Shown here: in pieces, positions 1 through 64,000 of the stretch
Position numbering within the stretch: position 1 is the first letter of the stretch
How the letters are laid out: every line of letters begins with the position of its first letter
Notes under the pieces: model-generated
Database searches by the model: none
What the model was told of the DNA's origin: nothing
What the model saw: only the letters and a program-made list of their open reading frames with translations
Source of the DNA: a virus
Virus record (IMG/VR): IMGVR_UViG_3300015360_000024
Span: 64,001-128,000 of that record
DNA: 64,000 bases
Direction: 5' to 3' (one strand)
Translations under genes and position numbers: made by a program

Positions 1-47
1 CACATGTGAACAACCCGTTTGGGTTGTTCCTAGCTGATGGGTGAACG

Positions 48-236
48 ATGGCTGCGAAGAACATTGTCGAGAAGGCGATTGGTGCGCTCCAATTGGAAAA
101 CGATGGTCTCAAAAAGACCGTCGAGTCCTTGAAGGCTACCAATGCCGAACAGCTCAAACGGCTAGTTGCCTCGGAGCTACTAAGAGACCGCGTGCGCGAG
201 CTTGAACAGCAGCTCGCCGACAAGAAAGGCAAGTGA
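48..236 (+). CDS. small hypothetical coiled-coil protein
   Basis: 62-aa ORF with a heptad-like L/E/K pattern, co-directional with the next gene. Confidence 0.5.
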   Translation: MAAKNIVEKAIGALQLENDGLKKTVESLKATNAEQLKRLVASELLRDRVRELEQQLADKKGK

Positions 237-239
237 CCG

Positions 240-848
240 ATGGGCGCTCTCCTGGCTTTCCCTTCCGTTTTTCGTGATTACACCGACAACTTCAAGGAGT
301 GGAAGCAGCAGACGTTCAGCTCGCTGCCAGCCCTTATGAAGGCGGTCATCACGAAGCATGAGAAGTCGTGGAACGCGAAGCTCGCAGAGAACCTCACGAG
401 GCCTCTGGCTGTAATGGAGCGACCCAACCAGGTTCATCCTGGTGTCTGGATAGGAAGCTACGAGTCGGTCGTTAACGACGACCTGATGGACAACAGCATC
501 GACGTCGTCCTCAATATGGCGATCGAGTGTGATTACGCACTCAAGCAGCCCAAGACGCAGCTCGTGAAGATCGGCATCGAGGACGGTCGTCTAACGAACT
601 GCGGCGTCTTCAAGAAGGCCGCTGAGGTCATCTACAATGCAAAAAAGAACGGACAGTCCGTCCTCTCTCATTGCGCCGCAGGGGTCAGTAGGAGCGCGAC
701 TGCAGTGCTCTCGTACTTGATGATCTACGAAGGTATTGGGTGGGCCGACGGGCTCGCTTACGTGCAGCGTAGTCGGCCATGCGTAAATCCACACCCCTTG
801 CTGGTGAGGTCTGTAATCCGAGATCTTGGATCTGACTTCATCTCGTAG
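240..848 (+). CDS. dual-specificity (Cys-based) protein phosphatase
   Basis: Active-site loop HCAAGVSRSAT (HCxxGxSRS), upstream acid loop IEDG, GVWIGS and C-terminal VQRSRPCVNPH segments typical of DSPs. Confidence 0.9.
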   Translation: MGALLAFPSVFRDYTDNFKEWKQQTFSSLPALMKAVITKHEKSWNAKLAENLTRPLAVMERPNQVHPGVWIGSYESVVNDDLMDNSIDVVLNMAIECDYALKQPKTQLVKIGIEDGRLTNCGVFKKAAEVIYNAKKNGQSVLSHCAAGVSRSATAVLSYLMIYEGIGWADGLAYVQRSRPCVNPHPLLVRSVIRDLGSDFIS

Positions 849-855
849 TGTCTTA

Positions 856-880
856 GATCTAGATCCACCACTAGTGGTGG
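856..880. repeat. two abutting perfect palindromes, GATCTAGATC (856-865) and CCACCACTAGTGGTGG (865-880)
   Basis: Read directly from the intergenic sequence. Confidence 0.6.
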
Positions 881-890
881 GATGAAGACG

Positions 891-914
891 GCGAGCTATG
901 TGCTCGCTTTTTTT
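891..914 (+). terminator. intrinsic terminator
   Basis: GCGAGC-tatgt-GCTCGC stem-loop followed by 7 T. Confidence 0.75.
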
Positions 915-921
915 CGTTTCA

Positions 922-950
922 TTGACATTAACCTACCTCTCCGTTAGCGT
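922..950 (+). promoter_or_regulatory. sigma70-type promoter of the replication operon
   Basis: TTGACA-N17-TAGCGT. Confidence 0.6.
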
Positions 951-977
951 CCGCGACCGTCAACCCTGACGAGGATC

Positions 978-2237
978 TTGGGAGATGCCACGATGACGGA
1001 GAATCCAGTATCGGAAGTCGTAAACGCGGATTGGGAATTCGATGTCGTCCGGACATATGTGCTTGGTGTTGAAATTCTCGATCAGAGACTTTCAGACGGC
1101 GAGTACAGGTTGCTTCACCTGCTTCGCCTGCGGGCCTCAGGTGGACGAAACAACTTCGTCTCGTATGAGTCTCTAGCGAAGGATCTCGGCATCCACGCAA
1201 AGACGATCGCCACTCGCATGGCCAACCTCAAGGTCAACGGGTACGTCACCTGTCAGAAGCGTGGGCTCAACGCGCCGACTCTCAAAACCATCGCCTCCAT
1301 GGTTGAGAGATATGACGACGGGATCTTGAAGATGTCGCGAAAGGACATGTTCGGGAAGGACCGATCAGATGACGTCCTTAAGCGACTTCATCACATTGAC
1401 AATACATCCCAAGACCCAATAGGAGCGAAAACGCTCCCACCGGAAATCACAGGGGAAAACGACTCACGTAGGGAGCGAAAACGCTCCCTCGTAGGGAGTG
1501 AAAACGCTCCCTCGGAGGGAGTGAAAACGCTCCCTGAAGTAAATCAAGAGCAAGTAAATCTGGCCGAAAGAGATGTCACTCGCTTTGCTCGTGATTCGAC
1601 GCCTACGGCGCCGAAGAACCATTCCGGATTCCGGAAGTCAGAAAGAGAAGATGTAGAGTTAGGGACTACCGTCGTTACCGAAAGTTCAGATCTAGTCCGG
1701 ACGAAATCCTTCGACGCGGAAGCTGATGCCCGTCAGGCCAAGGCTCAGGAGCTGGCGAGGAAGGCCATGGAGGATGCCACCAGGCTGTCCACGGTCGCGC
1801 GTAAGAAGCGCAACGACAAGCGGCGACAGGAGGACGCCGACGGAACGACCGAGGAGAAAGAGAAGCTCAAGAAGATGACCGCCCGCGAGCGGATGACGTC
1901 CGGATCGCGTTTCTATCAGTGGGCGAAGAACGAGTACGAGCTGTTCTTCCCCGAGGAGAACTTGAAGTTCCCCGAGTGGGAGCCGAAGGAATTCGCGTTC
2001 CTGAAGCGACTGCTTGAGATCTATCACCAGGACGAGAAGGTGATCAGGGGCGCCTGGGGCTTCATGTGCGAGAACTGGGACGAGGTGAGGAAGAAGTTGA
2101 AAATAGCCGATGTGACTCCTACCATCGGGCTCTTCTACTTCCTCCGGGGTCGTATCTTTCCGCTCGCGGCAGAGCGCAAGACGAACCGTCAGATCGCGGA
2201 GCAAAAGCCAGTCAACAACAAACAGGGCGAATGGTAG
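978..2237 (+). CDS. replication initiator (N-terminal winged HTH, lambda O-like organisation)
   Basis: HTH-like N-terminus (VSYESLAKDLGIHAKTIATRMANLKVNGYV); internal iteron array; followed by loader and helicase genes. Confidence 0.75.
   Translation: MGDATMTENPVSEVVNADWEFDVVRTYVLGVEILDQRLSDGEYRLLHLLRLRASGGRNNFVSYESLAKDLGIHAKTIATRMANLKVNGYVTCQKRGLNAPTLKTIASMVERYDDGILKMSRKDMFGKDRSDDVLKRLHHIDNTSQDPIGAKTLPPEITGENDSRRERKRSLVGSENAPSEGVKTLPEVNQEQVNLAERDVTRFARDSTPTAPKNHSGFRKSEREDVELGTTVVTESSDLVRTKSFDAEADARQAKAQELARKAMEDATRLSTVARKKRNDKRRQEDADGTTEEKEKLKKMTARERMTSGSRFYQWAKNEYELFFPEENLKFPEWEPKEFAFLKRLLEIYHQDEKVIRGAWGFMCENWDEVRKKLKIADVTPTIGLFYFLRGRIFPLAAERKTNRQIAEQKPVNNKQGEW
1421..1534. repeat. iteron array, putative replication origin inside the initiator gene
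   Basis: GGGAGYG-AAAA-CGCTCCC at 1471, 1494 and 1517 (23-bp period) plus a copy at 1421 (first base A); each unit is an imperfect inverted repeat around AAAA. Confidence 0.8.
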
Positions 2238-2240
2238 CCG

Positions 2241-2254
2241 CGCAAGTGCTTGCG
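2241..2254. promoter_or_regulatory. palindromic operator-like motif CGCAA-GTGC-TTGCG
   Basis: Lies just after the initiator stop codon; the same motif recurs at 18416, 25424 and 53014. Confidence 0.6.
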
Positions 2255-2260
2255 CGACAG

Positions 2261-2923
2261 ATGATCAAGATGGAAGACGCAGACTCAAGCCCAACGTCGC
2301 CACGAAGGAAGGTCACCGAGGCCGATCTTCGCCGCGTGAACCTTGGCAGGAACTTCTGGTCCGCTCGAACTGACCGGATTCAGGTCGAGGCCGTTAGGAA
2401 GTTAGTCTTCAGATATCGAAAAGATATCATGAAGATGGCCTCAAAGGGGAGTGGAATTATCTTCTCTGGACCTCTTGGTGTTGGGAAGACAGCAGCAGCG
2501 GCATGCGTGCTGAAGGAGGCGATCAGCGCAGGACTGACGACGTACTTCGTCACGCAACCAGAGCTGCGCGAACTTCGTTTCGAGAAGAAAGATTCCATGT
2601 TTGGCAACGGGCAGGATGGAATCACGATCCGCAAGAGGATCGATACGGCTCAGTTCCTAGTGTTGGACGGGTTCAACGAGAACTTTTTCACGGACAACGC
2701 CTTCGGAACTCAGCAGCTTGAAGAGCTACTGATCAGGAGAATATCGGGGAAGCTTGTTACGATCATGACGACTCGATCGCTTCCAACCTTCAAAAAGGAA
2801 GAGCACGCCGACCTGCACGACATCGTCAGCCAGTGCATGTTTCCTATGAAGTTGTTCGGCAAGAACATGAGGGACGACGCACGCGATGAGATCAAGGATC
2901 TCGTTGGGGGCGATGATATCTAA
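2261..2923 (+). CDS. DnaC/IstB-like AAA+ helicase loader
   Basis: Walker A GPLGVGKT, Walker B-like FLVLD; sits between initiator and DnaB; start uncertain (2231/2261/2270). Confidence 0.8.
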   Translation: MIKMEDADSSPTSPRRKVTEADLRRVNLGRNFWSARTDRIQVEAVRKLVFRYRKDIMKMASKGSGIIFSGPLGVGKTAAAACVLKEAISAGLTTYFVTQPELRELRFEKKDSMFGNGQDGITIRKRIDTAQFLVLDGFNENFFTDNAFGTQQLEELLIRRISGKLVTIMTTRSLPTFKKEEHADLHDIVSQCMFPMKLFGKNMRDDARDEIKDLVGGDDI

Positions 2924-3228
2924 TGGCCGCCCCGCTGGACGATCTCATGTTTTTGTGTGAACTCTGCGGCCAGCTGGTTGGTCCCGGTGATAGTGCAGCT
3001 CGGATCTTGGCTGAGACTTGTTTGAGCGACGGATGCGGCGGGGCGATCAGGACAGAGGCTGATGAGGAAATTGTTCTGGCTGTGTTTCATGCTGCCTGCG
3101 TAGCCGAGACACGCCAGCAACGCGGGTGCGATGTTGTGCCGTACGTTGAAGAGGCCAGGGAAGTTGTTTCTGGCGAGTCAGACGAGCAGCGTCCGCGCCT
3201 CGTCGTTTACCGAGGCGGACTGGCCTAA
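2923..3228 (+). CDS. hypothetical protein with CxxC
   Basis: Translationally coupled at both ends (TAATG overlaps). Confidence 0.6.
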   Translation: MAAPLDDLMFLCELCGQLVGPGDSAARILAETCLSDGCGGAIRTEADEEIVLAVFHAACVAETRQQRGCDVVPYVEEAREVVSGESDEQRPRLVVYRGGLA

Positions 3229-4571
3229 TGGATATCGACAAGGAGTTCATCCGTTCTGTGGTTCGCGGCGGCAAGGTTGCCGTGCTGGCAGCGATGGATC
3301 GCAACATCGACAAGGAGTTCGATGTTGGCAAGGAGAAGGGGACTTACCTCGTCGGCGACGGCAAGAAGGCCTGGGAATGGCTGCGCAAGTATTTTGTCGA
3401 GTACGACCGCGTTCCGCCCATCGACCTCATCGAGCAAGCTGTCGGCGTAGATCTCAGTGGAACGCTGGAGGAACCACACGATTTCTTTCTGAACGAGATC
3501 TCTAAGCGACGTCTATTTCAGCTCCAGCGGTTTGGCACCAAGGGTGTAGCCGAGAAGCTGGAGGCCAGAGATCCTCAGGGCGCAGCTGAGGTCTGGACCG
3601 AAATCCATCGGAAGATTCAGGAAGAGGCCCTTACGGTCCGTAAGGTCGAGTCGCTGCTTGGTCTCGGCAAGCAACTGATCCAGGACTACAAGGACGCCAA
3701 GGCTGGCAAGCGTGGCATCCCAACGCCATGGCCATCCATGGACAACATGACGCTGGGCTGGTGGCCAGAAGACCTGATCTTGTTCGTTGGTCGTCTTGGT
3801 GTCGGCAAGACGTGGTCGCTTGTGATTTGCGCCCATAGGGCCTGGATGGCAGGTCATAAGGTCTTGGTTATCTCGACGGAGATGAACAAGATGCAAATGG
3901 CTCGTCGTTTCTTTGCCCTGCACCTGAGGCTTCCGTATGACGAGATTCGCAGGGGTAAGCTCGGTGAGTTCGTTGAGAGTAAGTTCTTTCAGGGCGTTGA
4001 AGAGATCATGGGCGCCGAGGGCGTTAATATCGTTGCCGGTGACTTCGACTACTCCATTGAGAATATTGGTTCGGTGCTTTCAGATACGAGGCCGCATCTG
4101 CTTTGTCTCGACGGGCCGTACCTGATCAAAAACTCCGGCAAGGATCGCCACGAGCGTGTGTCGAACAACTTTGACGACTTCAAGAAGCTCGGAAAGCGGT
4201 ATCAGCACGCCACGATCACTAATCTCCAGTTCAACCGTTCTGCGAAGACTGGTCAGTCGCAGACGATCGCAGCCGACAATATCGGCATCACGGACGTTGC
4301 CGGCTGGAACGCCGATGCTGCATTTGGTCTCCTGCAGAGCGAGGACATGCTGGCTGCCTGGGAGATGGGCCTCAAGGGCCTCAAGGTTCGCGAAGGTATG
4401 CCCAGCGAGTTCAAGATCCACTGGAACCACGGCGCGATGGATTTCACTGAGATTGGCGCAGTGACCACACCGCTGGTTGACGCAACGAAGACCACGGCGA
4501 TCGTTCAGGGGGCAGGATCTGACAGCTCGTTTGCTATCGAGGAGGACGGCTTCGACGATGTCCCCTTCTGA
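3228..4571 (+). CDS. dnaB: DnaB-like replicative helicase
   Basis: GWWPEDLILFVGRLGVGKT Walker A, ISTEM, LDGPYL, QFNR motifs; acidic C-terminus ...FDDVPF. Confidence 0.93.
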   Translation: MDIDKEFIRSVVRGGKVAVLAAMDRNIDKEFDVGKEKGTYLVGDGKKAWEWLRKYFVEYDRVPPIDLIEQAVGVDLSGTLEEPHDFFLNEISKRRLFQLQRFGTKGVAEKLEARDPQGAAEVWTEIHRKIQEEALTVRKVESLLGLGKQLIQDYKDAKAGKRGIPTPWPSMDNMTLGWWPEDLILFVGRLGVGKTWSLVICAHRAWMAGHKVLVISTEMNKMQMARRFFALHLRLPYDEIRRGKLGEFVESKFFQGVEEIMGAEGVNIVAGDFDYSIENIGSVLSDTRPHLLCLDGPYLIKNSGKDRHERVSNNFDDFKKLGKRYQHATITNLQFNRSAKTGQSQTIAADNIGITDVAGWNADAAFGLLQSEDMLAAWEMGLKGLKVREGMPSEFKIHWNHGAMDFTEIGAVTTPLVDATKTTAIVQGAGSDSSFAIEEDGFDDVPF

Positions 4572-4827
4572 TCCAGCAGAGCGAATCTGCCCTCGATGCG
4601 GAGGCCCGGTGAACTGGGAATCCGCCTTCGCTGTCCACGTTTGGGCAGAAGGTGAGGAGCTTCTTTACGATGTCGTTTTCGCGAAAAATACCCACGAAAA
4701 CGGTGTGCTGATGCACATGTCTGCTGATCGACAATGCAAAGGTGAAATTTCTGGATACATAGGCAAGCTACTAATAAAATTAGGGCTTTCGACCGACTGT
4801 GATACCTCTGAATTGGACCGCCTTTAG
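4558..4827 (+). CDS. hypothetical protein (CPRCG)
   Basis: 89-aa ORF after a GGAGG site, overlapping the helicase end. Confidence 0.45.
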   Translation: MSPSDPAERICPRCGGPVNWESAFAVHVWAEGEELLYDVVFAKNTHENGVLMHMSADRQCKGEISGYIGKLLIKLGLSTDCDTSELDRL

Positions 4828-4831
4828 AGGT

Positions 4832-4860
4832 TTGACAATCGCAGCATTACCTCTTAGATT
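4832..4860 (+). promoter_or_regulatory. sigma70-type promoter
   Basis: TTGACA-N17-TAGATT in an AT-rich gap. Confidence 0.65.
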
Positions 4861-4914
4861 TGCTTCGTAAACCGCGCTATAGTAAGCGTCTGGTTCAAGG
4901 CAAACGAGGTAATT

Positions 4915-5301
4915 ATGGCGTCCAGGCGTATTCAGGAAATCGTGGATCGGTTCGTCGCTGAGATTCAGGTTGCCTCAGAAGAAGAGGCGGCTGAGGCGCT
5001 GCACGATCGACTGCGAGACGTACTCGGTTCGACGGCGGGCCTGGAGCTGGCCCCTGTGAAGCGTCGCAAGACGACGAAGGGCTACACGGTTCTCCGTCCG
5101 TGTCCGATCCCCGGCTGCGGAAAGGTAGCGGCTCCTCGTTACCAGATGGTCTGCAAGGGGCACAGCACGTTGCCGCGTGAGGAGATCCTGGTGGCTCGCG
5201 ACAACGCCACGAAGGAGGGCGGCGTCTGGTTTGACCTGACGCCTGGGAAGCCGTGGAATGGCCTCAAGGCAGCCCTGGCGAAGTCCAAGAAGGCGGGCTG
5301 A
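4915..5301 (+). CDS. small basic protein with a C-x4-C...C-x2-H zinc-finger-like motif
   Basis: SD GAGGT; RPCPIPGCGK...VCKGH. Confidence 0.7.
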   Translation: MASRRIQEIVDRFVAEIQVASEEEAAEALHDRLRDVLGSTAGLELAPVKRRKTTKGYTVLRPCPIPGCGKVAAPRYQMVCKGHSTLPREEILVARDNATKEGGVWFDLTPGKPWNGLKAALAKSKKAG

Positions 5302-5302
5302 G

Positions 5303-5584
5303 GTGGTGGCGGCCAAGAAGAAGCCTAAGGCCAAAACCAAGGCCGACAAGAAGACGAGGACCGAAGAGGAATACCAGGAGCTGCGTAAGGCGACCTGGGC
5401 GCTCGCTAATTGTGCGGTCCTGACGCTTGCCAGTAATGGCAAGCTCGGTGCCGGATCAGGGATGACCATCGATCTGAAAACGCGCGAGATCAGTCACTGG
5501 TCAACGCAGTTCTTCGACGCGCTCGATATGGTTGGAATCTCCTATGATCGCGACGCTTACTTCGAGAAGAAGCGCAAGCGTTGA
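5303..5584 (+). CDS. hypothetical basic protein
   Basis: Fills the gap between neighbours; GTG start inferred. Confidence 0.6.
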   Translation: MVAAKKKPKAKTKADKKTRTEEEYQELRKATWALANCAVLTLASNGKLGAGSGMTIDLKTREISHWSTQFFDALDMVGISYDRDAYFEKKRKR

Positions 5585-5587
5585 CCG

Positions 5588-5596
5588 TGGTATCCT
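5588..5596 (+). promoter_or_regulatory. extended -10 element, probably a leaderless transcript
   Basis: TG-g-TATCCT with the ATG at 5603 after 6 intervening nt. Confidence 0.4.
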
Positions 5597-5602
5597 AGGC
5601 GC

Positions 5603-6031
5603 ATGAAATGGCAGGACATCCCTGCGCTTGTGCGTCATTCGACGTTGGCGATCTACAACAAGTCGACGGGCGGCGGCGCCGATGGTTTCATCAAGGCGCT
5701 GCGCATCTCGCGCGACACCTTGGCGAAGCAGGGCTACGTGTACCACGGTCAAAAAAAGGCCATCCTCGAAGACATTAAGCTGACCGCCAAGGGCTGGATC
5801 AGGAACAAGCAGCACGAACAAGAAGGGCGGTCCGGCCATGACAAGGATCGCGCGTTCGCTTCGCTATGGAAGATGATTGAGCCACGAGTACCGGAGTTGG
5901 ATGGGCCGAGCGGCCAGAAGGCCGAGAAGCCGAAGAACTCCGAGGAGGCTGCAGCTCGCGAAAAGCGAGACCCAAGGCCTGGCGAGAAGCTCGACAATAG
6001 CCGTGGTCATGTCTACCCTCCGCCGAAGTAG
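5603..6031 (+). CDS. hypothetical protein
   Basis: 142-aa ORF with phage-like codon usage. Confidence 0.7.
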   Translation: MKWQDIPALVRHSTLAIYNKSTGGGADGFIKALRISRDTLAKQGYVYHGQKKAILEDIKLTAKGWIRNKQHEQEGRSGHDKDRAFASLWKMIEPRVPELDGPSGQKAEKPKNSEEAAAREKRDPRPGEKLDNSRGHVYPPPK

Positions 6032-6049
6032 CTCGGGCGCTGCTTTGCG

Positions 6050-7129
6050 ATGAAGGCAGAACACATTGAGAAGCTGCTGGGTTGGCTCGGATGCGAGAAG
6101 ATCCGCGTGGCTGGCAACAAGGTCAGGAGCACCTGTCCGCTTGCGCCATGGAAGCATGGCGGAGGCAAGGACGAGCATCCGTCGTTGGCTGTTTTCATCA
6201 CCGACAACGACGCCAGCGGCGCGAACTGCATGAGTGGTCGTTGTGGCTTTCATGGAAGCCTTACAGATTTGCTCTATAGGCTGCAGAGGTTATCTGGGCG
6301 TGATCTATCTAAGCATCTGACGTTTGTGTACGAGAACAATGCGCCCAGTTGCGACATGCAAATGAGTCGCATCGACGCCAATGCAGGGCACTACGCGATG
6401 CCCGAAATGTCTTCAAGCACACCTGCCTCCATGTCAGGAGGGAAGGACTACTCAGATCCTCTAGTCCGTGCCTCGATGAGTCCGGCGCTCCCCGAGTCGG
6501 CCGTCGAAGTAATGGAGAAGATGCGAACATGGATAGACGACGAGGCTGCGGCGTACCTGCACGGCCCAGATCGTCGACTGACTGATGCGACGATCCAGAA
6601 GTGGAAAATCGGATGGCACCCTCAGCATCGGCGCGTGTCGGTTCCTCAATATGATCGGCTAGGGCGACTCGTAAATCTGTCGGGGCGCCATGTTTCGTAT
6701 TGGCCAAAATGTGTCCCGATGTCCGACCGTGAAGAGAAGGCACCGAAGTGGATGCACTCGAAGGGTTTCGACCGAGAGCTATTCTTGTTCGGCGAGGATT
6801 GGCTGGAGGTCGCCGAAGACGGCCGAGGTACCATCTTCATTTGTGAGGGTGCGTTCGATGTGATTTTCATGGATCAGTGCGGCCTGAAGAACGTGGCAGG
6901 AATCAACGGATCCCACATCAATGATACGCAGGTGGATAAGATCCTAAAGTGGTTCGACTCTGCCGTTTTGCTCATGGATGGAGATCCGGCAGGCATCGAG
7001 GCTGCCCAAAAAATCGAGGGCCGTCTTGCGCGCCGCATGCACGTGACCACGCACATAATTCCTGATGGAAGAGATCCAAATCAGATGGAGATGCACGAGG
7101 TTGAGGATCTCAAGATCCGGTTCCGCTAA
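6050..7129 (+). CDS. dnaG: DnaG-like primase (zinc-binding domain plus TOPRIM)
   Basis: CPLAPWKH...HPS...CMSGRCGFHG zinc domain; FICEGAFDV and LMDGDPAG TOPRIM motifs. Confidence 0.9.
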   Translation: MKAEHIEKLLGWLGCEKIRVAGNKVRSTCPLAPWKHGGGKDEHPSLAVFITDNDASGANCMSGRCGFHGSLTDLLYRLQRLSGRDLSKHLTFVYENNAPSCDMQMSRIDANAGHYAMPEMSSSTPASMSGGKDYSDPLVRASMSPALPESAVEVMEKMRTWIDDEAAAYLHGPDRRLTDATIQKWKIGWHPQHRRVSVPQYDRLGRLVNLSGRHVSYWPKCVPMSDREEKAPKWMHSKGFDRELFLFGEDWLEVAEDGRGTIFICEGAFDVIFMDQCGLKNVAGINGSHINDTQVDKILKWFDSAVLLMDGDPAGIEAAQKIEGRLARRMHVTTHIIPDGRDPNQMEMHEVEDLKIRFR

Positions 7130-7718
7130 CGGACGCTGCCCGCCTTCCGTAAGCGGCTGCTTCCTCTTTTTTCTTGGGGTCATTCCAGGCTCTGCGAATG
7201 GCGTTTATGTGTTCGCTTGATTTCGGTCCAGTTCCCTTCCCTTTCCTCCCATCGCTAATTCTCTTGATGGTTTCAGGGGAGCGCTTAACCCCTGAGCGCA
7301 GCTTGCTCATGCGAAGCTTATGCGCCTCGGTATGAGCGGTCCCCTTTTTTCCTGTGCGAGCCCGAGAGATCTTTTTCCGTGTCTCGTCGGATACGACTAG
7401 GCCGGCAACCCCTTCGCCTCCGTCGGTTGCGTTGACGAGATTGAATCCCATTGATCGATAATGAGCGATGGCGAGTATTTCCAGAATTACTACGCTTTCT
7501 GGATTTTCCGCCACCTCAAGAATAGTAAATTCTGGCTTGACGCCACGGCTTATTACAGATTTTATCCAGTTGGTTCGGTGATTTCTAGCGATCAGATGTG
7601 ACGGTCTAAAATGTTCAAAGATGCGCTTTAGCCCGCGCGTGCTTTTTCCGATGTACCTAATCTCGCCAGTCTCTGGATCCATGAGGGCGTAGACGATGAA
7701 CCTGTTTTCGTTTGTCAT
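7110..7718 (-). mobile_element. free-standing GIY-YIG homing endonuclease with NUMOD3-like C-terminal repeats
   Basis: IVYALMD...IRYIGKSTRGLKRIFEH, E in LEILAI, N in FNLVNATDGG, basic repeats (SDETRKKISRARTGK; SPETIKRISDGRKGK); AT-richer; only clear minus-strand gene. Confidence 0.88.
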
Positions 7719-7788
7719 GTGGGTCCAGGATGAGATCGACGTTACCACGAAGATCTTCCACTCTTTGCTGGATCTTAGACGACACCCG

Positions 7789-7817
7789 TTGACTATGTCA
7801 GACCCCATTGGTAGTGG
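7789..7817 (+). promoter_or_regulatory. possible promoter for the SSB gene
   Basis: TTGACT-N17-TAGTGG with a TGn extension; divergent TG-g-TAACGT on the minus strand near 7739-7747 could drive the GIY-YIG gene. Confidence 0.4.
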
Positions 7818-7877
7818 TGAACGGTCGCCGATAAGGCGCGTTGCGGATCGACAAGGTCCATCACAGGAGAAATTTCC

Positions 7878-8666
7878 ATGGGTAAGTCTTGGTATGAAAC
7901 GGGTTACGAGGGTGCTGGCAAGGAGCAGGAGCGACGGTCGCTGGGGTATCCGCCTGATCGCTTCTGGCTGAAGGCCGGAACCTCGAAGGAGATCATCTTC
8001 GTTGGGGATGATCCCTTCTGCATTCGTGAGCACACATGGCGCGACAGCGAGGGCAACTGGCACAGCGCCACTTGCACGGCGAGCATCAACGACAACGGAT
8101 GTGGCGGTTGCGGTCAGACTGGCGTGAGCCGAGCTGACTACGTCGGCCACTACACGATCGTCGATGTCACCGGGTATACAAACAAGGACGGCGTCGACTT
8201 CAAAAACCAGCTGAAGTTGCTACCCGCCAAGACCAAGGTGCTCAACAAGTTCAAGCTGAAGAAGGAGAATCGGGGTTCTCTTCTTGGCCAGCTGTGGACG
8301 ATCACTCGCGCCGACTCCAACGCGCCGAATACTGGTGATGATCTCGACCACGTTCGCGAGATCAAGGCTGACCGTCTCCTCGAAGCCGTGACTTACAAGG
8401 GTAAGTCGCTCAAGGAGATGATCGAGCAGGCTAACGGGACCGGCGGCGATGCGGAGAAGACGAGGAAGTACCTCTCGCATCACTTCCAGATCCCGAAGGA
8501 AGGCGCGATCCCGCTCAAGGTCCCGCAGTTCAACTACCCCGACTTGATGGCCCCGATGGAGTTCGGAGTCCTGCGTGCTGCTGTTGCTGACGCTCAGCCG
8601 TTCAACAACGCTGGCAAGGGCAAGACCGGCGGCGAGGGCAGCTCGACCGACGACGTTCCGTTCTGA
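7878..8666 (+). CDS. putative phage-type (gp32-like) ssDNA-binding protein
   Basis: SD CAGGAG; RFWLKAG...IIFVGDDPFCIREH; His/Cys cluster; acidic tail ...TDDVPF; follows the primase. Confidence 0.6.
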   Translation: MGKSWYETGYEGAGKEQERRSLGYPPDRFWLKAGTSKEIIFVGDDPFCIREHTWRDSEGNWHSATCTASINDNGCGGCGQTGVSRADYVGHYTIVDVTGYTNKDGVDFKNQLKLLPAKTKVLNKFKLKKENRGSLLGQLWTITRADSNAPNTGDDLDHVREIKADRLLEAVTYKGKSLKEMIEQANGTGGDAEKTRKYLSHHFQIPKEGAIPLKVPQFNYPDLMAPMEFGVLRAAVADAQPFNNAGKGKTGGEGSSTDDVPF

Positions 8667-8747
8667 TCTAGGGCGACCTAGTCGATGGATAGCGGAGGCC
8701 GGGCTGTTGCGCCTGGCCTCCGCATACGTTTTTTTTGCGGGGAGCCG

Positions 8748-10169
8748 ATGAACATCAAAGTCGATGGGTGGTCGTGGATTAAGCTCGATGAAATGGGCGA
8801 TGCCACTGCGAGCGTCATGCGCAGACGGCTTACGCTCGTTGAGTCGATTAAGAGATCTGCGTTCACACATCGCGCCTTCCAGGAGAAGGATGGTCTGCTT
8901 GGTGTTCCACGCTCGTTCTTCAGATCATCAGCGACCGTAAATCACAACGTCGTCTATAAAACCTCAAGCGGACTGCAGTGGCCAGACAGGGTGAAGGCTG
9001 GCCCAGAAGATCCGTGGGCTGCAGCTCAAGACGGTGATGTCGACGAGCTAGTTCTAGCGGATGCCTTCACGGGCGAGAAGTCGGAAGACTTTTTTTCGAA
9101 GAACCAGAAGTATGGTATCGGCGAGATCTTGAGGGCGCTTGGTGGTTCGACGGTTGGCGATGGGATGGCGATCTTCACGTCGGAACACGCTGCCGCCAAG
9201 GTCTGCTTGTCACTCATCAAGGCCCTCAAGATGCGGACGCTGGTCCTTACGCCACCTGGTGCGCCCCTGGCGATGTGGCGCACCGTGGCCGGTCAGTATC
9301 TGCCGGACGCCAAGATCGGAACGATGCGTCAAGGGGAGAGGGATGAGGCCGATGCTCACATCACCGTAACGACCCTCGATGACGCCAGGGATTTCATCAC
9401 GCACGGCAAGATACAGAGCGACGAATTCGGCTTCATCATCTCCCATCAGATCCACAAGATGGACCCGATGACGTGGGTCAAGGTGGTGCCGTTCTTCTCG
9501 GCCGCTAAGCGACTTGGGCTTGTAGACCCCGAGGCGTCGTTCACCACTGGGCTATCGAGGGTGTATCGGTATCACCTCGGTGAGCCGGTCTTCTGTGCAG
9601 ATCCAGAGCTTGAGACGCCGAAGATACGCAGGGTCTGGTCGACGTGGAAGATCAGCAACTGGGCCAAGGTTAACCCAGCGTTTGTCTCCAAGCAGACGTT
9701 GCTCGATCACATGGGCACGAGCACGGTCTACAACCAGCAGCTCGTTGAGCAGATCGTCCAGGCACTCGTGGCCAACCGGAAGGTCGTTGTCGTGAGCGAG
9801 CGAGTTCCGCATCTCCAAATGCTGAAGAAGCAGATCGAGACGGCGTGGTCCGGAGCGGCCAAGGTAGTGGACTTCATGATCCATGGGATGCACTCCGAGG
9901 ACGTTGCCAAAGCCGCAGAAGCTAACGTCATCTTGACAACGTATGCTTACGTTAAATCTCTCCCTGAGATGCCAACTGTGGATACCGTCGTTCTGGCCTC
10001 TCCGGTACGAGACCCCTTACCAATCGTAATGGTTTGTTTATCTAGGCATGAATCAAAAAAGCCACCTGTTATCGTAGACATGCGCTGCGATGACATCCCG
10101 GTCTGCAAGGACTACGGAAAGTCTAGGGACGACGCGTACAGGTCGTCGTTTGGATCCAGTAACACTTGA
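8748..10169 (+). CDS. SF2 (UvsW/A18-like) helicase homolog with degenerate catalytic motifs
   Basis: Scaffold segments recognisable (KTLVL-like RTLVLTP, EFGFII, RKVVVVSERVPHL, TVDTVVLASP, PPVIVDMRCD) but GKT, DExH and SAT motifs are absent. Confidence 0.72.
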   Translation: MNIKVDGWSWIKLDEMGDATASVMRRRLTLVESIKRSAFTHRAFQEKDGLLGVPRSFFRSSATVNHNVVYKTSSGLQWPDRVKAGPEDPWAAAQDGDVDELVLADAFTGEKSEDFFSKNQKYGIGEILRALGGSTVGDGMAIFTSEHAAAKVCLSLIKALKMRTLVLTPPGAPLAMWRTVAGQYLPDAKIGTMRQGERDEADAHITVTTLDDARDFITHGKIQSDEFGFIISHQIHKMDPMTWVKVVPFFSAAKRLGLVDPEASFTTGLSRVYRYHLGEPVFCADPELETPKIRRVWSTWKISNWAKVNPAFVSKQTLLDHMGTSTVYNQQLVEQIVQALVANRKVVVVSERVPHLQMLKKQIETAWSGAAKVVDFMIHGMHSEDVAKAAEANVILTTYAYVKSLPEMPTVDTVVLASPVRDPLPIVMVCLSRHESKKPPVIVDMRCDDIPVCKDYGKSRDDAYRSSFGSSNT

Positions 10170-10176
10170 CGGAAGA

Positions 10177-10205
10177 TTGACAGTCGCGGATCTATTATAT
10201 AGTTT
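10177..10205 (+). promoter_or_regulatory. sigma70-type promoter
   Basis: TTGACA-N17-TAGTTT. Confidence 0.65.
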
Positions 10206-10211
10206 GATCGA

Positions 10212-10793
10212 TTGATGGGGGCTCAGATGAACGAAAACGACAAGACCAGCGGCCAATCAAATGGAAAGGCTGCGGCTCCCAAAACCGAATGGACGTATCG
10301 CGGCTGGTACGAAGAGAATAAGGCTGCGCTCTCAAAGAGACGCAAAGAGCGCTACCACAAGGACAAGGAATACCGCGAAAAGGTCTTAGAGCAGAATAAG
10401 GATTACCGAGCAAAGAAGGCTCAGGATAAGCCACAGACGTCGAAGACCAAGGTTCGTACTCCCAAGCATCGCAAGCCCGTCTCCATGAAGGTGAAGATCG
10501 GCGGCAAGTCTCAGGAGGTCAATATGGTCCACGTTGGTGCATTTGCTCGTGCGATCGGACGCAGTGTCCCTACGATTCATCAGTGGGAGCGTGTTGGACT
10601 TCTGCCGAGGACGCCGTTTAACCTGAACGGAAAAAACAAACAGGAACGGCTCTACACCGCCGAGATGATCGGCGTGGTTCGTGATGTCCTGAAGACACGC
10701 GGGGCGACTGTCTCTGCATCGGACACTGCGTTCCGGATGGAAATTGAGAACGGGTGGTGCGGCCTCGGTATCGTCATCAAGGAAGAATCATGA
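10212..10793 (+). CDS. MerR-like HTH DNA-binding protein
   Basis: VGAFARAIGRSVPTIHQWERVGLLPRTP...RLYTAEMI; basic N-terminal half; start may be 10227. Confidence 0.7.
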   Translation: MMGAQMNENDKTSGQSNGKAAAPKTEWTYRGWYEENKAALSKRRKERYHKDKEYREKVLEQNKDYRAKKAQDKPQTSKTKVRTPKHRKPVSMKVKIGGKSQEVNMVHVGAFARAIGRSVPTIHQWERVGLLPRTPFNLNGKNKQERLYTAEMIGVVRDVLKTRGATVSASDTAFRMEIENGWCGLGIVIKEES

Positions 10794-11116
10794 GATCTGA
10801 GAAGTCGGTCAACTCGAAGATTTTCGTCACAAGGACTATTGGAACAAAGGGTAATGTCTCATCCAGCACCGAGGACGAAGACGTCATTGCCGTGCATAAA
10901 TTCGAGACAGAGCCTGCCAAGGTTATGGTCGACTATGCGTTAACGATTAACCTTGGAAATTTCGAATCGGCGAAGATCGGCGTGTCTGTCACAGTGCCGT
11001 GCTACGTCGAGGAAGTAGATAAGGCCTATGAGTTCGCTCAGGCCTGGGCCGAGGAACGTCTGACCAAGGAACGTGACATGGTCACCTCGGGTCGCAACGG
11101 ACAGAGCCCACTCTAG
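10790..11116 (+). CDS. conserved phage hypothetical protein
   Basis: ATGA overlap with the previous gene; TINLGNFESAKIGVSV motif familiar from phage replication regions. Confidence 0.65.
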   Translation: MRSEKSVNSKIFVTRTIGTKGNVSSSTEDEDVIAVHKFETEPAKVMVDYALTINLGNFESAKIGVSVTVPCYVEEVDKAYEFAQAWAEERLTKERDMVTSGRNGQSPL

Positions 11117-11123
11117 GAGTCGT

Positions 11124-12302
11124 ATGGCGAAGAAGACCAAAGAAGAAGAGAAGCCGAAGATCGCCGACGACCGAGACGAACAACTCGGCCTGTACTTCAA
11201 GCAGGCCGAGAAGAACTACGGCAAAGGCGCCGTACAGTTTGCCATCGATCACGGCCATGAGAACATGCCAAGGATCACGACGGGCGTGATGCCACTCGAC
11301 GTGAGCCTCGGCGGCGGCCTTCCTGTCGGTCGCGTGTCGATGTTCTATGGGCCGAAGTCTTCGTCGAAGACGACGTGTTTCCTTCGTTCTCTTGGTCGCG
11401 CACAGAGGATGTGCTCGAACTGCTGGACGGCTGCCTTTCCGATTTGGAAGGTCGACGTGTCCGGGCTTAAGCCGAAGTGCGAGTGTGGCGAATACCGCAA
11501 GGTCAATGCTGCATGGCTGGACGTCGAAGGCGTATGGGATCCGGTGTGGTCCAGGAAGTTCCTGGATATCGAACGAATCGTCTTCTCGTCGCCTGAGACC
11601 GGCGAGCAGGCATGTGATATCGCTGACTCGTTGCTCAGGTCAGGCGCGGTTGACATCATCGTGATCGACTCCGTTGCCTTCATGACGGCGGTAGCCGAGA
11701 TCGAGCGCTCGTCGACTGAGCCAACAATGGGAACCCAGGCGAGACTCCTGGGGACGATGTTCCGCAAGCTGGTCTCTGGAACAAACGCGGTTAATCAGCG
11801 TGACGGGCGTCGTCCGACTGTGTGGTTCACGAACCAGATCCGAAACAAGATCGGCGTGATGTTCGGTAACCCGGAGACAGTCCCGGGCGGCTACGCGCAG
11901 GGTTTTGCAACGTCTACCGAGACGAGGTTCTCCGCAGGTAAATACGCCGAGGACAAGGAGACAAAGATTATAACCAGTGCGGAGATGAAATTCCGCAATG
12001 AGAAGAACAAGACCGGCGTGGCCAAGATGGAGGGCGAGTACAAGCTCGTGCTCCACGATACCGAGGTGAAGAAGGTTGGCGACGTGATCGATGAGGACTA
12101 CACGATGAAGATGGGCGCGCAGTGCGGCCTTGTTGAATTCGGTCGCGGTCGGGCAGCGACTGTCTGGGAGGGCCAGGAGTTCGATGGTCGCTCGCTGCTG
12201 GAGCGTCACTGGATGGTCAACCGCGATGAGTACGAGGCGTTCAAGCTGAAGCTGCTCAATCACGTCAGGACTGTCGTTATCGAGCACGAGGCTCAGCTTT
12301 GA
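11124..12302 (+). CDS. recA: RecA/UvsX-like recombinase
   Basis: LDVSLGGGLPVGRVSMFYGPKSSSKTT, IIVIDSVA, NQIRNKIGVMFGNPETVPGG; SD AGGAG. Confidence 0.93.
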   Translation: MAKKTKEEEKPKIADDRDEQLGLYFKQAEKNYGKGAVQFAIDHGHENMPRITTGVMPLDVSLGGGLPVGRVSMFYGPKSSSKTTCFLRSLGRAQRMCSNCWTAAFPIWKVDVSGLKPKCECGEYRKVNAAWLDVEGVWDPVWSRKFLDIERIVFSSPETGEQACDIADSLLRSGAVDIIVIDSVAFMTAVAEIERSSTEPTMGTQARLLGTMFRKLVSGTNAVNQRDGRRPTVWFTNQIRNKIGVMFGNPETVPGGYAQGFATSTETRFSAGKYAEDKETKIITSAEMKFRNEKNKTGVAKMEGEYKLVLHDTEVKKVGDVIDEDYTMKMGAQCGLVEFGRGRAATVWEGQEFDGRSLLERHWMVNRDEYEAFKLKLLNHVRTVVIEHEAQL

Positions 12303-12688
12303 ACGAGGAGGTCCCAAAGCCTCGTATGCCGGCGTACTTCGATGGTCGCGAGAAGAAGAAGATCCGTGCGAAGTCGATCGCTCAGGAAAAGCGTATCGCC
12401 AAGAATACTGGCGGTCGCCGGCAGAAGGCGTCTGGGGCCCTCCCTGGTTCGAAGGGGGACGTTCGGGCCGTAGAGCTGCTTGCGGAGTGCAAGCGTACAG
12501 ACAAGAAGTCCATATCGATTACGATCGAGTACCTGGCCAAGATCACCCAAGAGGCGGGCTTCTATAACAAGATCCCGTGCGTGGCGATCGAGATAGACAA
12601 TCCGCCGAAGTTCGTCAATAGAGACTGGGTGCTGCTCCCAGCTGGATTCGTGCAGGAATTGCTAGAGGTCTATCGTGGAGGAAAATAG
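12299..12688 (+). CDS. Hjc-like (PD-(D/E)xK) Holliday junction resolvase
   Basis: GGRRQKASGA...KGDV...AECKRT motif; adjacent to recA. Confidence 0.7.
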   Translation: MNEEVPKPRMPAYFDGREKKKIRAKSIAQEKRIAKNTGGRRQKASGALPGSKGDVRAVELLAECKRTDKKSISITIEYLAKITQEAGFYNKIPCVAIEIDNPPKFVNRDWVLLPAGFVQELLEVYRGGK

Positions 12689-13133
12689 CGTTAGCGAGCC
12701 AGTTGAGCCGGTTCGTCCGCCGCCGCTTCCAGTTTCCGAGAATGAGCTGGCGGCGATCGATGAAGTGATCACCCACGTGGCCAAGATCGGCAAGGAGCGG
12801 GGGGTGACGTGCGAGACCTTACGCCAGGTTCATGAGAATGCTGGGCTGTGCAGGCGTGCGGATGAACTGATCGCCGAAACGCTGACGTCGCTCAGGAAGG
12901 GCGTCCCCGATGATACAGCCGAGAAGTTCTTTGAGCGTCTAACGAAGGTTGTCGACGACTGGCGGGATCGCGACGAGCAGATGACACTGGGTGTCGTGTT
13001 TATCCGATTTATGGACACGATGACCTATATGATCGCCTACAAGCAGAAGTTTCGAGGCGTCGCCAGGACGTCATCTATCTCAAAGGCTGATGCCCTGGCG
13101 GTCCTCAAAGAGCGCGGTCTTACGAAAAGGTAA
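12675..13133 (+). CDS. hypothetical protein
   Basis: 152-aa ORF in an operon-like run. Confidence 0.65.
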   Translation: MEENSVSEPVEPVRPPPLPVSENELAAIDEVITHVAKIGKERGVTCETLRQVHENAGLCRRADELIAETLTSLRKGVPDDTAEKFFERLTKVVDDWRDRDEQMTLGVVFIRFMDTMTYMIAYKQKFRGVARTSSISKADALAVLKERGLTKR

Positions 13134-13137
13134 TCAG

Positions 13138-13401
13138 ATGAAGAGTAGAATTCAGATGGCAGGCGTGGCGCACGGTTCCCAGGAGAATGTGATCTGGAAG
13201 GGTGCCCTTCCGGTGCTCTCCGGGATTCCTGGCATGCGATTCACATTGCACACGCCGCCAGGCGATGACACCAAGGAAGCCGTAAACGCTTTCACCTTCA
13301 AGCAGGTGACGTGGGAGATCAATACTGTTACTGGCGAAACAGAACAGGTTATTTATGTCGCTAAGGTCGATCGCTCAACCAAGCAAGAGCTGACGGAATA
13401 G
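13138..13401 (+). CDS. hypothetical protein
   Basis: ORF filling the gap; start inferred. Confidence 0.55.
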   Translation: MKSRIQMAGVAHGSQENVIWKGALPVLSGIPGMRFTLHTPPGDDTKEAVNAFTFKQVTWEINTVTGETEQVIYVAKVDRSTKQELTE

Positions 13402-13406
13402 CGCAT

Positions 13407-13694
13407 GTGCTTGGCTGGCTCCGGCGGAAGAGGATGATCAATCAGCAGCACTCCATCGAAGAGGCCCTGCTTCAGCAGGCGGCTGTCTCGTTGCGTGATG
13501 GCAGTAGATTCCAGTTCCGTGTGGCTGAAATCGGCGAGGGCGCTGATGAGATCAGAAGGTTCGTTGTCAAGCTGACAACCACCCTCGGGGAATGCGTTCG
13601 AGCCAGTTGCGCTCACGGTCTACTTACCGTTTACCTGGACAACGACAAAGACGGAACGTCAGTGGTGACTGCTACCGTTGAGCGTCCTAGATAG
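13407..13694 (+). CDS. hypothetical protein
   Basis: 95-aa ORF filling the gap. Confidence 0.55.
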   Translation: MLGWLRRKRMINQQHSIEEALLQQAAVSLRDGSRFQFRVAEIGEGADEIRRFVVKLTTTLGECVRASCAHGLLTVYLDNDKDGTSVVTATVERPR

Positions 13695-13702
13695 ACGAAT
13701 CC

Positions 13703-14044
13703 ATGGCGTATCTCGTAGCAAATAGGAAGAAGTTCACACTGCCAGCGGACGGCGCAGTGGAGATCCGGGTGGAATTGGCTGGAGACCTCGCTCCGATCCC
13801 TAGGGTTTGGTTGCAGTGCAATCCATGTGGTGACGAACTTCAGGAGGCGCAGCGCTCGATGTTCGAGTGCCCAGGATGTGGCTACGAGTTGACCTCAAAT
13901 GAGGCCGGGTTACTGGCTCAGAGGCATGTAGATGCACTTCGCGCCAGATTTGACATGCCGGACCTGAAAATCAAAAGGGGGCTGTTGTGGCGCTTTCTAG
14001 GCTTGTTCGCAAACAGAAAAAGACTTCCAGCGCCAAAGAGTTGA
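13703..14044 (+). CDS. zinc-ribbon protein
   Basis: CNPC...CPGC. Confidence 0.65.
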   Translation: MAYLVANRKKFTLPADGAVEIRVELAGDLAPIPRVWLQCNPCGDELQEAQRSMFECPGCGYELTSNEAGLLAQRHVDALRARFDMPDLKIKRGLLWRFLGLFANRKRLPAPKS

Positions 14045-14055
14045 TTGAGGCTGCC

Positions 14056-14883
14056 ATGCGTCAGGCCATCGCGGAATTTCCGCCGATGAAGCCGGACGAC
14101 TGGTTCAGGATCTCATCGATCGGCGGAATCTGTCCACGGGCCGAGGTGTTGAGGGCTCGCCTGAACGTCCCAAGGCGAGCTGGTATCGATCCGAATCTCG
14201 GGCTGACGTTCGAGTTCGGTCATGACGTGCATCACCTGATGCAGAACAAGGTTATGGCGGCAACCGGCAGGATTATTGGATCCTGGCGTTGCACCTGGTG
14301 CGGCGAGGTCTACGGCTCATTGGCTGAGGGCCTGGTTCCGCGTCCAGAACAATGTATCCGATGCGGTGGCGTTGCCGGCGAGGCCAGGCGCGTTCATAAC
14401 CGGCCAATCGCAACTGAGCGTACCGAGTCGTTCTGGTTCACCGAGGAGTGGGTCGGGAACGCTGAGTATATGATCGGGGGCAGCCCAGACGGGTATTTCG
14501 TCGACGGAGACCTGGCCAAGTACACCAACGACGACATCGTGGTTCTGGAGTTTAAGAGCTGCTCGGAGAACAACTTCGCGAAGTACGTGAAGGCGCCGGA
14601 CTTCATGCACGTGATCCAGTGTCAGTGCTATATGTGGCTCACCGGGTTCAAGAGGGCCAAGATCTTGTACATCAACAAGGGCGTATTTGGCTTAGATGGT
14701 CTCGTCGAGCACGACATCAAGTACGATGCGGAAACGATCTCCATGGTACAGAGAGGGCTGAAGCAGATCCGGTCTGGGCTGACGGGCGGGGAGGTGCCTC
14801 CTCGTGAACTGTGTAGCGATGCGGGATGTCCCAGAGCGAATGGATGCGAAGTGTCAAAGGCGTGTTTCTCTGGAGGTCTCTGA
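14056..14883 (+). CDS. Cas4-like/RecB-family PD-(D/E)xK exonuclease (4Fe-4S type)
   Basis: N-terminal Cys (GGICPR), GSPDG, LEFKS, QCQCY and a C-terminal C-x4-C-x5-C-x5-C cluster. Confidence 0.8.
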   Translation: MRQAIAEFPPMKPDDWFRISSIGGICPRAEVLRARLNVPRRAGIDPNLGLTFEFGHDVHHLMQNKVMAATGRIIGSWRCTWCGEVYGSLAEGLVPRPEQCIRCGGVAGEARRVHNRPIATERTESFWFTEEWVGNAEYMIGGSPDGYFVDGDLAKYTNDDIVVLEFKSCSENNFAKYVKAPDFMHVIQCQCYMWLTGFKRAKILYINKGVFGLDGLVEHDIKYDAETISMVQRGLKQIRSGLTGGEVPPRELCSDAGCPRANGCEVSKACFSGGL

Positions 14884-15242
14884 TGCAGAAACCGATCATC
14901 CTCAATACCGAGTGGGTTAGGCCGTTCGACGCCGGGTCGAGCACTCAGCCGTGCATGACCTGTTCAGGGAACAGCGCGCGGTGGATCGTCGGTAAGGCGC
15001 CTAATGCATACTTTTCGTGTGCCAGGTGCTTCCTCTACACGAGCCCGTGGGGCAAGGAACACAAGCTGCACATTCAGGAGTTCGTGGCGGAGGTTGAGGA
15101 GTCGATCAATAAGAAGATTTCAGACGAAGGCGTCGTCTGGTCGACTGAGGCTGATCGCATCCTGTCCTCAATCGTCGCGGTGTCTGGAATTGCCAAGGCA
15201 CGCTCTCAGCGGAGGCTCAGGGATGAAGGTACTGGGTCTTGA
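14883..15242 (+). CDS. hypothetical zinc-binding protein
   Basis: TGATG coupling; CMTC...CARC. Confidence 0.6.
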   Translation: MQKPIILNTEWVRPFDAGSSTQPCMTCSGNSARWIVGKAPNAYFSCARCFLYTSPWGKEHKLHIQEFVAEVEESINKKISDEGVVWSTEADRILSSIVAVSGIAKARSQRRLRDEGTGS

Positions 15243-15843
15243 TCTAAGTCTTCGCGGCACCGGGATCTGCGTTCTGGAGGGAGATCCTGGTCAGGAGCCG
15301 AAGATGCGGACCGAGCTGGTTCCCCAGCCGGAAGCAAAGACCGTTGAGGAGCGCGTCCTCCGGCTCGTGAAGATCACCGAGCGCATCGTCAGTCTCATCA
15401 ACGGCGAAGAGCCCGATCACATCATCATCGAGGCCCCGACAAAAGGCCAAGTCTGGCAACAAGCCGCCATCGGTGAGATCCACGGAGTCGTTAAGGTCCA
15501 GGTCTACCTAGCTAGCGGCAAGTTCCCGATGGTCAAGGAGGCCACGGAGATGCGTAAGGTCGTCGTTGGAACGATCAAACAGGTCTTCGTTACCTACGAA
15601 GATCGGAACGGCAAGAAGAAGCGCAGGGTGTCCCACGGCGAGATCCAAGGTGCCAACGGCAAGAAGAAACGAGCGACCGTCAAGGATGTCATCGAGGGGA
15701 GGCTGAGGGAGCGTGGGTTGACGTTTCCGAGCCAGGACGAGATGGACGCCTATGTCGCTGCAAGGTTTTGCTGGGGTAAGGTCACGCCCTCTCCGAGAGG
15801 CGGATCTGATGACCCAAAAGAAACGAAGGATGGGCAGTCATAA
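15223..15843 (+). CDS. ruvC: RuvC-like Holliday junction resolvase
   Basis: MKVLGLDLSLRGTG, HIIIEAP and DEMDAYVAA acidic motifs. Confidence 0.8.
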   Translation: MKVLGLDLSLRGTGICVLEGDPGQEPKMRTELVPQPEAKTVEERVLRLVKITERIVSLINGEEPDHIIIEAPTKGQVWQQAAIGEIHGVVKVQVYLASGKFPMVKEATEMRKVVVGTIKQVFVTYEDRNGKKKRRVSHGEIQGANGKKKRATVKDVIEGRLRERGLTFPSQDEMDAYVAARFCWGKVTPSPRGGSDDPKETKDGQS

Positions 15844-16177
15844 TCAGGTGCTCATCAGCGGTTATGTTGATGGCCGCGTTCTTTCTGGAAACACTGGAGA
15901 TGGCGGAGAAGCGTGCTCTTTTTCGGTTGCATCTGGCGATGCCGGACAGAAGGTTACGCGCGTTAGAGTTAACGCCTACGGATCTGTTGCCACGCAATGC
16001 GAACAAGAAAGCCGTGTTGGCGCGTACTGCGTAATCACTGGAGAATTGATGAATCGTCCCGGCAAGTTCGGGAAGCTCACAGAGATTAGGGCGAAAAAAG
16101 TGGAGTTCGTAGTCAACGTTGACAATGACGACCAAGGAGCATCAGATGCCGGACAAGAAAACCGAAAAGAAGACTGA
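15830..16177 (+). CDS. ssb: short OB-fold bacterial-type SSB
   Basis: NQVLISGYV...ACSFSVAS...RVRVNAYG...GAYCVITGEL; no xxPF tail. Confidence 0.72.
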   Translation: MGSHNQVLISGYVDGRVLSGNTGDGGEACSFSVASGDAGQKVTRVRVNAYGSVATQCEQESRVGAYCVITGELMNRPGKFGKLTEIRAKKVEFVVNVDNDDQGASDAGQENRKED

Positions 16178-16292
16178 GGACACGGGTTGCAGATCCTGTG
16201 GCGACAAGCGAGTGATGCTTTCGGAGGAGAAAGACTCTCCCGCCCGGTGCGCTGGCTGTGGTAAGGCTGTCCACCGACCTCAGACGAACTGA
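16146..16292 (+). CDS. 48-aa zinc-finger microprotein (below the ORF-track cutoff)
   Basis: SD AAGGAG; MPDKKTEKKTEDTGCRSCGDKRVMLSEEKDSPARCAGCGKAVHRPQTN. Confidence 0.6.
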   Translation: MPDKKTEKKTEDTGCRSCGDKRVMLSEEKDSPARCAGCGKAVHRPQTN

Positions 16293-16310
16293 ACCACCAG
16301 GGGGATCCAG

Positions 16311-17276
16311 ATGGGCACGACGACGCTTCGAGTAGTTGGCAACGGAGAGAAGAATACTGTCGGCGCCGGCAAGGTATCCGAAGAGGATCTTCTCAAATCC
16401 GAAACCCAACTTCGCAACGAGGCGAGGACCCTAGTTCGAGAGATCTCCCACAAGTATTGGGATCTTGGTCGCGTTCTCTACGACGTCTACGATGGCGTTC
16501 CTGGCGGTTACCGCGCACTGATGTCTGGTGACGGCTCGATGCGCGAGCGCACTTCGCTATTCGCGAAGTGGGGTTACGGCACCTTCGGTGACTATTGCGA
16601 GCAGGAAGTCGGGATCCAGAAGAGGACCGCCGAGAACCTACGCTACGCGTACTACTACTTCGCGATCCAGAACGAGCTACCGGAGTCGGCGATCAGTGAA
16701 CTGATCACCATCGGCCGCTCGAAGGTTTATCTGTTGGCTGGTCTCGCCACCAGAGACAGCATCGGGATCTGGGTAGAGAAGGCGAAGGAGCTGACCTTCG
16801 AGGAGCTAAAGAAGGTCGTCAAGGCTGCCAAGGCGGTTGCGGCTGGCAAGAATGTCGACACCGAGGAGCGCGATCAGGACCAGACGTCCATGTTCGACGA
16901 TCCGCGTCCGTCGTCGGAGCCAAAGTCTCCTGAGGCAAGTGCTGCGAAGCCACTCCAGAAGCCCGAGGAATGGCACACCGTCAGCGCTCAGATGGCCGAC
17001 TCGCAGTTCGAGACGTGGCAGACCGCCTTCAAGAAGGCGCAGAGCCTGTCCAACTCCGAGAAGGTTGGTCACAACCTGGAGCTGATCTGCCAGGACTTCC
17101 TCTCGAACAACGACTTCTCGAAGGTCAAAGATAAGGACCGCAGCGCTTACATCGCAAAGATGGAGCGTCGCCTTGGCGTTCTTGTCATCGCCATCGATCC
17201 AAACACCGGCAAGCCGGTTCACGGTCGCGATCTCCTCCACCGGATGATGAGCGCCAAAGAAGATCTGGAGAAGTAG
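16311..17276 (+). CDS. hypothetical protein, probably helical DNA-binding
   Basis: YWDLGRVLY...FGDYCEQEVGIQKRTAENLR; 321 aa with strong codon bias. Confidence 0.75.
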   Translation: MGTTTLRVVGNGEKNTVGAGKVSEEDLLKSETQLRNEARTLVREISHKYWDLGRVLYDVYDGVPGGYRALMSGDGSMRERTSLFAKWGYGTFGDYCEQEVGIQKRTAENLRYAYYYFAIQNELPESAISELITIGRSKVYLLAGLATRDSIGIWVEKAKELTFEELKKVVKAAKAVAAGKNVDTEERDQDQTSMFDDPRPSSEPKSPEASAAKPLQKPEEWHTVSAQMADSQFETWQTAFKKAQSLSNSEKVGHNLELICQDFLSNNDFSKVKDKDRSAYIAKMERRLGVLVIAIDPNTGKPVHGRDLLHRMMSAKEDLEK

Positions 17277-17750
17277 ATGGGGTTCGGTACGAAGAAGCGA
17301 CAGGTCCGAGAGGCCATCGCGAAGTGGGAATGCTTTGGATACCTCGGGTATGGCCAGGGTCGAAGCGTGGCTCAGTTCGGCGAGGACTATATGCCGGGCA
17401 GATCTGCCTGCATGGATATCTGTACCCGCGCAAGTGCTTGCAGGGCAGAGCACAACATCAAGATGAACCAACGGTACCCGCAGCTTGCGGTGCTCGTAAA
17501 AAATGCAGCCGGAATCGCGGAAGCGAGACATCTGGATGTCGTCGCAGAAGTCGTCTCGGCGATGACTCACGCTGTTGATCTTGGTCTTGATGAGGCTGCC
17601 GAGGTGAAACGTATCCTCGGTATCTTCAAGATCAACACGATGACCGACCACCACCGCTGTGGTCAGTTCGAGAACATCCAGGACGGCCTGAATAAGGTTC
17701 CTCCTGGATCCCGCAGTGCCGTAGGCGAGATGCTCGCCAAGGCGTCCTAA
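17277..17750 (+). CDS. hypothetical Cys-containing protein
   Basis: SD GGAG; abuts the previous stop. Confidence 0.65.
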   Translation: MGFGTKKRQVREAIAKWECFGYLGYGQGRSVAQFGEDYMPGRSACMDICTRASACRAEHNIKMNQRYPQLAVLVKNAAGIAEARHLDVVAEVVSAMTHAVDLGLDEAAEVKRILGIFKINTMTDHHRCGQFENIQDGLNKVPPGSRSAVGEMLAKAS

Positions 17751-17766
17751 CGACTAGATGGAGTAG

Positions 17767-18345
17767 ATGATGTCGTCACTGTTGAACGCTCAAGGAATGC
17801 CGATCGGCCGGGTTGGCCAAAGCCTCGTCCCTGACAAGGTTGGTGGTCTCGATTTCGGAGATCTGGAGCGTCTCTACGAAGTGGTGATGCAGCGTGCGAG
17901 GTCCAATAAGGGCGTCGCTGCGATCGAGAAGCGGGTCTACGTCCAACCGCAGAAGGTGGATGCGGCAATCGCATTCTGGAAACCCATTTACTTCAACACC
18001 ACGATCGACGGTCGTCTCATCAACGGCATCGAGGCTTTCGAGCTTGGTGATCCGGTGAAGACCCCCAGCGTGAAGTGCGACAAGGGTCCGTACATCGCCA
18101 TGTGCAATCTGATGGCTCTAGAGGCCATCAAAATCATGGGCGAGCAGATGCCGACAGCCGAGAAGGCCGTGCTCCTGGCGTTCGCCTCCGACCGCGAGAA
18201 AGAGATCGCTGTCTTCTGGAAGGAGATGTTCGCTCCAACCGAGTTCCAGGCCCAGTGGGCATGGGCGGCGGTCCTGGCGGTACTCGTCGGGAACCCAGGG
18301 GCCGCCTCTGAGCTGCTGGACAAGTATCGGGAACAGCTTACTTAA
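17767..18345 (+). CDS. hypothetical protein
   Basis: SD GGAG; 192 aa. Confidence 0.7.
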   Translation: MMSSLLNAQGMPIGRVGQSLVPDKVGGLDFGDLERLYEVVMQRARSNKGVAAIEKRVYVQPQKVDAAIAFWKPIYFNTTIDGRLINGIEAFELGDPVKTPSVKCDKGPYIAMCNLMALEAIKIMGEQMPTAEKAVLLAFASDREKEIAVFWKEMFAPTEFQAQWAWAAVLAVLVGNPGAASELLDKYREQLT

Positions 18346-18361
18346 TACTTTTTCCGGAGTT

Positions 18362-18403
18362 AGCCCGCATGTTTACCTTTTGGTAACTGCGGGCTTTTGT
18401 TTG
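18362..18403 (+). terminator. intrinsic terminator
   Basis: AGCCCGCA...TGCGGGCT stem with inner TTACC/GGTAA, then TTTTGTTTGT. Confidence 0.7.
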
Positions 18404-18415
18404 TCCAGATCTTTA

Positions 18416-18453
18416 CGCAAACATTTGCGCGATGATCGGATCGCCCATAGTAT
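18416..18453 (+). promoter_or_regulatory. promoter whose -35 box overlaps the CGCAA-N4-TTGCG operator
   Basis: CGCAA-ACAT-TTGCG (18416-18429); TTGCGC-N17-TAGTAT. Confidence 0.6.
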
Positions 18454-18461
18454 CCGTCGAT

Positions 18462-19220
18462 ATGGGGGACACTATTCCAGGCAAAAAGCGCTGGACGATC
18501 GAAGAGGAGTCTCTCCTTCGCAAGTTATGGGGTACCCAGCGGGACTCCGAGCTTGCAGACAAGCTGGGGAAGACCGTTAAATCAATCAGGTCGAAGGCGA
18601 CCGAGATGAATGTTCGGGCCGAGAAGGGGCGCCGGACGGTCTGTAGATCTGGTCGAGTCGCCTATCCATGGCAATCCGATGAGGATCTTGTTCTCGTCAA
18701 GAACGTAGGGCACCTGAGCATATTCGAGCTGATGGGACTGCTGCCGCGCAGGAATAGGCTGGCGATCGAGCGCAGGTGCTACGAGCTTGGTTTCTCGCCG
18801 ACGCAGGGGACGCACACGCGTCTTCAGATTGAACGTGAGACCGGCTACAACTGGAGGCAGATCCAGCGTGCTCGTGATGCCCTTGGTCAGGTCTGGAAGC
18901 GGTACGGCACCAGGAAGTACATGATCACTTTCGATCAGGTACAGGACATGATCGAGTACCTCAGGACAGAGACAAGGAAATGGTCTCTGCACTATGGACT
19001 TGATGGCTGCCTGATCTGCGGTGCTTCAGGCGGCGAAGAAAGAACGCGTCACTCAGGTGATGGGCTCTGTAAGCGCTGCTGGGATTTCAGACGGCACGGC
19101 AGGGTTCAGGTCGTCGATGCTCTTAAAAAGGGTAAGATGACGATTCTTACCGAAGAAATCTGGCACGCGTATATTCGCGACGAACCGATGGTTGAACAGG
19201 CCATCGCCGTCTCTGCTTGA
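18462..19220 (+). CDS. protein with tandem Myb/SANT-like HTH repeats and a C-terminal Cys motif
   Basis: RWTIEEESLLRKLW...SELADKLGKTVKSIRSKA and PWQSDEDLVL...RRNRLAIERRCYELG; CLICG...CKRC; start 18462 or 18432. Confidence 0.7.
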   Translation: MGDTIPGKKRWTIEEESLLRKLWGTQRDSELADKLGKTVKSIRSKATEMNVRAEKGRRTVCRSGRVAYPWQSDEDLVLVKNVGHLSIFELMGLLPRRNRLAIERRCYELGFSPTQGTHTRLQIERETGYNWRQIQRARDALGQVWKRYGTRKYMITFDQVQDMIEYLRTETRKWSLHYGLDGCLICGASGGEERTRHSGDGLCKRCWDFRRHGRVQVVDALKKGKMTILTEEIWHAYIRDEPMVEQAIAVSA

Positions 19221-19234
19221 ACCAGGAGACAACA

Positions 19235-19324
19235 ATGAAGAAGATCGAATGGGCATGCTGGCCGCACTTCTGTGGCTTCCTTGGCGGTCTCGTTGGTGGA
19301 CGGATCATCGGCAAGGGCTTCTAA
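19235..19324 (+). CDS. 29-aa hydrophobic/amphipathic peptide
   Basis: SD AGGAG; MKKIEWACWPHFCGFLGGLVGGRIIGKGF. Confidence 0.5.
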   Translation: MKKIEWACWPHFCGFLGGLVGGRIIGKGF

Positions 19325-19363
19325 CCTCTGGCATAACTCCAGTGTGATAGGTAGGATGCCGGC

Positions 19364-19579
19364 ATGCCGATGAGGATCCAGCCCGATACGATGAGGTCGG
19401 AGATCGACCAAGTGATGGCCATACTCGCTGCCTGGAAAGAGCGACTTGAGGCAGGCGTCCCGGGCGACGAGCTTCCGGCGAACGATCTGAACTCGGAGAT
19501 TTTTCAGTTTCAGTTGCGCGGTGAGCTTCAACTTGCCGGTGAGCGTCTAATGGCGCTTGTTGAGGTTATGGAGCCATGA
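19364..19579 (+). CDS. hypothetical protein
   Basis: 71-aa ORF coupled (ATGA) to the ParB-like gene. Confidence 0.55.
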   Translation: MPMRIQPDTMRSEIDQVMAILAAWKERLEAGVPGDELPANDLNSEIFQFQLRGELQLAGERLMALVEVMEP

Positions 19580-20352
19580 AGTCAGTTCCACTGAAAACAG
19601 ACCTGGACATCGCTCGAATTGAGGTGGATCCGAATATTCTCGTGGGCGCCGAATGGAACCCTAACGAGATGGAGCAGGCCGAGTTCACATTGCTTAAGCA
19701 GCAGATGGGCGAGGTCGGGTTCATCGATCCGCCAACCGTTGCCGAGGTTGAAGACGCCAAGGGCAAGAGGTTCTATCGCATCATCGGCGGGCATAATCGC
19801 GTCGCTGCCGCCAAGGAGCTTGGCATCAAGCTGATCCCCGTCGACGTACTTCAGGGCGAGCGCTGGAAGGATGAAGACCTTCAGAAGTTGCAGACCGTTC
19901 GCCTGAACGTCCTGCATGGCAAGACCAACCCAGAGAAGATGGTGGCTCTCTACAACGAGATGGCGACCAAATACGGGGCTGCTGTCACGAGCATGCTCGG
20001 TTACACGACCGACCACGGGCTCAAAAAGATGATCAAGCAGGTCAAGGGAGACCTGGCAAAGGCACTTCCGCCAGATCTCCAGGAGCAGTTCAAGGAGCAG
20101 GCGAAGGAAGCCAAGACGGTCTCCGACCTGGAGAAGATCATCAAGCGCCTAATGGATGAGGGTGGAGATACAGCGAAGCATGGCTTCGTGGTCTTCTCGT
20201 GGGGAGGTAAGGAACACATTTACGTCACGATGTCTGATAAGACGCGCGAGGCGATGAAGCGTATTGTCAGAGCTTCCAGGGACAAGAAGGTCGACGTCAA
20301 CGAGATCATCGAAGAGGCCGTCGTGGATGCTGCGAGAGGCCTCAATAACTAG
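19576..20352 (+). CDS. ParB/Srx N-terminal domain protein
   Basis: EWNPNEM...GFIDPPTV...YRIIGGHNRVAAAKELG. Confidence 0.8.
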   Translation: MKSVPLKTDLDIARIEVDPNILVGAEWNPNEMEQAEFTLLKQQMGEVGFIDPPTVAEVEDAKGKRFYRIIGGHNRVAAAKELGIKLIPVDVLQGERWKDEDLQKLQTVRLNVLHGKTNPEKMVALYNEMATKYGAAVTSMLGYTTDHGLKKMIKQVKGDLAKALPPDLQEQFKEQAKEAKTVSDLEKIIKRLMDEGGDTAKHGFVVFSWGGKEHIYVTMSDKTREAMKRIVRASRDKKVDVNEIIEEAVVDAARGLNN

Positions 20353-20354
20353 CC

Positions 20355-20669
20355 ATGGCGAACAACGAAGACGATACGACTGGGGACCCACCCGGGCTGC
20401 CTGACGATATCGTCGGAGACTCCAGGCGTATTCGTCTAATCAGCATCGATCCCACCACCGGGCACGACAAATCGATGGTTGGTGAGGCGTGGCAGGATCC
20501 GGATGGCAGTCTTCGTGGAACCGGGATCGCCGCCGTGATGCTGTTTGAACCGCTCTCGAATGAGAAGTACCGCCAGGCGTCTGTGGCGAAGGATATTTCT
20601 CCGCTCTCGGTGTTGTACGCGAGACTCGCTCGGAGTTCGTTCATTCGGGTGGAGCTGGTGGAAAAATGA
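20355..20669 (+). CDS. small kinase-associated protein A1
   Basis: Paralog of 22266-22526 (DSRRIR...AWQ..DG.L); ATGA-coupled to the kinase-fold gene. Confidence 0.7.
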   Translation: MANNEDDTTGDPPGLPDDIVGDSRRIRLISIDPTTGHDKSMVGEAWQDPDGSLRGTGIAAVMLFEPLSNEKYRQASVAKDISPLSVLYARLARSSFIRVELVEK

Positions 20670-22282
20670 CCAGAGACATCGACGAGGCCGCGTTTGGAGC
20701 TGGACTGACGAGGGTCGTTAAGAAGGTCAAGCGTGGTGACAAGACGGTAGATCAGGCCTTCCACGTTAAGAAGGCTGCGCCAGACGATAAGTATGCGGCA
20801 AACAAGCCGTCAGAGATGAAGGTACCCAAGAAGGCAGCTGCGCCAGAGCAAGCACAAGAGCCCGAGGTAGTTCCGCCTGCTGTGAATCAGACCGTCGATC
20901 AGCTGGATGACATGACCGGCGAGGTGCCAGAGCAGGCGGCTCCGACGCGGATTATGGTTCGTACGCGCGAGATTCCCTGGGTCAAGAGGAAGACCGGCAA
21001 GGAAGATGAAGATCCAATCCCGAAGGAGCTGCGCCGGAGATTCGACAAGCGGAGCAAGAAGTCGATCTCAGTGATGGCAAATCCGGCGGTGACTGGGTCG
21101 CCGATCATGACGGTCGTGCCGACGGATAGGATTTTCTGGGGTGCGGACGAGCCCGACCTCCTGATGTCGTTGCGTCACGGCGACATCAAGAAAATGCGCC
21201 TGGTTGGCGGCAGTAACGGGTTGATGATCGCGAAGATTGAGTCTCGCGGCGGCGGCTCGTTCTACGGTTTTATGTGGATGGAGTCGTTGCGCTGCTCGCT
21301 CATCAGGCAACTCTGGGGAGGGGTCATCGACTTCGTGACTGAGGATGGGCCTCTGTCCAGGCGGGCTACCTGCGCCTATGAAGTCTCCAAGGCCTGCGGC
21401 CTGGATGATCTGACGCCGCCAACCGTGCATCGAATCGATGACGACGGCGATATCATGGGGATGTTGCCAGACTCTCTGATTGAGCAAGCGAACGAGTGGG
21501 TTTCGCGCACGACCGGCAAGGATCCGCAGACGGTACGAGAGAAGCTTGGCGCACACGCCACCGTTCAGCTCATTCGTGATGAGCCATGGCCGATCGAATC
21601 GGAGAACTGGTTCAGGGACCTGTTTGGTAGGCCTTCGAACGCTCTCAATAACATCTGGGAAGTAATGCCGCCAGATCGTCGGGTCGGCTTCCTGAGAATC
21701 GCAGCCCTGGATTTTGCAATTGGTTGCCTTGACCGTTCCTGGGGTGACATCGCGTTCTCGAACAACCCAAGGCATCCAGTGATGGTGTTCGGCGGCGAGC
21801 TGTCGATTACTTGCCCGAGGACAATCGGTATCGAGTACGCCACCGGAAACTACGGTAGCTACTCCGATGACGTTCCAGGAACGTTGCCTTTGCTCTGGAG
21901 TGAAGCGCTCACGATGCTGGTGGTTCGAGGCGGGGATGAAGAGATCGCCGGCTTCGAGGAGATCGGTATCAACATCGCCACCCGAATGAAGGACAACCGA
22001 GCGGTTGAGTTGGCGAGGTCATTACTGGAGCACAAGGCAACTCCACTGCAGATCTGCGGTGTTCTGAGCCGCATCTGGATGATGATGACCTGGTCAAAGG
22101 ACATCGCAAAGGACCCGTATTTTGCGGCGCGGTATTACGCTGCCGTGGTTTCCGGTGGAGCCAATCAGATTTTCAAGGGCGTGGAAGACTTCGTTAACAA
22201 CACGATGCACCAGGTGCTCGTGAGGGATTTCGATTTCTACACGGAGATGGAGTCAGGAGGTCCCGATGCAAGCGATCTCTGA
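20666..22282 (+). CDS. PI3/4-kinase/HipA-fold protein K1, probable pseudokinase
   Basis: RRATCAYEVSKACGLDDLTPPT and IAALDFAIGCLDRSWGD fit the family; metal-binding N and DxG Asp are missing (VMVFGG). Confidence 0.7.
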   Translation: MTRDIDEAAFGAGLTRVVKKVKRGDKTVDQAFHVKKAAPDDKYAANKPSEMKVPKKAAAPEQAQEPEVVPPAVNQTVDQLDDMTGEVPEQAAPTRIMVRTREIPWVKRKTGKEDEDPIPKELRRRFDKRSKKSISVMANPAVTGSPIMTVVPTDRIFWGADEPDLLMSLRHGDIKKMRLVGGSNGLMIAKIESRGGGSFYGFMWMESLRCSLIRQLWGGVIDFVTEDGPLSRRATCAYEVSKACGLDDLTPPTVHRIDDDGDIMGMLPDSLIEQANEWVSRTTGKDPQTVREKLGAHATVQLIRDEPWPIESENWFRDLFGRPSNALNNIWEVMPPDRRVGFLRIAALDFAIGCLDRSWGDIAFSNNPRHPVMVFGGELSITCPRTIGIEYATGNYGSYSDDVPGTLPLLWSEALTMLVVRGGDEEIAGFEEIGINIATRMKDNRAVELARSLLEHKATPLQICGVLSRIWMMMTWSKDIAKDPYFAARYYAAVVSGGANQIFKGVEDFVNNTMHQVLVRDFDFYTEMESGGPDASDL

Positions 22283-22526
22283 TTCACGGCGAATTCGCAT
22301 CAAGACGGTCAATTTGATCAACGGCGAGCTTGTGCCATCTCAGGCTGCCGATGCTTGGCAAGAGGAAGACGGCAAGCTTGTTCTGAGTGGGCTCTGGGCG
22401 GATCTCGTTCCGTTCGTAGACGAAGATCATGCTTTGGTCGCGGCCGAGCTTGGTGTTTCCCAGCTGGAGTGGCTGCGTATGCGCATCCAGACGTTCCCGT
22501 TTATCGTCATGGAGATCTACGACTAA
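22266..22526 (+). CDS. small kinase-associated protein A2
   Basis: Paralog of A1; TAATG-coupled to K2. Confidence 0.7.
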   Translation: MQAISDSRRIRIKTVNLINGELVPSQAADAWQEEDGKLVLSGLWADLVPFVDEDHALVAAELGVSQLEWLRMRIQTFPFIVMEIYD

Positions 22527-23809
22527 TGTCCGGCAGGAAGTCATGGTTGAATCCAAGCGACCTGCTGAAGCCAGGGCGGCTTGCGGCGTTATTCTCTGAG
22601 GACGACAAAACCGCTGTTCTTCCAGTTCCAGCTCCTGGTTTGCAAGCCAAGATAGAGCCGCCGCCGAATGCGGCGCCGTCCATGGCTGGACCGGCGAATG
22701 CTGGCACAGCTCCGTCTGCTCCAGCAGCTTCAGATCACGTAGCGCACTGGTCACCGATGCCGAAGAGGTCCGAGGTCGCCCACGACGAGCCGAGCCTGGC
22801 TTATCGAACCAGGCCAGACCTGGCGTCGCCAGCAGACCGTCATAAAGAGTTCTATGACGCCTACCACAATAAGGGCGCCACCAATAAGACTCTCAGACAG
22901 CACAAGAAGGGCAGCCTCAACGTTGTCTTCCATGGGCAGATGAACACCGGGCATCAGTACATCGCGAAGCCGCACGAAGGCATCGGTCATCGCGATCTGG
23001 ATACGCTGACACCGGAGACCCTGCAGTCGTTGAAGGCCGATGCGATGGATGCCGGCGCCCGGCATGACGCTACCTACGAGTTGATGTCAGCGATGGGCGC
23101 GCACCATATGGTCGTCCCAGGAGCGACGACGAACATGCACGGTCGTCATCAATTCAAGGGTCCAGATCCGGATGCCGACGATAGTCCAAGCAAGCGCCTG
23201 ACGATGGCCGCGCACCACGCCAGAGAGCAGGCGCACATTCAGGAATTCGTTCCAGGAGCGCTCAATGTTCACGACGCGACACCGGAACAGCTGGACAAGG
23301 TCGATGGTGAACACCGACTTCACGGCGTGGTTTCTCACTTGCTGTTCGGAGCCCAGGATGGCCACAGCGGAAACGTGATGATTCATCCTGCAGGTCATCC
23401 GGTCATGATCGACCACGACATGACATTGGCCACTCCGCAGGCCAGCGTAAACAAAGATGTTTTAGGAAAAGAGGCGATACGGTCAGCGTTTGCGCCTGGG
23501 TCGAAACTTGACTATCAAGCCAAATTACCTAAGGATAGTGCAGGTCAAGTGATTCCAGTCGGCAACAACTTCCCTCCTCGGATGCGCGAGACGCTTCAGC
23601 GTGTCGCCGAGGGGTACTACGGGAAAGGCCACGGGTCTCTTGGTCTTTCTGAAAAAGACCATGCCGCACTTCAGAAGAACGCCCGCGAGCTGCTTCTGTA
23701 CGGCATTGAGGGCACCCTGGATCGTCGCGTCAATATCGATACGGTCATGCGCGACAAGAAGGCTGCGAAGGAAGCGCTCAACAGCCAGATCGACGGAGCG
23801 AAATCCTAG
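22526..23809 (+). CDS. PI3/4-kinase/HipA-fold kinase K2, catalytic residues intact
   Basis: YIAKP (ATP Lys), RHDATYELMSAMG, LFGAQDGHSGNVMI (D-x-H-x-x-N), VMIDHD. Confidence 0.78.
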   Translation: MSGRKSWLNPSDLLKPGRLAALFSEDDKTAVLPVPAPGLQAKIEPPPNAAPSMAGPANAGTAPSAPAASDHVAHWSPMPKRSEVAHDEPSLAYRTRPDLASPADRHKEFYDAYHNKGATNKTLRQHKKGSLNVVFHGQMNTGHQYIAKPHEGIGHRDLDTLTPETLQSLKADAMDAGARHDATYELMSAMGAHHMVVPGATTNMHGRHQFKGPDPDADDSPSKRLTMAAHHAREQAHIQEFVPGALNVHDATPEQLDKVDGEHRLHGVVSHLLFGAQDGHSGNVMIHPAGHPVMIDHDMTLATPQASVNKDVLGKEAIRSAFAPGSKLDYQAKLPKDSAGQVIPVGNNFPPRMRETLQRVAEGYYGKGHGSLGLSEKDHAALQKNARELLLYGIEGTLDRRVNIDTVMRDKKAAKEALNSQIDGAKS

Positions 23810-24114
23810 TGCTGGTCATTTTTGTATTCGATGGAGATCGCGACCGTGTTCGCGAGGTCATCTGGCAAAAGGCAGAGAACCTGGTCGTGTCCAAGCACTG
23901 GTTCCAAGATGGAACCGTCAAGGACGAGGTGCTCGCTGCGGACAACCTCCTTCAGGCACTCGACGAGCGTGGTGGCATATACTCGGTGTGTCACCCGGCC
24001 GAGGTTGGCGATCTGCGCTCAGCGTTCAAGTACCTTGGCAAGTCTGCGGACCTAGTGGAGACTCTGCCAGATGTCGACCTCACCACAGCAATCCAGCCTA
24101 GCGTCGCTCCGTAA
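23809..24114 (+). CDS. small kinase-associated protein A3
   Basis: GTG start overlapping the K2 stop; weak similarity to A2 (IWQKAENLVVS vs AWQEEDGKLVLS). Confidence 0.55.
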   Translation: MLVIFVFDGDRDRVREVIWQKAENLVVSKHWFQDGTVKDEVLAADNLLQALDERGGIYSVCHPAEVGDLRSAFKYLGKSADLVETLPDVDLTTAIQPSVAP

Positions 24115-25420
24115 GGTCTTCGGATCGCTGTCGCAGCGCAAGCCGAAGCCATCCAAACGCGAGGCCGACCTACCGTCATTTGACGATGCCGCTTTGGTGC
24201 CGGAGCAGTTGCCGGCACAGGCGATGCCACACGAGAAGACCGGAATCGTGTTGGTGCCTTCGCGCCGCATCGACGGATCAGACCTAGATGCGCCATGGAA
24301 TGGTTCGGAGCAAACCATCTGGAACTGGCTGCGAACCACGCCAATTGAGTTCATCGAGGAGCGTGTCCTCACCGGCCTGGATGGAACTTTCTGGGCCCGG
24401 TGTAGGAACGACGAAGGCCGGCTGAGGAGCACGCTGCTGCGTTTCGATACGATCGGTCTAGAAGACCTCTACAAGCTCTGGGGTGTGGAGTATGGGATCG
24501 CGGCGGAGAACCACGACATCCTCAGACGCGAGCAGGCGGCGTACGAGATAGCTAAGGGCCTTGGTTGCGAAGACATGGTTCCTCCGTTGGCGGTGCGGAC
24601 GCTCAATCTGGTTCCGCTGATCTCGGATGCTGTTCGAGAGAAGGTGGCCGCGAAGTATGGAATCGACCCGATTCTCGTCGATGAAACCTACGGGGTCGTG
24701 GGAGCGCTACAGCTTGTTCCGTTGAACGCTCGAAGCTTTGTTGACCACTGGGCCATGCTTGGGCCTGACCCGGCCAGTAGGTTCGCCAGGGCGTCGTCGG
24801 CGCTCAGGTACAGCATGTACCGGCTTATCGCGCTGGACTTCGTGTTGGGTACTGGAAATCGCACGATCGCCAACCTGTTGTTCAACGAGTCCACTGGTTC
24901 CCTGGCGGTTGTCGGCTTTGGTGTAACGCTGGCCAATCCGATGACGGCGGCAGACCATTACCTTGCGCAACGGGCACAGGGCTGGGGTCGGCATATTCCT
25001 GGACCACTGGAAGATCCGGCTCCAGGGGCCCCGCCGTCCGGGACTGATTCGATTTACCTCGCGAACGGTTTCACGGACAGGGAACGCGAGGAGTGCCTGG
25101 CTACGTTCAGGCAGATGTCCGAGGCAACCGACGAGAGAACCGTGGTTCTGCTTTGCCAGATCATGGAGGAGATCGGCATCCCTCGTGAGTGCATCGCAGG
25201 CTTCGTGTCGAGACTGGTGTTCCTCCAGGAGGATCCTGACGCAGTTATCGATAACCCGACCGACCACACCCGCAGCATCCTCGTTCCACTACGCCGTGGG
25301 TTCGCCTTCGACGAGGGCCGCAACCTGAAGGTGGTCGAGACGACGAATCAGATCCTAACGGCAGCAACGGCAGAGGGATTCGACTTTACCTCTGCAATGC
25401 AAGCTCAGCCGGCTCAGTAG
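24071..25420 (+). CDS. PI3/4-kinase/HipA-fold protein K3, probable pseudokinase
   Basis: RREQAAYEIAKGLGCEDMVPP and LIALDFVLGTGNRTIANLL (catalytic D replaced by N); AVVGFG (D lost). Confidence 0.72.
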   Translation: MSTSPQQSSLASLRKVFGSLSQRKPKPSKREADLPSFDDAALVPEQLPAQAMPHEKTGIVLVPSRRIDGSDLDAPWNGSEQTIWNWLRTTPIEFIEERVLTGLDGTFWARCRNDEGRLRSTLLRFDTIGLEDLYKLWGVEYGIAAENHDILRREQAAYEIAKGLGCEDMVPPLAVRTLNLVPLISDAVREKVAAKYGIDPILVDETYGVVGALQLVPLNARSFVDHWAMLGPDPASRFARASSALRYSMYRLIALDFVLGTGNRTIANLLFNESTGSLAVVGFGVTLANPMTAADHYLAQRAQGWGRHIPGPLEDPAPGAPPSGTDSIYLANGFTDREREECLATFRQMSEATDERTVVLLCQIMEEIGIPRECIAGFVSRLVFLQEDPDAVIDNPTDHTRSILVPLRRGFAFDEGRNLKVVETTNQILTAATAEGFDFTSAMQAQPAQ

Positions 25421-25423
25421 CCG

Positions 25424-25437
25424 CGCAAACACTTGCG
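25424..25437. promoter_or_regulatory. CGCAA-ACAC-TTGCG operator-like palindrome
   Basis: Just after the K3 stop, upstream of the terminase operon. Confidence 0.6.
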
Positions 25438-25465
25438 CCAGTATCCCAAGCTACCTTTTGGATGT

Positions 25466-25495
25466 TTGCGCGTGATCAGCTGTTTCGGCTAATAT
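25466..25495 (+). promoter_or_regulatory. possible promoter of the packaging/structural operon
   Basis: TTGCGC-N18-TAATAT; same -35 variant as at 18425. Confidence 0.45.
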
Positions 25496-25506
25496 CTGCG
25501 TAGCTT

Positions 25507-26253
25507 ATGTCGAGCACCACGAGACGTCCGCCGATCCGTCCGGTCAGTAGGGAACCGAAGAAGGCTGCCGCCAGCCTGCAGGAATGCAGATGTTTCGATG
25601 AGGTCGAGCGCAGGCTAAGGCTCGGGTGGTCGGCGCCAGACCTTGTGAAGTTCATCCAAGAGGAAAGCGGGGAGTTGACACACCTGAGCGCTACGTATGT
25701 TCAGAAGATGATCAACGAGTTCAGGAGCACGATTCCTCCGGCCGAGTTGCTGCTGACGACGCAGAACACGAGCGTTGCGGTCCACACGGCTCAGAGGCTC
25801 GCGAACGGCATGTACGAGCTTGAGAAGCTCAACGAGCTGTACGACCTCCAGATGGATCGAATCAAGATCGACGTCGAGAACGAGAAGAAGATCAATAAGC
25901 TCTTCCCGTCGACCGGACGCGAGATTTTCTACGCGATGAAGATTTTGAACCAGGCTTCCGAACTGAAGATGAACCTTGGCATCGCCAAGAGACAGTTGGG
26001 CGAGGTCTCAGTGACCGGAGCGGCGGCCGTGCAGATTGCCGATCGGTACTCCGATGGAGTCGGCAAGGTAATGTCCGACCCAGATAGTCGCCGGAAAGTC
26101 CTCGGCATGGTTGAGACCCTGATGATGGTGGGGGCGCGGGCAAAGCTCGATGCGACTGAGATCATCGCCAGCGCAGCGCATTACGCTGACAGCAAGGTCA
26201 TCGACGTCGACCCTGAGCCTGTGGAGCCGTTTCCCGAGCCCGTGGACGAGTAG
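25507..26253 (+). CDS. putative terminase small subunit
   Basis: Helical HTH-like N-terminus; directly upstream of the large subunit (position is the main evidence). Confidence 0.55.
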   Translation: MSSTTRRPPIRPVSREPKKAAASLQECRCFDEVERRLRLGWSAPDLVKFIQEESGELTHLSATYVQKMINEFRSTIPPAELLLTTQNTSVAVHTAQRLANGMYELEKLNELYDLQMDRIKIDVENEKKINKLFPSTGREIFYAMKILNQASELKMNLGIAKRQLGEVSVTGAAAVQIADRYSDGVGKVMSDPDSRRKVLGMVETLMMVGARAKLDATEIIASAAHYADSKVIDVDPEPVEPFPEPVDE

Positions 26254-26255
26254 TC

Positions 26256-28262
26256 ATGGCGATTATCGATCTCGGCGGTCGCGTCAGGAGCGAGCAGACC
26301 AAGGAAGAGTTGGTCCGCATGCTCAGTAAGGAGTTCGCGAACCTCTCCGACGACGAGAAACAGGCGGTGATGCTCTGTCTGCGCGAGATGGATGATCCAG
26401 CCTTCAATGAGCTGGAGGAGAAGGGCGAGGTTGTACCAACCCGTATCTATGATGTCCTGACTGATGCCGAGTACATTCGCAAGCCCGTCGACATGGAGAC
26501 GTTCGTCCGGGATCCGTACTACCTCGGCAAGACCTGCGACGTTCTCTATCCAAAGCTGATGGAAGACATGAACGAGCTATTCGCTGGTAACTACCGCGAA
26601 ACCATTCTGTCAGGGTCGATTGGTTGGGGTAAGTCGTTCTTTGCGTCCATTGCAGCCTGTCGAATCATCTACGAGCTGTCGTGTATGCGCGATCCGCATA
26701 AGAGCTTCGGCATCGGTAAGGGCTCTGATATTTCCTTCGTCGTGCTCTCGGTCAAGGAAGACCTCGCCATCAAGGTCGCCTTTGAGAACATCGCGAACAA
26801 GATCAAGGAGAGCGACTACTTCAAGGATAATTTCGCATTCAAGCCGATGAAGAAGGAGATTATTTTCCCAAATCACATCCAGGTGGCAGCGCGTGCGTCA
26901 ACCGATAGCGCTGCCCTTGGTTTGAACGTCTTCTCCGCATGGATCGATGAGTCGAACTTCCTGGCCCCTATGAAGAAGAAGGGATCTATTGAGAGCCGGG
27001 TCGGCAATACAGACAGGGCTTCGTTTCTCTACGACCAGCTCATCCGTCGTATGAAGTCGCGCTTCCAGCGTCACGGGAAGCTGCCAGGTATGATGATCGT
27101 TGTCTCGTCGAAGCAGACCAGGGACGACTTCACCGCCAAGCGCATTCGTGAGTCGAAGGACGACCCGACGGTGTTCGTTCGCGACTACGCCACCTGGCAC
27201 GTCAAGCCGGATGGGATTTTCTCAAAAGAGGTCTTCCACGTTCTGGTTGGTAACGACCTCATTCCTTCGAAGGTGCTCGATCCTGAAGAGGTGCCCATAC
27301 TGCGCGAGAAGCTACAGGAGGGAATGCTCATCATCGAGGTCCCGATCGACTTCAAGAACGACTTCGTCAACAACGTCGAAGACTCGATTCGCGATATCGC
27401 CGGCATTGAGACGGTCTCCATCTCGCCGTTCATCCAGCAGCGCAATAAGATCGTTCCAAACATTGACATCAACCGCTCGCACCCGTTCACTACGGAGGCG
27501 TGGGTGCAGACCGAGGGTGGCCGATTCATCTGGTCGAAGCTTGCCCATCAGATTGAAACACGCGAAGGGGCGTCACTCGTTCGCGAGTGGCAGCCGCTGT
27601 TCCATGCTGGTTCAGCAAGGCACGTCCATATCGACCCGTCGCTGAACGACGACTCGACTGGTTTCGCCGTTGGCTGCGTGACCGGCTATAAGATGGTGTC
27701 TCGCAGAGATCCTGAGACACAGGAACTATTCACGGAGCGCGCACCGGAGATCTGGGTCGATTTCCTTCTGCGTATCAGCCCGCCCGTCGGTGGCGAAATC
27801 GACCAAGCAGGATTGAGGTCGCTCATCTACCAGTTTCAAGCGAAGGGCTTCTCTGTCAGCTTCGTCTCGGCAGATCAGTTCAACTCAGCCGACACCCTGC
27901 AGCAGCTTGCTCGGAAGGGGCTGACGACTGAGCGAATCTCTGTCGACAAGCCGATGGACGCCTACGACATCCTCAAGCAAGCCCTCTATGAGAACCGGCT
28001 GAGCTTCTACGATTACCGACCACTTCTCGATGAGTTGAAGTGGATCCAGAAGGACAACATCCGCAACAAGGTCGACCACCCAGCTGGTAAATCGAAGGAT
28101 GTGGCCGACGCCTTGGCAGGCATCGTCTTCACGTTGACGACGATGTATCACGGCGCCCCGATGGGGGTGTACAAGGGGTTGTCGCAGCACTCAGATCCAC
28201 AGCAAGAGGAACAGCGCGAGATTGTGGACGACGATGGACCACTGCCTTTCTTGATAGGATGA
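26256..28262 (+). CDS. terminase large subunit
   Basis: ILSGSIGWGKS Walker A, AWIDES Walker B, HVHIDPS and KVDHPAGKSKDVADALAG nuclease motifs. Confidence 0.93.
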   Translation: MAIIDLGGRVRSEQTKEELVRMLSKEFANLSDDEKQAVMLCLREMDDPAFNELEEKGEVVPTRIYDVLTDAEYIRKPVDMETFVRDPYYLGKTCDVLYPKLMEDMNELFAGNYRETILSGSIGWGKSFFASIAACRIIYELSCMRDPHKSFGIGKGSDISFVVLSVKEDLAIKVAFENIANKIKESDYFKDNFAFKPMKKEIIFPNHIQVAARASTDSAALGLNVFSAWIDESNFLAPMKKKGSIESRVGNTDRASFLYDQLIRRMKSRFQRHGKLPGMMIVVSSKQTRDDFTAKRIRESKDDPTVFVRDYATWHVKPDGIFSKEVFHVLVGNDLIPSKVLDPEEVPILREKLQEGMLIIEVPIDFKNDFVNNVEDSIRDIAGIETVSISPFIQQRNKIVPNIDINRSHPFTTEAWVQTEGGRFIWSKLAHQIETREGASLVREWQPLFHAGSARHVHIDPSLNDDSTGFAVGCVTGYKMVSRRDPETQELFTERAPEIWVDFLLRISPPVGGEIDQAGLRSLIYQFQAKGFSVSFVSADQFNSADTLQQLARKGLTTERISVDKPMDAYDILKQALYENRLSFYDYRPLLDELKWIQKDNIRNKVDHPAGKSKDVADALAGIVFTLTTMYHGAPMGVYKGLSQHSDPQQEEQREIVDDDGPLPFLIG

Positions 28263-28266
28263 CCCC

Positions 28267-28989
28267 ATGGCGGAGACCAAGAAGCACAAGAAACGCAAGA
28301 AGCGGAAGCGCGTTTTGTCTGTGTTTCCGATAATCTACCCTTCTAGAATCGGAACTCCGTACACCTACCGCCCCGGATCTGGAAACGATTCGGGTGGAGC
28401 ACCCGCAGAAGCTCCTCCGGCGCCTCCTTCTCCAGGTTCGGGAATAGGCGAGGCACTGAACGTCAAACCATCTAGGGCCAGGGTGCTGCACGAAATGCGT
28501 CGCGCGCTTGGCCTGAAGCCTGGAAGTGATCGAGCGAACGAGGGCGGCGACGCGTTCCCTCAGGGACCAAGGATGCGTTTGGTGCGGACCGCATTGGTTG
28601 AGTACTTTAACGACGCACCGAACGTTGCGATGGGCGGCTACCAGCTGCCAAGCTTTTCATCGGTGCCGATGCGTGTCGGCGGTCCAGTGATTGGCGGTCC
28701 CGGGTTTCAACACGACGGCAATGGAGAAGGCGGTCGGTACGACTTCAGGAAGTCACCTGGCCTTGGATTCAGGACGGAGATGGCCTGGCGAGTCTGGGAG
28801 AAGGCGATGGACGTTATGGACAAGGAGAAGGGGATGGCAAAGCATTCAATTCTCCTGAGGGCCCTGTCCAAGGCTGGCGTTCATCGCGGACAGATAGATC
28901 CGGCCGAGTATCGTCTCCTTGAGATGGGCATCGAGTGGTACCTCAGCGATGCTGGCGCACTTGGTGCCAGCAAGAGCGTTTTCTATTAG
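28267..28989 (+). CDS. hypothetical protein with a very basic N-terminus
   Basis: 240-aa ORF starting KKHKKRKKRKR. Confidence 0.65.
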   Translation: MAETKKHKKRKKRKRVLSVFPIIYPSRIGTPYTYRPGSGNDSGGAPAEAPPAPPSPGSGIGEALNVKPSRARVLHEMRRALGLKPGSDRANEGGDAFPQGPRMRLVRTALVEYFNDAPNVAMGGYQLPSFSSVPMRVGGPVIGGPGFQHDGNGEGGRYDFRKSPGLGFRTEMAWRVWEKAMDVMDKEKGMAKHSILLRALSKAGVHRGQIDPAEYRLLEMGIEWYLSDAGALGASKSVFY

Positions 28990-29021
28990 AAATGTTCAGA
29001 TCTTAGGATATTCAAAGTAAT

Positions 29022-29294
29022 ATGAACAGGATACGACCAGAACCCAAGGACGATGCATCCAATGCCCTTGGAGACGCTCCAGAGGAGGAATACACGTTTC
29101 TTCTCGTGCCGGTAGGCGTCTATACGCAGGTGGCTCAGATTGCTCGCCAGCAGGGATGCTCGGTGGGCGAGGTGTTCCAAAGATCGCTTTTGGCGTATGT
29201 TCAGGCCGCCGAGACGGGTGCGGATAAACAGCCTGATCGACAGCCATCCAGGCCACCGCCTGACATGGTCGTCAAACGTAAAAGGAGTCCATGA
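29022..29294 (+). CDS. ribbon-helix-helix-like DNA-binding protein
   Basis: TFLLVPVGVYTQVAQIARQQGCSVGEVFQRSLLAY. Confidence 0.55.
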   Translation: MNRIRPEPKDDASNALGDAPEEEYTFLLVPVGVYTQVAQIARQQGCSVGEVFQRSLLAYVQAAETGADKQPDRQPSRPPPDMVVKRKRSP

Positions 29295-29746
29295 TGTGGC
29301 AGACGGTACTTGAGAACATGATTCCGGTGATCTTCATGATCATCACGCCCGTGGCTACGTTGTTTGTGAGCCTCCTTCTCCGCAAGCTGGCGAAGAAGTG
29401 GCATCTCGAAGGCGCTCTTCAGTATGACCAGAAGGTTGACGAGCTAGTCATCAAGGGTATCAAGGCTGTTGAGCAAAGGAGCATCGCGGCCGTGAAAAAG
29501 GGCCGCGACATGACGCCCGGCGAGCAGAAGCTGGACGAGGCGATGAAGTTCGTCAATGCACAGCTGATCGCCATGAAGCTTCCAGAGAAGGCTACCACCG
29601 AGCTGTCGATGCTCATCGAATCTAAGCTGTTCGATGGCGTGAAGGAGCCCGTCACTCAAGTTGTCGCAGTCACCCCAGTCATGGCGACTGGTGGCACGGC
29701 CGTGTCAGTTACGCCGACGACGCCCGTTACGCCGACGACGCCCTAA
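29291..29746 (+). CDS. putative holin (LL-H-like)
   Basis: SD AAGGAG; single N-terminal TM helix, then IKAVEQ...GEQKLDEAMKFV. Confidence 0.65.
   Translation: MMWQTVLENMIPVIFMIITPVATLFVSLLLRKLAKKWHLEGALQYDQKVDELVIKGIKAVEQRSIAAVKKGRDMTPGEQKLDEAMKFVNAQLIAMKLPEKATTELSMLIESKLFDGVKEPVTQVVAVTPVMATGGTAVSVTPTTPVTPTTP
29708..29743 (+). repeat. perfect 18-bp tandem repeat x2 (encodes VTPTTP)
   Basis: GTTACGCCGACGACGCCC twice, just before the stop. Confidence 0.8.
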
Positions 29747-29760
29747 GGTAGGATCCCGCC

Positions 29761-30087
29761 ATGGCCGTTGAGACTCCTACATTCCCGGCAACACTGCCGT
29801 CGAGCATTAAGTCGATCCGCTTCTATCAAACAGGAGCGGCCACGGCGAACTACGCCGACAACAAGTGGCCGTTCGTGAAGGCGAACCCGGCAGATCCGCT
29901 GGTGCCAGAGCAAGGTTGGTCTCACAGTATTGCCGTGAGAGCGGTAGGCGGTGATCTGCGGATCTCATTCGACGGAACGATCGACCACGGCTTCATTCTG
30001 TCTGGCACCGAACGCATCTATGAGAAACGGCACGAAGGTGGAATTGCCGTAAAGGGTGCTGGTACGTTTCACATAGAGGCCTGGTAG
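29761..30087 (+). CDS. hypothetical beta-rich (possibly structural) protein
   Basis: 108-aa ORF. Confidence 0.65.
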   Translation: MAVETPTFPATLPSSIKSIRFYQTGAATANYADNKWPFVKANPADPLVPEQGWSHSIAVRAVGGDLRISFDGTIDHGFILSGTERIYEKRHEGGIAVKGAGTFHIEAW

Positions 30088-30121
30088 TTCAGTCGCAGAT
30101 CCGTGTGATAGTCTGCGCTCA

Positions 30122-30493
30122 ATGTCGATTGAGCGCGAACAGGACGAGGCCACGTCTCTTGATCCCAACGATGGGAGCGAAGAGCGTGGTCTTTCTGTTT
30201 TGGATCATGTGACCGAAGATGTTGGAGAAATCCAAAAATCCGATACATCTCGCATGGAGAACGAACTCATGCGAAGTGCTTTGGCTTTTATGAAAACGTC
30301 AGACTCGAAATGGGCTGACGCTCGAAGCAAGGGTCCAAGCCCTGCTGACTTCGGCGACCACCAACCGATCCCGATCGACTCGGTTTGTCTTTCTCCGGTG
30401 CTGGCCACCGACGAGAAAGTAATCGACGATGTTCCAGAGACAGTAGAAGAACTAGAACAGGATCTCAGATCCGAGAGGAGAACTCATGGTTGA
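30122..30493 (+). CDS. hypothetical acidic protein
   Basis: 123-aa ORF; TG-a-TAGTCT 7 nt upstream of the ATG. Confidence 0.6.
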   Translation: MSIEREQDEATSLDPNDGSEERGLSVLDHVTEDVGEIQKSDTSRMENELMRSALAFMKTSDSKWADARSKGPSPADFGDHQPIPIDSVCLSPVLATDEKVIDDVPETVEELEQDLRSERRTHG

Positions 30494-30560
30494 ATTTACA
30501 ACGCCACGCAAGCGCATGATCCGTCCCGTCCGTCGGTGCAAGAACGGCTGCTTACTTTAG
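30486..30560 (+). CDS. 24-aa basic peptide, in frame with the next gene
   Basis: SD GAGGAG; MVEFTTPRKRMIRPVRRCKNGCLL. Confidence 0.4.
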   Translation: MVEFTTPRKRMIRPVRRCKNGCLL

Positions 30561-30590
30561 CCGGGCACTGTCGGTGACCCGGCATTCGAT

Positions 30591-30887
30591 ATGACTAACC
30601 TAATTTGCTTTATTCTTTCCTGCTACGGGGTTACGAACATCGTAACCAGCGGGAAGATCTTCAAGTGGCTTCGGGACTTTCTTTGTCCGATTCCAGTTCT
30701 CGGCTACTGGATAATGTGCCCGATGTGCCTTAGCGTGCCCGTGGGGATTGGTTGGTTCCTGCTTGGGCTAAGTCCTCAAATCGACGCGCCGTTTTTAGTT
30801 TCAGCAGCATCATGCGGGATGATATCAAGCGGATCTTGTTGGATTATTCGCGTGGCGCTTCACCGCCTTGGAGAGGATGAACTGTAG
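30591..30887 (+). CDS. DUF1360-like small membrane protein
   Basis: Hydrophobic; SGKIFKWLRD...MCPMCLSVPVG pattern. Confidence 0.65.
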   Translation: MTNLICFILSCYGVTNIVTSGKIFKWLRDFLCPIPVLGYWIMCPMCLSVPVGIGWFLLGLSPQIDAPFLVSAASCGMISSGSCWIIRVALHRLGEDEL

Positions 30888-31718
30888 ATGCATCTGGTCG
30901 GCAGCAAGGAGTGGCGAGACGAGAAGCGCTTGGCGATGCCGCCGGGTGTTTGCTCGAATTTTCCATACTGCAGCCGGCTCGCCGCTAGCGGAAAGAAGCG
31001 CTGCCACTCCTGCCTGGAACGACTCGGCAAGTGGCGTCGAGCCAAGAGAGCCGTCGAGGTTAAGACGCCAGACGTTTGCAGCGTTCATGAATGCGGCAAG
31101 TTGATCGAGGCACCGCACAAGATGTGCGCGGCCTGTCGAGCCGTCTCGAACGACGGGGTCAAGAAACGGAACCGTCTCCTCAAGGAGGAGGTTCTGGTCG
31201 CCTATGGCAGTAAGTGCGCTTGTTGTTCCGAGGCCGGCCGGTCGTTCTTGTCCATCGATCACGTCAACGGTTACGACGGCACTGGACCAAGGAAGAGCCA
31301 GCCGCTGTACAGGTGGCTGAAGAAGAACGGATACCCGACCGGATTCCAGGTTCTCTGCATGAATTGCAATGGCTCTCGTGGTTACTACGGATACTGTTCG
31401 CATCGGCGTAGGGAGGCTGCAAACGATCGATTCGACAAAGATCGAACTAAATCATTTGCTCGAAAACGTGCAGTATTCGACCGATATGGCGGTTCCGCTT
31501 GCGCGTGCTGCAATGAGCAGACGTTTGAGTTCCTTTGCCTGGATCACGTCAACGGCAATGGGGCCGAGCATAGGCGTGAGATCGGCGCTGGAGTATCCAT
31601 GATTTCATGGGTCGCGATTAATGGTTACCCGGCAGGATTCCAGGTTCTTTGTATCAACTGCAATTTTGCCAAAAGAGACGGCGAGAGTTGCTCGCACTCC
31701 AAGGCTAAGGTAGCGTAA
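30888..31718 (+). mobile_element. free-standing HNH-type endonuclease with two tandem nuclease domains
   Basis: CACC...SIDHVNG...FQVLCMNCN and CACC...CLDHVNG...FQVLCINCN; lies between DUF1360 and portal. Confidence 0.78.
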
Positions 31719-31722
31719 TTCC

Positions 31723-33525
31723 ATGGGATTCTGGGGCGATATCGGTCACCGCGTAAGAGGGATGCTCCGCTTCGACAAGGAGCAGATCGTCCTCAACCTC
31801 GCTAAGGGCGGGACCAACTCTGGATATCCCCAGACGGGTTTCGATCTACTTCAGTCCTACGGCCAGGACATCCTCAGCGACTACCTCAAGCTCGAACACG
31901 ACCTGATGGCCAGGTTTGTCGACTACGAGGAAATGGACGACTACCCGGAGCTAGCCAGCGCGATCGATATCTACGCTGACGACGCGACCCAAGTGGAGTC
32001 GTTGATGAACAAGGTCTGCTGGGTCGACAGCCCGGACAAGACCGTTCAGGCGATCCTGGAAGACCTTCTATGGAAGAGACTTCGCGTTGACGAAGAGGTC
32101 TGGGAGATCTGCCGTACTCTCGTCAAGTACGGCAACGACTACGAAGAGCTTCTCGTCACTGGAGACGGTCTCGTAGGAATGAACTTCCTACCTCCGCCAA
32201 CAATGCGTCGCATTGAAGGTCGTCGAGGCGAGCTGTTTGGCTTCGTCCAGGACTACAAGGGTCGCTTCGGATACAGCCCAGAGGAATTCAAGCAGCTCCT
32301 CGCGCAGCGCGCGTCAGGCAGTAACAATCCTCAGTACAAGTACGCCGCACTTGAGGACTGGGAAGTTGTCCACTATCGACTCCGCTCGAAGCATCGCCGC
32401 TCGATCTATGGCTACTCAGTTCTTGAGCCAGCTCGCTGGATCTGGAAGCGCCTCATGCTTCTTGAGGATGCTGCGATGGTGTACCGGCTGCAGCGCGCTC
32501 CACAGCGCTACGCATTCTACATTGACGTTGGTGACATGCCGCCGAAGGAAGCGATGGGCTTCCTTCACAAGATGCGGCAGCAGTACAAGAAGACGAAGTT
32601 CTACAACCCGCAGACCGGCAAACTCGATCTCAAGTACAACCCGCTCTCGCAGGACGAGGACTTCTTTGTTCCTGTCCGCAAGGGTGTTCAGGCAACGAAG
32701 ATCGACGTCGTGGGCTCGCCGTCCTGGCAGCACATGGAGGACATCGAGTACTTCAAGCTGAAGCTCTATGCTGCGATAAAAGTGCCCAAGGTCTACCTCG
32801 GATCCGAGGCCCCTCGCGCCAAGGGCGTGCTTTCGCAAGAGGATGTGCGCTTCGCCAGAACCGTCCTGCGTATTCAACGCGAAGTGAGGAACGGTCTGAA
32901 GAAGAAGTGCCGTATCCACCTCGCGGCCCTCGGTATTGATCCATCGAAGGTCGACTTCGAGGTCTACATGACGACCCCGAGTTCGATCTTCGAGCTGGCT
33001 CAGCTTGAGGTTCGAAACGCGAAGGCGGACTTCGCGGGACGCATGAGTCAGTTCGTGTCACTGCACTGGATTCTCCAGAAGGTGTTTGGACTTAGCGACG
33101 AAGAGATCGAGTACATCATCAAGGAGCGCCACCAAGAGCAGCTCGCCGATGCTGAGATCCAGGCCAAGGCGATGGGTCTCAATATGGACGTTCAAAACAA
33201 GTCAGCACTGCAGCAGCAGGCGGCACAAACACATCTTCAGCAGCAGCAGGCCGCGCAAGTCCAGCCGGGCACGCAAGCAGCAGAAGACCTGCGCAAACAC
33301 ATTCGCTCCGTGGGCAGTCTGTCCTCTATGTGGCCACAAATGAGACAGCGCCTTGGATATCGCCAGATATCCGAACAAGAGTTATTCCATGGCAATCGCG
33401 AGCACGAGAAATTGGTTGGCGACAATCTCGAAAAGATCCTCGCGTCGAACACAGGATTGGCCAGGAGACTCGATGAGTTGGGTCAGCTCGTTGAGGAACT
33501 GAGGCATAGTATGCCTGGCAGGTAA
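31723..33525 (+). CDS. portal protein (T4 gp20-like)
   Basis: YPELASAIDIYADDA, YRLQRAPQRYAFYIDVGDMP, EDFFVPVRKG, DIEYFKLKLYAAIKVP. Confidence 0.93.
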   Translation: MGFWGDIGHRVRGMLRFDKEQIVLNLAKGGTNSGYPQTGFDLLQSYGQDILSDYLKLEHDLMARFVDYEEMDDYPELASAIDIYADDATQVESLMNKVCWVDSPDKTVQAILEDLLWKRLRVDEEVWEICRTLVKYGNDYEELLVTGDGLVGMNFLPPPTMRRIEGRRGELFGFVQDYKGRFGYSPEEFKQLLAQRASGSNNPQYKYAALEDWEVVHYRLRSKHRRSIYGYSVLEPARWIWKRLMLLEDAAMVYRLQRAPQRYAFYIDVGDMPPKEAMGFLHKMRQQYKKTKFYNPQTGKLDLKYNPLSQDEDFFVPVRKGVQATKIDVVGSPSWQHMEDIEYFKLKLYAAIKVPKVYLGSEAPRAKGVLSQEDVRFARTVLRIQREVRNGLKKKCRIHLAALGIDPSKVDFEVYMTTPSSIFELAQLEVRNAKADFAGRMSQFVSLHWILQKVFGLSDEEIEYIIKERHQEQLADAEIQAKAMGLNMDVQNKSALQQQAAQTHLQQQQAAQVQPGTQAAEDLRKHIRSVGSLSSMWPQMRQRLGYRQISEQELFHGNREHEKLVGDNLEKILASNTGLARRLDELGQLVEELRHSMPGR

Positions 33526-33606
33526 ATCCATTTACTCAACGGATCTGCCATTGCTTGACACACGCGATCCTTTGCACCAGTATCCGCTCAACAAAGGTCA
33601 GATCTG

Positions 33607-34560
33607 GTGGCAAAGAACCAAACCTCTGCGGCTCGGATTGTTTCCGTAGACGCAATCAAGACCCTCATTGAGGGCTCGCATGAGCATCTCGGTGTGGCTC
33701 TGGATGAGGCTCTACACAAGAGCCGCTCTGTCTTTGCTAAGGATAGTGAAGAGGTCACACGAATGGCGACGTTCAGCGATCGAATGATCGTTGGGACGTC
33801 GTCCGGTGATTACTTCAGTGTCAAGTTTGAGCACAACAATGGTGAACTGACACTTCTCTCTCCAGAGAAGGTTGATGTCCCGGTTGTTAGCTCTTCAAAT
33901 GCGACGAAGTCCGTCAAGGAGTTCTCTCTCAGTGCGGTTGATGCGTTGATGTCTGAGAGCAAGGACGCAGTCGGTAAGATTTTGGTTCTCGCAGATCTGC
34001 AGGAGCAACAGCAGGTGTCTGAAGCGCGCGACTACCCTGCGGAAGCGCAGGCTGCTGTGACTTCTGGACGGCCGTGGCGTGAAGCCCTCTCCACCCAGTG
34101 GAAGGAAATCAGCCGCCAAGTCGTCGACAGGCTTGAGTCAATTCGGGGTGCAGCCCTCGAAGCGAAGTACAAGCCGATGTACGAGACCGACGAGATCCCG
34201 GAAGAGAAGTTCGAGACGTACAGGGGCATGGCCGAGAGCGATCTCGGGGTGCTTGCAGAGCGTCTTCGTGCTCTTCATGAGGCCGTCGAAGCCGCGTACC
34301 TCCCATTCAAAGATTCCATCAGCAAGGATGAGTTGGACGAGTCTGAGGAAGACGTCCTGTCTCATTTTTGCTTCTTCTCTGAGGATCTAATCTCAGATCT
34401 TGCGGAGATCCGGTCGTTGGTTGCCGACACGATCGAAAACGAGCAGTGTGTTATGTGCCTTGGGCAGGTCTACGACACCATCGCTGAGTCGCTAACGGAC
34501 TGTGAGATTGCCGGAAGCTTCGTCCAGCGTATGGCTGGCGCACTCGACGATGCGGCGTAG
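33607..34560 (+). CDS. hypothetical acidic head-region protein
   Basis: 317-aa ORF between portal and scaffold; TTGACA at 33555. Confidence 0.7.
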   Translation: MAKNQTSAARIVSVDAIKTLIEGSHEHLGVALDEALHKSRSVFAKDSEEVTRMATFSDRMIVGTSSGDYFSVKFEHNNGELTLLSPEKVDVPVVSSSNATKSVKEFSLSAVDALMSESKDAVGKILVLADLQEQQQVSEARDYPAEAQAAVTSGRPWREALSTQWKEISRQVVDRLESIRGAALEAKYKPMYETDEIPEEKFETYRGMAESDLGVLAERLRALHEAVEAAYLPFKDSISKDELDESEEDVLSHFCFFSEDLISDLAEIRSLVADTIENEQCVMCLGQVYDTIAESLTDCEIAGSFVQRMAGALDDAA

Positions 34561-34595
34561 GGCCGGAAACCTCGACGGACTATAGGAGAAGCCAA

Positions 34596-35615
34596 ATGAT
34601 TCACCGTTACCCAATCCAGCTCACGACCCTCGAAGAGGATTTCCGCGCCATCGGCCTTCTCCCCGCGAAGGACACGCAGGAGATCTCCGAGACCGACGAC
34701 TCGGCATCTCCGCGTGACATCCCGTCGCCGGATCCGAGCACGGCCGCCGGTAATGACGATAGCCAGGCTACGCCGGCTCGTCACAAGTACGCCAAGCAGC
34801 TCAAGCCGAAGCAGTCTCCAGACGACGGCAATGGTGAGTACGACATCGATTCCGATGGCGGCTCCCAGAAGGGCAAGGGCGGCGGATCGTACTCGCCTCC
34901 TCACGGCGGCAAGGAGTCCCGCGTCAAGTCCGAGGACGGTCACGTCAACGCTGGCTACAAGCTCCTCAAGAGCAAGATCATGAAGAACGTCAAGGACAAG
35001 GGTCAGGCTCCGGCCGTCGCCCAGGGCCGTGCGCCGGTCAAGAGCATCGCCGGCATGAAGAAGGAAGGCGCCAACCTCAGCCGCGCTGCTGAGCTGGTCA
35101 GCGAAGTTGAGGCCCTCCTCAATGGTTCGCAGATGGACGAGGAGTTCAACGGCCTTGTCCATGGCTTCAACCTCATCGGTGAGAACTGTTCGCTGTTGGC
35201 GAACCGCCTCGTCGACATCGCCGAGCACTACAACGTCGACAAGGCGATCTCTGCGATGGAGAGCCTCTACAACAACGCCATCGAGGCGGTTGGCATCCTT
35301 GAGGATACCGCGAAGGCCAAGGAAGACGAGGAAGACGAGGAAGATCTCGATCTGGAGTCCGTCAAGGACGCTTTCCGCCAGATGACGCTGACCCTCATGG
35401 ACGCCGTCGAAGCGTACGATGCCACCATCTCCGAGATGAAGAAGGACGATGATGACGACAAGGACGACGACGATGATTCGGATGACGACGACTCGGACGA
35501 CGATGACGATGATGACTCGGACGACGATGATGACGACTCGGACGACGACAAGGGTGGAATCGCCGCCCGCATGGCGAAGCTGAAGGCAGGCAAGAAGGGC
35601 CCTTTCGGCAAGTAG
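34596..35615 (+). CDS. acidic prohead scaffold/core-like protein with a poly-Asp tract
   Basis: SD AGGAG; strong codon bias; D-rich tract ~35445-35549; upstream of the prohead protease. Confidence 0.7.
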   Translation: MIHRYPIQLTTLEEDFRAIGLLPAKDTQEISETDDSASPRDIPSPDPSTAAGNDDSQATPARHKYAKQLKPKQSPDDGNGEYDIDSDGGSQKGKGGGSYSPPHGGKESRVKSEDGHVNAGYKLLKSKIMKNVKDKGQAPAVAQGRAPVKSIAGMKKEGANLSRAAELVSEVEALLNGSQMDEEFNGLVHGFNLIGENCSLLANRLVDIAEHYNVDKAISAMESLYNNAIEAVGILEDTAKAKEDEEDEEDLDLESVKDAFRQMTLTLMDAVEAYDATISEMKKDDDDDKDDDDDSDDDDSDDDDDDDSDDDDDDSDDDKGGIAARMAKLKAGKKGPFGK

Positions 35616-35635
35616 GGCTCAAGACTGAGGAGCCC
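35600..35635 (+). other. candidate -1 programmed ribosomal frameshift signal
   Basis: In-frame slippery heptamer C CCT TTC (35600-35606), 8-nt spacer, GGGCTC/GAGCCC stem (35615-35635); -1 frame open to 35842. Confidence 0.55.
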
Positions 35636-35674
35636 AGGGCCAGACGTACGGCCTATTCATCAGGACGCCGCGAG

Positions 35675-35842
35675 ATGGCGTTTGGAATCGAACCCAGAGA
35701 CGGTCTAGGAGGAAAATCGACGAGGAACCCAAAGAGACGAAAAGCGCAGTCAGGACTCGGTTTCGAGTACGACGTCGGCTTTAAGTCTCCTTTGAGCGCC
35801 AGATCGGATTTTCGCGGGACCTTCAGGTGGCTGAGAAGATAA
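35675..35842 (+). CDS. 55-aa basic ORF (stand-alone or the frameshift extension of the acidic protein)
   Basis: MAFGIEPRDG...FRWLRR; TAATG-coupled to the protease start. Confidence 0.5.
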   Translation: MAFGIEPRDGLGGKSTRNPKRRKAQSGLGFEYDVGFKSPLSARSDFRGTFRWLRR

Positions 35843-37434
35843 TGAGCAAATCAAAACTACTCGTCGATACGCTGACCTTCAGGGCCACAACCCTGGAGGA
35901 GAGCAAGTCGGGTCCAGGCAAGTTCATTGCCAGGGGTGAGTTCGCTCGTTCGGATCGCGCCACCGAGAACAAGCGTCTCTACCCGGCCACGCTCTGGGAG
36001 CGTGAGATCGGTCGCCTCGCGAAGGCGATGAAGGAAATGAAGGTCTACGGCGAGCTGGACCATCCAATGGATGGACGCACCCAGCTCAAGCGCGTCAGCC
36101 ACATCATTTCCGACCTGCACATGGAAGGCGATGTCGTTGTCGGCACCGCTCACATCCTCGATACCGACGAGGGCCGCAACCTCAAGGCAATCATCGAGGC
36201 CGGTGGTGCAGTTGGTGTTTCGTCTCGTGGGTTCGGCACCACGAAGCCAAATCTCAAGGGCGAAGAAGTCGTTCAGGCGGACTACCGCTTGATGACGTTC
36301 GACTTCGTTGCTGAGCCCGCACAGCAGAGCGCGTACCCAGAAATCAACGTCGAGAGCGCTCCGGCGCCTCGCGCAGTGGAGGCAGCTTCTATGGATGAGA
36401 ACATGACCTGGGAAGAGTTCAAGGCGGCTCATCCGCAGCTTGCCGAGCACTTCACTGACGATGCTGAGCGCGAGTACGAGAAGCGTGCCGCCGAGATCTG
36501 GGCCAAGAAGATCCTTGGCGCCAAGCAGGAGGCGGCTACCAATCTTCGTGGCGAATTCGCCGAGAAGCTTGCGACTGCCGTTGCTGACGCCAAGAAGGAG
36601 ATGGAGAAGGCCGTCACTGAGCGCCTCACCAACGATCCTGCCGTTGCCGGCGCGAAGAAGACGCTTGCCGAGCTGAAGGATCTACTCCGTCCGTGGATCA
36701 TCCCAGCTGACGTTGAGTCGGTCGTCAAGGCGAAGGAAGAGGAAGTTGCGCAGCTGGAGTCCCAGCTGGCCGCCAAGGATCTGGAGATCGCGAATCTCAA
36801 GACCGAAGCCCTCAAGCTCGCCGCCATCGCCAAGGAAGCCGGCTACAGGTATCACCTGGAGCAGCGCCTCAACGACATTGGCCACGCGGACGAGATCCGC
36901 GCCATGGTCGGCGACGTCAAGCAGTTCAAGACCCTCAAGGAGTTGGACAAGCAGATCGTCGTGATCGCTGAGTCCATCATTGCCAGGGATTCCGAGGTCG
37001 CCAAGCGCGACACGGAGATGACTTCCCTCAAGGAAGAGGTTGCTCGCCAGAAGGAAATCGCCGAGAAGGCGCTGGAAGCGACCAAGCACCTCGCAGCCCA
37101 GGTCTACCTGGAGCAGCGCCTCGCAAATCACCCGAACCAGGAGTACGCACGTACCCTGACGGAGGCATCGCGCCCGTCGACCAAGGAAGAGGTCGACTCG
37201 CTGATGACTAAGACCCTGCCGAGGGCTTCGGTAAACGAAGACATCGAGGCCGCTCGCGCGCGAGTTCGTCAGTTGACGAACAGCAACACACGCGAGTATC
37301 TGCAGGAGCAGGAAGAGGGATCCCAGAGAGGCGCCAATAATGGTGCCGCTCGCGATTACAACGGGCTCGGAGCGAATCTCGATGAGATCCGTGCCCTATC
37401 GGGGCTGCCGGACAAGGGCACTCAGAGCAACTAG
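35842..37434 (+). CDS. prohead core protease (T4 gp21-like) fused to a coiled-coil scaffold
   Basis: ENKRLYP, YGELDHP, GVSSRGFG, TFDFVAEPA; long helical C-terminus. Confidence 0.92.
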   Translation: MSKSKLLVDTLTFRATTLEESKSGPGKFIARGEFARSDRATENKRLYPATLWEREIGRLAKAMKEMKVYGELDHPMDGRTQLKRVSHIISDLHMEGDVVVGTAHILDTDEGRNLKAIIEAGGAVGVSSRGFGTTKPNLKGEEVVQADYRLMTFDFVAEPAQQSAYPEINVESAPAPRAVEAASMDENMTWEEFKAAHPQLAEHFTDDAEREYEKRAAEIWAKKILGAKQEAATNLRGEFAEKLATAVADAKKEMEKAVTERLTNDPAVAGAKKTLAELKDLLRPWIIPADVESVVKAKEEEVAQLESQLAAKDLEIANLKTEALKLAAIAKEAGYRYHLEQRLNDIGHADEIRAMVGDVKQFKTLKELDKQIVVIAESIIARDSEVAKRDTEMTSLKEEVARQKEIAEKALEATKHLAAQVYLEQRLANHPNQEYARTLTEASRPSTKEEVDSLMTKTLPRASVNEDIEAARARVRQLTNSNTREYLQEQEEGSQRGANNGAARDYNGLGANLDEIRALSGLPDKGTQSN

Positions 37435-37449
37435 AGCACGGAGGATTTT

Positions 37450-38931
37450 ATGGAAGCGAGACAGCTAATGTTGACTGAGAACCGGCGGTCGATTGCCGAC
37501 AAGGGGTTCATTCAGTCCCTCATTGGAAAATGGGGAGAACTTCTTGAGGGGATCGACAACCCCTACACCCGTGGTGTCACGGCGATGCTCATGGAAAATG
37601 AGTCGCAGTGGCTCCAGAACATGGAGGAGGAGACCAAGACGCTCAACGTCGGCTCCTTCACCAAGTTCATCTTTCCGGTTCTCCGGAGGGTGTTCCCGAA
37701 CCTGATCGCCAACGAGATCGTCTCGGTTCAGCCGATGACGGCCCCGATCGGCGCGGTGTTCTTCTTCGACTACAAGTACGGGTCGAACAAGGGCTCCACC
37801 CAGGCTGGCGCGGTGTTCCCGCGCGACTTCGATCGCGACTACTCCTCGGAGTTCGTGCGCGACGAGCAGCTGGCCCTCGGCGACGGCGCTGCCTACGGTG
37901 GTGCTGGCGCGGCTCTCGCGGCCGTTCTCTCGTGGACTCCGGTCCGCCCGCTGAACGCGTCGCTGGGCTTCTCGGTTCAGATCCTGGAACTCAACCCGAC
38001 CACGGGTGCGATCGTCCAGACTGGTACCGACAACGGCTCCGGTGGCTTCACCGGCGCCGTCACGGCCGGCGCGGTCAACTACGGCTCGGGTGCGGTCACG
38101 GCGTTCAAGTTCACGACGGCCCCCGTCCTGAACAACAAGATCGTCGCCCGTTACTTCTACGACGGCGAGCTGAACACCAAGATCCCGCAGGTCAACCTCG
38201 ACATCACCAAGCAGCCCATCGAAGCGATCCCGCGTCGCCTCAAGGCTCTTTGGTCGTCGGAAGCGGCCGAGGATCTGCGCGCGTTCCACGGTCTCGACGC
38301 AGAGACCGAGCTGGTCTCGGGTATCGCTCAGGAGATCGCTCTTGAGATCGACCGCGAGATCATCAACGACCTGTACGTGACGTCGGCCTCGGGCCGCACG
38401 GACACCTTCTCGCTCACGCCGCCCGCCGGCATCAGCGAGCTGGATCACCTCCGGTCGATGATCACCACGATCAGCAAGATCTCGAACTTCATCCACAAGG
38501 ACACCCTTCGCGCCCCCGCGAACTTCCTTGTGACGTCGCCCGAGGTCTCGGCTCGTCTGGCGCAGCTCACCACCCATGGCGACTTCCGTCCGCTCTGGGT
38601 CTCCGGTGGCGCGAGCCCGTACGGCCCGGCTGACATGCCGCGTCCTCTGACGCAGCACGGCCAGTTCGGTATCTACAAGGTCGGCACCCTCATGAACAAG
38701 TGGGTGGTCTACGAGGATCCGTTCTTCGAGTCGGACAAGATGCTTGTCGGTCTCAAGGGCGCGAGCTTCCTGGATGCCGGCTACGTGTGGGCGCCGTACA
38801 TCCCGCTGCAGGTCACGCCGACGTTCCTCGATCCGGCGGACTTCTCCTACCGTAAGGGTCTCCGTACCCGATACGGCAAGAAGGTTCTCCGTAGCGAGTA
38901 CTACGGCCGGATCACCTTCACGGGTCTCTAA
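37450..38931 (+). CDS. major capsid protein (T4 gp23-like)
   Basis: FPVLRRVFPNLIANEIVSVQPMTAP, RRLKALWSSEAAEDLRAFHGLDAETEL, YIPLQ...TRYG; extreme codon bias. Confidence 0.95.
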   Translation: MEARQLMLTENRRSIADKGFIQSLIGKWGELLEGIDNPYTRGVTAMLMENESQWLQNMEEETKTLNVGSFTKFIFPVLRRVFPNLIANEIVSVQPMTAPIGAVFFFDYKYGSNKGSTQAGAVFPRDFDRDYSSEFVRDEQLALGDGAAYGGAGAALAAVLSWTPVRPLNASLGFSVQILELNPTTGAIVQTGTDNGSGGFTGAVTAGAVNYGSGAVTAFKFTTAPVLNNKIVARYFYDGELNTKIPQVNLDITKQPIEAIPRRLKALWSSEAAEDLRAFHGLDAETELVSGIAQEIALEIDREIINDLYVTSASGRTDTFSLTPPAGISELDHLRSMITTISKISNFIHKDTLRAPANFLVTSPEVSARLAQLTTHGDFRPLWVSGGASPYGPADMPRPLTQHGQFGIYKVGTLMNKWVVYEDPFFESDKMLVGLKGASFLDAGYVWAPYIPLQVTPTFLDPADFSYRKGLRTRYGKKVLRSEYYGRITFTGL

Positions 38932-38970
38932 GCAACAGCCCCAGTGATTGGGGCGCTGAGAGTTACACTG

Positions 38971-39003
38971 AGCCCAGGCTAACACCTGGGCTTTTTGTTT
39001 TTG
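38971..39003 (+). terminator. intrinsic terminator after the capsid gene
   Basis: AGCCCAGG-ctaaca-CCTGGGCT followed by a T-rich tract. Confidence 0.85.
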
Positions 39004-39094
39004 TTATCATAGGTATGCCGCTTCTATTCTTTGGTTTTATACAATGGATAATGGCAGTAGCCTAGTGATGTTGATGCGTTACCCAAAGGAGACG

Positions 39095-39370
39095 ATGATG
39101 CCAGCCTTACCGGATGCTCTCGCGGAGAGAAGAATGTTTGGGCTCGATGTTACGGATTCAGATCCTCCGGGAAGGCACTCAAGGCCGCGCAACGGCATCA
39201 ACAGCGAACACGATGATATCGCTCATGACAGACAGGCGATAAACGAGATCGGTCTAATGGCCGACCGGATGAGTTCTCTGCTACAAGAGACTCGCAACAA
39301 TACCGTGGAGGCCGACGAACGCCTTCGCCGAGTTGAGGAAGACCTCAAGTTGATCGCCCTGGAGAAATGA
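39095..39370 (+). CDS. hypothetical protein with a C-terminal coiled coil
   Basis: SD AAGGAG before ATG 39095. Confidence 0.6.
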   Translation: MMPALPDALAERRMFGLDVTDSDPPGRHSRPRNGINSEHDDIAHDRQAINEIGLMADRMSSLLQETRNNTVEADERLRRVEEDLKLIALEK

Positions 39371-39371
39371 A

Positions 39372-39719
39372 ATGGCCAAGTATCAGAAGGTGAAGAATTG
39401 CGGTCCGGTTCCATACCCAGACCGTTCTGGCAAGTTCCTCTTGGACGGCGAGACCGCAGAGGGCGACGACTGGGAGCCGCTGGTGGCTCTTGGCTTCATC
39501 GTGAAGGTTGAGGAGGCTGCTGCTCCGGCGAAGGCAGATCCACCGAAGATCGAGGAGCCGAAGGCTGCTATCCTCCCAGAGGAAACTGCCAAGGGAGCAA
39601 GCGATGGCGAGATGCAGCGCAATGACGGAGGCGGAGTTGAAGAAGTGGATCCTCCGCCGGCTGGGTCAGCCAGTGACGAGGGTCTGTCTGGACGCGCTGC
39701 AACTAGACGACGCCGTTGA
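39372..39719 (+). CDS. small Pro/Ala/Glu-rich hypothetical (head-associated?) protein
   Basis: SD GGAG; its 3' end overlaps the next gene by 116 nt. Confidence 0.6.
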   Translation: MAKYQKVKNCGPVPYPDRSGKFLLDGETAEGDDWEPLVALGFIVKVEEAAAPAKADPPKIEEPKAAILPEETAKGASDGEMQRNDGGGVEEVDPPPAGSASDEGLSGRAATRRRR

Positions 39720-40341
39720 GGAGGCGATCCGCTGGTTCGCCGCGAAGAAGGGTGTAGATCGCGACATCACCATGGACCTGTACGCAGGTCAGGTTGAGTA
39801 CAAGATGCCTGAGGACTGCGACATGGTTTGCGATGTCGCGTTTCAGGTGAATCCTCTCGATGTCTCGATGATCTTTGCGCCGTACAACATCGCGCAGGAC
39901 GAGAAGGTCCCGTACAGCGTGTTTACGGCCGGATCATCGGGTGGGCTTTACAGCTCGCTTCTGCAGTCCATGCAGTACGTCGAGATGGCCAAGAGGATGA
40001 TCAACGCCGAGAAGAACTGGTTGTACTTCCAGCACAAGAACACCCTTCTTCTGCTTCCAGATCCGAAGGGCGGCGGCAAGGTGTTCGTCGAGTACAAGAG
40101 CTGCTGCGCCAACATCGAACAGCTTCCTGAGAGAGATCAGCTCCTTGTCCGTCGATACGCCCTTGCTTGGGCGAAGCAGGACTTAGGGATCATCTACTCC
40201 AAGTACAGCACGTGGCCTACAGCCCAGGGCAACGTGTCGCTAAACGGCGATACGTTGATGGCGCAGGCAAGGGCTGAAATGGACAAGCTTGAGGATGAGA
40301 TCTACGAGAGCGCCAAGCCGATGGCGTTCTTCACCCAGTAA
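39604..40341 (+). CDS. head-tail adaptor/neck protein (T4 gp13-like)
   Basis: LKKWILRRLGQP...QLDDAVEEAIRWF; RRYALAWAKQDLG...KY...GNVSLNGD. Confidence 0.82.
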   Translation: MARCSAMTEAELKKWILRRLGQPVTRVCLDALQLDDAVEEAIRWFAAKKGVDRDITMDLYAGQVEYKMPEDCDMVCDVAFQVNPLDVSMIFAPYNIAQDEKVPYSVFTAGSSGGLYSSLLQSMQYVEMAKRMINAEKNWLYFQHKNTLLLLPDPKGGGKVFVEYKSCCANIEQLPERDQLLVRRYALAWAKQDLGIIYSKYSTWPTAQGNVSLNGDTLMAQARAEMDKLEDEIYESAKPMAFFTQ

Positions 40342-40377
40342 CCGCAAGCCTGTGATATCTATCCCTAGCGATTATCC

Positions 40378-40881
40378 ATGGGTAAGGTTCTCGACGATAG
40401 CGAGCTTGAACTCTTCGACTGCATCAATCAGGACCTGATTGAGCTGACTGGCGAAGAGATCAATTACTACGCCCACGATGCGTCGAGCATCCCAAACCGC
40501 TCGAAGATAGATCCGCTTTACGGCGAGCCAACCGAACGCGTGATTAACGGTCCGAACCGAATCATGGCGGTGCTTAAGTATCCCGAATACGAGTTCCTTA
40601 CGGAAGAGACCGGATACAGCCGTGAGTGGGATGCCAAGGTAATTATCAGTCGAGCGCATCTCGACGAGAAGAACCTGCCATACCCATCCGAAGGCGACAT
40701 CATCGAGATGTGGCGGACGCCGTATCATGATCGTTGGTCGATGGGAAAAGGCTTGTTCTTTGATGTGACCAAGACAAAGAACGATGGCCACATCAATATG
40801 TCGCCAACGTTTACTCAGTTCGAACTCACCCTTAAGAGGCGCACGCAGTTCGGGGCGGAACGCCGGATCACCCCACCGTAG
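40378..40881 (+). CDS. head closure/neck protein (T4 gp14-like)
   Basis: ELTGEEINYY...IDPLYGE...PSEGDII; follows gp13-like. Confidence 0.75.
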   Translation: MGKVLDDSELELFDCINQDLIELTGEEINYYAHDASSIPNRSKIDPLYGEPTERVINGPNRIMAVLKYPEYEFLTEETGYSREWDAKVIISRAHLDEKNLPYPSEGDIIEMWRTPYHDRWSMGKGLFFDVTKTKNDGHINMSPTFTQFELTLKRRTQFGAERRITPP

Positions 40882-40890
40882 GAGATTCAG

Positions 40891-43206
40891 ATGCCAGGCA
40901 AGCACACCAACAAAGCAAAGCGCTTCAGCAAGCGCGTCAACGAGTCTTCGGCCTGGCTGTTCGCTGGTCCCGGAAACCCCGTGTACATGGGTAACCCAGA
41001 TCCGGTGAGCCAGTTCAACCCAAGCGGCCAGGTGTCGCCAGGTGCGGGCTATATCCCTGACGAGGTCGCCAAGATGCTCGTCAAGGAGAGCGGCCTCAGG
41101 AAGTCCGACACGATCCCCAAGAGGGTCATCGAGAGCTACCTGGAGTCGATGCGGCTATCCAAGGGCCTTGCTGTCGATGTTGCCAGGGTTCTTCGTGACG
41201 TCTACGGCATCACACCGACATTCGACGAATCGTCACTCTACGCCATATCCGGTTCGCTTATTGAGGAGCTGACCGGGGCGATGAACGAGAGCTTCCCGAT
41301 GCCGTTCGCGTTCGATGATGAGCCCAGGATCTTGAACGAGGTCGACCTGGTCGGCTCGTTCATTCAACGCGAGTTCATGGAATCGACGGACGAGAACTAC
41401 GATCTCGTTCTCGGAACCCTGGCGCTGCTCCCTTACCGGGAGTTCTGCGATGTCGTTGACTTCCATGAGTGGGTTGGCGAAGACGCCTTCAACCAGATCG
41501 AAGATCTCGCCATCAATGGTCCAGACGGCATGGCCGAGATGGTGCTCGAAGGCCTCTGCTGGCCGAGTCGCATCAAGCTCATGCCGGAGCATGTCCAGGA
41601 TCTATTCGAGGACGCTGCGGATGACGTCATCAAGGCAGGGACGGCGAAGCTGAAGAGCAGGATGCCGGCGATTCCGCCTGTTCCGAAGGGTGGCCCAGCG
41701 AAGCCTGCTCTTAAGAGCGCTTCCGGTAAGCCAGGGATGAAGATACCAGCGATCAAGGCTAAGCCAACGGTCCCTTCGTTCAAGAAGCAGATGGCCAAAC
41801 ACGGCAAGGATATGGCCAGCGATCCACTTGCTGCCAAGAAGCCTGGCGCTGCCCTCGCGGCACACCGTGAGAAACAGGACAAGGACTGGGATGCCGCGCA
41901 TGCAGCTGCGAAGGCGCGACACGCTGATGAACCCGAGAAGACGGTTCCGAAGGGTAGCCGCCTAAAGAAGGCAGGGACTGCCGCCATCGGCGCGATGAAG
42001 AAGGTCGGCGGCGCCTTCAAGAAGGCCAGCGACTTCCTTCATGCCCCCGGCAAAGCGGTCAGCCACGCAGCGAAGAGCGTCGCTAAGGGCACCGCCAAGG
42101 TTGGCGGTGGACTCGTCACCGGAGCGCTCAAGGCGGTCGGTCACGTTGGCGGTACTCTCGCCAAGGGTGTGGTTGGTGGCTTTACTGGTAAGAGCCACTC
42201 GAATTCTGGTTCGGACCACGACTCCGACGACGGCGACTCGAAACCAGAGAAGAAGAAGGGCCCAGGCGTTCTCGGTCACATCGGCCGGGCTATCGGCAAG
42301 TTTGCTGGTCACGTCAAGAAGGGCTTCAAAGATGCATCTCCTGGCATCGCGCACGTTGCCGGTAGTGGCAAGGAGCCTGAGAAGGCAAAGGAGCCAGAGG
42401 CCGAACCGAAGAAGAAGAAGCGGATGACCACCTCGCAGGTTGGTCAGGAGTCCGTTTATGCGAGCGGATCTCTTATCGGCGAGGTTGAGGCCATGCTTGG
42501 CGGTCAGTCCATCGAGGACGAGACAGAGGAAGAGGAGACAGTTCGTTCACCTGCTGAGGTCGTGGACACGCTGGAAGCTACTTCGGTTGTAGACCAGGCG
42601 GTCTGCGAGGCCCTGTCCGAGATGGACTGGGACGGCGTGGCCAAGATGGCCGGTTTCATGATGCTCGTGCCACAGCGGTTCCTCGGTCTCGTTCAGTCCT
42701 TCAAGGAGGGAACGGACGAGTTCAGGGCTGAGTGGCATGAGCTTGAGGAGAGCGGCTCGAAGCCGAGCTGGATGAACATTGGTTCGTTCGTGACGCTCGC
42801 GAAGCTCTCGCTGGACGAGGGTGTGATCCCGAGGATTGTCTACTTCGCTGGCAAGGCGCTCCAAGCAGCAGACGAGGCCGTGGCCGCACATGTCAACGAG
42901 AGCTATCCGGAGCTTGGTCAGACGGTCTACGGACCGGCAGGAGATCCCAAGGAGGGTCCTCAGCTGGCGAAGTCTTATCTGACCCCTCAGCCGACTGGAA
43001 CGATGACCCCGACCAAGAGTGATTGCACGACGCGGATGTTCTCGGATCCTGCGGACCGCGAGAAGGCACGCAAGGCGAAGCTCTCCGACGTCATGGACGT
43101 TCTCAATGGAATGCGTAGCGCTGCGGCGGCGGCCGGCGTTGCTCCTGAGGGAATGTTCCTGAACCTCTATCGCGACATGCACCGAGAGAAGGTTCGGTAC
43201 AGCTAA
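40891..43206 (+). CDS. large hypothetical protein: acidic domains flanking a K/G/A/H-rich low-complexity core
   Basis: 771 aa with strong codon bias. Confidence 0.8.
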   Translation: MPGKHTNKAKRFSKRVNESSAWLFAGPGNPVYMGNPDPVSQFNPSGQVSPGAGYIPDEVAKMLVKESGLRKSDTIPKRVIESYLESMRLSKGLAVDVARVLRDVYGITPTFDESSLYAISGSLIEELTGAMNESFPMPFAFDDEPRILNEVDLVGSFIQREFMESTDENYDLVLGTLALLPYREFCDVVDFHEWVGEDAFNQIEDLAINGPDGMAEMVLEGLCWPSRIKLMPEHVQDLFEDAADDVIKAGTAKLKSRMPAIPPVPKGGPAKPALKSASGKPGMKIPAIKAKPTVPSFKKQMAKHGKDMASDPLAAKKPGAALAAHREKQDKDWDAAHAAAKARHADEPEKTVPKGSRLKKAGTAAIGAMKKVGGAFKKASDFLHAPGKAVSHAAKSVAKGTAKVGGGLVTGALKAVGHVGGTLAKGVVGGFTGKSHSNSGSDHDSDDGDSKPEKKKGPGVLGHIGRAIGKFAGHVKKGFKDASPGIAHVAGSGKEPEKAKEPEAEPKKKKRMTTSQVGQESVYASGSLIGEVEAMLGGQSIEDETEEEETVRSPAEVVDTLEATSVVDQAVCEALSEMDWDGVAKMAGFMMLVPQRFLGLVQSFKEGTDEFRAEWHELEESGSKPSWMNIGSFVTLAKLSLDEGVIPRIVYFAGKALQAADEAVAAHVNESYPELGQTVYGPAGDPKEGPQLAKSYLTPQPTGTMTPTKSDCTTRMFSDPADREKARKAKLSDVMDVLNGMRSAAAAAGVAPEGMFLNLYRDMHREKVRYS

Positions 43207-43286
43207 TGGTGATGGATCCGGCCAAGATTGCCGTGGCGGTTTCCAGTGGCCTTAGCATCGTCTGCGCGCTCGATTTATGGATCTGA
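43206..43286 (+). pseudogene. orphaned 5' fragment of the gene now starting at 43815
   Basis: MVMDPAKIAVAVSSGLSIVCA-LDLWI*; 15 of 20 aa identical to the 43815 N-terminus. Confidence 0.75.
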
Positions 43287-43290
43287 TACT

Positions 43291-43818
43291 ATGTCCCTTC
43301 AGATGCCATTCAAAAACATCGATGACAAGCGAGCGAATGCTCGTAGGTATTGGGCAGAGAACAAGACTCGTCTGTATGTTGCGCAGAGAGAATACGTAGC
43401 GAAGCGGAATGAGTCAGATCCTGAGTTCAGGAAGCAGACGCTCGATCGTCAGGCGGAATGGGCTCGACGAAATCCAGAAAAGAAAAAGGCCATCCAGGCA
43501 AGGAATGAAGCCAAGAACGGCGAGAGAAACGCAAGAAGCCGTAGAAATGCAAAGCTGAAGCACGATCACGGAATCACCGTGGATGAGTACGAGGCGATTC
43601 TAGAGAATCAGTCTGGTGGATGTGCCATCTGTGGATCTAGGTCAGCCAACAATGGTTCGAGAACCAACCTCTTCGTCGATCACTGCCATGAGACGTCTGC
43701 AGTAAGGGGATTGCTTTGCAATCCGTGCAATCTCGGTCTTGGTAACTTCATGGATAATCCTGAATTACTGATCAAGGCTGCCAACTACGTCGATAAATCA
43801 AGGCGGACGACACCATGA
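43291..43818 (+). mobile_element. Endonuclease VII-like (His-Me finger) homing endonuclease
   Basis: GITVDEYEAILENQSGGCAICG...FVDHCHETSAVRGLLCNPCNLGLG; AT-richer than its neighbours. Confidence 0.85.
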
Positions 43819-44231
43819 TGGATTCAACGAAGATTGCAGCAGCTGTTGCCAGCGGATTGTCGATTGTGTGTGCGACCTGCGAGAAGTACTGGGAAGCAAG
43901 GGACAGGGGAGTCCCTGACGACAGATGTCTCGCGGTAGACGGCTGCGGGTCTCCTATTGCCGGTGACGTGTTCCACGAATATCGCGGGCCGATGACTCAG
44001 TTCGACCAATTCTGCTTTCGTTGTGGAGATCGGGCTACGCATGCGGTGCGCGTGGATAACAGCGTCAGGGTGATCGGCGTCTGTTCGGCTCACGTCGAAA
44101 TGATCAAGACGCTGAAACCTGAAGGCAAACGTGCGCCGAACGTCGTCCTTATCTCCAAGGATGGCGAGAAACAAATCACAGATAAAGACGCCCCGCAGAG
44201 ACGCCAATCTCTCCTCAAGTTGAAGTGGTAA
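43815..44231 (+). CDS. Cys-rich zinc-binding hypothetical protein
   Basis: CATC, CFRC, CSAH motifs; ATGA overlap with the endonuclease. Confidence 0.72.
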   Translation: MMDSTKIAAAVASGLSIVCATCEKYWEARDRGVPDDRCLAVDGCGSPIAGDVFHEYRGPMTQFDQFCFRCGDRATHAVRVDNSVRVIGVCSAHVEMIKTLKPEGKRAPNVVLISKDGEKQITDKDAPQRRQSLLKLKW

Positions 44232-44234
44232 GAG

Positions 44235-45074
44235 ATGGGCCTCAATAAGTTCGTCGATATCCGTCAGACGCCAAAGACATCAGGGAACTGGCGGCTGGCG
44301 ACGGAGGAGCTTGTTGAGCGAGGCGAGGCGATGGCGAGGATGATCTCCTACGCCGTTGCTAAGGAGGCCTTTGACGCTCTACTTGAGGAGATCCCAGCGA
44401 CCAACGACTACGAGGAGCTGAGGCAGTCGCTGAAGCTTGTTGAGGTCGGCGCCGGGAAGAAGGGGAAGGAAGCTGCCTTCGCGATTCACATCCCTTCGAA
44501 GGGTCGCAATATCAAGAAAATCGACGCCTCAAAGACGGTGATTTCGATTATCCCAAAGAAGGGAAATCAGCCGGCCGGCGAGGATGTTTTGATCTTGGAG
44601 CGCAACGGCCCTTGGACAGCGGACACGATTCCGTTTTTGCCGAAGAAGAGCGAAGGGGTCGTTGTTCAACGGAAAACGACGACAAGGGAAACTGAGAAGA
44701 TCTCGAATGAGAAGTGGAAAATACTTGACCGAGTTCTCAGGGAGTTGAAGGAGGCCGGTCGCAGTATCAAGCCGTACAAGCCCGGGACGCCTGGGCGCAT
44801 CAAGAGAAACGCTAAGGCGGTACCAGATCTGGCAATGCAGGCGCTGAACCTGGAATTCGGTAGCGGTGGAGCCAGAGGTAAGCCGGTTTTCAGGAAAGTC
44901 TTCGGGTCCATCAAGCGGACGGTCGCTGGACTTGCGAACAGGTTCGATGAGATCAAGAACGCGATGACCGACCCGAACTCGAAGACGTACAAGAATTGGC
45001 CGAAGAGAATGAGTACGATCTCCTCTGGTCAGGCTTCTAAGTACATGGGATTCCAGAAGAGGCTTGGTCTCTGA
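44235..45074 (+). CDS. hypothetical basic neck/tail-region protein
   Basis: 279 aa in the structural operon. Confidence 0.7.
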   Translation: MGLNKFVDIRQTPKTSGNWRLATEELVERGEAMARMISYAVAKEAFDALLEEIPATNDYEELRQSLKLVEVGAGKKGKEAAFAIHIPSKGRNIKKIDASKTVISIIPKKGNQPAGEDVLILERNGPWTADTIPFLPKKSEGVVVQRKTTTRETEKISNEKWKILDRVLRELKEAGRSIKPYKPGTPGRIKRNAKAVPDLAMQALNLEFGSGGARGKPVFRKVFGSIKRTVAGLANRFDEIKNAMTDPNSKTYKNWPKRMSTISSGQASKYMGFQKRLGL

Positions 45075-45802
45075 TGTCGAGTCATATCCTGTCCAAGGAT
45101 AACGCCAGGACCGGCGACGTCTGGCTGAGCGACTTCGATCGTGGCGTCATCACGACGCTTGGCGGGGTCGTGAACACGGTTGGAGATATGTACGTCGTCC
45201 AGATCTCTGGAGTGTCGGCACCGCCGGAGACCGGGAACATTGCGTTCGAAGGAATTCCGATTTACTTCGCTTTCCCGGATGAGGTGATCGATCCAAAGAT
45301 CCTTCCGTCGATTGTAGTTCGCAGGGATTCAATGGACCCGGCGATGAGTCGCTGGCACCTGGGAAACCAGCAGTACTTCATTCCAGCCCCTGGGTCTCAT
45401 CTCGTGACGTGGACGCATCCAATCACGGGTGAGGTATTTACCCTTGGATCTGACGCCTACGAGGATAAGGCACAGGCCGTACCTTTTGACATTCTCTACA
45501 CAATTCAGATTCGTGCCCGGTATCGCAACAATCTCAAGGTGGAGGCTATGGCGATGCTGAGACACACCTTGAAGAAGTACCCGCCGTACACGACGGTATA
45601 CATCAAGGACAGCTTGGGCGATCTCCGAAGCTACACGGCTTTCATGGAGACTCCGTCACCACTCGATACCAAGCCAGATGTTGCTGGTCGAGAGACGAAC
45701 TTCAACGTCACCCTCAGGGTTGAGGCTGAACTAGATCTGAACGATCCGGTTATCCGTCAGGCGCCTTCTGGAATGCCGACGTTCAACTACCTGCTTCCGT
45801 AG
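45074..45802 (+). CDS. tail terminator/sheath stabiliser (T4 gp15-like)
   Basis: IPIYFAFPDE, LPSIVVRRD, AVPFDILYTIQI; located upstream of the sheath. Confidence 0.65.
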   Translation: MSSHILSKDNARTGDVWLSDFDRGVITTLGGVVNTVGDMYVVQISGVSAPPETGNIAFEGIPIYFAFPDEVIDPKILPSIVVRRDSMDPAMSRWHLGNQQYFIPAPGSHLVTWTHPITGEVFTLGSDAYEDKAQAVPFDILYTIQIRARYRNNLKVEAMAMLRHTLKKYPPYTTVYIKDSLGDLRSYTAFMETPSPLDTKPDVAGRETNFNVTLRVEAELDLNDPVIRQAPSGMPTFNYLLP

Positions 45803-45823
45803 TAAAACCGAGAGGATGGCCAG

Positions 45824-46273
45824 ATGCCATGGATCTACAACCCAACCAGAGATGTTCTTCAAGTCACGCTCCAGGACGGGCTTCGTAACGGGTTCCTGCC
45901 GCGTAAGAAGATTTTCGTCCAGCTGGACAAGATGAGCGCAGAGGTATGGCGCCTGGTCCAGGCCGGGAAGCTTGTCAATATGGGTGGTGATCCAACTGTC
46001 CAGCCTTCTCAGGTTACCCAGGCAAAGGCAGATACGACTCCGCAGGTCCAGCCTTCGAAACCGGATACTTCCAGCACTCATCATTCAGCGGGTGCTAGGG
46101 TCGCCGTCGACTCATCAAGTGCTCTAGACGGCGAAAAAGAATCGAAAGCCGTTAAAAAGCAGGACGATGATCTCGAAAAAGCAACTTCCGTAAAGCCGGA
46201 AGCTGATCCGGATCTCAAGAAACACGACACCAAAACGGAAAAACGAAACGAGCGCTCTCGCAAGAGAACGTAA
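45824..46273 (+). CDS. hypothetical protein
   Basis: SD GAGAGG; 149 aa. Confidence 0.65.
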   Translation: MPWIYNPTRDVLQVTLQDGLRNGFLPRKKIFVQLDKMSAEVWRLVQAGKLVNMGGDPTVQPSQVTQAKADTTPQVQPSKPDTSSTHHSAGARVAVDSSSALDGEKESKAVKKQDDDLEKATSVKPEADPDLKKHDTKTEKRNERSRKRT

Positions 46274-46315
46274 GTATCGTTCGGAAGTTGCACCGACCAC
46301 TAGGGGAGACGAAAA

Positions 46316-49141
46316 ATGGCCGAGTTTCTCAGCCCAGGCATTTTCATCGAAGAAGTCAACACCAGTGGTCAGCAGGTGGAGGCCGTTGGCACGTCCACCA
46401 TGGCGACTGTTGGGTGGACCGAGCGTGGTCCAGTCGACACCGCAACGGTCGTGACAGGTATCGACGACTTCCAGAGGAAGTTCGGCGAGTACACCAATCA
46501 GTCCCGCGTTCCGATCTCCATCCAGGCGTTCTTCGTCAATAGCGGATCTCGGGCCTACGTCGTGCGTGTTGTCCCGACCGATTCGGTCGAGGGTGAGTCG
46601 TGCATCACGGATCTCGTCTCCGGCGAGACGATTACCGGCGCCGGCACTGGTATTAGCCCGCAGACGATGACCGATACGCTTCTCAACATCCCGGTCTTCA
46701 AGGGCTCGGTTGTCGTCAAGTGGCGGAATAACCCAGCCGGCACGATCGTGGCCGAGAATCCTGTCTTCGCTCCGGCCGAGGGCGAATCGCTGGTTGGTCC
46801 GTTCCTGGCCACGCTGGCCAACACGCCGATCATTGATGGCGCCATTACGATCAACTGGACCGAGGCCATTCAGGCTATCGGCACGCTGACGCTGACTGGT
46901 AACGCTCTTACTACCGAGACGGTCACCATCGGCGCCAAGACGTACACGTTCCAGACCGTTCTTACGAACGTCAATGGCAACGTGCTCATCGGCGGTACGG
47001 CGTCGGGTTCGCTCGATAATCTAATCGCTGCAATCACTCTGGGTACCGGGTCTGGCACCTTGTACGCGGCGGCGACCACGGCTCACCCGACGGTGCTTGC
47101 TGTGGCTGGTGCTGGCGACACAATGATTGCGTACGCGATCCTCGGTGGCGTTGCCGGCAATGCGATCACCACGACGCAGACGCTTACCAACGGCACGTGG
47201 GGCGGCGCGACCCTTGCTGGTGGCCTGGCTGCGGCGGCTCGCACGGCGACGATCACTGGCACGAGTACTCTCGGCGGCGCCAATGCGGCCCGCCTTTCGG
47301 CCGGTAGCATTAACCGTACGACTGGCGCTCTGAGCTTGACGTACGTGACTCGCACGATCGGCACCAATAACGGTCCCGGCACGAACTCCATCACGGTCGA
47401 CTACGATTCGGGTGGCGCTCTCCAGACGGTTACCGACAACGGCGCAGGCGCTTTTGCGGCTACGACAGCTGGCGGTACGACTGTTACTGGAACGATCGAC
47501 TACACCACTGGCGCTCTTTCGATCACGTTCACTGGTGGCACTGATCAGCCATACGCTGGCAATATCCTCGTCGCCGACTACAGGCACTGCCAGTGGGAGA
47601 TGACGGCATCGAACCCCGGTGCGTGGTCTGGTCGTCTGACCATGCGCATTGCTGGCAATGCGAGCTTCTTTACCTACGGCACGCAGGCGACTGCGGGCGT
47701 AGGCGAGTACTCGAAATTCAACGTCCAGGTTCTCCTGGAAAACACGTTGACGGGCGAGGACGAGATCAAGGAGACCTACGAAGAGGTCGTGTTCTCCGAC
47801 GCGGACGACGCGGTCTACTTCCCGAACATCCTGAACGACAATTCGGACTTCATCGAGGTTACGGACTCGGGCACGCTCGACGTTCCGGCGACCTTCAAGG
47901 GCGTTGATCGGAACCAGGTCATGGGGACTGGCGACAGCCTTCTGATGCTGTTTACCGGCACGCTGCTGAACTTCCCGATCGTCAAGACGTCGATTGTGAT
48001 CACGTACACGCCGATCGTCGGCGCGCTGCGTACGCTGGCTGTCGACGTCAACGGCAACATCACGGGCACTGGTCTGGATACGACCAAGACCAACAGCGTC
48101 AACTACACCACTGGTGTGTTCACACTGAACTTCCTCGGTGGCAACGATCGCCCGCTTACGACGACCACCATCGATGCGGCGTACATCTCGATGCCAGCGA
48201 CGTCGTTCGTGGACTACGTGTTCACGGGCGGATCTGACGGCACGCTGACCGGCGTCACGTTCGACCGTGGCGTCTTCACCAGCCCGGTTCTGACGGCATC
48301 CAAGCGTGGCATGTTCGCGCTGAGCCGCATCGACGAGGTGATGCAGCTCATCATCCCGGACTTCGCTGGCGATACCACGGTGGCTGGCGATCAGCTGGAC
48401 TACGCGGAGAGCCGCAAGGACATCTTCGTCATCCTGACCACGCCATCCGGCTTCGAGTCGCAGGAAACCGCTGACTACCGGGCGATCACGTTCAACAGGA
48501 AGTCGAAGTTCTCGGCCATGTACTGGCCGTGGATTAAGGTCACGGATCCGCTGAACTCGGCCAAGACGCTGACGGTCCCACCTCTGGGCTGGGTCGCTGG
48601 CGTGTACGCCCGCACGGATCAGTCGCGCAACGTCGGCAAGGCGCCAGGCGGTACGATCGATGGTGCGCTGCGCTTCCTGACTGGTCTAGAGCTGAAGCCC
48701 GACAAGGGCGACCGCGACCTGGTCTACCCGCTTCGCGTCAACCCATTGATCGACACGACTCAGACGGGTCTGGCGATCTGGGGTGTTCGGACGCTGTCGG
48801 CGACCAACGACGTGCTTCGGTACGTCAACGCGGTTCGTCTGTTCCAGTTCGTGGAGAAGTCGATCTTCAACTCGACGTTCAACTTCGTATTCGAGTCGAT
48901 CACCGCGAACCTGTACGGCCAGCTCAAGAGCGCCTGCGACAGCTTCCTGCTGAATCTCTACACGACAGGCCACTTCGCTGGAGATTCGCCGACCCAGGCG
49001 TTCTTCGTCATCTGCGACGAGACCAACAACCCTCCAGAGGTTGCGAACGCTGGACAGGTCGTCGTGGACATCGGTATTGCTCCCAACCGCCCGGGTGAGT
49101 TCATCCGGTTCCGGTTCAGCCAGAAGACGCTGACGGCGTAG
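46316..49141 (+). CDS. contractile tail sheath protein with large insertions
   Basis: FLSPGIFIEEV...VGWTERGP; C-terminal SAMYWPWIKV, PPLGWVAGVYARTD, VNPLI, YVNAVRLF, DETNNP, IAPNRPGEFI. Confidence 0.95.
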   Translation: MAEFLSPGIFIEEVNTSGQQVEAVGTSTMATVGWTERGPVDTATVVTGIDDFQRKFGEYTNQSRVPISIQAFFVNSGSRAYVVRVVPTDSVEGESCITDLVSGETITGAGTGISPQTMTDTLLNIPVFKGSVVVKWRNNPAGTIVAENPVFAPAEGESLVGPFLATLANTPIIDGAITINWTEAIQAIGTLTLTGNALTTETVTIGAKTYTFQTVLTNVNGNVLIGGTASGSLDNLIAAITLGTGSGTLYAAATTAHPTVLAVAGAGDTMIAYAILGGVAGNAITTTQTLTNGTWGGATLAGGLAAAARTATITGTSTLGGANAARLSAGSINRTTGALSLTYVTRTIGTNNGPGTNSITVDYDSGGALQTVTDNGAGAFAATTAGGTTVTGTIDYTTGALSITFTGGTDQPYAGNILVADYRHCQWEMTASNPGAWSGRLTMRIAGNASFFTYGTQATAGVGEYSKFNVQVLLENTLTGEDEIKETYEEVVFSDADDAVYFPNILNDNSDFIEVTDSGTLDVPATFKGVDRNQVMGTGDSLLMLFTGTLLNFPIVKTSIVITYTPIVGALRTLAVDVNGNITGTGLDTTKTNSVNYTTGVFTLNFLGGNDRPLTTTTIDAAYISMPATSFVDYVFTGGSDGTLTGVTFDRGVFTSPVLTASKRGMFALSRIDEVMQLIIPDFAGDTTVAGDQLDYAESRKDIFVILTTPSGFESQETADYRAITFNRKSKFSAMYWPWIKVTDPLNSAKTLTVPPLGWVAGVYARTDQSRNVGKAPGGTIDGALRFLTGLELKPDKGDRDLVYPLRVNPLIDTTQTGLAIWGVRTLSATNDVLRYVNAVRLFQFVEKSIFNSTFNFVFESITANLYGQLKSACDSFLLNLYTTGHFAGDSPTQAFFVICDETNNPPEVANAGQVVVDIGIAPNRPGEFIRFRFSQKTLTA

Positions 49142-49180
49142 CCAACGCCTCAACAATCCCCAGGTCAATAACTCGGAGGC

Positions 49181-49669
49181 ATGGATATGTCGGTATCAGT
49201 TCTCATCACGAATCTCACGGCCAACAAGGTCACCATCAACGAGCTGTACACCACCCTTGGTGCTGCTGGATCCGCGACGGCGGCGGTCACGATCTCGCGC
49301 TCTGTCGCCCAGCTCGACTCGATGCTGGAGTTAAAGGCCCTTGTTAACGCCGCGACGGTTAGCGTTGTTGCGACGAACTCTGCTGACAACGCAGATCTGC
49401 TCAGCATCCCGATGGAGCAGCACGGCGTTGTGCCGCTCGTCAGTGTTGCCGTGGCGACCGAGGTTCTATCGGTCGTTACCTTCGCTAAGCCGTTCCCGGC
49501 TGGCGTTGTTCCGGTTGTGACCGTCACGATCGACAAAAGCCTTGGTCTTCTATCGCTCGGTAACGCCTACGTTCAGTCGATTACCAACACCGGATGCACG
49601 ATCGCTCTAGTTGTGACGACGCTGCAGGCGGCTTCCACAGTTCAGTTGAACTGGCAGGCGAGCTACTAA
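49181..49669 (+). CDS. beta-rich virion accessory protein
   Basis: SD GGAGG; VVTFAKPFPAGVVPVVTVTI resembles fiber/lectin-like C-termini. Confidence 0.6.
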   Translation: MDMSVSVLITNLTANKVTINELYTTLGAAGSATAAVTISRSVAQLDSMLELKALVNAATVSVVATNSADNADLLSIPMEQHGVVPLVSVAVATEVLSVVTFAKPFPAGVVPVVTVTIDKSLGLLSLGNAYVQSITNTGCTIALVVTTLQAASTVQLNWQASY

Positions 49670-49687
49670 GCAACGCTATCTCCAGCG

Positions 49688-49696
49688 TGATATAGT
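49688..49696 (+). promoter_or_regulatory. extended -10 element upstream of the tube gene
   Basis: TG-a-TATAGT. Confidence 0.45.
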
Positions 49697-49727
49697 AGAT
49701 CTAAGAAATCGAACCTGAGAGGCGATC

Positions 49728-50282
49728 ATGGCCAGGCCAAAAAGCACCGACTTCCTGCACAACTTCCGGTTCCACGTGATCGTCACTGGGTTCGGTGGCG
49801 GCAACAATAACCAGTTGGGCAGTGCTGCAACGGACGGAACCGTGACCGCCGGCTTCAACACGTGTTCGACACCTGAGGCAACTCAGGAGGCTGTCGAGTA
49901 CCGCGAGGGTCACTACATCTACACGCAGAAGTACAGCGGTCTGCCGACCATCAGCGACATCTCTTTGTCGCGTGGTGTGGCCAAGGCCGATGGAACGTTC
50001 TGGCAGTGGATGAAGTCGGTCATCGAAGGCAATGAGGAGTATCGGGCGAACCTCAGCATCCTGCACTTCCATCGCGATTCGAAGCCGGCAACGTCGTCGA
50101 CTCCTGGTGCGCCGAACGTCCACCAGAAGGCGCTTGAGGCTGGATCAATCGAGTACAAGTGCCATGAGGCGTTCCCGATTCGTCACAAGGTTTCGTCGGA
50201 TCTCGACGCGACCGGCAGTGAGGTCTCGATCCAGGAACTCGACCTCGCCATCGAACACTTCGACGTCATCGAGCACACGTAA
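49728..50282 (+). CDS. tail tube protein (gp19 family)
   Basis: DFLHNFRFHV, AGFNTCS, EYREG, DISLSRGV, FWQW, DLDATGSEVSIQEL. Confidence 0.9.
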   Translation: MARPKSTDFLHNFRFHVIVTGFGGGNNNQLGSAATDGTVTAGFNTCSTPEATQEAVEYREGHYIYTQKYSGLPTISDISLSRGVAKADGTFWQWMKSVIEGNEEYRANLSILHFHRDSKPATSSTPGAPNVHQKALEAGSIEYKCHEAFPIRHKVSSDLDATGSEVSIQELDLAIEHFDVIEHT

Positions 50283-50309
50283 CCAGCTTGGTTCTGGTAC
50301 GCTTGCGCT

Positions 50310-51026
50310 GTGCCCCGTCGGCGTCTATTCGATGTGCTGCATAGCCACCTGTTTTGGGCGTTCGACGCGTCCAACTCGGGTGTGCCTGTGTTTAACCCGT
50401 TGTTTGGGTTCTCTAAGATCTCGGCACCGCAGATCAATGCCGAGATCGAGATGTTCAAGGACGGCACATTTATTTACAACCGGGCGGTTGTAAAGGGCGG
50501 GTCAGTTGGTCAGATCCTGTTCGAGCGAGCGACGTCGATGTTCGACGCCGATTTCTACGACTGGATCATGTTTACCTTGCACGGTAACAAGGACTTCGAA
50601 GAGGGTGGAACGCTTGGTAAGATTGCCAGCTTCCTGACCGGAAGCGGTCGATCTTCTCCGAGGCGCAGCCTGTTGATTGTTCAATTCACGAACATCAACA
50701 TTGCTGGCGGCGGCAGTGATCGTGACATCGCCTTGCGTGTTGCCGGCACGGCTGCGCTTGCAGCCATCACGGCTGGCTTGGCCAGCAGTAGTGTCGCCGG
50801 AGCTGCGATTGCCGGAGCTGCAGTTGGTGGTGCGGTTGCGTACGGCATCGGGCCGTTTGAGTTCGCCACCAGGATTCCGGCGCGTGCCTGGCTTCTTCAT
50901 GACTGCTTGCCAGTCAGATACAAGGCTGGCTCTGATTTCGATGCTGGAAATGCAGCGATCTCCCTCCAGGAGCTAGAGGTTCAGCCGGAACACATCGAGG
51001 AATTCTCGCTGGGAATCAAACCGTGA
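50310..51026 (+). CDS. second tube-family protein with a hydrophobic Gly/Ala insertion
   Basis: FGFSKISAP, ILFERA...DFYDW, CLPVRYKAGSDFDAGNAAISLQEL; insert VAGTAALAAITAG...VAYGIG. Confidence 0.8.
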   Translation: MPRRRLFDVLHSHLFWAFDASNSGVPVFNPLFGFSKISAPQINAEIEMFKDGTFIYNRAVVKGGSVGQILFERATSMFDADFYDWIMFTLHGNKDFEEGGTLGKIASFLTGSGRSSPRRSLLIVQFTNINIAGGGSDRDIALRVAGTAALAAITAGLASSSVAGAAIAGAAVGGAVAYGIGPFEFATRIPARAWLLHDCLPVRYKAGSDFDAGNAAISLQELEVQPEHIEEFSLGIKP

Positions 51027-51033
51027 GGCGCTG

Positions 51034-51258
51034 ATGCCAAGAGGTAACGACGAAATGCTTCAGATCCCTCTCAGCGACTCTGAGAGTCTGGACATCATCC
51101 GCTTGGAGGATATGACGGTGCTGATCGTCATATCTGAACGGCGAGGAGTTCAGCACAGGACGGTCGCCAAGATTGATGGCAATGCCGCCATTAAGATCGC
51201 CAAGTTCCTCGTTGGAATCAAGGGAGGCAAAGATGGATCCGAAGACGCCGGAGACTGA
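51034..51258 (+). CDS. hypothetical protein
   Basis: 74-aa ORF after a GAGG site. Confidence 0.55.
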   Translation: MPRGNDEMLQIPLSDSESLDIIRLEDMTVLIVISERRGVQHRTVAKIDGNAAIKIAKFLVGIKGGKDGSEDAGD

Positions 51259-51469
51259 CAACTGGAGCGTGGCGGATATCGCCGCAATGCTTACGGGCCG
51301 GGATGACCGGAACGCGTCGACGCCTTCCAGCTATGAACTGCCTGTCGAACTTAGCCCTGGATTCCATCCAGGTGAAGGTGAATACGTCATAGATCCAGAC
51401 TACATGGAGCTTTTGGGAATCACGGACCCAGCTGAACTTATTCAGCGCAAAGGATCTACCTCCAGGTAG
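51233..51469 (+). CDS. hypothetical acidic protein
   Basis: SD GGGAGG before ATG 51233. Confidence 0.55.
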   Translation: MDPKTPETDNWSVADIAAMLTGRDDRNASTPSSYELPVELSPGFHPGEGEYVIDPDYMELLGITDPAELIQRKGSTSR

Positions 51470-51481
51470 ACGTAGGATCCA

Positions 51482-51511
51482 TTGACACACGTAGCTTAGT
51501 AGAGGTAAACA
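51482..51511 (+). promoter_or_regulatory. possible promoter
   Basis: TTGACA-N18-TAAACA (imperfect -10). Confidence 0.4.
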
Positions 51512-51519
51512 GTTGGAGC

Positions 51520-52086
51520 GTGAACGATCGAAGATCTAGTTCAGCTCCAACGGCGGAGATTGCAGGCCTCTCCGATTGGAAGGCTAAAGTATTGGCTCGG
51601 GACGCCAAGGCCTGCGTCAATTGCAGCAGCGAGGACAAGGTTGCTGCCTGCTTCGTTGTTCCTGTTGAGGTTGGCGGCAACCTCCGGGTCAGTAACGGTG
51701 TGACCGTTTGTCGAGAGTGTAGGATCGCTGCTGAGAGCAGCCGTGTTCTTCCCCAGCGCATCGATAACAAGACACCGATCAACTTCCTCATCAGCGACGG
51801 CCTGCATAGGGTCGTCAATCAATACGTTCACAACGGGTCGAAGTTCGGTAGCGTGTCGGCGCTAATGAGGTCGATGATCTCGGCGTACATCACACAGCCT
51901 GAGCTGTACGAAGACCTCCAGAACTGGCAGGACGCTGGTTCCGATGTGAAGGTAAACGGCTGGGTCGACGGTCTCCAGTATCAGGTGTTCAAAGGGATGT
52001 GTCGGAACAAGGGTATCAGCTACACGGACGCCCTAAAGGCGTTGCTGCTCGTGGCTATTGACGGCTACGAGCCAGAAAAACACTAG
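51520..52086 (+). CDS. degenerate HNH zinc domain fused to two RHH-like segments
   Basis: KVLARDAKACVNC...VPVEVGG...NGVTVCREC with the catalytic His absent; PINFLISDGLH...SVSALMRSMI and VKVNGWVDGLQY...SYTDALKALL. Confidence 0.7.
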   Translation: MNDRRSSSAPTAEIAGLSDWKAKVLARDAKACVNCSSEDKVAACFVVPVEVGGNLRVSNGVTVCRECRIAAESSRVLPQRIDNKTPINFLISDGLHRVVNQYVHNGSKFGSVSALMRSMISAYITQPELYEDLQNWQDAGSDVKVNGWVDGLQYQVFKGMCRNKGISYTDALKALLLVAIDGYEPEKH

Positions 52087-52095
52087 GGGTTAGTA

Positions 52096-52872
52096 ATGGA
52101 TCCGCAGATTGAAATTCCAAAGGCGCCGATTGATTCGTACGAGCTTCCCTGCGGCCACGTGGACCAGGATGGCGGCGTGCATACGCTGGTGACTGTTCGC
52201 GAGATGACTGGCGAGGACGAAGAAATCCTCGCGGCTCGCAACATGCCGACCACGAAGAAGATCAACAAGATCTTGACTCGCTGCACGGAGTCCATCGGTC
52301 CGTTCAGTGGCCAGGCGCTACAGTTCATTATCCCCGAGCTGACACAGGGCGACCGCATCTACTTGCTTATGGCGATTCGTCGCGCATCCCTCGGCGACGA
52401 GATGCCGTTCCAGACGACGTGCCCATCGTGCAAGGAGGAGGCTCGGTTCATCGTCGATCTCAACGATCTTGAGACCAAGAAGATGGCGAACCCAGCGCTT
52501 CGCCACTACGACGTCGTGCTACCGAAGTCCAAGCACAAGGTTCGGATGAAGGTGTTGACCGGCAAGGGCGAGGAGGCGATTAGTAAGGCCGCCATCAAGG
52601 GCCAGGACATCATCTCGACGGCGATCTTTGCTCGCATCGAGTCGATGAACGACAAGCCAGTTACCATTCCGGATCTGAAAGGTCTTGCGTTGAGCGACCG
52701 CAACTTCCTGCGTGGGGCATGGGAGGAACACGAAGGCGGCGTGGATACCGAGATCCAGGTGGACTGCCCGAGCTGCGGTGTTGCTTACGAAAGTGAGTTG
52801 GACATTTCCCAGCAAGGTTTTTTCAACCCCTCGGCAACATTGAGCAACTGGAAGAAGAAATATTCTTTCTGA
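52096..52872 (+). CDS. tail/baseplate hub assembly chaperone (T4 gp26-like)
   Basis: YELPCG, REMTGEDEEIL, LTQGDRIYLLMAIRRASLG, TCPSC, VDCPSC; lies before the tape measure gene. Confidence 0.8.
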   Translation: MDPQIEIPKAPIDSYELPCGHVDQDGGVHTLVTVREMTGEDEEILAARNMPTTKKINKILTRCTESIGPFSGQALQFIIPELTQGDRIYLLMAIRRASLGDEMPFQTTCPSCKEEARFIVDLNDLETKKMANPALRHYDVVLPKSKHKVRMKVLTGKGEEAISKAAIKGQDIISTAIFARIESMNDKPVTIPDLKGLALSDRNFLRGAWEEHEGGVDTEIQVDCPSCGVAYESELDISQQGFFNPSATLSNWKKKYSF

Positions 52873-53009
52873 TGGAATGCTGGCGGGGGCTTGGTCGCAG
52901 GGAGATCTTGGACTGGCCATCAACCTTCAGGATTAGAATGATCCTCAAGAAGTCAGATCTAGAGAAAGAGCGGCAGCGTAGAGAGGAACGAGCCGGAAGA
53001 CGGAGATGA
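52818..53009 (+). CDS. -1-frame extension of the chaperone (gpGT/gp51-like)
   Basis: Slippery T TTT TTC at 52818-52824; -1 frame reads FFQPLGNIEQLEEEIFFLMECWRGLGRREILDWPSTFRIRMILKKSDLEKERQRREERAGRRR*. Confidence 0.7.
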   Translation, partial: FFQPLGNIEQLEEEIFFLMECWRGLGRREILDWPSTFRIRMILKKSDLEKERQRREERAGRRR

Positions 53010-53013
53010 GCCG

Positions 53014-53027
53014 CGCAAGTGCTTGCG
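53014..53027. promoter_or_regulatory. CGCAA-GTGC-TTGCG operator-like palindrome
   Basis: 19 nt (53009-53027) identical to 2236-2254. Confidence 0.6.
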
Positions 53028-53226
53028 TTGCAGATGGGGTGCTGGGTTGATCTCCGCACCCCATTGCCTTATGGGGTCGGTGGTGAAGATCTTCGTATTT
53101 TTGTAGAGTAAGCCGATGATGATGCCTGCAGATACCCACCGTACTTCGAGCATGGCGGTTGACCGCTGCGCTTCATCGGTGAATCTTTGGGTTTATTCTG
53201 TTTCAACCAAGGATATCAGGTAGTTT

Positions 53227-56200
53227 ATGGGCCTGAATTTCCTAGGACTTGGCTTCTCTCTGGGAGCCGAAGACAAGGGCCTGGCGTCGGCGATTAAAAC
53301 GACGTCGAGCGGCCTGATGGATATCTCCAAGTCCGTCGTCGGGATTGGCCTGGCGTCCGCGAAGATGGTCTTCAAGGCCCCCGACTTTGGGCCTGCCAAG
53401 GATCTCGTGAAGACCCTGGCTGGCGACGTCAAGACGACCACGACGGCCCTTGAGGCCTATGGGGTTGCAGCCTCTAAGACCACCTCCGCTGGCCTCGCCG
53501 GATTGAACCTGACCGAGAAACAGTTCAGGAAGGCACAGGGTCTCGTTTCTAGTGTCGCCTTCTCGATGAATACAGACGTCGGCGGGGTGACGAAGTCGTT
53601 CGTTGCTCTGCAGCAGGCTGGCGTTGACGTCAACAGTAAGGGCTTCAAGAAGATGTTCGGTAGTTTTGAGGACTACCAGAAGTTTATCGAAGTCAGCGGC
53701 ACGAACACCGAAGCATTTGCTGCATCGCTTGGCGTGATGGAAAAGCAGATGGGCATGAGCGGTGACCAGATCAACGACTCCGTGAAGGCAGTCGCTGCCA
53801 TCGGCAAGAAGTTCAACATCGGACGCGAATCCATTGCCGCGATGTCGGACACGGTGAAGATCCTAAACGAGAACGCCAACAAGCTGCCCCAGAACTGGGG
53901 ACCTGACCGGATGCAGAAGTTCCTCAAGGGAACTGCAATCGTTCAGGGTGCGCTGACCAGTGTCGGTCTGACTGCCGATGAGGCAATCGCTGCTTCGAAG
54001 GGTCTGACCTCCGCCCTATTGAAGGGCGAAGAGGGCATGGCTGGTCTATATTCTGGCATTGCAAAGGATATCCCGAAGGGCATGGATATCCTGACCCAGA
54101 ATCTTGGATCGCTGCCGGACGCGTTCAAGATGATGCAGGAGAGTCCCGATCAATTCATGCTCAAGATGGGCGGGATGATCGATCAGGTCAACTCGATGAA
54201 CCTGAAGCCAGAGGCGCTGGATCGCTTCAGGCTGCAGATGGATCAGACCTTTGGTCCCGATATCATGGCTGCCTTCAATAAGAAGGGATTCGGAACGATC
54301 GGACCGGCGCTTAAGAAGGCCCAGGATCCAATCGCTGACCAGGATAAAGCCCTGCAGAACCTCTCGAAGCGCTACCAGGACGGCCGCACGCACGCGGAGC
54401 GTTTCGCCTTAGCCCAGGACAGGGTTCAAACTGAGCTAAAGAAGGTCCACGGTGTCATGAGCGACACCAAGTACCTGGCCGAGTACAACCGTCAGTCGAA
54501 GAACTTCATCGGCGACATGAAGCAACTCGCTGACAAGGGCGGCATCGTTGGCAAGGCAACGTCCATGCTCATCGATTTCAAGATGCGTGGCGTCGGTGGC
54601 GCGATTGCAGCGCACGGCAAGTGGGGCTTCGCGCTGTCTGAGGGCATGAAGGTCATGCAGCCGTTCATGGCCTACTTGCCAGCTCTGAAAGTCGCCTTCA
54701 TGGCGCTTATGAGTCCTATCGGTATGGTTGCCGCTGCGGTCGCCGGTTTGTTCTTCGTGTTCAGGGATCTCGGCAAGGGCGAGAACAGCGTCATTCGTCC
54801 GATGCTGGATAAGCTAATGGCGGAGGCTCCTGTCTTCCTCGCTAAGATCTGGGCCACGATGCAGGAGGTCTTCCAGACGGTATGGAAGGTTCTCTCCAGC
54901 GTGGACTGGGGCAAGGTGATGAAGACGGTCGGCGATGCGCTGACCAAGGTGTTCAACGTTATCTTCCAGGTGATCGACATGATCGACTGGAATAAGGTTG
55001 GCCAGGTTCTCGGTGCGATCTTGTCCAAGGCGGCGGAGGTTGCACTCATCATCCTTAGGGGTGCCATCAAGCTCGGAGAGAAGCTGCTGATGTGGCTCGA
55101 CGGCATCGACTGGGGTGCGATCGGAAAGAAGATCGGCTACTTCTTTGCGGAGCTTGGTGCGATTGCAATCGGCGCGATTATCAAGGTGGTCCAGAACCTA
55201 CCGGAGATCATGGTCAAGATCTTCCAACATGCCGTCAGTCTCATCGTGGGCGTCCTCGATGGCATTAGGGATTACCTCGTCAAGAAATTCCCTGAAGCGG
55301 CCAAGCCGATCACCTTCATCTTCGAGATGATCAAAGCAGCGGTGAAAATCGTCGGCGGTGCATTCCAGCTGGCCTGGAAGATCATCGGCGGAATCCTCAG
55401 CGGAATCTGGAGCATTCTCAAGGGCGTCTTCAGTGTCATCGGCACGATTGTTAGCGTCGTTGCCGGTGGATTGAAGGCGGCGTTCGGTCTCATCAAAGAC
55501 GCCGTTATGTTCGTCTGGGACAAGATAAAGGCCGTTGGCAGTGCCATCGGTAGTGTCGTGAGTGGAATCGGCGGCGCGATCGGAAAGGTCACCGGCTTGT
55601 TCAGCGGTATCGGTGGCGGCATTTCTGACTTCTTTAGTTCGACCAAGAAGCAGGCGGGGCAGTCGACAGCCGACATGATCGCCAAGCAAGTCGAGATGAA
55701 TAAGAAGATCACGGAAGAGGCCAAGAAGCGGAATATCGAGCTTGCCAAGCAGGGCAACGAACGAGCGATGGCCGAGGAGGGTTACGTTAGAACCACCGAA
55801 GGCCAGATCATGAAGTCGGCTGACACGATCTATAAGTACGTGCAGACGGTCAGCGGCGGCATCCAGAAGGTCTTCATGGACACCGCGAAGATGTCGAAGG
55901 CGATCGTCGGTGGCGAAGCGTTCGACTACATGAACAAGATGCAGGACGAGATTCGCGCGACGAACGAGATCGCTCAGCACAGCGCGAAGAGCGGCTCAGA
56001 TGAGTGGAACGCGAATATGGACGCGGCCATCGAATCAGCCAGCCAGGCTCACCAGGAGTACTTCAAGAAGTTCGGCGTTCGTTGGGGCATCATGTACGAC
56101 CGCAACGAGCAGCTTGCTGCCCAGTATTCTGTTGAGAACAGCATCATGGAAAAGGCCAAGTCTGTCGGCGTTGGCTATTACGCTGCGATGCAGGCAAATC

Positions 56201-57576
56201 AGACCAAGCTCGCTGAGGTTGCCGGCGCTGACATCCTGCGTCTTGAGCAGCTGATGCAGGCAGGCAAGATCACGCAGGACCAGTTCAACAAGCAGAACGA
56301 CGAAATCAATGCTCGGATGGCCAAAGATATGGTCAAGCTGGGCGAGACCACGGAGATTCTGGCCGGAAATTTCACGAAGGTTTTTGAGAAATACTCAGGG
56401 AACGCCGAGCAGATGGCGATGTTTGCAGAGCGCGCCTCGTATCAGATGGCTGCAGCATTCAAGGCGAACGGCGACGAGATCTTGACCCACCTACCGAAGG
56501 CAGCCGAGAAGTCTCGTGATGCCATGAAGTCGGCGTTTGACGAGCTTGGAGATCTCCAGGAGAGGGAGATTCGCGCTCTGATTGCTGGCGGTCAGTACAC
56601 CGGCAAGGCACTTGAAGAGCAGGTCAGGGCGACACAGAAGAAGTACTCGGACTTCCAGAAGGAGTACACGGACGCTCAGCTGAAGTACAACGACAACCTC
56701 ATTGCAGGGTCTGAGACTGGATTTCTTGAGGCCACCAAGAAGATCAAGGCGGGCCAGGACAGTCTGCTCAATGCCGTGAAGGCGAAGACGGCAGAGGCAG
56801 CAGGAGAGATTCAGAAGACATTCGGTGTCACTGGTGACGCCGCACTTGAGTCAGTGAACCAGATCGCCGCCGTCGACCCGAAGATCTTCAGGAAGAACAT
56901 GGCGGTCGTGAAGGAATCGTTCATGGGGTTCCTCAAGGAGATGGACGCCAGAGGCAGGGCGCTGCTCGACAACACAACAAAGTCGTTCAATACGCTCTGG
57001 TCGACGATGGACGAGGGTTGGAAGAAGAACAGGAAGCTGATGGAGGACTTCGGCTCCGGCGCCGACAAGTTCATGTCTGCATTCTGGAAGATGGTCGTCG
57101 ACAAGGCGGCCATTGCGACCACTCAGCTCGTGGCCATGTCGAAGGGGATTGAAACGAGCATGAAGGCGATGGCCAGGTCCATCAACCTTCTGGACCTACT
57201 CACTTCCCCGGATCAAATCACCGCATGGGCTGCGTCCGTTGTTTCAGCGCTGGCAACAGCAATGCGCGGTGGAGCAGTTGCGGATTCGCTGCTCTCGTCG
57301 TCGTACACGAAGGCGCTGGCGATGGCAGGGGAGATTCAGAAGGCCACGCCGGACGGGGCGAGCATGACGAACCCGGCGCAGACCAGCGGGGCTTCGTCTG
57401 CTGCTACGACGCTGCTGGCATCCATCAACCACCCGGCATGGACGGACAAGAAGGAATACATCCCGGCGAAGCTTGAGGAGATCAATATAAACCTGCTTAA
57501 CGCCCTCAAGGCGATGGGCGAGGTCGCACGTGGCAAGGCAGTAACCGCGCCCAAGGCGCCACAGCCGAAGCACTAA
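53227..57576 (+). CDS. tape measure protein
   Basis: 1449 aa, helical, with a central amphipathic W/G-rich repeat region; lies between chaperone and baseplate genes. Confidence 0.9.
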   Translation: MGLNFLGLGFSLGAEDKGLASAIKTTSSGLMDISKSVVGIGLASAKMVFKAPDFGPAKDLVKTLAGDVKTTTTALEAYGVAASKTTSAGLAGLNLTEKQFRKAQGLVSSVAFSMNTDVGGVTKSFVALQQAGVDVNSKGFKKMFGSFEDYQKFIEVSGTNTEAFAASLGVMEKQMGMSGDQINDSVKAVAAIGKKFNIGRESIAAMSDTVKILNENANKLPQNWGPDRMQKFLKGTAIVQGALTSVGLTADEAIAASKGLTSALLKGEEGMAGLYSGIAKDIPKGMDILTQNLGSLPDAFKMMQESPDQFMLKMGGMIDQVNSMNLKPEALDRFRLQMDQTFGPDIMAAFNKKGFGTIGPALKKAQDPIADQDKALQNLSKRYQDGRTHAERFALAQDRVQTELKKVHGVMSDTKYLAEYNRQSKNFIGDMKQLADKGGIVGKATSMLIDFKMRGVGGAIAAHGKWGFALSEGMKVMQPFMAYLPALKVAFMALMSPIGMVAAAVAGLFFVFRDLGKGENSVIRPMLDKLMAEAPVFLAKIWATMQEVFQTVWKVLSSVDWGKVMKTVGDALTKVFNVIFQVIDMIDWNKVGQVLGAILSKAAEVALIILRGAIKLGEKLLMWLDGIDWGAIGKKIGYFFAELGAIAIGAIIKVVQNLPEIMVKIFQHAVSLIVGVLDGIRDYLVKKFPEAAKPITFIFEMIKAAVKIVGGAFQLAWKIIGGILSGIWSILKGVFSVIGTIVSVVAGGLKAAFGLIKDAVMFVWDKIKAVGSAIGSVVSGIGGAIGKVTGLFSGIGGGISDFFSSTKKQAGQSTADMIAKQVEMNKKITEEAKKRNIELAKQGNERAMAEEGYVRTTEGQIMKSADTIYKYVQTVSGGIQKVFMDTAKMSKAIVGGEAFDYMNKMQDEIRATNEIAQHSAKSGSDEWNANMDAAIESASQAHQEYFKKFGVRWGIMYDRNEQLAAQYSVENSIMEKAKSVGVGYYAAMQANQTKLAEVAGADILRLEQLMQAGKITQDQFNKQNDEINARMAKDMVKLGETTEILAGNFTKVFEKYSGNAEQMAMFAERASYQMAAAFKANGDEILTHLPKAAEKSRDAMKSAFDELGDLQEREIRALIAGGQYTGKALEEQVRATQKKYSDFQKEYTDAQLKYNDNLIAGSETGFLEATKKIKAGQDSLLNAVKAKTAEAAGEIQKTFGVTGDAALESVNQIAAVDPKIFRKNMAVVKESFMGFLKEMDARGRALLDNTTKSFNTLWSTMDEGWKKNRKLMEDFGSGADKFMSAFWKMVVDKAAIATTQLVAMSKGIETSMKAMARSINLLDLLTSPDQITAWAASVVSALATAMRGGAVADSLLSSSYTKALAMAGEIQKATPDGASMTNPAQTSGASSAATTLLASINHPAWTDKKEYIPAKLEEININLLNALKAMGEVARGKAVTAPKAPQPKH

Positions 57577-57579
57577 ACC

Positions 57580-57900
57580 ATGTCAGTCGATGTCAAAAAC
57601 AGCTCCAGGCTGCAGTTCACGGACCTGCTCATCGTCAATGGCGTTGAGTTCTGGGACACGCTCGCCTTGCCTGACGCCGTGCCCAGACAGGACGACATCC
57701 AGCATATCGTCACCGGAAGCGATCGGATCGATTTGCTTGCAGATCAGTACTACCAGGACGTTGGTTTATGGTGGGTTATCGCATGGGCCAACGACCTCGA
57801 CATCCTTCCGACGGATCTCAAGGAGAACGCTCAAATCAGAATTCCATCCAAGAATTACGTGATCAATGAATTGATTCGGAAGTCTGTAAGGAGGGCCTAG
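57580..57900 (+). CDS. LysM-like baseplate protein (gp53/tail X family)
   Basis: HIVTGSDRIDLLADQYYQDVGLWWVIAWAND. Confidence 0.82.
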   Translation: MSVDVKNSSRLQFTDLLIVNGVEFWDTLALPDAVPRQDDIQHIVTGSDRIDLLADQYYQDVGLWWVIAWANDLDILPTDLKENAQIRIPSKNYVINELIRKSVRRA

Positions 57901-59409
57901 GTGGCCGTTGATTTCTTTGGCGTGCGGCTGGCGGGTAGGATTCGTCAGTTCGTTGCGGGCGACGGCCAGGGTCCCGGCAAAGTGGTTGAGCTTTGGACCG
58001 AGAATCAAAGCTCCGAGCTAACGCACGACCTTGGCGCCTTGGCGTTCGTGTCGGAGATTGATGTCAAACTGAAGATGGGAGAGAACGCCGAGATCTCTCT
58101 GGTTCTGACGCCGCCGTTCGAAGATGCCCTGACGTTCATGCAGTCCGAGTTGATCCGCTTTGGCAATGGGCGACTCGAAGTAGAACTTGGTTACACCACC
58201 GGAACTGACTCAGGTGGTGGAGAGACGTCGTTTAGTACGCTGGCGTTCTCTGGATTTCTTCAGAAGCCAGACGTTAACATTGGCTCAGATATCACAATCA
58301 CCCTGCATGGACTTGGCGTCGGCTACCAAATGAACGTGGTCGGCGGTGTTAAGTCTGAGGTGTTCCCTGATAACACGACATACGCCGACGCAGTACTGAA
58401 AACCCTGTTGAAGTACGTGACCAGTGACGGGTCGGCCAGTGGGCTAAAGGTGTCTAGGGACTCGTTGTACAAATTCGTCCCAGCCGAGAAGCAGAAGGGC
58501 GAATCTGCTGACGCGTTCTTCAAGGTTCCTCCGCCAAATACCGTGACCAGTGGTTCCAGCCAGCTGCCAGACGCTAAGGTGATTTCTGGCGTCATCAGTA
58601 AGGGCCCGCGTAACGACTGGTGGTTCGTCAAAGAGACGATCCAGAGCTTCGGATATGACCTGTTTATCCAGGGAAACGAGATCTACATCGCAACCAAGTC
58701 GCAGTGGATCGACGGCGGGATTGGGCAGGGTCGCTCACGAAAGCAATTCCTGCTGCGTGGCGTCGTAGATCCGACCAGGGATATGTATCCGATCTTGTCG
58801 TTCCAGTCGCCAACCGAAGCCGTTTGGCTCCAGCCCGGCGTTGGTAAAATGGTTGCTAGCGACGTTGACCCGAACAAGGTGGCACCTGCCGTCGATCATC
58901 AAGCGTCAGGTGACAGGACAAGCATCGCTCGCGGCAAGAAGAGTGCCGATCCGAAGGATGTTGGTGCCGTTGGCATTGATGCGAATGATATCGCATCACG
59001 TCCATTTCCTGGCGATGCGAGCGATCCAGAGATCAAGAGGAAGGTTGACGCTCATTGGACTGACATGAACATGGACGCTGGTATCCAGGGTCAGTTCACG
59101 ACGCTTGGAATTCCAAGTCTGACGCCAGGGGAAATTATCCAGGCCGACGGATTTCATCCGTTAAAAAGCGCAGGCAACCCGGAGAAGGCAATTTTCAATG
59201 GGGTCTATGGCGTGGTGGAGGTGAACCACAAGGTCGGCATTGGCGGGTGGGAGACCGCGTTCCTCGGGATCATGAATTACTTCCCAGAGGTCATCAATAA
59301 AATCGCGAAGGAACAGGCGACTAAGTCTGTGGCGAATGTGGCCAAGAGCGTCCCGATGCCTGAAGAGGACTTTCTGGGGCGGCGACGCATGTCGCCGATT
59401 AAGTACTAA
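57901..59409 (+). CDS. baseplate hub protein (gp27/late control D-like)
   Basis: SD AAGGAGG; 502 aa; LGIPSLTPGEII...GVYGVVEVNH C-terminus; synteny. Confidence 0.75.
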   Translation: MAVDFFGVRLAGRIRQFVAGDGQGPGKVVELWTENQSSELTHDLGALAFVSEIDVKLKMGENAEISLVLTPPFEDALTFMQSELIRFGNGRLEVELGYTTGTDSGGGETSFSTLAFSGFLQKPDVNIGSDITITLHGLGVGYQMNVVGGVKSEVFPDNTTYADAVLKTLLKYVTSDGSASGLKVSRDSLYKFVPAEKQKGESADAFFKVPPPNTVTSGSSQLPDAKVISGVISKGPRNDWWFVKETIQSFGYDLFIQGNEIYIATKSQWIDGGIGQGRSRKQFLLRGVVDPTRDMYPILSFQSPTEAVWLQPGVGKMVASDVDPNKVAPAVDHQASGDRTSIARGKKSADPKDVGAVGIDANDIASRPFPGDASDPEIKRKVDAHWTDMNMDAGIQGQFTTLGIPSLTPGEIIQADGFHPLKSAGNPEKAIFNGVYGVVEVNHKVGIGGWETAFLGIMNYFPEVINKIAKEQATKSVANVAKSVPMPEEDFLGRRRMSPIKY

Positions 59410-59412
59410 ACG

Positions 59413-60069
59413 ATGCCATTCTTCGAAGACAAGCTTACGGAGTTCATGGATTACCTGGTCCGGTTCGGGCTTGAGTACTATCGTCGCTACTACGGTCCGT
59501 ATCGCGCCCGTGTGATCAGTAACAAAGATCCGGAAGGCCTTGGTCGCGTCACAGTCGAGGTTCCGCGAGCAAAGCTTCACCGGCTAAACGCCAAGTGGGT
59601 CTTTCCCATGATGCACGGCGCCGGCAAGGAACACGGCGTTTTCTGGCCGCCGGAGGAGAACGATTTCGTCTTCGTGTTCTTCGATAACGGAGATCCGGAG
59701 CGTCCACTTGGCTACATGGGCGGGTGGTATGCCGAGAAGGAAGTCCACAAAGAGCTGAGCCCTGAGAGCGACGGGACCATCAAGAAGCGTGGCTTCAGAA
59801 CTCCAGGCGGCCATCTCATCGCGATGTCCGACGTTGGCGGCAAGGAGAAGATCCTCATTCGCCACAAGGATGGGACAATCGTCGAGTGGACCGACGACAA
59901 GAAGGTCAAGATCGGCAAGGAGGGCGGATCATTCGAGCCGATGATGAAGGGCAGTACTGTCAAAAAGTGGCTAGAGAGCCACACGCATCCGCACTCGTGG
60001 GGCCCCACTGGGCCGCCGATCCAGCCATTCCCTGTCAAAGGGCTTAGCGATGATGTCGAGGGGACCTGA
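59413..60069 (+). CDS. baseplate spike (gpV/gp5 OB-fold)
   Basis: YRARVISNKDPEGLGRVTV, FWPPEENDFVFVFFDNGDPERP, C-terminal HTHPH. Confidence 0.9.
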   Translation: MPFFEDKLTEFMDYLVRFGLEYYRRYYGPYRARVISNKDPEGLGRVTVEVPRAKLHRLNAKWVFPMMHGAGKEHGVFWPPEENDFVFVFFDNGDPERPLGYMGGWYAEKEVHKELSPESDGTIKKRGFRTPGGHLIAMSDVGGKEKILIRHKDGTIVEWTDDKKVKIGKEGGSFEPMMKGSTVKKWLESHTHPHSWGPTGPPIQPFPVKGLSDDVEGT

Positions 60070-60530
60070 TGGCCCTCAACGTCGGACAGCTGCGTAGCCA
60101 GATTCAGGGCGTCTTTGACCAGCGCCTGGAGAGCATTCCGCAGATCGCCAGCAAGATCGCCAGGGCGTACCAGGCCTACGCTACGGCTGCCCAGGCTCCT
60201 CCTGGCGCCCCGGTAATCCTGAAGGGGTCAGAGAGCCGCCTCCTGGAGGTTGCTCTCTCCAACCTCATGCAGGGCCGTCTGCCGGCGCCACAGGCAGCGC
60301 AGGCGCTCGGAAGCGCGATTGCGTCATTCTGGTTGGTGCCTCCTGTCACGACCGGATCTGGCGGGGTCTGCACGGCAGTCGTCCCTCAGGCGGCGGTTGC
60401 GAAGATGGCGGCAACCAAGGTATCAGCATCGTCACAGGCTGCGATGTCATTGGCTCAGGCCTTTGATCTGATGACGAGGACCGTAATCGTCACCAACCCT
60501 CCGCCGCTTCCTCCAGGACCACTGTTTTAG
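60069..60530 (+). CDS. hypothetical baseplate-region protein
   Basis: TGATG coupling; 153 aa. Confidence 0.7.
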   Translation: MALNVGQLRSQIQGVFDQRLESIPQIASKIARAYQAYATAAQAPPGAPVILKGSESRLLEVALSNLMQGRLPAPQAAQALGSAIASFWLVPPVTTGSGGVCTAVVPQAAVAKMAATKVSASSQAAMSLAQAFDLMTRTVIVTNPPPLPPGPLF

Positions 60531-60532
60531 CC

Positions 60533-60916
60533 ATGGCGAATTCACGGATCAGATCCTTCGCGTTTCCATTTCGGAAGGGGGAACTTGCGTTCCCGAAGTC
60601 CGCTACGGACACGGACGCGATCAAGGCGTCCGTGATACAGATCGTCACCACGCAACGTGGCGAGAGGGTTATGCGACCGGATTTCGGGTGCAACGCGTTC
60701 TCGTATGTGTTCGAGAATAATGGCCAGGAATTTAGAGTGAACGCAGAACGCGAGATTCGCCAGGCCCTATCCAAGTGGGAACGCAGGATCCGAGTGGACA
60801 CAGTAGAAATCACGTCCGACGATATCACTGAGCCAGGCCAGATCCTGATCGACATTTCGTACACGATTCTGTCCACCGGAGAAGTTGCGACCACGACGGT
60901 GGCTGGAGGGGTCTAA
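60533..60916 (+). CDS. baseplate wedge/sheath initiator (gp25-like)
   Basis: IKASVIQIVTTQRGERVMRPDFGC...WERRI. Confidence 0.92.
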   Translation: MANSRIRSFAFPFRKGELAFPKSATDTDAIKASVIQIVTTQRGERVMRPDFGCNAFSYVFENNGQEFRVNAEREIRQALSKWERRIRVDTVEITSDDITEPGQILIDISYTILSTGEVATTTVAGGV

Positions 60917-63081
60917 TGGCAACGAATACGCTTACACGAGTACGCTATGCAGGCCTCGATTTCGATACGCACGAGGATGAGATCCTTGCGCGACTTCAGG
61001 TCAAGTTCGCGTCGGTGTTCAACGACTTTGCGGTCTCGTCGCTCGGGATCATGCTGGTCGACATCTTCTCGTTTGGCCTGGATACCCTGTCGTTTTATCT
61101 GGATCGTCGGGCCACTGACAATTTCATGGTTACGACGCGGACGAGGTCGTCTGCTGCAAGGCTCGCGAGACAGCTCGGTTATCGTCCTGGTCCTGCCAGC
61201 GCGTCGAGCGTTGACATTGATGTGTCGCTTGGCGCCGTTTATCCATTCGCGGTGACGGTTCCTATCGGATTTCAGTTCAACGGTCCAAATGGGTTGATCT
61301 TTGAAGCACAAGAGTCGCTGGCGTTCTCGCCAGGAGATCTAACCGTCAAGACGCTCACAGCCTCGGAAGGTGAGACGTTGACCGCCGTGTTCTTCTCGAA
61401 CGCAGAGGCCAACCAGGTTTACGATGTCGGCAACGTTCCGTCTGGTAAATTCATCGTTGGCAAGGGTACGGCCGGACAATCCAGAACTCTCGTTGAGGTT
61501 GACGGCAATAACTGGGTAGAGCAGGAATTCCTCCAGTTCGGAGACACCGAGCAGTTCGAGATGGGGTACGTCGACGCTCCTCCGACTGTCCGGTTCGGTG
61601 ACGGCATTGCCGGATCGATTCCTGATAACGGCGCCGAAGTCAAGGTTACATACTTCGCTTCGACTGGCGTCAACGGTGCTGCGACGGCCGGCACGATCAC
61701 TAAGGCAACTCGTCCGCTAGTCATTAGCTTCCAGCAGATCTCCCTAGTCATCAACAATCAAGAGGGGACCAGCGGTGGCTCGGATCCAGAGTCGCTGTCC
61801 AGCATTAAGGCGAACGCGCCGGCTGTCTTCAAGAGCCGGAACGTCAACGTCACCCTGGAGGACTACGAGGCGAGGTCTCAGTCGTTCGTGGATCCTGTTT
61901 TCGGCGCGATTGCAGTTGCTAGGGCAATCAATGTTCGTGGGGCGTCGGATGATGCATTCCTGTCGTCGCTGTTGACGACGATTAATACACAGTCCGGTAG
62001 CTATGCACCAACGGTGGATGCTGCGGTTACGGCAATCCTCGCAAGCCTGGCGCTGATCGATACGTCGGTGACCGATGCCCAAACCGACGATGCGACGCTT
62101 CAATCTAGCATTGCGACGGTTGCCAGCGAGGAAGTCAACGCCAGAACTGCTACTGAGGCAAACCGCACTGCTGCGGGCGTAGCTCAGGCGAATTCGGCGT
62201 CGGTGTCTGCTGATCTTTCTTCGCTGACTGCGGCTATTAACGCGTACACGGTTGCTGGGTCTACGCAGATTACGACGACGGATAAGAACATCCTTCTTAA
62301 CCTCATCAACGCGGCTACGGCCAAGAATAACGAGGTCAGTAGCCAGGCGTCGACGGTCCTATCGAATGTCACCACGGCGACGACTGCCCTTGATGCCATC
62401 AATGCCCAGGCAGATGTGGCCGAAGCTCGTCGTGCCGCGATTCGAGTCGACGTGGATGCTATTGCTGTTCAGAGCACGGCGGTGGATACGAGCACGAACG
62501 ATCTGTCGACCGACGTGACAGCCATCGAGAACACCATAACCACATTGACCGACGAGGTTGCGACGCACGTTGATTCGTTCCTGTCTAACGAATGCAAATC
62601 GAACCTGATCGAGGTTCCCGTTCTGACGTTGGATTCCGAGGGTTTCTATGTGGTGCCAACCAACGGTCTTCAGAAGAGCCTCCAAGCGTATCTGGACGGC
62701 GCCAAGGAAGTTACCCAGGTAGTGAAGGTGACTGGCGTGAGTTCACTCCTGGTCGCGGCTGACATCAGCGTGCTCGTTGGCGTGCTGACGGGCTACAACG
62801 AGGCCACGGTTCGCTCTCAGGTTGAGGCTGCGATCTTGAATGTCCTGCGCAAGCGTGCGTTTGGAAACAAGTTGAGGTTGTCGGAGTTGTACGCGCCGGT
62901 TGCTCCAGAGTTAGACAACGTGCCGATCGAGGGCGTTGAGTACGTCAACATCGAGATCACTGGGCCGATCGATCACCTAGACGTCGACGGTGGCCTCGCG
63001 GTGTCTGAGTACGAAGTGGTAACCCGAGGGACGATCGCGGTGACGTCCGAGGTGGTCAACAAGTCGCTCGTTGGCCAGTAG
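60916..63081 (+). CDS. baseplate wedge protein (gp6/baseplate J-like) with a helical insertion
   Basis: GLDFDT, LARQLGY, VRFGDG, GGSDPESLSSIKANAP...VTLEDY, RAFGNKLRLSELY. Confidence 0.9.
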   Translation: MATNTLTRVRYAGLDFDTHEDEILARLQVKFASVFNDFAVSSLGIMLVDIFSFGLDTLSFYLDRRATDNFMVTTRTRSSAARLARQLGYRPGPASASSVDIDVSLGAVYPFAVTVPIGFQFNGPNGLIFEAQESLAFSPGDLTVKTLTASEGETLTAVFFSNAEANQVYDVGNVPSGKFIVGKGTAGQSRTLVEVDGNNWVEQEFLQFGDTEQFEMGYVDAPPTVRFGDGIAGSIPDNGAEVKVTYFASTGVNGAATAGTITKATRPLVISFQQISLVINNQEGTSGGSDPESLSSIKANAPAVFKSRNVNVTLEDYEARSQSFVDPVFGAIAVARAINVRGASDDAFLSSLLTTINTQSGSYAPTVDAAVTAILASLALIDTSVTDAQTDDATLQSSIATVASEEVNARTATEANRTAAGVAQANSASVSADLSSLTAAINAYTVAGSTQITTTDKNILLNLINAATAKNNEVSSQASTVLSNVTTATTALDAINAQADVAEARRAAIRVDVDAIAVQSTAVDTSTNDLSTDVTAIENTITTLTDEVATHVDSFLSNECKSNLIEVPVLTLDSEGFYVVPTNGLQKSLQAYLDGAKEVTQVVKVTGVSSLLVAADISVLVGVLTGYNEATVRSQVEAAILNVLRKRAFGNKLRLSELYAPVAPELDNVPIEGVEYVNIEITGPIDHLDVDGGLAVSEYEVVTRGTIAVTSEVVNKSLVGQ

Positions 63082-63090
63082 GAGTCAAAT

Positions 63091-63510
63091 ATGTCGATCT
63101 CTGGAGTTAGCTCAAACATTACAAAGAGTTCAAACTCGATCGACCTATACCAGGGCGAGTCGAAGGATCTGGATCTCCTTATCGTTCAGGAGGTCAGGGA
63201 CGTTAACGGCGTGCTCGTGGAGCAGCCAGTGGATCTGGCAGGGTCAACGATCTACCTCTCGGTTCGCAAGAAGGCGAACAGCCCAGAGCTGCTCATCAGC
63301 AAGGATTCGACGAATATCTTAGCCATTGAGATTGTCGCTCCGACGGCATCTGGCATGGCGATTATTCACCTACTTCCAGCGGACACGAAGAACCTCGCAG
63401 CTGGTGACTACGTGTTCGACATCTGGATCGTGCTCAGCAGCGGAAAAAATGCGCCTGTGGTAGAGATATCGGAATTCATTGTGAAGGAAGCTGTCACCAA
63501 GCTTCCGTAA
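63091..63510 (+). CDS. BppU-N-like beta-sandwich baseplate accessory protein
   Basis: IDLYQGES...DLAGSTIYLSVRK...HLLPADTKNL..GDYVFDIWI. Confidence 0.65.
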   Translation: MSISGVSSNITKSSNSIDLYQGESKDLDLLIVQEVRDVNGVLVEQPVDLAGSTIYLSVRKKANSPELLISKDSTNILAIEIVAPTASGMAIIHLLPADTKNLAAGDYVFDIWIVLSSGKNAPVVEISEFIVKEAVTKLP

Positions 63511-63539
63511 CCAGCGGTGAAAATACTTGCGCAGATACC

Positions 63540-64000
63540 ATGTCCAAACAACTATTCGACAAGGTCGCCGAATCGATCACCAAGGATCACCCGTCGTTCA
63601 AGATCCGGTACAAGAACGAAAGCAGCCTCATGCGGTTCTTGGCCGTTTTGGCCTATCCGTTCAATGAGACCTTCGCGGACGGCTACATTACGACGCTTGG
63701 ATCGACGGTCTACTTCCCGAGCAGGGAGGATGTCGAGCAGAGCTACACGCACAGCGCCGACACGCTAGCCCACGAAGGCGTTCACATCTTCGACGCCCAG
63801 CGGCATGGTCTCTGGTTCACGCTCAGCTATGCGTTGAACCAGCTTGCGCTCCTGCCGTTGCTGGTGGCCTTTGCGATCCTGGGCAGCTGGGTTCCGGTTG
63901 CTGCCCTCGTTGGTGGCGGGACCATTGCCTATGTCTCGCTGTGGCTGATGATGAAGCTGACGGCCAGTAGGAATGTGCGTCGCTGGACGTTCTTCGTTTT
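63540..64000 (+). CDS. HExxH metallopeptidase-like membrane protein (truncated by the window end)
   Basis: Own translation: MSKQLFDKVAESITKDHP...YITTLGSTVYFP...TLAHEGVHIFDAQR, followed by hydrophobic helices; open to the edge. Confidence 0.7.
   Translation, partial: MSKQLFDKVAESITKDHPSFKIRYKNESSLMRFLAVLAYPFNETFADGYITTLGSTVYFPSREDVEQSYTHSADTLAHEGVHIFDAQRHGLWFTLSYALNQLALLPLLVAFAILGSWVPVAALVGGGTIAYVSLWLMMKLTASRNVRRWTFFV

Follow-up and report, generated by a model that had tools for sequence, protein, structure and literature searches.

A narrow clade of uncultivated phages carries, in fixed form, a real operon of six coupled + strand genes under purifying selection, A1-K1-A2-K2-A3-K3, encoding three small proteins (A1-A3) and three proteins with a predicted kinase fold (K1-K3). 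Judged by its catalytic residues, K2 is probably an active kinase, K3 is a predicted pseudokinase, and K1 may be a pseudokinase or an atypical enzyme. With a probability of roughly 0.55, we favor a reading in which K2 is a phosphotransferase, K1 and K3 scaffold or regulate it, the A proteins serve as adaptors, and K2 together with the N-terminal part of A3 forms an exchangeable cassette. The operon spans 20355-25420 of the window (the whole 64,000-nt stretch of DNA analysed), with a ParB-like nuclease upstream and the terminase downstream:

18416..18429, no strand: palindrome CGCAAACATTTGCG, shortly downstream of a terminator-like hairpin (about 18352-18395); the conserved block opens 3 nt further on, at 18432
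18432..19220, + strand: opening gene of the conserved block, weakly similar to D5-like transcriptional regulators (phrog_323)
19576..20352, + strand: ParB-like nuclease directly upstream of A1 (phrog_26387, E 2e-51; weak ParB_N Pfam match)
20355..20669, + strand: A1, 104 aa, no known family, paralogue of A2
20666..22282, + strand: K1, 538 aa, with a basic, conserved N-terminal region ahead of a predicted kinase-fold domain paralogous to K3
22266..22526, + strand: A2, 86 aa, paralogue of A1
22526..23809, + strand: K2, 427 aa, disordered N-terminus, then a predicted type II PI4K-like kinase domain
23809..24114, + strand: A3, 101 aa, no detectable similarity to A1 or A2
24071..25420, + strand: K3, 449 aa, predicted type II PI4K-like fold
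25424..25437, no strand: palindrome CGCAAACACTTGCG, located 3 nt past the stop codon of K3
25507..26253, + strand: probable small terminase subunit (TerS), by position only
26256..28262, + strand: large terminase subunit (TerL), identified by its tblastn match to TerL genes of phages (E 1e-97), with Pfam MJ0330_N on orthologues

An earlier note on this DNA had described three coupled A-K gene pairs directly before the terminase. All six ORFs lie where it placed them, every junction overlaps, by 1 to 44 nt, and the identification of TerL bears out the position of the block. The best start for K2 is the ATG at 22526, overlapping the A2 stop, and no strong terminator was found inside the six-gene block. 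The neighborhood search proposed in that note returned the same gene order, ParB-A1-K1-A2-K2-A3-K3-TerS-TerL, in 12/12 distinct related contigs examined, with the six genes never separated. They are intact at all loci, the single apparent split being a scaffold gap of Ns, and the gene at 18432..19220 is syntenic at every related locus whose compared flank extends that far. The clade consists of large uncultivated phages from microbial mats, which measure about 195-200 kb and have a T4-type portal; the module was not found in 185,579 species genomes. The ORF at 240-848, rightly called a phosphatase in that note and put forward there as a possible eraser, is of the DSPc type (E 1e-21), lies about 20 kb from the operon and is conserved simply along with the rest of the genome.

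The block had also been described as bracketed by a CGCAA-N4-TTGCG operator. The palindrome is there, with four copies in the window (18416 and 25424 among them) against 0.07 expected, but it looks more like a GCGCAA-N4-TTGCGC hairpin right after stop codons than an operator.

All three K proteins appear to belong to the PI3/4K / CtkA / HipA structural group, a placement supported for K2 and K3 by predicted models and a fold search and for K1 by its homology to K3 (hhalign 99.7%, E 6e-26, 364 columns). For both AlphaFold models (pLDDT 87 for K2 and 79 for K3), the best match is type II PI4-kinase (PI4KII), with Z 16.1 and rmsd 3.5 Å over 248 residues for K2 (PI4KII alpha/beta) and Z 20.4 and rmsd 3.2 Å over 264 residues for K3, whose model then matches Fam20, actin-fragmin kinase, CtkA and HipT. 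Against Pfam PF00454, K2 scores 14.6 bits and K3 17.4 bits, both under the gathering cut-off of 27.1, and a match to this family is precomputed for some of their homologues. K1 has no PF00454 match, and its only PDB sequence matches, to Fam20A at the catalytic loop, are not significant. The helix R-x-x-A-x-Y-E...G...V-x-P and the loop G-x-x-[DN]-x4-[ND], both of which the earlier note had seen, are present in all three proteins and in register by hhalign. At the N-terminus, each K protein has a conserved peptide of its own and then a disordered linker.

Of the three K proteins, only K2 has the ATP-anchoring beta3 Lys. Its motifs stand at the positions first assigned to them (K148 at nt 22967, D278 at 23357 and D296 at 23411), and K148, D278, N283, D296 and D298 are unchanged in 31/31 homologues. 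The catalytic loop D-x-[HR]-x-x-N is present (D278, H280 and N283 in 30-31/31), as is the metal-binding DFG-like motif I295-D296-H-D298 (31/31). Because Lys148, Asp278, Asn283 and Asp296 are invariant, K2 is probably active.

K3 reads GNRTIAN and VGFG where the catalytic loop and DFG-like motif are expected. At position 263, the catalytic Asp, its homologues carry N (22), D (5), E (3) or S (2), plus R, C and L; at position 282, the DFG Asp, 25/35 have G and 5 have D. The glycine loop is kept (G102/G105 in 34/35). The deep-branching K3s (P0066, P0068, P0069 and P0072) retain both Asp residues, so K3 is best read as a derived pseudokinase that has lost its catalytic and metal-binding Asp. At the ATP-Lys position, R or K124 occurs in 33/35 homologues and is not scored as a conserved beta3 Lys; this position, like its counterpart in K1, comes from secondary-structure strand register rather than residue-level superposition.

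K1 departs from the canonical motifs in a different manner, reading LDRSWGD and VFGGE at the corresponding places. W204 occupies the inferred beta3 Lys position in 30/31 homologues, Asp361 stands where Asn is expected, and the DFG-Asp position is G376 in 31/31, with E378 two residues on. Together these form an invariant non-canonical site, D356-R357-S358-x-G360-D361...G376-x-E378, in which D356, R357, G376 and E378 are found in 31/31 homologues and D361 in 30/31, at identities down to 36%. Lacking Lys and the DFG Asp but having its own invariant site, K1 may thus be a pseudokinase or an atypical enzyme; the invariance of this odd site, as a feature of the sequence, argues for a ligand-binding or catalytic role over a dead scaffold. 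The proposal that K1 and K3 are both inactive despite full-length ORFs therefore stands in part: the ORFs are full length and canonical residues are missing in both, but the invariant D356, R357, D361 and E378 leave the inactivity of K1 uncertain.

These features bear on the rival that survives best, in which K1, and possibly K3, would be atypical kinase-fold enzymes and the operon would supply three activities rather than one kinase and two regulators. Precedents for such enzymes include AMPylation by SelO, glutamylation by SidJ and the inverted ATP binding of Fam20A. The invariant K1 site speaks for this possibility, as do the register of E378 with the invariant D298 of K2 in hhalign alignments, the standing of K1 as the most conserved of the three K proteins and the glycine loop kept in K3. 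We nevertheless consider it doubtful: K1 has Trp and Gly at the inferred ATP-anchoring and metal-binding positions, the range of residues tolerated at the catalytic-Asp position of K3 is not expected of an active site, and no related enzyme with the K1 motif set was found (Pfam and PDB sequence searches among others).

Relaxed selection on the degenerate members would have shown as dN/dS near 1; K1 and K3 instead lie at about 0.07 (0.063-0.071 and 0.065-0.068 in the three closest comparisons; with L002, a locus further away, 0.08 and 0.14). Both are more strongly constrained than K2 (0.11-0.15). Purifying selection acts on all six genes: dN/dS in these three closest comparisons is 0.04-0.17, a range that also holds for the A genes there (0.04-0.26 overall; A1, 0.04-0.10).

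K2 also differs from its neighbors in its history. Relative to one related locus, L013, nucleotide identity delimits the following segment:

22528..about 24002, + strand: mosaic block, K2 and the first two-thirds of A3

Identity to L013 is 56-83% within this block and 83-99%, mostly above 90%, in the flanks, with sharp edges, and dS is 1.1 for K2 versus 0.25 for K1 and 0.36 for K3. K2 and the first two-thirds of A3 thus behave as an exchangeable mosaic block. In A3 itself, the N-terminal part is variable (mean pairwise identity 0.40) and the C-terminal segment around DLRSAFKYLGK is conserved (0.78). In partial Mantel tests on 10 related loci, whose relatedness overstates significance, K2 co-varies with A3 (r 0.71, p 0.0006) and A2 with K3 (r 0.74, p 0.0002), and the A(n)-K(n) pairs give low values (r 0.18, 0.29 and 0.34). 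The K2-A3 co-variation may reflect plain linkage.

The array had been called triplicated. Paralogy is indeed found between A1 and A2 (hhalign 98.6%, E 5e-16) and between K1 and K3, but A3 has no detectable similarity to A1 or A2 in family comparisons, and K2 is a remote, fold-level relative of K1 and K3 (hhalign 30% and 0.4%), so that its common descent with them rests on the fold. Because paralogy links A1 with A2 but K1 with K3, a simple threefold duplication of A-K cassettes does not fit, and the co-variation pairs, K2-A3 and A2-K3, also fail to follow that scheme.

Together, these findings are consistent with our preferred reading, in which K2 would be an ATP-dependent phosphotransferase whose substrate, by analogy to CtkA, HipA, actin-fragmin kinase and Fam20C, is more probably a protein or small molecule than phosphatidylinositol. 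K1 and K3 would serve as scaffolds or regulators of K2, as Fam20A does for Fam20C, being themselves non-catalytic or atypical nucleotide-binding paralogues, and A1, A2 and A3 would be adaptors. K2 and the N-terminal part of A3 may form the exchangeable, host-facing cassette on a conserved chassis of K1, K3, A1 and A2. The module lies beside packaging and head genes, and PI4KII-like domains in other phages are fused to or adjoin portal and MuF proteins, which suggests that its products could be late proteins delivered to the next host cell. A full extension of this idea, in which a multi-subunit kinase holoenzyme with a pseudokinase chassis and an exchangeable K2/A3-N cassette is made with the head genes and delivered to phosphorylate host targets, is speculative and we advance it only tentatively.

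The same surroundings could instead point to proteins that are mainly structural or packaging-associated (internal head, ejection or packaging accessory proteins), with the kinase fold as a building block and phosphotransfer secondary. The module has the ParB-like nuclease on one side and TerS/TerL on the other, the portal gene follows a few kb on, and the same hairpin motif precedes both the kinase-operon block and the terminase block. Structural matches of K3 in BFVD include MuF head-morphogenesis, portal and ADP-ribosyltransferase fusion proteins, and weak K3-profile matches in other phages carry PF00454 and phrog_3162 (function unknown); one of these, P0156, has a PF00454 domain and is encoded immediately downstream of the portal gene in a lambda-like head module. 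We regard a mainly structural role as unlikely: the family-wide invariance of the K2 catalytic residues points to enzymatic selection, the K proteins match no PHROGs and carry no MuF or portal domains (Pfam, PHROGs), and neither fusion to nor homology with known virion proteins was found by the same searches.

Least probable, and in our view improbable, is that K1, K2 and K3 act independently, as host-directed effectors or as decoys for HipA-type or other kinase-based defences, each paired, as in HipS-HipT, with its own small chaperone or inhibitor: the translational coupling of each K gene to small ORFs, the distinct N-terminal peptides and linkers, and the K3 model matches to HipT and HipA (Z about 10) would suit it, but the six proteins gave 0 matches to HipA_C, HipA_2 (Pfam) and PADLOC models, no HTH antitoxin gene is paired with the K genes among the window ORFs, the six genes never part, co-variation does not follow the A(n)-K(n) pairs, and the absence from species genomes is unlike mobile toxin-antitoxin systems.

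Very few phage kinases have, to our knowledge, been studied, T7 gp0.7 being the classic example, and we are not aware that a pseudokinase has been described from a bacterial virus, or a pseudokinase-regulated kinase complex from a phage. In keeping with the earlier note, which did not recognise the architecture as a described system, literature searches returned no description in phages of this set of an apparent kinase, two degenerate kinase-like proteins and three small proteins. Across an entire phage clade, a predicted active kinase is retained together with two degenerate paralogues and three small proteins; all six are strongly constrained, and the predicted active member is exchanged among near relatives in the way of a specificity cassette. 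Were the holoenzyme reading true, recombination would provide a modular means of retargeting a phage kinase complex. Allosteric regulation between kinases and pseudokinases is known from eukaryotes (Fam20A/C, JAK and HER3), and the operon offers a cloneable system for asking whether it operates in phage-host conflict. The operon also bears on the role of the PI4KII-like kinases of phage head modules, a large family that is still unstudied, and, through the deep-branching K3s that still carry both Asp residues, on the origin of pseudokinases from active enzymes.

Among known systems, PI4KII alpha/beta (PDB 4pla, 4hnd, 4wtv and 9hhm; PF00454) is the top structural match for the K2 and K3 models, clearly above the next family. 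The likeness extends to a G-x-x-G-x-[FY] glycine loop, D-[RG]-x-x-x-N and I-D-x-[GD] in register, as judged from Pfam profile positions, hhalign and a PI4KIIIbeta alignment. Sequence identity to the phage proteins is only 9-14%, with Pfam scores below cut-off, and catalytic residues are missing from the phage K1 and K3, in contrast to PI4KII. In a bacterial-virus setting, phosphatidylinositol is improbable as a substrate; most bacteria lack this lipid. CtkA of H. pylori, HipA and HipT-HipS, and actin-fragmin kinase occupy the same structural neighborhood of the models (Z 10-13). Although their fold is lipid-kinase-like, CtkA, HipA/HipT and actin-fragmin kinase are protein kinases, supporting the idea that K2 acts on a protein, and HipS-HipT provides a precedent for a partner of roughly 100 aa encoded beside a kinase. 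The phage set differs from the HipA group in lacking HipA model matches, a toxin-antitoxin organisation and a presence in bacterial genomes.

PI3/4K-like kinase domains of phage head modules and polyvalent proteins occur in fusions with MuF, portal or ART domains or, in one case, directly after a portal gene, whereas the K proteins here are a stand-alone set of three, two of them degenerate, with small partners. The polyvalent-protein kinase family of Iyer et al. 2017 is a different, C-lobe-less Ser/Thr kinase (PMC5512222). Vaccinia virus B12 is a viral pseudokinase acting via kinase binding (PMC9175622); it differs in belonging to a eukaryotic virus and to the canonical ePK family, in lacking small partner genes and in being unrelated in sequence to the phage K proteins. 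Fam20A/Fam20C is the second-best structural family for the K2 and K3 models (Z 12-15). Fam20A is a degenerate paralogue that binds and activates the active kinase Fam20C, of the same fold. These are eukaryotic secretory-pathway proteins with no significant sequence relationship to the phage K proteins, and the phage operon has two degenerate paralogues and three small proteins.

The six genes of the array form an operon that encodes one canonical (K2) and two degenerate (K1 and K3) type II PI4K-like proteins together with three small proteins (A1 to A3). Consecutive genes overlap at every junction, and we found no convincing terminator inside the array.

Genes of the array (window positions, strand, product)
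20355-20669, +, A1, small partner protein of 104 aa (table-11 ORF)
20666-22282, +, K1, kinase-fold protein of 538 aa (table-11 ORF)
22266-22526, +, A2, small partner protein of 86 aa (table-11 ORF)
22526-23809, +, K2, kinase-fold protein of 427 aa (ATG at 22526)
23809-24114, +, A3, small partner protein of 101 aa (table-11 ORF)
24071-25420, +, K3, kinase-fold protein of 449 aa (table-11 ORF)

The ATG at 22526 is most likely the K2 start, as it overlaps the A2 stop codon and K2 homologues align from this residue. Conservation of at least 90% across residues 13-25 in 35 K3 homologues indicates that K3 does begin at its long start, so that its gene overlaps A3 by 44 nt. All motifs that an earlier note had quoted from this DNA were found where it had placed them; its observation of the array is confirmed overall, and its interpretation is supported in part.

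The Pfam PI3_PI4_kinase family gave only sub-threshold matches to K2 (E 0.033) and K3 (E 0.0046). Sequence-profile searches of the PDB returned only non-significant catalytic-loop matches, to PI4KIIIbeta for K2 and to Fam20A for K1, and none of the six proteins had a meaningful match in PHROGs, PADLOC or NCBIfam. The predicted K2 model (pLDDT 87, built from 31 sequences) finds its best structural match in PI4KII alpha/beta (Z 16, rmsd 3.5 A, 248 residues), followed by Fam20A/C (12-13.5), actin-fragmin kinase (11.6) and class I/III PI3K (~10), and Foldseek gave 329 matches at E <= 0.001, of which the 50 listed are all kinases or kinase-like proteins. Similarly, the K3 model (pLDDT 79, built from 35 sequences) best matches PI4KII (Z 20, rmsd 3.2 A, 264 residues), followed by Fam20 (~14), actin-fragmin kinase and CtkA (13.4), and HipT and HipA (~10). 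K1 is homologous to K3 (hhalign 99.7%, E 6e-26, 364 columns; BLASTP E 4e-16). BLASTP of K2 against K1 and K3 detected no similarity, and comparing the K2 and K3 profiles gave a weak match (30%, E 5.5e-4), in which the R-x-x-A-x-Y-E helix and catalytic loop are nevertheless in register.

We then compared the catalytic positions across homologues of each kinase-fold protein.

Residues at catalytic positions in K2 (31 sequences), K1 (31 sequences) and K3 (35 sequences)
Glycine loop: K2 G129 28/31, S130 and N132 30/31; K1 G185 30/31; K3 G102 and G105 34/35
Beta3 Lys position (in K1 and K3 assigned by strand register in the models, not by residue-level superposition): K2 K148 31/31; K1 W204 30/31; K3 R in 24, K in 9
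Catalytic Asp: K2 D278 31/31; K1 D356 31/31; K3 N in 22, D in 5, E in 3, S in 2, also R, C and L
Asn five residues on: K2 N283 31/31; K1 D361 30/31; K3 D in 23, S in 8, N in 4
DFG-like Asp: K2 D296 31/31; K1 G376 31/31; K3 G in 25, D in 5, N in 2, Y in 2, S in 1
Other: K2 H280 30/31 and D298 31/31; K1 R357 and E378 31/31; K3 helix Glu E159 35/35

The K2 residues are probably the signature of a working enzyme. Its reading frame (22526-23809) also carries unusually many invariant or near-invariant histidines (H193, H194, H263, H266, H271, H280, H287, H291 and H297), which may form an extra metal site. Judging from the alignment, the many residues tolerated at the catalytic-base position of K3 mark its active site as lost, though, with its glycine loop and helix Glu retained, K3 may still bind nucleotide. 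Four deep-branching K3 proteins (P0066, P0068, P0069 and P0072) have Asp at both Asp positions, for example within a Y-D-F-G motif, suggesting that K3 turned pseudokinase within this clade. K1 has neither the Lys nor the metal-binding Asp, yet carries a site of its own that is invariant down to 36% identity and includes E378, the counterpart in the alignment of the invariant K2 residue D298; this combination points to a pseudokinase that binds a ligand or, alternatively, to an atypical enzyme. The second of these, with K1 itself catalytic, is the main rival to the reading we prefer, in which K1 and K3 are pseudokinases serving K2. An apparent K1 pseudogene in the orthologous locus L004 was ruled out, the split being a scaffolding gap filled by a run of Ns.

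Neither K1 nor K3 shows the relaxed selection (dN/dS near 1) that the earlier note had held would count against it. Comparing the window copy with the orthologous loci L013, L014 and L002 (Nei-Gojobori), dN/dS is 0.063-0.080 for K1, 0.065-0.137 for K3, 0.111-0.145 for K2, 0.042-0.098 for A1, 0.039-0.261 for A2, 0.117-0.173 for A3 and 0.014-0.086 for TerL. The degenerate K1 and K3 are thus under stronger constraint than the active K2. Nucleotide identity between the window and L013 is mostly 87-99% across the locus, with one interval at 83%, and a sharp-edged block from 22528 to about 24002 (against L013:2251-3715), covering K2 and the first two-thirds of A3, has 56-83%. Synonymous divergence follows the same pattern (dS 1.1 in K2 vs 0.25 in K1 and 0.36 in K3). 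This block suggests recombination, with allele exchange of the active kinase; in keeping with its end inside A3, sequences of that protein vary in the N-part (mean pairwise identity 0.40) but are conserved in a C-terminal segment (0.78).

The earlier note had described the array as a threefold duplication of one A-K cassette, which fits neither the paralogy nor the co-variation. A1 and A2 are paralogous (hhalign 98.6%, E 5e-16), but K1 pairs with K3. A3 has no detectable relationship to A1 or A2, and no third A1/A2 copy was found in the whole phage record. Pfam likewise gave no match for A1, A2 or A3, and the ESM Atlas gave no usable one for A1 or A3. Using pairwise distances among 10 loci with backbone divergence (ParB and TerS) removed, the strongest co-variation links K2 to A3 (r 0.71, permutation p 0.0006) and A2 to K3 (r 0.74, p 0.0002); since such tests are liberal when the sequences are related, and since K2 adjoins A3, these values are leads rather than proof. 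The supposed cassette pairs co-vary weakly (A1-K1 0.18, A2-K2 0.29, A3-K3 0.34).

The order ParB-A1-K1-A2-K2-A3-K3-TerS-TerL is the same in 12 distinct related contigs (L002, L003, L005, L006, L008-L014 and one further contig), even in loci whose K2 is 37-40% identical to that of the window. A regulator-like gene and a 71-aa ORF lie upstream of ParB wherever the retrieved flank extends far enough, and a T4-type portal sits a few kb 3' of the array in orthologous loci. Homologue searches recovered 35 K2-like, 39 K3-like and 32 K1-like proteins, almost all unnamed and metagenomic. A HMMER search of 1.84 billion representative proteins with the K3 profile gave only 56 hits, namely K3-like and K1-like proteins and a few weak matches with PF00454 above threshold. 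No match was found in 50,697 GenBank phage records (array by blastn, K2 and K3 by tblastn), and a K1-profile scan of 185,579 species genomes found no relative. Together, these results indicate that the module is confined to one narrow clade of uncultivated, apparently non-lysogenic phages, in which the operon is fixed and under purifying selection while the active kinase and part of A3 are exchangeable.

The window covers bases 64001-128000 of its parent IMG/VR record, which is 193,958 bp long (completeness estimate 91%); related records span 175-200 kb, one of 197 kb being rated 100% complete. A sequencing-run search found near-identical DNA in microbial-mat metagenome runs only, with no RNA run among those listed. 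The terminase is distant (33-37% identity) from those of Vibrio siphophages and actinophages. One K1 homologue, P0104, was deposited under a Planctomycetota MAG on a 33-kb contig; this may reflect mis-binning of a phage contig, or it may point to the host. Large terminase genes in three orthologous loci (L005:11667-14933, L008:11161-15255 and L010:10664-14308) encode 1088-1364 aa vs 668 aa in the window; the L005 copy has intein-splicing and LAGLIDADG domains, and the window copy has no intein. At L008:1836-3785, a 649-aa ORF is the orthologue of the block's first gene (262 aa in the window, with a D5-like regulator match) and may result from a fusion or from extension at its upstream end.

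Searched against a library of viral structures, K3 matches tailed-virus proteins with PI3K/PI4K domains as well as large fusions that carry head-morphogenesis (MuF), HK97-type portal and ADP-ribosyltransferase annotations. Among its weak profile matches, P0156 (885 aa, PF00454 domain) is encoded directly 3' of the portal in a lambda-like head module, and the phage homologues belong to phrog_3162, a PHROG without assigned function. In the unrelated lambda-like head module L019:2777-8658, an 885-aa PI3/PI4-kinase-domain protein comes after a 1075-aa portal with extra pyridine-nucleotide oxidoreductase-like Pfam matches. Taken with the location of the array ahead of TerS, TerL and the portal, these head-protein links make late expression and virion delivery plausible.

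Two further proposals of the earlier note concern elements around the array. The palindrome it called an operator occurs four times (2241, 18416, 25424 and 53014) vs 0.07 expected. Three copies read GCGCAA-N4-TTGCGC and start 3-4 nt past a stop codon, so a hairpin formed in the RNA at the ends of genes is the better fit; the fourth comes after a terminator-like hairpin. The recurrent palindrome may serve this phage as a 3'-end element of its transcripts or as a processing element. The phosphatase at 240-848 does have a dual-specificity Cys domain (DSPc, E 1e-21), but a dedicated eraser role is not borne out: it is kept in 5/5 related records, but as these genomes are syntenic along their whole length and the phosphatase is 21-26 kb away from the module, this conservation is no evidence of a specific link.

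We consider it most likely, with a probability of roughly 0.55, that the pseudokinase paralogues K1 and K3 regulate or scaffold the kinase K2, which would act on host targets. The module would possibly be delivered with the virion beforehand, a step in which we place less confidence. The earlier note had not recognised this architecture as a described system, and no paper on this arrangement came up when we searched the literature for phage PI3/PI4 kinases, phage pseudokinases and packaged atypical kinases. The kinase family in the polyvalent-protein paper (PMC5512222) is different from the K proteins.

Follow-up and report, generated by a model that had tools for sequence, protein, structure and literature searches.

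Two kinds of described mobile elements are closest to the locus analyzed here. In T4-like phages, the HNH-type homing endonuclease gene of the MobA/gene 60 system resides in a phage open reading frame that contains no intron or intein. As described in 10.1101/2022.08.31.505936, the element encodes its own diverged version of the nick-site-bearing host region (homR) and also supplies a new translation start. Insertions occurred independently at one site in several clades, each of which has 96–99% identical relatives with an empty site. The same source describes a topoisomerase gene that is split into two functional subunits, a 55–75-nt deletion in the host, and a 50-nt ribosomal bypass that provides immunity; citing Bonocora 2011, it states that polymorphisms in the homologous region of the element were not sufficient by themselves to prevent nicking. 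In fungal mitochondria, mobile ORFs are found in atp6 of Allomyces macrogynus, in atp6, atp9, cox2, and nad3 of Glomus, in atp9 of Rhizopus, and in cox2 of Mortierella (PMC3630166). Here, an endonuclease ORF of the LAGLIDADG or GIY-YIG type carries a foreign gene terminus, a hybrid gene results, and the displaced native terminus stays adjacent. It is the C-terminal (3′) end that is replaced, downstream of the gene body, and the displaced terminus is near-identical to that of close relatives, whereas the inserted copy is 64–81% identical (PMC3630166). Other phage homing endonucleases are free-standing. SegF, SegG, SegB, and MobE carry out “intronless homing”, in which the nuclease-less allele of a co-infecting relative is cut, flanks are co-converted, and the carrier is protected by differences in its target sequence (PMC2988022). 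These genes are intergenic, have cut sites up to hundreds of bases away, and leave no duplicated gene fragment (PMC2988022). F-CphI, a DHHRN-family enzyme with the Endonuclease VII motif, is encoded beside psbA and cuts an intron insertion site (PMC6083498).

The locus lies in a 64,000-nucleotide stretch of DNA (positions 64,001–128,000 of IMG/VR record IMGVR_UViG_3300015360_000024; hereafter, the window) from a 194-kb uncultured phage. In this window, a gene designated geneB is interrupted 21 codons after its start, directly after the Ala codon in the motif ..VCA|TC.., and its orphaned 5′ end is retained as a stub upstream of a nuclease gene (Table 1). The arrangement is very probably a site-specific homing-endonuclease cassette inside a conserved gene that is kept alive by replacement of its N-terminus and not by splicing. 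Only 4 nt separate the stub TGA from the nuclease ATG, and on reading the left linker no obvious Shine-Dalgarno sequence for the nuclease was seen. A 7-nt ATGGATC in this linker was considered as a third remnant of a gene start but is too short to be told from chance.

Table 1. Coordinates of geneA, geneB, and the parts of the cassette in the window.
Feature	Coordinates	Strand	Remarks
geneA (upstream, 771 aa)	40891..43206	+	stop TAA shares bases with stub ATG (TAATG)
Native part of stub: orphaned resident 5′ end of geneB, start + 20 codons	43206..43268	+	
Stub ORF, 26 aa	43206..43286	+	first 21 codons native, next 5 from the cassette; stop TGA
Cassette (606-bp insert), made up of the linker, the nuclease gene, and the replacement 5′ end	43269..43874	+	single clean gap versus L007 (MAFFT)
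Left linker, 22 nt	43269..43290	+	closes the stub frame; read from sequence
Homing endonuclease gene (predicted), 175 aa	43291..43818	+	PF02945, Endonuclease VII catalytic motif
Replacement (“rescue”) start and ~19–20 codons, cassette-borne	43815..43874	+	ATG shares bases with nuclease stop (ATGA)
geneB, hybrid gene, 138 aa	43815..44231	+	continuous ORF
Resident part of geneB, 3′ of the insertion point	43875..44231	+	89% nt identity to L007 over 330 nt from 43875

The target, geneB, is a conserved small phage gene. It has ~100 homologs, with gene order kept, and shows invariant Cys/His columns; the product is a small, Cys-rich, probably zinc-binding protein. An AlphaFold model was obtained with a pLDDT of 84.5, and a fold search with this model had no significant hit in the PDB; a single viral protein, itself uncharacterised, was returned. 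Neither geneB nor its neighbors match a Pfam or PHROG family.

The nuclease ORF matches the Endonuclease_7 family PF02945 (E = 3.6e-24, 84.9 bits, cut-off 23.6) and the “endonuclease VII” families of PHROG (E = 6e-33). The motif, which is defined by an N-terminal CX2-4C, a central DH(D)H, a conserved R, a CX2C, and a distal N (PMC6083498), is present in full as CAIC, DHCH, the R of VRGLLC, CNPC, and the N that follows. Across an alignment of six nuclease sequences, the H, R, C, C, and N do not vary. The gene is intact, with all catalytic and zinc residues kept, and its product is predicted to be a DHHRN/HNH-type homing endonuclease. Its true start may be at 43303, given a conserved “MP[YF]” start. 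Among 5.8 billion proteins, the only full-length close relative is the nuclease of the phage contig L044 (48% identity). These two nucleases are mutual closest full-length relatives, although the respective host genes are only 44% identical. In a quick tree, the three cassette nucleases described here group weakly (SH-aLRT 81–84). The nearest other relatives, P0084 and P0079, are found at other sites, beside an RNase H-like gene and a helicase, and P0085 is on a contig without another gene.

The earlier note on this DNA, which was made from its letters alone, had predicted a relative in which the stub is joined directly to the sequence after 43874, and this empty allele exists in L007, L008, and L097. 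L007 (93% aa and 89% nt identity) differs from the window by one clean gap, and the proposed insertion after about codon 21 corresponds to an exact block that is absent in close relatives. In the empty alleles of L007, L008, and L002, geneA is joined to an intact geneB by the stop/start overlap TGATG. The layout of stub, nuclease, and new start is repeated at the same codon of geneB in L044 and L063, each with a lineage-specific stub, and the target genes of the three cassette-bearing lineages share 44–47% identity. Presence/absence polymorphism at this one precise site is seen for the window against L007, L008, and L097, for L044 against L223, and for L063 against L073, L072, and L076. L223, with 83% aa identity to the L044 gene, is without the block L044:4988-5574, and its N-terminus matches the L044 stub, including a distinctive NGTS that reads SGLS in the L044 replacement copy. 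Over 3351 bp, beginning 9 nt before the junction, L073 and L063 share 97.9% identity; the replacement 5′ end of L063 is ~47% identical to the native one. Since the layout is shared with two distant phages, both of which have an empty-site relative of their own, it represents a recurring mobile cassette.

The three cassettes are not strictly identical in structure, because the L063 junction lies 5 nt deeper into the gene than those of the window and L044 and because the L063 contig stops within the stub; a search for exact matches to the left junction, aimed at the complete L063 stub, returned the same contig only. The L044 stub ORF has the length of the window stub and its stop overlaps the nuclease start, and the L063 stub reads in frame into the nuclease. 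Carriers of the cassette make up ~3 of ~60 distinct geneB alleles. A foreign 5′ end in L001 is unsupported, as its 5′ identity is in line with its downstream identity. When 115 other loci with related Endonuclease VII-type nucleases were screened for N-terminal duplication, a first Smith-Waterman search returned low-complexity, out-of-frame artefacts only, and a stricter in-frame screen returned only the window and L044. No match to the locus was found by blastn in phage GenBank records.

As judged from identity and composition, comparison with native alleles shows the stub to be the resident allele and the replacement copy to be of foreign origin. The resemblance is not a matter of chance: all 21 native residues of the stub agree with the N-terminus of P0002, the closest homolog, which past this point continues in exactly the manner of the window gene from 43875 on. 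The last 57 nt of the stub are 89% identical to L007, a value equal to that of the 330 nt after the junction. In contrast, the last 57 nt of the replacement copy (43818–43874) are only 74% identical to L007, where native pairs of like relatedness share 84–89%. Native allele pairs served as a control: their 5′ identity follows their downstream identity (0.84–0.89 for a downstream identity of 0.85–0.95, and 0.96–1.00 for one of ≥0.95). Measured against these pairs, the stub is unremarkable, whereas the replacement copies stand out as outliers. The GC content drops from ~0.60 to ~0.49 across 43225–43900, with values of ~0.49–0.50 in the cassette versus 0.60 in the flanks. At third codon positions (GC3), the window stub has a value of 0.75, the replacement copy 0.50, the nuclease 0.54, and the host genes 0.65–0.75, in agreement with the contrast in codon endings between a native stub and a nuclease-like downstream copy to which the earlier note had drawn attention. 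Replacement and nuclease GC3 match in two of the three cassettes, those of the window and L044 (0.45 and 0.48), whereas the L063 replacement copy (0.84) is unlike its nuclease (0.62). The replacement copies of the three cassettes show no greater similarity to each other than to native alleles; this part has evidently been swapped with hosts in the course of time rather than kept as a fixed piece of the cassette.

A codon-by-codon count reproduces the previously reported 15 identical residues of 20 between the stub and the downstream gene start, nine of these 15 with different codons. Seven synonymous changes follow one another in the codons directly 5′ of the last shared Ala codon, and in the last 30 nt ahead of the junction, the replacement copy and the stub differ at 11 positions. 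The reading of this copy as specially recoded did not hold, as it is no more different than natural alleles that are ~25–30% diverged. Natural alleles differ from the stub at three to six of these seven codons, versus all seven in the replacement copy, and both Ser codon families occur at that position in natural alleles; special recoding was thus rejected. With its different spelling, the copy looks like an allele that diverged in the ordinary way and came from an earlier host.

An assembly artefact is excluded. In contigs from three further microbial-mat runs, the left junction is spanned by 43174–43324 and the right junction by 43685–43877 and 43695–44031, each with zero differences, and the junctions are thereby confirmed in independent samples. 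The contigs of those mat samples contain no joint that skips the cassette; they also contain no empty allele, which has no evidential weight. Introns and inteins are the usual housing of homing endonucleases within genes (PMC2988022, PMC3943268), and the upstream fragment could be viewed as exon 1 or an N-extein of a block that is removed at the RNA level, as a group I or II intron, or at the protein level. For this locus, such removal is barely credible. No Rfam family matched at E ≤ 1 apart from a chance snoRNA hit, the stub frame stops five codons on, and the nuclease is in another frame. The stub, nuclease, and gene are separated by stop codons and frame changes, and PF02945 is the only Pfam match, so there is no in-frame Hint domain. 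Furthermore, no duplication would result from joining the stub to the gene body by splicing, yet the locus has a second, complete 5′ end that includes a start codon, and the empty alleles indicate that the gene needs one copy only. Rescue without splicing, as originally suggested, is well supported by these results, by a start codon of the gene's own that overlaps the nuclease stop, and by the repeated layout in L044 and L063.

A one-off illegitimate repair event, in which a nuclease that normally sits between geneA and geneB and spreads by intronless homing left the duplication as a role-less accident that is not propagated as a unit, is improbable. An intergenic arrangement does exist at this locus, because in L001 and L048 what remains of a related nuclease, a degenerate stretch of 65 aa, lies exactly between both genes, with no stub. 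However, an accident would not readily account for a layout found at the same codon in three lineages with such divergent target genes, each with a lineage-matched stub, or for a stub frame that ends at, or runs into, the nuclease start in all three cassettes. Highly improbable is a single ancient insertion that was inherited vertically, has had no recent mobility, and was lost many times and precisely by recombination between stub and replacement copy. These sequences are direct repeats (67% identical in the window), and recombination near their 3′ ends could restore a native-looking gene. The window stub is nevertheless intact and as close to L007 as the flanks are, which is unexpected for an old untranslated relic, and carrier and empty genomes can differ by as little as ~2% (L063 and L073). 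The nucleases share 48% identity and the host genes 44%, yet close relatives of each host are without the cassette, and many independent precise losses would be needed. The cassette GC3 is also unlike that of the host in two of the three cases.

For the favored N-terminal replacement cassette, the following mechanism is proposed. The mobile unit would consist of the linker, the nuclease gene, and a 3′ part in which a fresh translation start is followed by a diverged version of codons 2–21 that is in frame with the resident gene. During co-infection, the predicted nuclease would cut or nick the uninterrupted allele near the insertion site, and repair from the cassette-bearing genome would use homology to the stub on the left and to the gene body on the right. 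Because this repair copies everything between the stub and the gene body, the recipient's own 5′ end would become the new stub. The carrier would be protected, as the native left half-site (the stub) now precedes the linker, while the copy that lies ahead of the native right half-site has 11–16 mismatches in 30 nt (11, 14, and 16 in the three cassettes). This copy may be an allele of an earlier, AT-richer host that was carried along with the nuclease. The stub, in turn, may be more than debris: it would keep the original translational coupling of geneB to geneA and bring ribosomes to the nuclease start, which would be fed by termination-reinitiation in the window and L044 or by in-frame fusion in L063. 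Coupling could then run from geneA to the stub, the nuclease, and geneB by way of the overlap between the nuclease stop and the new start. We infer this coupling from spacing only.

The three natural before/after pairs, one of which is ~98% identical, suggest how selfish nucleases can colonize a conserved coding sequence without splicing machinery. The proposed mechanism predicts that the nuclease targets the ..VCA|TC.. codons, that the carried copy confers immunity, and that the stub feeds nuclease translation. It would also explain why phage genomes contain orphaned gene starts and mosaic 5′ ends, features that are miscalled by annotation pipelines. More tentatively, start replacement that leaves a stub might be a general means by which homing endonucleases reside inside phage coding sequences, a third one next to introns and inteins and so far without a name. 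The stub would be recruited as a leader ORF that hands host-operon ribosomes to the nuclease, the carried 5′ end would be the immunity determinant, and the whole would act as a self-copying natural “cleave and rescue” unit; this generalization is possible rather than probable. In synthetic Cleave-and-Rescue (ClvR) elements, a nuclease against a needed gene is likewise in close linkage with a version of the target region that is spelled differently. ClvR spreads by killing non-carriers and not by copying itself into the cut, whereas the window cassette would spread by homing and the resistance of its copy is proposed from sequence. The earlier description of the locus as a natural “cleave and rescue” design therefore stands as an analogy but not as a first, since the design has published precedents; the cassette could serve as a natural template for linked nuclease-plus-rescue designs.

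Compared with known systems, the cassette would share with intronless homing the cutting of a nuclease-less allele in a co-infecting relative and, as proposed here, protection of the carrier by target differences, but it lies within a gene and leaves a duplicated fragment. It has the catalytic scaffold of F-CphI, although the regions outside the motif are unrelated and the target is different (PMC6083498). Like the MobA element, it is located in a phage ORF without an intron or intein, supplies a new start with a diverged copy of host sequence, and recurs at one site in lineages that have empty relatives. Unlike MobA, it shows no deletion and no bypass, leaves a 21-codon stub without a plausible protein role, and encodes a nuclease with the Endonuclease VII motif. 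The hallmark of terminal replacement in MobA and in fungal mobile ORFs, a nuclease gene that travels with a diverged copy of the displaced or replaced host segment, is found here as well, with the identity pattern of the fungal elements (89% for the displaced end versus 74% for the inserted copy). In this phage, however, it is the N-terminal (5′) end, including the start codon, that is replaced, and translation signals must therefore be supplied anew. The design is not unprecedented, as MobA/gene 60 and the fungal mobile ORFs came before; the cassette mirrors, at the N-terminus, the C-terminal replacement of fungal mitochondria, and it is related to the T4 MobA/gene 60 cassette but simpler.

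The first 21 residues of the stub ORF in the window align to the start of the downstream geneB ORF, with 15 of 20 residues identical and, in a codon-by-codon count, 9 of those 15 specified by other codons. The earlier note's account of a duplicated geneB 5′ end around an EndoVII-like gene is thus correct in every detail. Across 43225-43900, the GC content drops from ~0.60 to ~0.49, and GC3 is 0.75 in the stub, 0.65-0.72 in host genes, 0.50 in the 5′ copy that begins geneB (the carried copy) and 0.54 in the nuclease ORF. The latter encodes an Endonuclease_7 protein (PF02945, E 3.6e-24; PHROG match 'endonuclease VII') with the complete motif set CX2-4C, DH(D)H, R, CX2C, N by which the F-CphI/DHHRN homing-endonuclease family is defined (PMC6083498), and the gene is intact. 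Among 5.8 billion proteins, its only full-length close relative is P0078 (48% identity).

Features of the geneB locus in the window and in a distant phage, L044
Contig	Feature	Position	Length	Remark
Window	geneA	40891-43206	771 aa	stop TAA
Window	stub ORF	43206-43286	26 aa	begins at last A of geneA TAA
Window	nuclease ORF	43291-43818		starts four bases after stub ORF end
Window	geneB ORF	43815-44231	138 aa	start overlapped by nuclease stop (ATGA)
L044	stub ORF	4928-5008	26 aa	breaks off after same Ala codon as in window
L044	nuclease	5001-5531		
L044	geneB with new 5′ end	5518-		

Uninterrupted (empty) alleles delimit the insertion. The closest geneB homologues are P0002 (93%), P0003 and P0004; the N-terminus of P0002 is exactly the 21 residues of the stub, those of P0003 and P0004 are close variants, and all three then run on as window geneB past 43874, in agreement with the proposed insertion after codon 21. 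In contigs L007 and L008, there is no nuclease, and the upstream gene's stop and the geneB start overlap. A MAFFT alignment of the window with L007 contains a single clean gap, 43269-43874 (606 bp), and the empty allele that had been predicted, with the 43206 fragment joined straight to the sequence past 43874, was found in both L007 and L008. By comparison with these alleles, the cassette is bounded at 43269 and 43874. In the 57 nt before the junction, the stub is 89% identical to L007, the carried copy is 74% identical, and the 330 nt after the junction are 89% identical. As a control, all pairs of uninterrupted geneB alleles were compared: those with a downstream identity of 0.85-0.95 have a 5′ identity of 0.84-0.89 (n=7), and those with 0.95 or more have 0.96-1.00 (n=3). 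Against these pairs, the stub looks resident and the carried copy is an outlier. GC3 agrees, and the conclusion is that the cassette brought the carried copy and that the stub is the remainder of the resident gene.

The carried copy is probably not specially recoded: just before the junction it differs from the stub in 7 of 7 codons, natural alleles that encode the same seven residues there differ from the stub in 3-6 of 7, and the natural allele L106 has a spelling close to that of the carried copy. Both Ser codon families are found among natural alleles at that position, and similarity among the three carried copies (window, L044 and L063) does not exceed their similarity to native alleles. 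The different spelling is probably a result of ordinary divergence. The simplest reading takes the carried copy to be an allele from an earlier host of higher AT content that has since been exchanged in part with new hosts; its divergence may be increased further by selection against self-cleavage.

The same layout of stub ORF, nuclease and geneB with a new, different 5′ end is observed in L044, the phage that encodes P0078 (35.6-kb and 222-kb contigs), whose geneB is 44% identical to that of the window and lies near neck, capsid and sheath genes. The site is empty in L223, where geneB (P0198) is 83% identical to that of L044; its N-terminus fits the L044 stub, including the distinctive NGTS, whereas the new copy has SGLS, and blastn places the break at L044:4987. 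In L063, the nuclease (41% identical in the six-sequence alignment A2) is preceded by only 15 nt of stub (contig end), in frame into the nuclease. Empty-site counterparts of L063 are L073, with 97.9% identity over 3351 bp from a point 9 nt before the junction, and L072 and L076, with 99% identity in the 330 nt past it; in the 57 nt before the junction, the L063 carried copy is only ~47-49% identical to all three. The L076 contig, too, breaks off, 71 nt upstream of geneB, an outcome to be expected if the two alleles are present together in the sample and interrupt the assembly. Only these three of ~60 distinct geneB alleles have the cassette layout. The window and L044 junctions fall at the identical codon boundary and the L063 stub is 5 nt longer; one site has been occupied repeatedly and independently.

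In the proposed mechanism, the nuclease would cleave the uninterrupted geneB allele of a co-infecting relative, and the carrier genome would template repair of the break with the stub and the geneB body as left and right homology arms. Linker, nuclease and replacement 5′ end would be copied in and the recipient's own 5′ end demoted to a stub, which would explain why each stub matches its own lineage. The carrier would be protected at the left junction by a broken target site and at the right junction by the mismatched copy preceding the site (11, 14 and 16 mismatches in 30 nt in the window, L044 and L063, the last versus native L073). The phage T4 nuclease MobA is a cautionary precedent: divergence alone may not suffice for protection (10.1101/2022.08.31.505936). 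Empty alleles couple geneB to the gene before it through a TGATG/TAATG overlap, and after insertion the same overlap would drive the stub. No Shine-Dalgarno sequence is seen before the window nuclease start, 4 nt beyond the stub; the L044 stub overlaps the nuclease start, and that of L063 is fused to the nuclease in frame, so that a stub-nuclease fusion protein (L063:1-549) is possible there. The new geneB start is overlapped by the nuclease stop (ATGA) in L063 as in the window and lies 14 nt inside the nuclease ORF in L044. Because of this spacing of starts and stops, the stub may be read as a retained launch pad for nuclease translation.

If the block were an intron or intein to be spliced out, having a second complete start would serve no purpose; stub, nuclease and geneB are set apart by stop codons and shifts of frame, and the locus has no Rfam match. 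The earlier proposal is supported in its core, with the gene rescued by a carried replacement start rather than by splicing. An assembly artefact is countered by contigs from three other microbial-mat runs that cross both junctions without differences, and an accidental duplication would not recur in three lineages at one codon boundary or no more than 5 nt from it. An ancient insertion with many precise losses is hard to reconcile with a stub as identical to the empty allele as the flanks are, with an L063/L073 identity of 98% and with a GC3 that deviates. An intergenic nuclease arrangement does exist at this locus: one contig, L001/L048, has, precisely at the boundary of the upstream gene and geneB (L001:5798-5995), a related nuclease of Endo VII type reduced to a degenerate 65-aa remnant, with no stub, and comparison with uninterrupted allele pairs does not support a foreign origin of the geneB 5′ end there. 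The remnant keeps the N-terminal 20 and C-terminal 40 residues, the middle including the first CxxC being gone, and the stop/start junction recurs on its flanks as an imperfect 12-nt direct repeat. The comparative evidence for a start-replacement cassette is unusually clean.

The ~100 geneB homologues, on contigs up to 298 kb (P0049), are always followed, in one and the same order, by a 279-aa gene, a 242-aa gene and the tail sheath gene; this conservation and gene order suggest a role in the virion module. The small protein has 8 invariant Cys residues, some CxxC-spaced, and no Pfam, PHROG or PDB match. Its confident model (pLDDT 84.5) has no significant match among solved structures, with only a weak resemblance to zinc fingers, and its single structural neighbour belongs to an uncultured phage and is itself uncharacterised (BFVD A0A6J5S5B9, E 1e-6). 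At window position 44226, a near-identical 39.9-kb contig of run X1 has G rather than T, which turns the last geneB residue from W into G, the residue in most homologues. Related nucleases (36-39% in A2) are found at a second site in this module, flanked by a gp13-like gene and the gene that follows (L083:946-1440, L120:562-1074; also L084 and L127). Each of these nuclease ORFs repeats, at its 3′ end, the final codons and stop of the gene before it (12 nt in L120), which may be a miniature C-terminal version of the start-replacement trick. L003 carries another kind of HNH-like ORF, 248 aa long and Cys/His-rich, inserted immediately before its geneA homologue (L003:3036-3782), and a 342-aa ORF with faint LAGLIDADG_3 matches directly follows the gp23-like capsid gene of L044 (223-1251) and may be another homing endonuclease. 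The virion module seems to be a hotspot for nuclease genes.

Intronless homing by seg and mob genes supplies the general mechanism (PMC2988022), and the closest phage precedent for the window cassette is the T4 MobA/gene 60 cassette. MobA is an HNH nuclease inside a topoisomerase ORF that inserted independently in several clades; it brings a new N-terminal extension in which the nick site lies within a diverged homologous region (10.1101/2022.08.31.505936, citing Bonocora et al. 2011). Unlike in the window, the gene there is split into two working subunits, host sequence is deleted and ribosomal bypass is needed. The literature searched, of incomplete coverage, yielded no phage example in which a gene start is replaced and the old one kept as a stub. 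The closest design overall is that of fungal mitochondrial mobile ORFs, which bring in a foreign C-terminal gene end, the native end staying alongside (PMC3630166, citing Paquin et al. 1994). There, identity to relatives is 91-98% for the native copy and 64-81% for the inserted one, and this pattern of native above inserted identity is common to both systems. The window cassette is the N-terminal mirror image of the fungal C-terminal replacement.
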